DNA from: Escherichia coli | Lineage (GTDB): Bacteria > Pseudomonadota > Gammaproteobacteria > Enterobacterales > Enterobacteriaceae | Assembly: GCF_003334335.1 (NCBI RefSeq) | Contig: NZ_QOWQ01000148.1 | Direction: 5' to 3' (one strand) | DNA: 837 nt | Shown: positions 1 through 837 of the stretch, in pieces | Layout of the letters: every line of letters begins with the position of its first letter | How positions within the stretch are numbered: the first letter of the stretch is position 1 | Program-made: the position numbers and the translations under genes | The notes under the pieces: generated by a model | Seen by the model: only the letters and a program-made list of their open reading frames with translations | Databases searched by the model: none | Told to the model about the DNA's origin: nothing

Positions 1-381
1 CTGAACGCCGGTGATACGGCCACGGATACCACGGTAAATGGCGGACTGTTCACCGCCAGGGGCGGCACACTGGCGGGCACCACCACGCTGAATAACGGCG
101 CCATACTTACCCTTTCCGGGAAGACGGTGAACAACGATACCCTGACCATCCGTGAAGGCGATGCACTCCTGCAGGGAGGCTCTCTCACCGGTAACGGCAG
201 CGTGGAAAAATCAGGAAGTGGCACACTCACTGTCAGCAACACCACACTCACCCAGAAAGCCGTCAACCTGAATGAAGGCACGCTGACGCTGAACGACAGT
301 ACCGTCACCACGGATGTCATTGCTCAGCGCGGTACAGCCCTGAAGCTGACCGGCAGCACTGTGCTGAACGGTGCCATTGAC
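1..381 (+). other. flu: C-terminal rungs of the passenger-domain (alpha43) beta-helix
   Basis: Repeated short beta-strand-like motifs with alternating hydrophobic residues (xLxLxx, TLTV, TLTL) separated by Gly/Asn turns. The in-frame hexanucleotide ctgaac (Leu-Asn) recurs five times, at nt 1, 289, 364, 538 and 646; the first four are followed by g, and the last two lie beyond this sub-feature. Domain assignment follows the established Ag43 architecture. Confidence 0.7.
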
Positions 382-837
382 CCCACGAATGTCACTCTCG
401 CCTCCGGTGCCACCTGGAATATCCCTGATAACGCCACGGTGCAGTCGGTGGTGGATGACCTCAGCCATGCCGGACAGATTCATTTCACCTCCACCCGCAC
501 AGGGAAGTTCGTACCGGCAACCCTGAAAGTGAAAAACCTGAACGGGCAGAATGGCACCATCAGCCTGCGTGTACGCCCGGATATGGCACAGAACAATGCT
601 GACAGACTGGTCATTGACGGTGGCAGGGCAACCGGAAAAACCATCCTGAACCTGGTGAACGCCGGCAACAGTGCGTCGGGGCTGGCGACCAGCGGTAAGG
701 GTATTCAGGTGGTGGAAGCCATTAACGGTGCCACCACGGAGGAAGGGGCCTTTGTCCAGGGGAATAAGCTGCAGGCCGGTGCCTTTAACTACTCCCTCAA
801 CCGGGACAGTGATGAGAGCTGGTATCTGCGCAGTGAA
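1..837 (+). CDS. flu: Internal fragment (5' and 3' ends outside the window) of a self-associating autotransporter adhesin of the Antigen 43 family; covers the C-terminal passenger beta-helix, the alpha/beta junction and the autochaperone region
   Basis: Frame 1 is open across all 279 codons, whereas the other frames are interrupted. The composition is rich in Thr/Gly/Asn/Leu/Ser/Ala with short repeated motifs typical of a beta-helical passenger domain (TLAGTTTLNNGAILTLSG, TLTVSNTTLTQKAVNLNEGTLTLNDSTV). The C-terminal stretch HFTSTRTGKFVPATLKVKNLNGQNGTISLRVRPDMAQNNADRLVIDGGRATGKTILNLVNAGNSASGLATSGKGIQVVEAINGATTEEGAFVQGN.LQAGAFNYSLNRDSDESWYLRSE matches my recollection of E. coli K-12 Flu (Ag43) around residues 425-703. 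Identity is from memory, not from a search. Confidence 0.88.
   Translation, partial: MNAGDTATDTTVNGGLFTARGGTLAGTTTLNNGAILTLSGKTVNNDTLTIREGDALLQGGSLTGNGSVEKSGSGTLTVSNTTLTQKAVNLNEGTLTLNDSTVTTDVIAQRGTALKLTGSTVLNGAIDPTNVTLASGATWNIPDNATVQSVVDDLSHAGQIHFTSTRTGKFVPATLKVKNLNGQNGTISLRVRPDMAQNNADRLVIDGGRATGKTILNLVNAGNSASGLATSGKGIQVVEAINGATTEEGAFVQGNKLQAGAFNYSLNRDSDESWYLRSE
379..384 (+). other. flu: Asp-Pro dipeptide (GAC CCC), candidate alpha43/beta43 processing site
   Basis: Codons 127-128 of the window encode D-P within ...VLNGAID|PTNVTLASGATWNIPDN.... Ag43 is reported to be processed between Asp551 and Pro552, and the window position is consistent with that numbering if window codon 1 is about residue 425. 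Exact residue numbers are from memory. Confidence 0.5.
382..837 (+). other. flu: N-terminal part of beta43: autochaperone/junction region preceding the outer-membrane beta-barrel translocator
   Basis: This is the sequence downstream of the Asp-Pro site and before the expected beta-barrel. It is less regular than the upstream rungs and contains charged segments (RVRPDMAQNNADRLVIDGG, NRDSDESWYLRSE), consistent with the autochaperone segment found in AIDA-I-type autotransporters. The barrel itself would lie beyond the 3' end of the window. Confidence 0.6.

Follow-up and report, generated by a model that had tools for sequence, protein, structure and literature searches.

The 837-bp stretch of Escherichia coli DNA analysed here (the window) is an internal fragment of agn43 (flu), the gene for Antigen 43, and encodes the BL1-AC1E module of an SF-I type allele; we put the probability of this assignment at about 97%. 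The coding segment runs from position 1 to 837 on the plus strand in frame +1, contains neither a start nor a stop codon, and corresponds to codons 425–703 of K-12 Flu (1039 aa) or 426–704 of the 1040-aa alleles. The gene, the module and the mechanism are all already known and nothing new is hidden in the window, in agreement with the initial annotation, which had placed it entirely within an Ag43-family autotransporter gene and had seen no separate or novel system.

Megablast against 5426 complete E. coli genomes matched the window in 2417 of them; in 12 chromosome records the identity is 100%, under features annotated as agn43. The matches occupy 3122 places, of which only one is not on a chromosome. 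In one of the exact-match loci (L001) the window is found at 12001–12837, inside the agn43 gene (10726–13848). The Ag43/Flu protein of K-12 MG1655 (b2000, YP_026164.1; class C1, SL1a-EJ1-BL1-AC1E) shares 278 of 279 residues with the translation over its positions 425–703 (99.6%) and 832 of 837 nucleotides, the differences being R680K and four synonymous changes. Near-identity to an Ag43 allele over the full length had indeed been predicted. K-12 Flu and the window have BL1, the D|P site and AC1E in common; the stem of K-12 Flu is SL1a, and the window excludes the SL region. Residues 1–127 are 100% identical to residues 377–503 of Ag43a from the UPEC strain CFT073 (PDB 4KH3; class C3, SL2b-EJ1-BL1-AC1E), that is, 127/127 over the C-terminal stretch of the crystallised alpha-domain, whose chain ends '...NGAID'. 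Ag43a shares with the window the autocatalytic D552|P553 'PTNVT' site, and an Ag43a-like stem is present in four of the exact-match hosts. Within the window Ag43a is indistinguishable from a C1 allele, the differences between them lying in the SL stem, outside it.

Among the NCBIfam models the Ag43/Cah model gave the top score for the 279-aa translation (254.5 bits), followed at a distance by AIDA-I (49.6 bits). The cut-off of this equivalog model (NF033177), 1200 bits, is set for the whole protein; the window scores below it because it is only a fragment, and the full-length host protein from L001 (1040 aa, with the identical segment) reaches 1887 bits, above the cut-off. Pfam detects AC_1 (PF18883) at aa 149–266 [3.5e-19] and Pertactin (PF03212) at aa 157–277, which, with the identity to 4KH3, confirms that this is passenger/autochaperone sequence, as the initial annotation had recognised. 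The exact-match host protein consists of an ESPR (6–52), AIDA repeats, AC_1 and an autotransporter beta-domain (PF03797). The two hallmarks of a type Va autotransporter, the N-terminal ESPR signal peptide and the C-terminal 12-strand beta-barrel domain, fall outside the window, and the gene is disrupted in four of the 12 exact-match records.

Frame +1 is open throughout, with no stop in 279 codons and no frameshift, so that the single uninterrupted reading frame reported earlier stands. The other frames contain 16 (+2), 18 (+3), 1 (–1), 4 (–2) and 17 (–3) stops. Judging from the other sense frames approximately 17 stops would be expected, and the probability of encountering none would be about e^–17, far beyond chance. 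When the window was compared with five diverged SF-I alleles the differences were found mainly at third codon positions (29/43 in the case of L010) and none introduced a stop. This third-position-biased polymorphism, together with the lack of stops across alleles, identifies frame +1 as a coding frame under purifying selection.

The subdomain boundaries of K-12 Ag43 have been published by Ageorges et al. (2023; PMC10058404, Table S1) as SL 53–323, EJ 324–408 and BL 409–551. The BL is given as 'GGQADALMLEKGSSFTLNAGD...NGAID' (143 aa), the translocation unit begins 'PTNVTLASG...', and the AC core of K-12 reads 'DLSHAGQ...GNRL'. From these boundaries and the identity to 4KH3, positions 1–381 (+) encode BL1 residues 17–143, i.e. 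the last 127 of 143, with which the secreted alpha43 passenger ends; in the BL the identity to K-12 is 100%. The Asp|Pro autocatalytic site between alpha43 and beta43 (GAC CCC) is located at 379–384 (+) and is followed by TNVT. It equates to D551|P552 in K-12 and D552|P553 in Ag43a, the motif AID|PTNVT occupying aa 125–132 with the cleavage point at aa 127|128. Positions 382–837 (+) specify the opening 152 residues of the translocation unit, beta43, comprising a short linker, the autochaperone and the last part of the beta-helical region, '...WYLRSE' (Table S1; PDB 7KO9). With '...WYLRSE' the window stops at the homologous end of the passenger plus AC construct crystallised as 7KO9, while the alpha-helical linker and the beta-barrel (beta-domain aa 766–1016 of the host protein) lie beyond it.

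The type-1 autochaperone domain, of the AC1 subtype E found in SF-I alleles, is encoded by 445–798 (+; Pfam AC_1). Within it the published AC core 'DLSHAGQ...GNxL' (PMC10058404 Table S1, AC column) extends over 457–771 (+; aa 153–257) and matches the K-12 entry except for R>K. This residue is specified by codon 256 (766–768, +; AAG, Lys), which is polymorphic: K-12 Flu has Arg, a number of further SF-I alleles have Met, and Lys recurs in a published C1 representative ('...FIQGNKL'; PMC10058404 Table S1). R680K, a natural polymorphism, lies at the margin of the autochaperone core. The SF-I alleles are recognised by BL1 (143 aa) rather than BL2 (90 aa), and aa 1–127 are identical to the BL1 of both K-12 and 4KH3. 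They are also recognised by AC1 subtype E, which is strictly linked to EJ1-BL1 and which is evident here from the AC_1 match and the K-12 AC core. The window contains the autocatalytic D|P site and the autochaperone, both of them defined by experiment and important to the mechanism.

Ag43a has been reported in a 2025 preprint (10.1101/2025.04.08.647479) to self-cleave between D552 and P553; N-terminal sequencing of beta43 read PTNVT, and the D552A substitution abolished autocatalysis. The window motif AID|PTNVT is the same as this experimentally sequenced site, and the present copy would be expected to undergo autocatalytic cleavage at D|P. N-terminal sequencing and the structural papers (PMC8993888, 10.1101/2025.04.08.647479) place an autocatalytic site upstream of the AC, at D|PTNVT. 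The introduction of PMC10058404 locates cleavage 'between the AC1 and translocator' and attributes it to an unidentified protease, in conflict with its own Table S1, with PMC8993888 and with the preprint.

A mechanism can be carried over from characterised proteins which are identical or nearly identical to this one (PMC10058404, PMC8993888, PMC13337833); the folding order, cleavage and function of the present copy, as well as the intactness of its gene, are predicted on this likeness. The C-terminal beta-barrel, encoded outside the window, would insert in the outer membrane and the passenger would be threaded out C-terminus first. The autochaperone (window aa ~149–266) would be first to arrive at the surface, where it would fold into capped beta-rungs that template, or nucleate, the stacking of the beta-helix; the BL1 rungs (window aa 1–127) would be next to stack and then the remaining beta-helix. 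Self-cleavage of the chain at Asp|Pro (window aa 127|128) would yield alpha43, held non-covalently to beta43. Cell-cell 'Velcro' self-association would be the task of the SL stem, upstream of the window. The autoaggregation that defines SAATs, through head-to-tail contacts between passengers, is a functional property of this stem (PMC10058404). Phase-variable expression would be governed by three GATC sites overlapping an OxyR site upstream of the gene, again outside the window.

The nearest relatives outside SF-I are the Cah and SF-II Ag43 proteins of EDL933 (PDB 7KOH) and UTI89 (PDB 7KO9). They are recognised by the same family model (NF033177), have the same autochaperone fold, and their translocators are 93–97% identical, but they carry the EJ2-BL2 module and a second AC1 subtype, and their BL2 is 53 aa shorter (PMC6668479). 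In a multiple alignment the region of the window module is 44% (BL) and 61% (AC region) identical to Cah; among the SF-I alleles themselves the corresponding values are 97–100% and 93–100%. By BLASTP only aa 153–279 of the window align to Cah, at 55% identity. The window module occurs in 2417 genomes versus 4135 for the translocator shared by Ag43 and Cah. AIDA-I of diffusely adhering E. coli also has an AC1 of the E cluster, a G13-type translocator, a beta-helical passenger and autocatalytic processing (PMC10058404; 10.1101/2025.04.08.647479); on the model scores given above it is a different protein.

The class of an Ag43 protein is set by the type of its SL stem (residues 53–323), upstream of the window. 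Classes C1 and C3 have the BL1-AC1E module in common, and identical copies of the window stand behind three SL stems: SL1-type (L004), Ag43a-like (L005, L006, L019) and Cah-like (L001, L018, L020). The window consequently identifies neither allele nor class. Four groups can be distinguished among the 12 exact-match records: four records carry the protein WP_169063205.1, four have an Ag43a-like stem, three (G1/2, G6/7 and G8) have an agn43 gene split by IS421, and in one (NMBU-W12E19, L004) an SL1-type stem is combined with truncation at the 3' end, giving eight intact genes and four pseudogenes. The intact 1040-aa gene was read directly in seven records; in the eighth, H12, its presence (and membership in the WP_169063205.1 group) is deduced from coordinates and a record length near-identical to those of H11. 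In the split gene (L002 9371–13848) the transposase of the IS4-like IS421 lies at 10715–11827 and the window segment is in the 3' half; the two halves are annotated as 'AIDA repeat-containing protein' and 'autotransporter domain-containing protein'. In NMBU-W12E19 (L004 10729–13488) the truncation is within the beta-barrel, and unrelated sequence follows from a junction near 13370.

As four of the 12 exact matches are in pseudogenes, the open frame of the window is no proof of an intact gene. The window might thus derive from a non-functional remnant of agn43, interrupted by an IS element or truncated, rather than from an expressed adhesin gene. Besides the three copies situated in the 3' fragment of an IS421-split gene and the one in a 3'-truncated gene, the existence of Ag43/Cah genes broken by a pile-up of IS elements and a group II intron speaks for such an origin; set against it are the seven records in which the 1040-aa gene is intact, the eighth (H12) in which it probably is, and the freedom of the window itself from stops and frameshifts. 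On balance we consider a remnant rather unlikely. Far less can be said for an origin in another self-associating autotransporter (Cah/SF-II Ag43, AIDA-I or TibA). The beta-helix plus AC architecture is common to all of these, there is a weak match to the AIDA-I model, and the AC region is 55% identical to that of Cah; but the score of the Ag43 model (254.5 bits) far exceeds that of AIDA-I (49.6), the alignment to Cah is confined to aa 153–279 with a BL just 44% identical in the multiple alignment, TibA (4Q1Q) matches SL regions of the host proteins only and not the window, and the identity to K-12 Flu is 99.6%. The model scores, the identities to 4KH3 and K-12 Flu and the partial nature of the Cah alignment refute such an origin, to which we attach a negligible probability; the best matches are to Ag43 and not to a different autotransporter family.

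It is likewise extremely unlikely that the agn43 coding sequence is overlapped by a second, hidden element, be it an antisense gene, a small RNA, an internal promoter or a repeat-based element. What might suggest one is frame –1, the antisense frame in phase with the gene, which has just one stop in 837 nt, and an ORF of 90 aa at 211–483 (–). In G+C-rich genes with pronounced codon periodicity long ORFs on the antisense strand are commonplace, and the ORF at 211–483 is most likely a by-product of that periodicity. Against a hidden element, the best match in an Rfam scan of the window is at chance level (11.7 bits, where the gathering score is 90), a scan for promoters and terminators returned no sigma-70-like and no terminator-like site, and the repeat scan found no inverted repeats and a single direct repeat, a 25-mer pair with 72% identity; nor does the K-12 annotation show any feature inside flu. 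A hidden RNA or regulatory element was rejected on the three scans, and the earlier statement that the window contains no promoter holds. In K-12 a small RNA, IsrC (L003 7318–7512), is located outside the window, between the yeeP pseudogene and flu, and overlaps both the flu leader and the switch region with its three GATC sites.

The initial annotation had seen the interest of this DNA in which allele it represents and where it sits. The second part can be answered for the exact-match hosts, in which the flanks are CP4-44-like, tRNA-associated islands with the upstream three-GATC OxyR/Dam region that it had proposed to look for; the first falls away with a BL1-AC1E window, which does not assign the allele. 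The exact copies occur in at least three island contexts. One CP4-44-like island is at a tRNA-Ser adjoining infA-aat-cydC, and that of NMBU-W12E19 (L004), which includes ter tellurite-resistance genes, is at a tRNA-Ser adjoining ghrA-ycdX; in the YfjI/IS66-rich island of L002, L005 and L006 no tRNA was seen within the 25 kb examined. In all host islands agn43 has a GTPase gene on its upstream side and, on its downstream side, genes for DUF932, antirestriction, JAB and cbeA/cbtA. A cluster of three GATC sites is present at about –190 to –253 from the start codon in every host locus examined; the role of these sites in the Dam/OxyR switch is described in PMC13337833. For practical purposes an 837-nt match to this part of agn43 identifies the SF-I (BL1-AC1E) module only, and supplies no class assignment, prediction of aggregation, island location or proof of intactness.

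The protein WP_169063205.1 (L001 10726–13848; L018 and L020 1226–4348) is a clean recombinant with a crossover at residues ~311–322. It matches Cah of EDL933 in the signal peptide (100% identity) and the SL (98%), and K-12 in the EJ (100%), BL (100%) and AC (99%). The combination of SL2a with EJ1-BL1-AC1E 'was not observed' according to PMC10058404; Table S1 of the same paper nonetheless holds a Cah-like SL/EJ1-BL1-AC1E junction, labelled C3 (VAEP_29.7). With the junction already in that table the L001-type allele (Cah-like SL plus EJ1-BL1-AC1E) was withdrawn as a candidate for a new Ag43 class. The recombinant junction is common: at ≥99.6% identity and full coverage it was found down to approximately rank 115 by spread sampling, which corresponds to roughly at least 115 complete genomes, including NC101.

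The initial annotation had noted, from a manual scan, that the window lacks GATC, and the count is indeed zero against 2.06 expected; with P(0) ~0.13 this is by itself not significant for 837 nt, and the absence was dismissed as a peculiarity of the window. Over the whole ~3.1-kb agn43/cah coding sequence of 13 SF-I and SF-II alleles, 11 have no GATC and two have one, where ~6–9.5 are expected from dinucleotide or synonymous-codon shuffles; zero was reached in ≤1/2000 or ≤1/500 of the shuffles. In K-12 core DNA GATC occurs ~4 times per kb and the longest gap in 100 kb measures 1.8 kb, compared with GATC-free gaps of 3.3–8.8 kb in the Ag43 islands. Stretches free of or poor in GATC are L001 10505–13884, L003 7350–10720, L004 10539–19307, L008 8107–16575 and L017 16085–19354. 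Apart from the three GATCs of the OxyR/Dam switch there are none near agn43; these three are followed by a desert of 3–9 kb downstream and, at four of six host loci analysed, preceded by one of ~1.3–1.7 kb upstream. The backbone genes of L001 (GTPase, DUF932, antirestriction, JAB and neighbours) contain one GATC versus ~13 expected; the numbers are normal in cargo genes, IS elements and core genes. CP4-57, which has the same backbone without agn43, is GATC-free over 3.3 kb of it.

Since the depletion extends to the backbone genes, including those of CP4-57 which has no agn43, it characterises the island as a whole and is not linked to the switch. The depletion also involves other 4-bp palindromes. 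In K-12 flu (L003 7540–10659) the observed and expected numbers are 0/5.1 for TCGA, 6/13.4 for CGCG and 14/24.9 for GGCC, and in the genes surveyed (K-12 flu and agn43 of L010–L014) GCGC, ACGT and AATT are also low and CCGG is in excess (47 versus 29). The palindrome skew of agn43 is therefore general and not restricted to GATC. The equal depletion in the backbone genes and that of the other palindromes weaken the idea that the absence of GATC is an adaptation of the agn43 switch, and the most economical reading is a generic avoidance of palindromes and GATC by this family of mobile islands. That the GATC-free state of agn43 was selected, leaving the operator GATCs as the sole nearby Dam/SeqA targets, is very unlikely; were it so, these targets could tune the fidelity or the switching rate of the Dam/OxyR epigenetic switch. 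Counter-selection of GATC in enterobacterial phages and mobile DNA has long been known. A description of island-wide GATC avoidance was not found in the literature searched, an incomplete selection which included a 2026 review, and the avoidance in the CP4-44/CP4-57 island family is possibly a small, undescribed compositional feature, one that concerns the island and not the window.

No phage matched the window. A plasmid or phage origin was discarded, the five 'plasmid' matches, the agn43-carrying PLSDB records H111–H115, being 1.0–4.9 Mb in size and most likely mislabelled chromosomes. In an EDL933 assembly a 287-kb 'plasmid unnamed2' (L007, NZ_CP124741.1) carries cah together with chromosomal-island genes; all of these are probably mislabelled or misassembled chromosomal sequence. 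Lastly, L008 (1834–10849) contains a disrupted Ag43/Cah gene, whose ESPR fragment (1834–1965) is separated from the 3' remainder (8132–10849) by ~6 kb of IS3, IS629 and IS21 elements and the reverse transcriptase (ltrA) of a group II intron.

Follow-up and report, generated by a model that had tools for sequence, protein, structure and literature searches.

The single Asp-Pro dipeptide of an Escherichia coli agn43 fragment coincides with the published cleavage site of antigen 43

The 837-nt stretch of DNA analysed here (referred to as the window in the rest of the text) codes for an internal piece of antigen 43 (Ag43), and its Asp-Pro dipeptide corresponds to a self-cleavage site of this protein that has already been published and characterised by experiment. 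Ag43, a type Va self-associating autotransporter adhesin, very probably cuts itself at Asp551-Pro552, thereby generating alpha43 (residues 53-551) and beta43 (residues 552-1039). The original prediction that the dipeptide marks the alpha43/beta43 cleavage junction is supported by alignment to the K-12 protein, by the end of the 4KH3 crystal construct and by the literature, and the sequence predicts the processing boundary of this allele between nt 381 and 382. For the window, the Asp-Pro call has value as annotation only; the stretch takes in the C-terminal end of alpha43, the rung bearing the cleaved bond and the autochaperone (AC) domain.

Identity of the window and position of the dipeptide

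The window is a single stop-free open reading frame of 279 codons in frame +1. Megablast comparison with complete E. coli genomes gave matches in 2,417 of 5,426, and nearly all matched genes carry the PGAP annotation "agn43: autotransporter adhesin Ag43". The window is 100% identical in 12 other of these genomes and 99.4% identical in K-12 strains, from which it differs by 5 nt and one amino acid (278/279 aa identical); this substitution, K256 in the window compared to R in K-12, sits in the AC domain, and nothing else of substance differs. In K-12 substr. AG100, the agn43 (flu) coding sequence extends from 1729 to 4848 of locus L001 and the window matches 3001-3837. Codon 1 of the window therefore corresponds to residue 425 and D127-P128 to D551-P552, and the window as a whole covers residues 425-703 of K-12 Ag43. 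The best NCBIfam match was NF033177 (Ag43/Cah) with 254.5 bits, a score reached by a 279-aa fragment against a whole-protein equivalog whose cut-off is 1200 bits. The K-12 protein is 1039 aa long, begins with MKRHLNTCYRLVWNH and terminates with NVTF. An extended signal peptide and a 12-stranded beta-barrel translocator are found in the matched K-12 gene outside the 837-nt window, the barrel and the alpha-helical linker being located downstream of it. Within the window, a match to Pertactin (PF03212) at aa 157-277 (E 3.4e-12) overlaps the AC_1 domain.

Features of the 837-nt window and the evidence on which each assignment is based
Feature	Position (nt)	Strand	Basis
agn43/flu internal fragment, Ag43 residues 425-703	1..837	+	Genome matches, NF033177, K-12 comparison
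Last 127 residues of alpha43	1..381	+	100% identity to 4kh3_A residues 377-503; superposition 0.7 Å
Conserved junction motif LNGAIDPTNVTLASGATWN, aa 122-140	364..420	+	Family alignments
Scissile Asp-Pro, codons GAC CCC, D127-P128 = D551-P552	379..384	+	Sequence, coordinates, published experiments
First 152 residues of beta43 (PTNVT start): about two beta-helix rungs, then the autochaperone domain	382..837	+	Pfam, model, literature
AC_1 autochaperone domain, Pfam PF18883, aa 149-266	445..798	+	E 3.5e-19

The hexanucleotide GACCCC at nt 379-384 codes for D127-P128 in the context ...TGSTVLNGAID/PTNVTLASGATWN... (the slash marks the bond). The earlier statement that this is the sole Asp-Pro of the window was borne out over all 279 codons, as was the presence of two pairs in the reversed Pro-Asp order, which we found at aa 142-143 (IPDN) and aa 193-194 (RPDM). 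In the translated K-12 protein, the motif AIDPTNV places D at position 551 and P at position 552, and this is the only DP of 1039 residues; the proposed alignment of D127-P128 with the published D551-P552 is therefore an exact fit in K-12 coordinates. By composition alone the dipeptide is statistically unremarkable, as 15 Asp and 4 Pro give an expectation of 0.215 DP in the window and at least one DP arises in 20% of shuffles. Since the dipeptide taken alone is compatible with chance, the argument rests on alignment and conservation.

The signal at nt 379-384 is purely protein-coding, and features at the RNA or DNA level were rejected: an Rfam search of the window gave no matches, and a search for repeats in the window revealed no inverted repeats and a single, weak direct repeat of 25 nt. 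Antisense and out-of-frame ORFs of the window (32-90 aa) were without support.

Published cleavage data and structural setting of the site

The Ag43 passenger is cleaved between amino acids 551 and 552 (PMC10058404), and the chain limits of UniProt P39180, as quoted in bioRxiv 10.1101/2020.05.13.093500, are 53-551 and 552-1039. The key cleavage experiments come from a preprint (bioRxiv 10.1101/2025.04.08.647479) and were carried out on Ag43a, the allele of UPEC CFT073 (PDB 4KH3), whose sequence around the site is identical to that of the window. The junction AIDPTNVT is common to the window, K-12 Ag43 (UniProt P39180, D551-P552) and Ag43a, which is identical to the window over 127 alpha43 residues and in which the junction is reported as D552/P553, a numbering one above that of K-12 (bioRxiv 10.1101/2025.04.08.647479). 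Upon denaturation in urea and refolding in detergent, Ag43a cleaved itself in vitro in a folding-dependent, autocatalytic manner, and its alpha and beta fragments co-purified after cleavage. Edman sequencing of the ~55 kDa beta43 fragment read P553TNVT, in agreement with the PTNV start that had been expected for beta43. Mutation of the Asp, also suggested beforehand as an experimental test, abolished cleavage: the D552A variant reached the surface, yet was neither cleaved nor released by heat (bioRxiv 10.1101/2025.04.08.647479). This work on Ag43a showed that Ag43 cleavage is autocatalytic, depends on folding, requires the Asp and leaves a Pro N-terminus.

The alpha43 crystal construct 4kh3_A is 100% identical to aa 1-127 of the window, and the last residue of its chain is the one that aligns with D127, indicating that the crystallographers cut their construct at the Asp-Pro bond. 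An AlphaFold2 model of the window, built from a 20-sequence alignment with a mean pLDDT of 93.9, superimposes on 4KH3 with an rmsd of 0.7 Å over the 127 N-terminal residues, while structural comparison matched its C-terminal part to the AC regions of Ag43 from UTI89 and EDL933 and of IcsA. In this model, an unbroken right-handed beta-helix runs through the DP into the AC domain, with I126-D127 forming a two-residue strand or bridge, P128-T129 the following turn, and residues 130-133 the next strand. Judging from the model, cleavage would thus be a nick in a stacked solenoid, approximately 20 residues upstream of AC_1, and not at the boundary between passenger and barrel. A cut within a continuous beta-helix would explain why alpha43 is held on the cell, stacked non-covalently on the beta43 stub, and why 60 °C is needed for its release, which is classically obtained by heating to that temperature (bioRxiv 10.1101/2025.04.08.647479).

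Two elements of the original prediction stand only in part. Beta43 had been described as membrane-embedded, but its first ~150 residues, all of which are in the window, make up extracellular beta-helix rungs and AC_1. Likewise, the DP is a boundary for processing but not a structural domain limit, as the nick falls inside a continuous beta-helix.

Conservation of the Asp-Pro pair among autotransporters

A HMMER scan of 1.84 billion representatives clustered at 50% identity yielded 871 relatives. We examined the best 150 of them, realigned together with earlier database hits; 124 representatives with less than 60% identity span the site. AIDPTNV is kept by all close alleles (91-100% identity, among database proteins clustered at 90%). 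Further away, at 45-60% identity, 16 of the 17 stretches that were aligned retain DP, and homologues at 44-57% identity, including proteins of Pantoea ananatis, have IDPTDV; one such homologue is encoded on a plasmid of Pantoea sp. At-9b by a gene that adjoins an autotransporter heptosyltransferase gene. Among the 124 representatives (drawn from the best 150 of 871 and the earlier hits), 71 carry D together with P at this pair of columns, compared to 6 with D only, 3 with P only and 44 with neither, a strong coupling of the two residues (P = 2.6e-23, Fisher test). Of the AIDA/Ag43/ShdA/MisL-like autotransporter representatives that we analysed, over half therefore have DP. Moreover, the aligned regions contain 105 DP dipeptides in total, 71 of which fall at this column, the background DP rate being 0.36% per position. 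The consensus of the DP class reads LTG.IDPTDV.ID..S.WNMTGNS, and W139 of the junction motif is 93% conserved.

The distance from the DP to the C-terminus ranges from 461 to 579 residues (median 483.5) in 48 complete distant DP proteins whose total length varies from 503 to 2819 aa, and is 488 residues in Ag43. All five DP-bearing proteins tested have autotransporter barrel or Ag43/AIDA/ShdA/MisL-like signatures, and one distant DP-bearing protein originates from Burkholderia sp. F1. The tight coupling between D and P, together with the fixed distance to the C-terminus, argues that the Asp-Pro bond itself is under selection. In these sequences, a conserved module of about 480 residues, comprising beta-helix rungs, AC domain, linker and barrel, appears to have the DP as its N-terminal border.

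The short Ag43/Cah alleles of UTI89 and EDL933 (PDB 7KO9 and 7KOH) share the same AC domain, with 55-61% identity over aa 175-279 of the window, but lack a beta-helix stretch of ~100 residues that includes the DP (...LNGDVVSTG----DIVNAGEIRF...). The processing site has been said to vary "among Ag43 variants", and the sites of the short type are stated to be unknown (PMC8993888). AIDA-I is a related self-associating autotransporter with autocatalytic processing whose passenger is also kept non-covalently on the cell (bioRxiv 10.1101/2025.04.08.647479). A plasmid copy of AIDA-I (1287 aa) contains no DP anywhere in its sequence. Its processing site, which we take to be Ser846/Ala847 in KES/AGNT, aligns by MAFFT approximately 40 residues downstream of D127 of the window, where the AC domain begins. 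Asp878 and Glu897 were reportedly implicated in AIDA-I junction autoprocessing by Charbonneau et al. in 2009. The Asp of TDRLVV in AIDA-I, presumably Asp878, aligns with D201 of the window, a residue with 99% conservation in the family, whereas the second acidic residue (in VNEG) aligns by MAFFT with an Ala in Ag43. Given that AIDA-I is devoid of DP and that the sites of the two proteins fall at different alignment positions, we rejected AIDA-I as a model for the Ag43 site. The misalignment indicates that self-processing takes place at non-homologous positions in these two proteins, and the chemistry of cleavage is probably different too. DP is lacking in 44 of the 124 distant homologues, in the short Ag43 alleles and in AIDA-I, which implies that it is not needed for secretion or folding in the family.

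We tentatively propose that DP could be the signature of a self-nicking junction module (LTG-x-I-D-P-x-D-V-x-I-D-x-x-S-x-W-N) that is widespread and located about 480 residues from the C-terminus behind a passenger of any length, although we consider this to be somewhat less than an even chance. The recurrence of Asp-Pro across the family is the sole element of this analysis that might be new, and we regard it as a lead and not as a finding. Our literature search, which was thin on subscription journals, found nothing linking autotransporters with Asp-Pro cleavage beyond Ag43.

Proposed mechanism and alternative explanations

Asp-Pro is the peptide bond most labile to acid and heat, and within FrpC's self-processing module (SPM) the fold twists the Asp-Pro amide such that the Asp carboxyl attacks its own carbonyl, the Pro is expelled and the Asp ends up as a cyclic anhydride (PMC7078468). 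From this precedent we infer, by analogy, that Ag43 may use the same anhydride chemistry; this chemistry is not discussed in the preprint on Ag43a (bioRxiv 10.1101/2025.04.08.647479), in which the words "anhydride" and "proline" are absent. The barrel would insert first and the passenger would emerge in the C-to-N direction, the AC domain folding before the beta-helix stacks onto it. Vectorial folding that locks the I-D-P-T rung onto the AC-templated helix would act as the trigger. The side-chain carboxyl of the Asp would then attack its own main-chain carbonyl, the basic secondary amine of the proline would depart as the new N-terminus, and hydrolysis of the Asp anhydride would leave Asp551 as the C-terminus of alpha43. 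Alpha43 would remain non-covalently stacked on the beta43 stub until freed by mild heat (60 °C).

The FrpC/ApxIVA module, a Ca2+-dependent "clip-and-link" system, resembles Ag43 in that folding triggers the autocatalytic cut of one Asp-Pro bond at neutral pH in a secreted surface protein of Gram-negative bacteria (PMC7078468), but the likeness is mechanistic only, as the two share no kinship of sequence or fold. Of the Pfam families, only AC_1 and Pertactin were matched by the window, and NCBIfam likewise gave autotransporter families alone; neither database revealed a domain of the FrpC-type SPM (~177 residues) after the DP, where the window encodes beta-helix and AC_1. We know of no report of a Ca2+ requirement or of isopeptide cross-linking in Ag43. 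The GDPH sites of VWD domains (mucins, FCGBP, RGM) likewise undergo autocatalytic Asp-Pro cleavage after which the fragments stay associated in one folded domain (PMC10880436); however, their fold is eukaryotic and their motif includes a His, whereas Ag43 presents AIDPTN in a beta-helix. Autotransporters of the SPATE type (EspP, Hbp, Pet) also release their passenger autocatalytically, but by Asn cyclisation at an Asn-Asn bond in the barrel lumen, at the linker helix, which frees the whole passenger including its AC domain. In contrast, the Ag43 cut is extracellular and leaves the passenger attached; it occurs at Asp-Pro, 488 residues from the C-terminus and upstream of the AC domain. Cleavage inside the barrel, as in SPATEs, was thus rejected for the window site, which is an Asp-Pro upstream of the AC domain and not an Asn-Asn in the barrel.

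Self-cleavage has to be weighed against three other explanations, all of which we judge to be very unlikely. The first is that an external protease of the envelope, either OmpT-like or an otherwise unidentified outer-membrane or periplasmic enzyme, cuts at the DP and that the dipeptide serves as its recognition element. A 2023 paper credits "an unidentified protease" (PMC10058404), Ag43a with truncated barrel loops is indeed cut by OmpT within its unfolded AC domain (bioRxiv 10.1101/2025.04.08.647479), and the loss of cleavage upon the D-to-A change is also compatible with the loss of a recognition site, so that this mutation alone does not separate recognition from self-cleavage. However, the product of OmpT is a distinct fragment of ~66 kDa resulting from a cut further downstream, and refolded Ag43a is cleaved in detergent at the same bond, leaving PTNVT, without any other protein (bioRxiv 10.1101/2025.04.08.647479). 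Furthermore, diverse proteins with DP at a fixed distance from their C-terminus, including one from Burkholderia, would each need a matching protease.

A second explanation, which seems just as improbable as an external enzyme, is that an aspartyl-protease-like motif in alpha43 (LLADSGAAVSGT, K-12 residues 387-398, upstream of the window) cuts in cis or in trans, the DP being only its substrate. The alpha domain was described as cleaved "by an internal protease motif" (bioRxiv 10.1101/2020.05.13.093500), residues 387-398 of K-12 Ag43 do match PROSITE PS00141, which is matched by 0.9% of shuffled sequences, and the self-cleaving delta1-206 construct still contains the motif (bioRxiv 10.1101/2025.04.08.647479). 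Nevertheless, among 31 distant DP-bearing proteins of full length, just 2 are matched by PS00141 at all; a Pantoea homologue has DP without the motif, homologue P0023 has DP without DSG, and the short Ag43 alleles have ADSG without DP. The motif also seems to be placed in an ordinary beta-helix rung of 4KH3 and not in a pepsin-like fold. We therefore rejected it as the cause of cleavage: the pattern match is real, but it does not co-occur with DP in the homologues.

Least probable of all is that DP is conserved as a structural turn of the beta-helix and that cleavage is a non-physiological chemical hydrolysis during heating or acid handling: although no peptide bond is more labile to acid and heat than Asp-Pro (PMC7078468) and alpha43 is classically prepared at 60 °C, the fragments are present on cells before heat release and co-purify, and the products build up during refolding at a rate that varies with the barrel loops and hence with folding (bioRxiv 10.1101/2025.04.08.647479). 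The co-variation of D and P, neither being substituted independently of the other, is consistent with selection on the bond, and the turn does not need DP since 44 of 124 relatives do without it.

For Ag43 itself, the self-cleavage site serves in the design of alpha43 crystallisation constructs and of surface-display fusions, and an Asp-to-Ala change at the DP gives a non-releasable adhesin. At the scale of the family, an Asp-Pro at a fixed distance from the C-terminus could permit the prediction of self-processing from sequence, which goes beyond the present finding. If the junction module proposed above is real, the DP and non-DP classes would represent two processing states that have been repeatedly interconverted, and many uncharacterised autotransporters could be predictable from their sequence as self-cleaved yet retained at the cell surface.

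Conservation of the Asp-Pro junction across autotransporters

At the level of sequence, conservation of the motif LTG.IDPTDV.ID..S.WN, Asp-Pro included, reaches well past Ag43. Asp-Pro was found in 71 of 124 autotransporter representatives below 60% identity, drawn from the best 150 of 871 relatives together with earlier database matches, and across these 124 representatives D and P were tightly coupled at the corresponding column pair (Fisher P = 2.6×10−23). In the 48 complete distant Asp-Pro-bearing proteins, which range from 503 to 2819 aa, the distance from Asp-Pro to the C-terminus was 461-579 residues (median 483.5). No report of autotransporter Asp-Pro cleavage outside Ag43 was found in the literature searched, which covers few subscription journals.

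Coordinates of the features compared with the window (aa, window residues; A1, alignment including short Ag43/Cah alleles)
Feature	Location	Proteins, replicons or remarks
LTG.IDPTDV.ID..S.WN motif around Asp-Pro	window 364-420 (aa 122-140)	homologues P0070-P0210
D201 in ADRLVIDGG, autochaperone domain	window 601-603	
K256, autochaperone domain	window 766-768	
LLADSGAAVSGT, PROSITE PS00141 aspartyl-protease active-site pattern match	K-12 Ag43 residues 387-398 (L001, K-12 agn43 locus)	upstream of window
Beta-helix gap in short Ag43/Cah alleles	A1 columns ~318-428	P0042, P0043, P0047, P0050, P0051; PDB 7KO9, 7KOH
IS421-split agn43	L002 371-4848	E. coli G1/2 (NZ_CP060083.1); likewise strains G6/7 and G8
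AIDA-I gene	L003 1994-5857	plasmid pRHB27-C21_3; compared with aa 127 and ~167
1409-aa AIDA-repeat autotransporter, IDPTDV at residue 919	L004 1-5324	Pantoea sp. At-9b plasmid pPAT9B03

Ag43 alleles and the reported cleavage site

The cleavage site is numbered 551/552 in K-12 and 552/553 in Ag43a (bioRxiv 10.1101/2025.04.08.647479). The text of PMC10058404 places the cut "between the AC1 and translocator" and assigns it to "an unidentified protease", whereas its Figure 1 legend places it between residues 551 and 552; as 551/552 lies upstream of AC1, text and legend disagree. The PS00141 match, a pattern found in only 0.9% of shuffled sequences, is probably the origin of the literature's "internal protease motif" statement; among homologues, the PS00141 motif does not accompany Asp-Pro.

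Approximately 100 beta-helix residues, including the entire Asp-Pro rung, are missing from the short Ag43/Cah alleles of the UTI89/EDL933 type, whose processing site is stated to be unknown (PMC8993888). The window itself differs from K-12 Ag43 by a single amino acid, K256 in place of R, the remaining four nucleotide differences being synonymous. In 3 of the 12 genomes carrying a 100% identical window, IS421 has inserted into agn43 and split it into two parts, both annotated as pseudogenes, and the cleavage site in these strains falls within a dead gene. Ag43-identical segments also occur inside P0016 and P0060, which are listed under the names "TA system toxin CbtA family protein" and "antirestriction protein"; both probably reflect mis-calling or fusion of ORFs in a CP4-44-type island in which agn43 adjoins yeeR/yeeS.

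Comparison with AIDA-I and a Pantoea autotransporter

Asp-Pro does not occur anywhere in the AIDA-I protein encoded by pRHB27-C21_3. The Ser|Ala autoprocessing site of AIDA-I aligns ~40 residues downstream of the Ag43 Asp-Pro site, so the positions at which these two closely related adhesins cleave themselves are not homologous. Downstream of Asp-Pro, D201, which is 99% conserved among 123 distant homologues, corresponds in the alignment to the Asp in the TDRLVV stretch of AIDA-I, presumably Asp878, a residue reportedly necessary for AIDA-I autoprocessing.

Directly upstream of the Pantoea sp. At-9b autotransporter gene lies a gene for an autotransporter strand-loop-strand O-heptosyltransferase, the same pairing as in aah-aidA. 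With IDPTDV and this adjoining heptosyltransferase gene, the Pantoea sp. At-9b autotransporter joins an AIDA-like glycosylation context to an Ag43-type Asp-Pro junction.

Follow-up and report, generated by a model that had tools for sequence, protein, structure and literature searches.

Among the systems closest to the locus described here is Antigen 43a of UPEC CFT073, whose alpha-domain structure (PDB 4KH3) was reportedly presented by Heras and colleagues in 2014. Antigen 43a is assigned to class C3, with the subdomains SL2-EJ1-BL1 (Ageorges et al. 2019, PMC6668479). Four Ag43 allele classes, produced by the shuffling of subdomains, have been described, and so has a difference between seven and four rungs (PMC8993888; PMC6668479). 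In published structures, the C-terminal helix has four rungs in the BL2 class compared with seven in the BL1 class (PMC8993888). The alpha-domain constructs followed the cleavage site as it had been determined, and this site is located between helix and AC domain (Vo et al. 2022, PMC8993888). The periodicity of the rungs is already known, and so are the L shape of the beta-helix, the autochaperone domain, the allele classes and the contrast of seven with four rungs.

We analysed a stretch of 837 nt from Escherichia coli, referred to in its full length as the window. A preliminary description, made from the letters alone, had attributed it to agn43. It had also read the recurring Leu-Asn and Thr-Leu-Thr motifs as beta-helix rung repeats, visible in both the protein and the DNA, and had proposed that homologous recombination could use them as substrates.

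Frame 1 of the + strand contains no stop across all 837 nt and accounts for the window fully, while the other frames hold ORFs of 32-90 aa. The first residue of the window corresponds to residue 425 of K-12 Ag43, and K-12 agn43 is 99.4% identical to the window at the nucleotide level. Residues 1-127 of the window protein match residues 377-503 of PDB 4KH3 with 100% identity over 127 aa, and the Ag43 structures 7KO9 and 7KOH match the remainder. A megablast search against 5,426 complete E. coli genomes matched the window in 2,417 of them, with as many as five copies in a genome and about 3,100 BL1-type copies overall; in about 2,400 of the genomes, the matches are annotated as agn43. The NCBIfam profile NF033177 (auto_Ag43), which has a curated whole-protein cut-off of 1200 bits, scored 1869.6 bits with a full-length allele (L004) that stands 3 nt from the window and 254.5 bits with the 279-aa window protein alone, which is only a fragment. 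Together with the AC_1 and Pertactin domains, these matches uphold the earlier attribution: judged by sequence, the window is a piece of E. coli agn43, which encodes an autotransporter adhesin of the Ag43/Cah family. A scan of the window for promoters and terminators retrieved none, and an Rfam search of both strands, in permissive E-value mode, returned a single, meaningless 11.7-bit match. The window is laid out as follows:

1 to 837, + strand: internal fragment of agn43 (flu), class BL1 (Ag43a/K-12 type), with frame 1 uninterrupted, equivalent to K-12 Ag43 residues 425-703
1 to 381, + strand: C-terminal part of the alpha43 passenger ('bottom of the L' beta-helix), aa 1-127, the part identical to 4KH3
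379 to 384, + strand: Asp127-Pro128, the alpha43/beta43 processing site; the 4KH3 construct terminates at Asp127
445 to 798 (aa 149-266), + strand: autochaperone domain type 1 (Pfam AC_1, PF18883), E=3.5e-19, covering model positions 1-114 of 114
aa 157-277, + strand: Pertactin (Pfam), E=3.4e-12, overlapping AC_1

We take Asp127-Pro128 to be D551/P552 in the K-12 numbering of the alpha/beta processing site; a full-text literature search on the D551/P552 site returned irrelevant papers only. This layout narrows the passenger range of nt 1-560 given in the preliminary description. Its first part stands, as nt 1-381 encode alpha43, while nt 445-798 belong to AC1 and lie past the processing site.

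Rungs of the beta-helix and the placement of Leu-Asn

An AF2 model of the window protein reached a mean pLDDT of 93.5 and superposed on the alpha43 crystal structure 4KH3 at 0.6 Å over 127 shared residues; its alignment input consisted of homologous proteins shorter than 500 aa only and is not a census of full-length proteins. The leading structural matches of the model were Ag43, IcsA, pertactin and Hap, while AC1 matched 7KOH, 7KO9, IcsA and pertactin. Strand assignment with DSSP gave three strands per rung of 19-20 aa and seven rungs in aa 1-135 (nt 1-405), the same number as reported for alpha43a (PMC8993888). In the model, an eighth, transitional rung follows, and then AC1. The seven rungs, delimited by the AF2/DSSP strands, are:

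1 to 57, + strand: Rung A (aa 1-19), LNAGDTATDTTVNGGLFTA
58 to 114, + strand: Rung B (aa 20-38), RGGTLAGTTTLNNGAILTL, containing the 16-nt repeat of nt 81-96
115 to 174, + strand: Rung C (aa 39-58), SGKTVNNDTLTIREGDALLQ
175 to 234, + strand: Rung D (aa 59-78), GGSLTGNGSVEKSGSGTLTV
235 to 291, + strand: Rung E (aa 79-97), SNTTLTQKAVNLNEGTLTL
292 to 348, + strand: Rung F (aa 98-116), NDSTVTTDVIAQRGTALKL
349 to 405, + strand: Rung G (aa 117-135), TGSTVLNGAIDPTNVTLAS

The same period is found in the protein sequence. The best ungapped off-diagonal self-match lies at a lag of 19 aa and scores 77, compared to 37.7±6 in shuffled sequences, none of which (0 out of 300) reached 77. This diagonal aligns aa 8-107 with aa 27-126 (aa 8-126 overall) at 25% identity and is accompanied by secondary, weaker diagonals at lags of 40, 59 and 78 aa. 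A gapped protein self-alignment scored 91 (52±10 in shuffles), and the autocorrelation of identity at lag 19 gave z=4.7. The 19-aa period is present throughout the whole passenger and drops to background level beyond approximately residue 650, with a lag-19 identity of 0.25-0.30 upstream of the window, about 0.19 in the window helix and 0.12-0.15 in AC1. Thus, the motifs belong to a degenerate rung repeat of a right-handed beta-helix, as had been proposed, and the protein self-similarity exceeds the shuffled background.

Two curated repeat models gave no signal on these rungs. The Pfam AIDA model (PF16168) had no match in the window protein at E<=10, and neither did TIGR04415 at E<=0.001. In the full-length protein, TIGR04415 did match, scoring best on a stretch that lies upstream of the window. 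Rungs of the window type have been described as beta-solenoid coils of T5 type, not T4 type (PMC6668479), and the silence of both models fits this assignment as well as the degeneracy of the rungs.

CTGAAC has five copies, at nt 1, 289, 364, 538 and 646, always on the + strand and in frame 1, where each encodes Leu-Asn. The following base is G in the first four copies and C in the fifth, and CTGAACGCCGG at nt 1 differs from GTGAACGCCGG at nt 655 by one mismatch. A recount found all these coordinates, as listed in the preliminary description, to be correct. In the model, the copies do not share one rung position. The first (nt 1-6) would encode the Leu that closes strand 3 of the preceding rung, followed by the turn Asn, a placement taken from the copy in register with it, 96 aa further downstream, as the preceding rung lies outside the window. 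That downstream copy (nt 289-294) straddles the boundary between Rungs E and F, at the end of strand 3, and is in register with nt 1, five rungs (96 aa) away. By contrast, the copy at nt 364-369, in Rung G, falls at the end of strand 1, a rung position unlike that of nt 1 and 289. The copies at nt 538 and 646, as well as GTGAACGCCGG (nt 655-665), are placed in AC1, within long hairpin strands. On the modelled strands, then, the five hexamers do not mark one rung position, and nt 1 and nt 289 are the only rung-equivalent pair. We had considered the five copies as marks of a single rung position and rejected this, given that they fall at three different strand ends, with two of them in AC1.

The dipeptides themselves are consistently placed. 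In aa 1-135, wherever a modelled strand precedes an [LVI]N, the dipeptide closes that strand at its C-terminal end and leads into a turn of 2-3 residues. These pairs end strand 3 at aa 1 (judged from the register) and 97, strand 2 at aa 12, 30, 88 and 90, and strand 1 at aa 43 and 122. The three short strands of a rung each tend to close with an aliphatic residue, and Asn, Gly or Asp then stands in the turn; the same dipeptide is, therefore, met several times in a rung, at three positions that are not equivalent. The aliphatic residue at the strand end would pack into the core; this is a deduction made independently of coordinates, as strands and faces were assigned from the DSSP string and the period, and from these we also infer whether Leu and Asn point inward or outward. 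Since Leu is mostly encoded by CTG and Asn mostly by AAC in agn43, the dipeptide appears in the DNA as CTGAAC. We, thus, consider it very probable that the hexamers are the protein rung repeat of the Ag43 beta-helix seen through codon bias, and that the mosaicism of agn43 alleles stems from in-register recombination.

Recombination among alleles and between length classes

The window was compared with 18 further BL1-type alleles, at 94-99.6% identity, and the resulting set of 19 was chosen to cover identity bands rather than sampled at random. All 19 alleles are exactly 837 nt long and collinear, with no indels and no stop codons, and they differ at 109 variable sites. The four-gamete test required at least 18 recombination events within the 837 nt, and a PHI-type permutation test was significant (P<0.001). 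The agn43 alleles in this set are, therefore, dense recombinant mosaics, and in this respect the allelic mosaicism invoked in the preliminary description was confirmed.

The same description had gone further and proposed that the rung repeats, CTGAAC(G) especially, act as substrates of homologous recombination within or between agn43 copies, creating allelic diversity. The spacings between the CTGAAC copies, all of which are multiples of 3, speak for such a role, as do the exact five-rung distance from nt 1 to nt 289 and the presence of up to five agn43 copies per genome. However, the recombination intervals are not enriched at the motifs. The 18 minimal intervals overlap two of the five hexamers, compared to a mean of 3.2 at random (probability of an overlap at least as large as observed, 0.94), and four of the eight Leu-Asn codon pairs, compared to 5.1 at random, both comparisons being of low power, with intervals that cover 56% of the window. 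Nor are the hexamers conserved at synonymous sites: a synonymous C-to-T change destroys the copy at nt 646 in 9 out of 19 alleles.

Length polymorphism was absent as well. Among full genome matches sampled down two match rankings (39 and 59, 98 in total), length variants numbered 0 out of 39 and 0 out of 59, and each match spans the exact query length in one piece. Coverage of at least 80% of nt 1-560 was found in 2,404 out of 2,406 matching records. The window contains no exact Chi site (GCTGGTGG) and five 7/8 matches to it.

The repeats are also short. The longest exact direct repeat in the window is 10 nt, which is at chance level (mean of 9.3 in dinucleotide shuffles), and no 12-mer is repeated in the window. 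In the whole agn43 gene, the longest exact repeat measures 16 nt, and nt 81-96 (CACCACGCTGAATAAC) form a 16-nt exact copy of a stretch located 912 nt upstream. RecA-dependent recombination in E. coli reportedly has a minimal processing segment of about 23-27 bp, a value attributed to Shen and Huang (1986), and the uninterrupted identity between repeats, in the window as in the gene, is below it.

The strongest argument for recombination at the rungs comes from the BL2-class alleles (EDL933/UTI89 type), in which the span is 92 aa shorter than in BL1. The block absent from BL2 (about 89-96 aa) starts at the Leu-Asn of aa 1 and ends near the Leu-Asn of aa 90 and 97, a loss that would fit an old out-of-register event between motifs of the rungs and is in line with the published rung counts of the two classes (PMC8993888). 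At the DNA level, a single part of the window has homology to BL2-class agn43:

535 to 837, + strand: sole stretch homologous in its DNA to BL2-class agn43, 80.5% identity

No alignment of BL1 with BL2 DNA was possible over nt 1-534, and no BL1/BL2 deletion junction is readable at the DNA level, the flanks being about 45% identical. The lack of alignable DNA over nt 1-534 indicates that the difference in rung number is ancient and has left no readable junction. Moreover, any viable deletion would be required, on structural grounds, to remove whole rungs, whichever the mechanism. Taken together, the absence of indels, the lack of interval enrichment at the hexamers and the shortness of the repeats make it quite improbable that the repeats are homologous recombination substrates.

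A more restricted event in the past is doubtful, if less so. The seven-rung BL1 and the four-rung BL2 forms might have been separated by an old out-of-register recombination, or by replication slippage, between rung-equivalent motifs. The LNAGD... rung at aa 1 and the LNEG... and LNDST... rungs at aa 90 and 97 would be the candidate motifs for this out-of-register event, because the block missing in BL2 begins and ends at them. If this were true, rung repeats would have shaped the length classes of Ag43 at least once in the past, though they are inactive as substrates today. Homologues with seven rungs also occur in other genera, Pantoea included. As a separate matter, gene conversion from BL2 was considered for a linked SNP block at nt 674-793 and rejected, since the one BL2 allele compared shares the variant state at two of its sites only.

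For the alleles of the BL1 class, we favour ordinary in-register homologous recombination as the probable source of mosaicism, acting on alleles and paralogous copies, which share 95-99% identity over their full length. Alleles this similar can recombine in register anywhere, so internal repeats would not be needed.

Codon usage and the recurrence of CTGAAC

Whether the recurrence of CTGAAC appears exceptional depends on the null model. Five copies are far above the mean of 0.54 in dinucleotide shuffles, where 0 out of 200 reached five, and permutation of codons gave P=0.0095 for CTGAAC specifically. However, 27% of codon permutations contain at least one hexamer that reaches five copies. The proper null for a coding sequence is a synonymous-codon shuffle in which the protein is kept. 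Under this null, 3.95 copies of CTGAAC are expected compared with the five observed (P=0.33), and 2.5 copies of CTGAACG compared with four (P=0.16). At least one hexamer reaches five copies in 78% of synonymous shuffles, and the real window has seven different hexamers at five copies each.

These figures lend some weight to the idea that composition and codon bias brought about the hexamer recurrence purely by chance, and that it means nothing for the structure. This is very improbable, as the protein itself is enriched in the motifs: Leu-Asn occurs eight times compared with 2.9 expected (P=0.004), being the most enriched of the frequent dipeptides, and [LVI]N[GADN] nine times compared with 2.2 (P<0.0002). 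Likewise, Thr-Leu-Thr occurs four times (aa 47, 75, 82 and 94), with 0.65 expected (P=0.003), so the recurrence of both motifs noted in the preliminary description is real. The strong 19-aa periodicity and the consistent location of the dipeptides at strand ends also argue against coincidence. CTGAAC recurs in the DNA because of this excess of Leu-Asn combined with the codon preference of the window, in which CTG encodes 21 out of 30 Leu and AAC 19 out of 27 Asn.

There is next to no case for the repeats being leftovers of a recent duplication of rung units that is still visible in the nucleotides, as the identity at a lag of 57 nt (0.354) and the 27 shared 8-mer pairs, which exceed dinucleotide shuffles (0.260±0.014 and 8.3, respectively), are both matched by synonymous shuffles (0.346±0.010, P=0.27; 18±6, P=0.11), while adjacent rungs share only 25% protein identity and Tandem Repeats Finder, at a minimum score of 30, reported no arrays in the window.

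Given a lag-57 identity equal to that of synonymous shuffles, exact repeats of at most 10 nt and the empty Tandem Repeats Finder output, the repeat is a protein-level feature, which the DNA mirrors through codon usage alone. The preliminary description was, therefore, mistaken in taking the repeats as visible at the nucleotide level in their own right. Under the codon-bias reading, the protein repeat alone would be maintained, and the DNA, which has no trace of duplication, would not be a recombination substrate of its own.

The biological significance of these observations is small, and the finding is an ordinary one. The lesson is methodological: the in-frame recurrence of an oligonucleotide in a gene for a repeat protein needs a synonymous-codon shuffle before it is read at the DNA level, and here this control erases the nucleotide signal entirely. 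A by-product is the quantified in-register mosaicism, with at least 18 events per 837 nt in 19 alleles and length fully conserved within the BL1 class.

Comparison with known systems

The tandem repeats of contingency loci, known from other surface proteins, change their copy number through slippage or unequal recombination. Like them, the window belongs to a surface adhesin, with in-frame spacing of its motifs and several paralogous copies per genome. In contrast to them, the window has no DNA tandem repeat, its identity is imposed by the protein, and no copy-number polymorphism was seen.

The AIDA-I-type repeats (PF16168; TIGR04415) share the 19-aa period and the fold class, and their models recognise the upstream part of agn43. 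The rungs of the window differ in that they are unrecognised by these models, more degenerate (lag-19 identity of about 0.19 compared with 0.25-0.30 upstream) and of T5 type (PMC6668479).

The Ag43 proteins of EDL933 and UTI89 (7KOH, 7KO9; PMC8993888), which represent BL2 classes, likewise have an L-shaped beta-helix followed by an AC domain, and aa 175-279 of the window, in AC1, align to both PDB chains (E=3.4e-35 for 7KO9). They differ from the window in their four-rung C-terminal helix, compared with seven rungs, in being 92 aa shorter and in DNA that is unalignable over nt 1-534.

From Antigen 43a (4KH3), the window does not detectably differ wherever the crystallised domain covers it: the sequence is the same throughout aa 1-127, the C-terminal helix likewise has seven rungs and the C-terminus is the same Asp, beyond which the window extends into AC1, a domain absent from 4KH3.

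The 5' mosaic junction and internal repeats

The agn43 allele of strain KS-NP019 differs from the window at 35 positions, 31 of which fall within nt 4-135, forming a divergent 5' haplotype, and it is nearly identical to the window after this block. Much of the block is common to isolate J31. The KS-NP019 allele is clearly a mosaic, whose junction falls in the interval nt 135-259. This junction lies away from any site of the in-frame Leu-Asn hexamer CTGAAC (nt 1, 289, 364, 538 and 646), which the preliminary description had proposed as a substrate for recombination. The longest exact repeat in the entire agn43 gene is CACCACGCTGAATAAC, at nt 81-96, whose 16 nt also occur without mismatch 912 nt (16 x 57, the rung being about 57 nt) further upstream, in the part that forms the helix stem.

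No exact Chi site (GCTGGTGG) was found in the window, which contains five 7-of-8 matches against 1.5 expected, a count of at least five being reached in only 2 of 200 shuffles:

nt 447-454, 7-of-8 Chi match
nt 491-498, 7-of-8 Chi match
nt 557-564, 7-of-8 Chi match
nt 686-693, 7-of-8 Chi match
nt 708-715, 7-of-8 Chi match

This excess probably reflects the Gly/Val/Thr-rich codon content.

Interrupted and displaced agn43 sequences

Among the matches listed, the only full-length 100% match to the window was found in strain G1/2 (locus L001, 1543-2884), where agn43 is interrupted by an insertion of IS421 (IS4-like). The C-terminal piece left by this split begins 117 nt before the first base of the window; directly downstream of agn43 lie IS66 genes. 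The KS-NP019 allele (L015) is itself truncated by ISEc8. Strain UTME-8 carries an orphan 128-nt agn43 fragment (L016, 3001-3128), corresponding to window nt 10-136 with 96% identity, with a gene of the inovirus Gp2 family on one side and degraded gsp pseudogenes on the other; a 'GspK' pseudogene annotation covers part of it. Two database proteins (P0016 and P0060) also contain Ag43 segments, 95-99% identical, despite bearing the names 'CbtA family toxin' and 'antirestriction protein'; both are probably chimeras or wrongly called ORFs derived from the neighbouring CP4-44-type island genes.

Conserved 3' region and relation to BL2-class alleles

DNA homology to the BL2-class agn43 alleles (EDL933/UTI89 type) begins abruptly at nt 535, at the conserved core of the autochaperone domain AC1, and nt 535-837 share 80.5% identity; upstream of nt 535, no BL2-class DNA match was found, even by word-11 blastn. 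Among the 19 BL1-type alleles, the last 39 nt (nt 799-837, RDSDESWYLRSE) contain no variable sites, compared with 10-17 per 100 nt elsewhere, and the encoded peptide is also almost unchanged in BL2-class proteins, as it is in the homologues of 55% identity.
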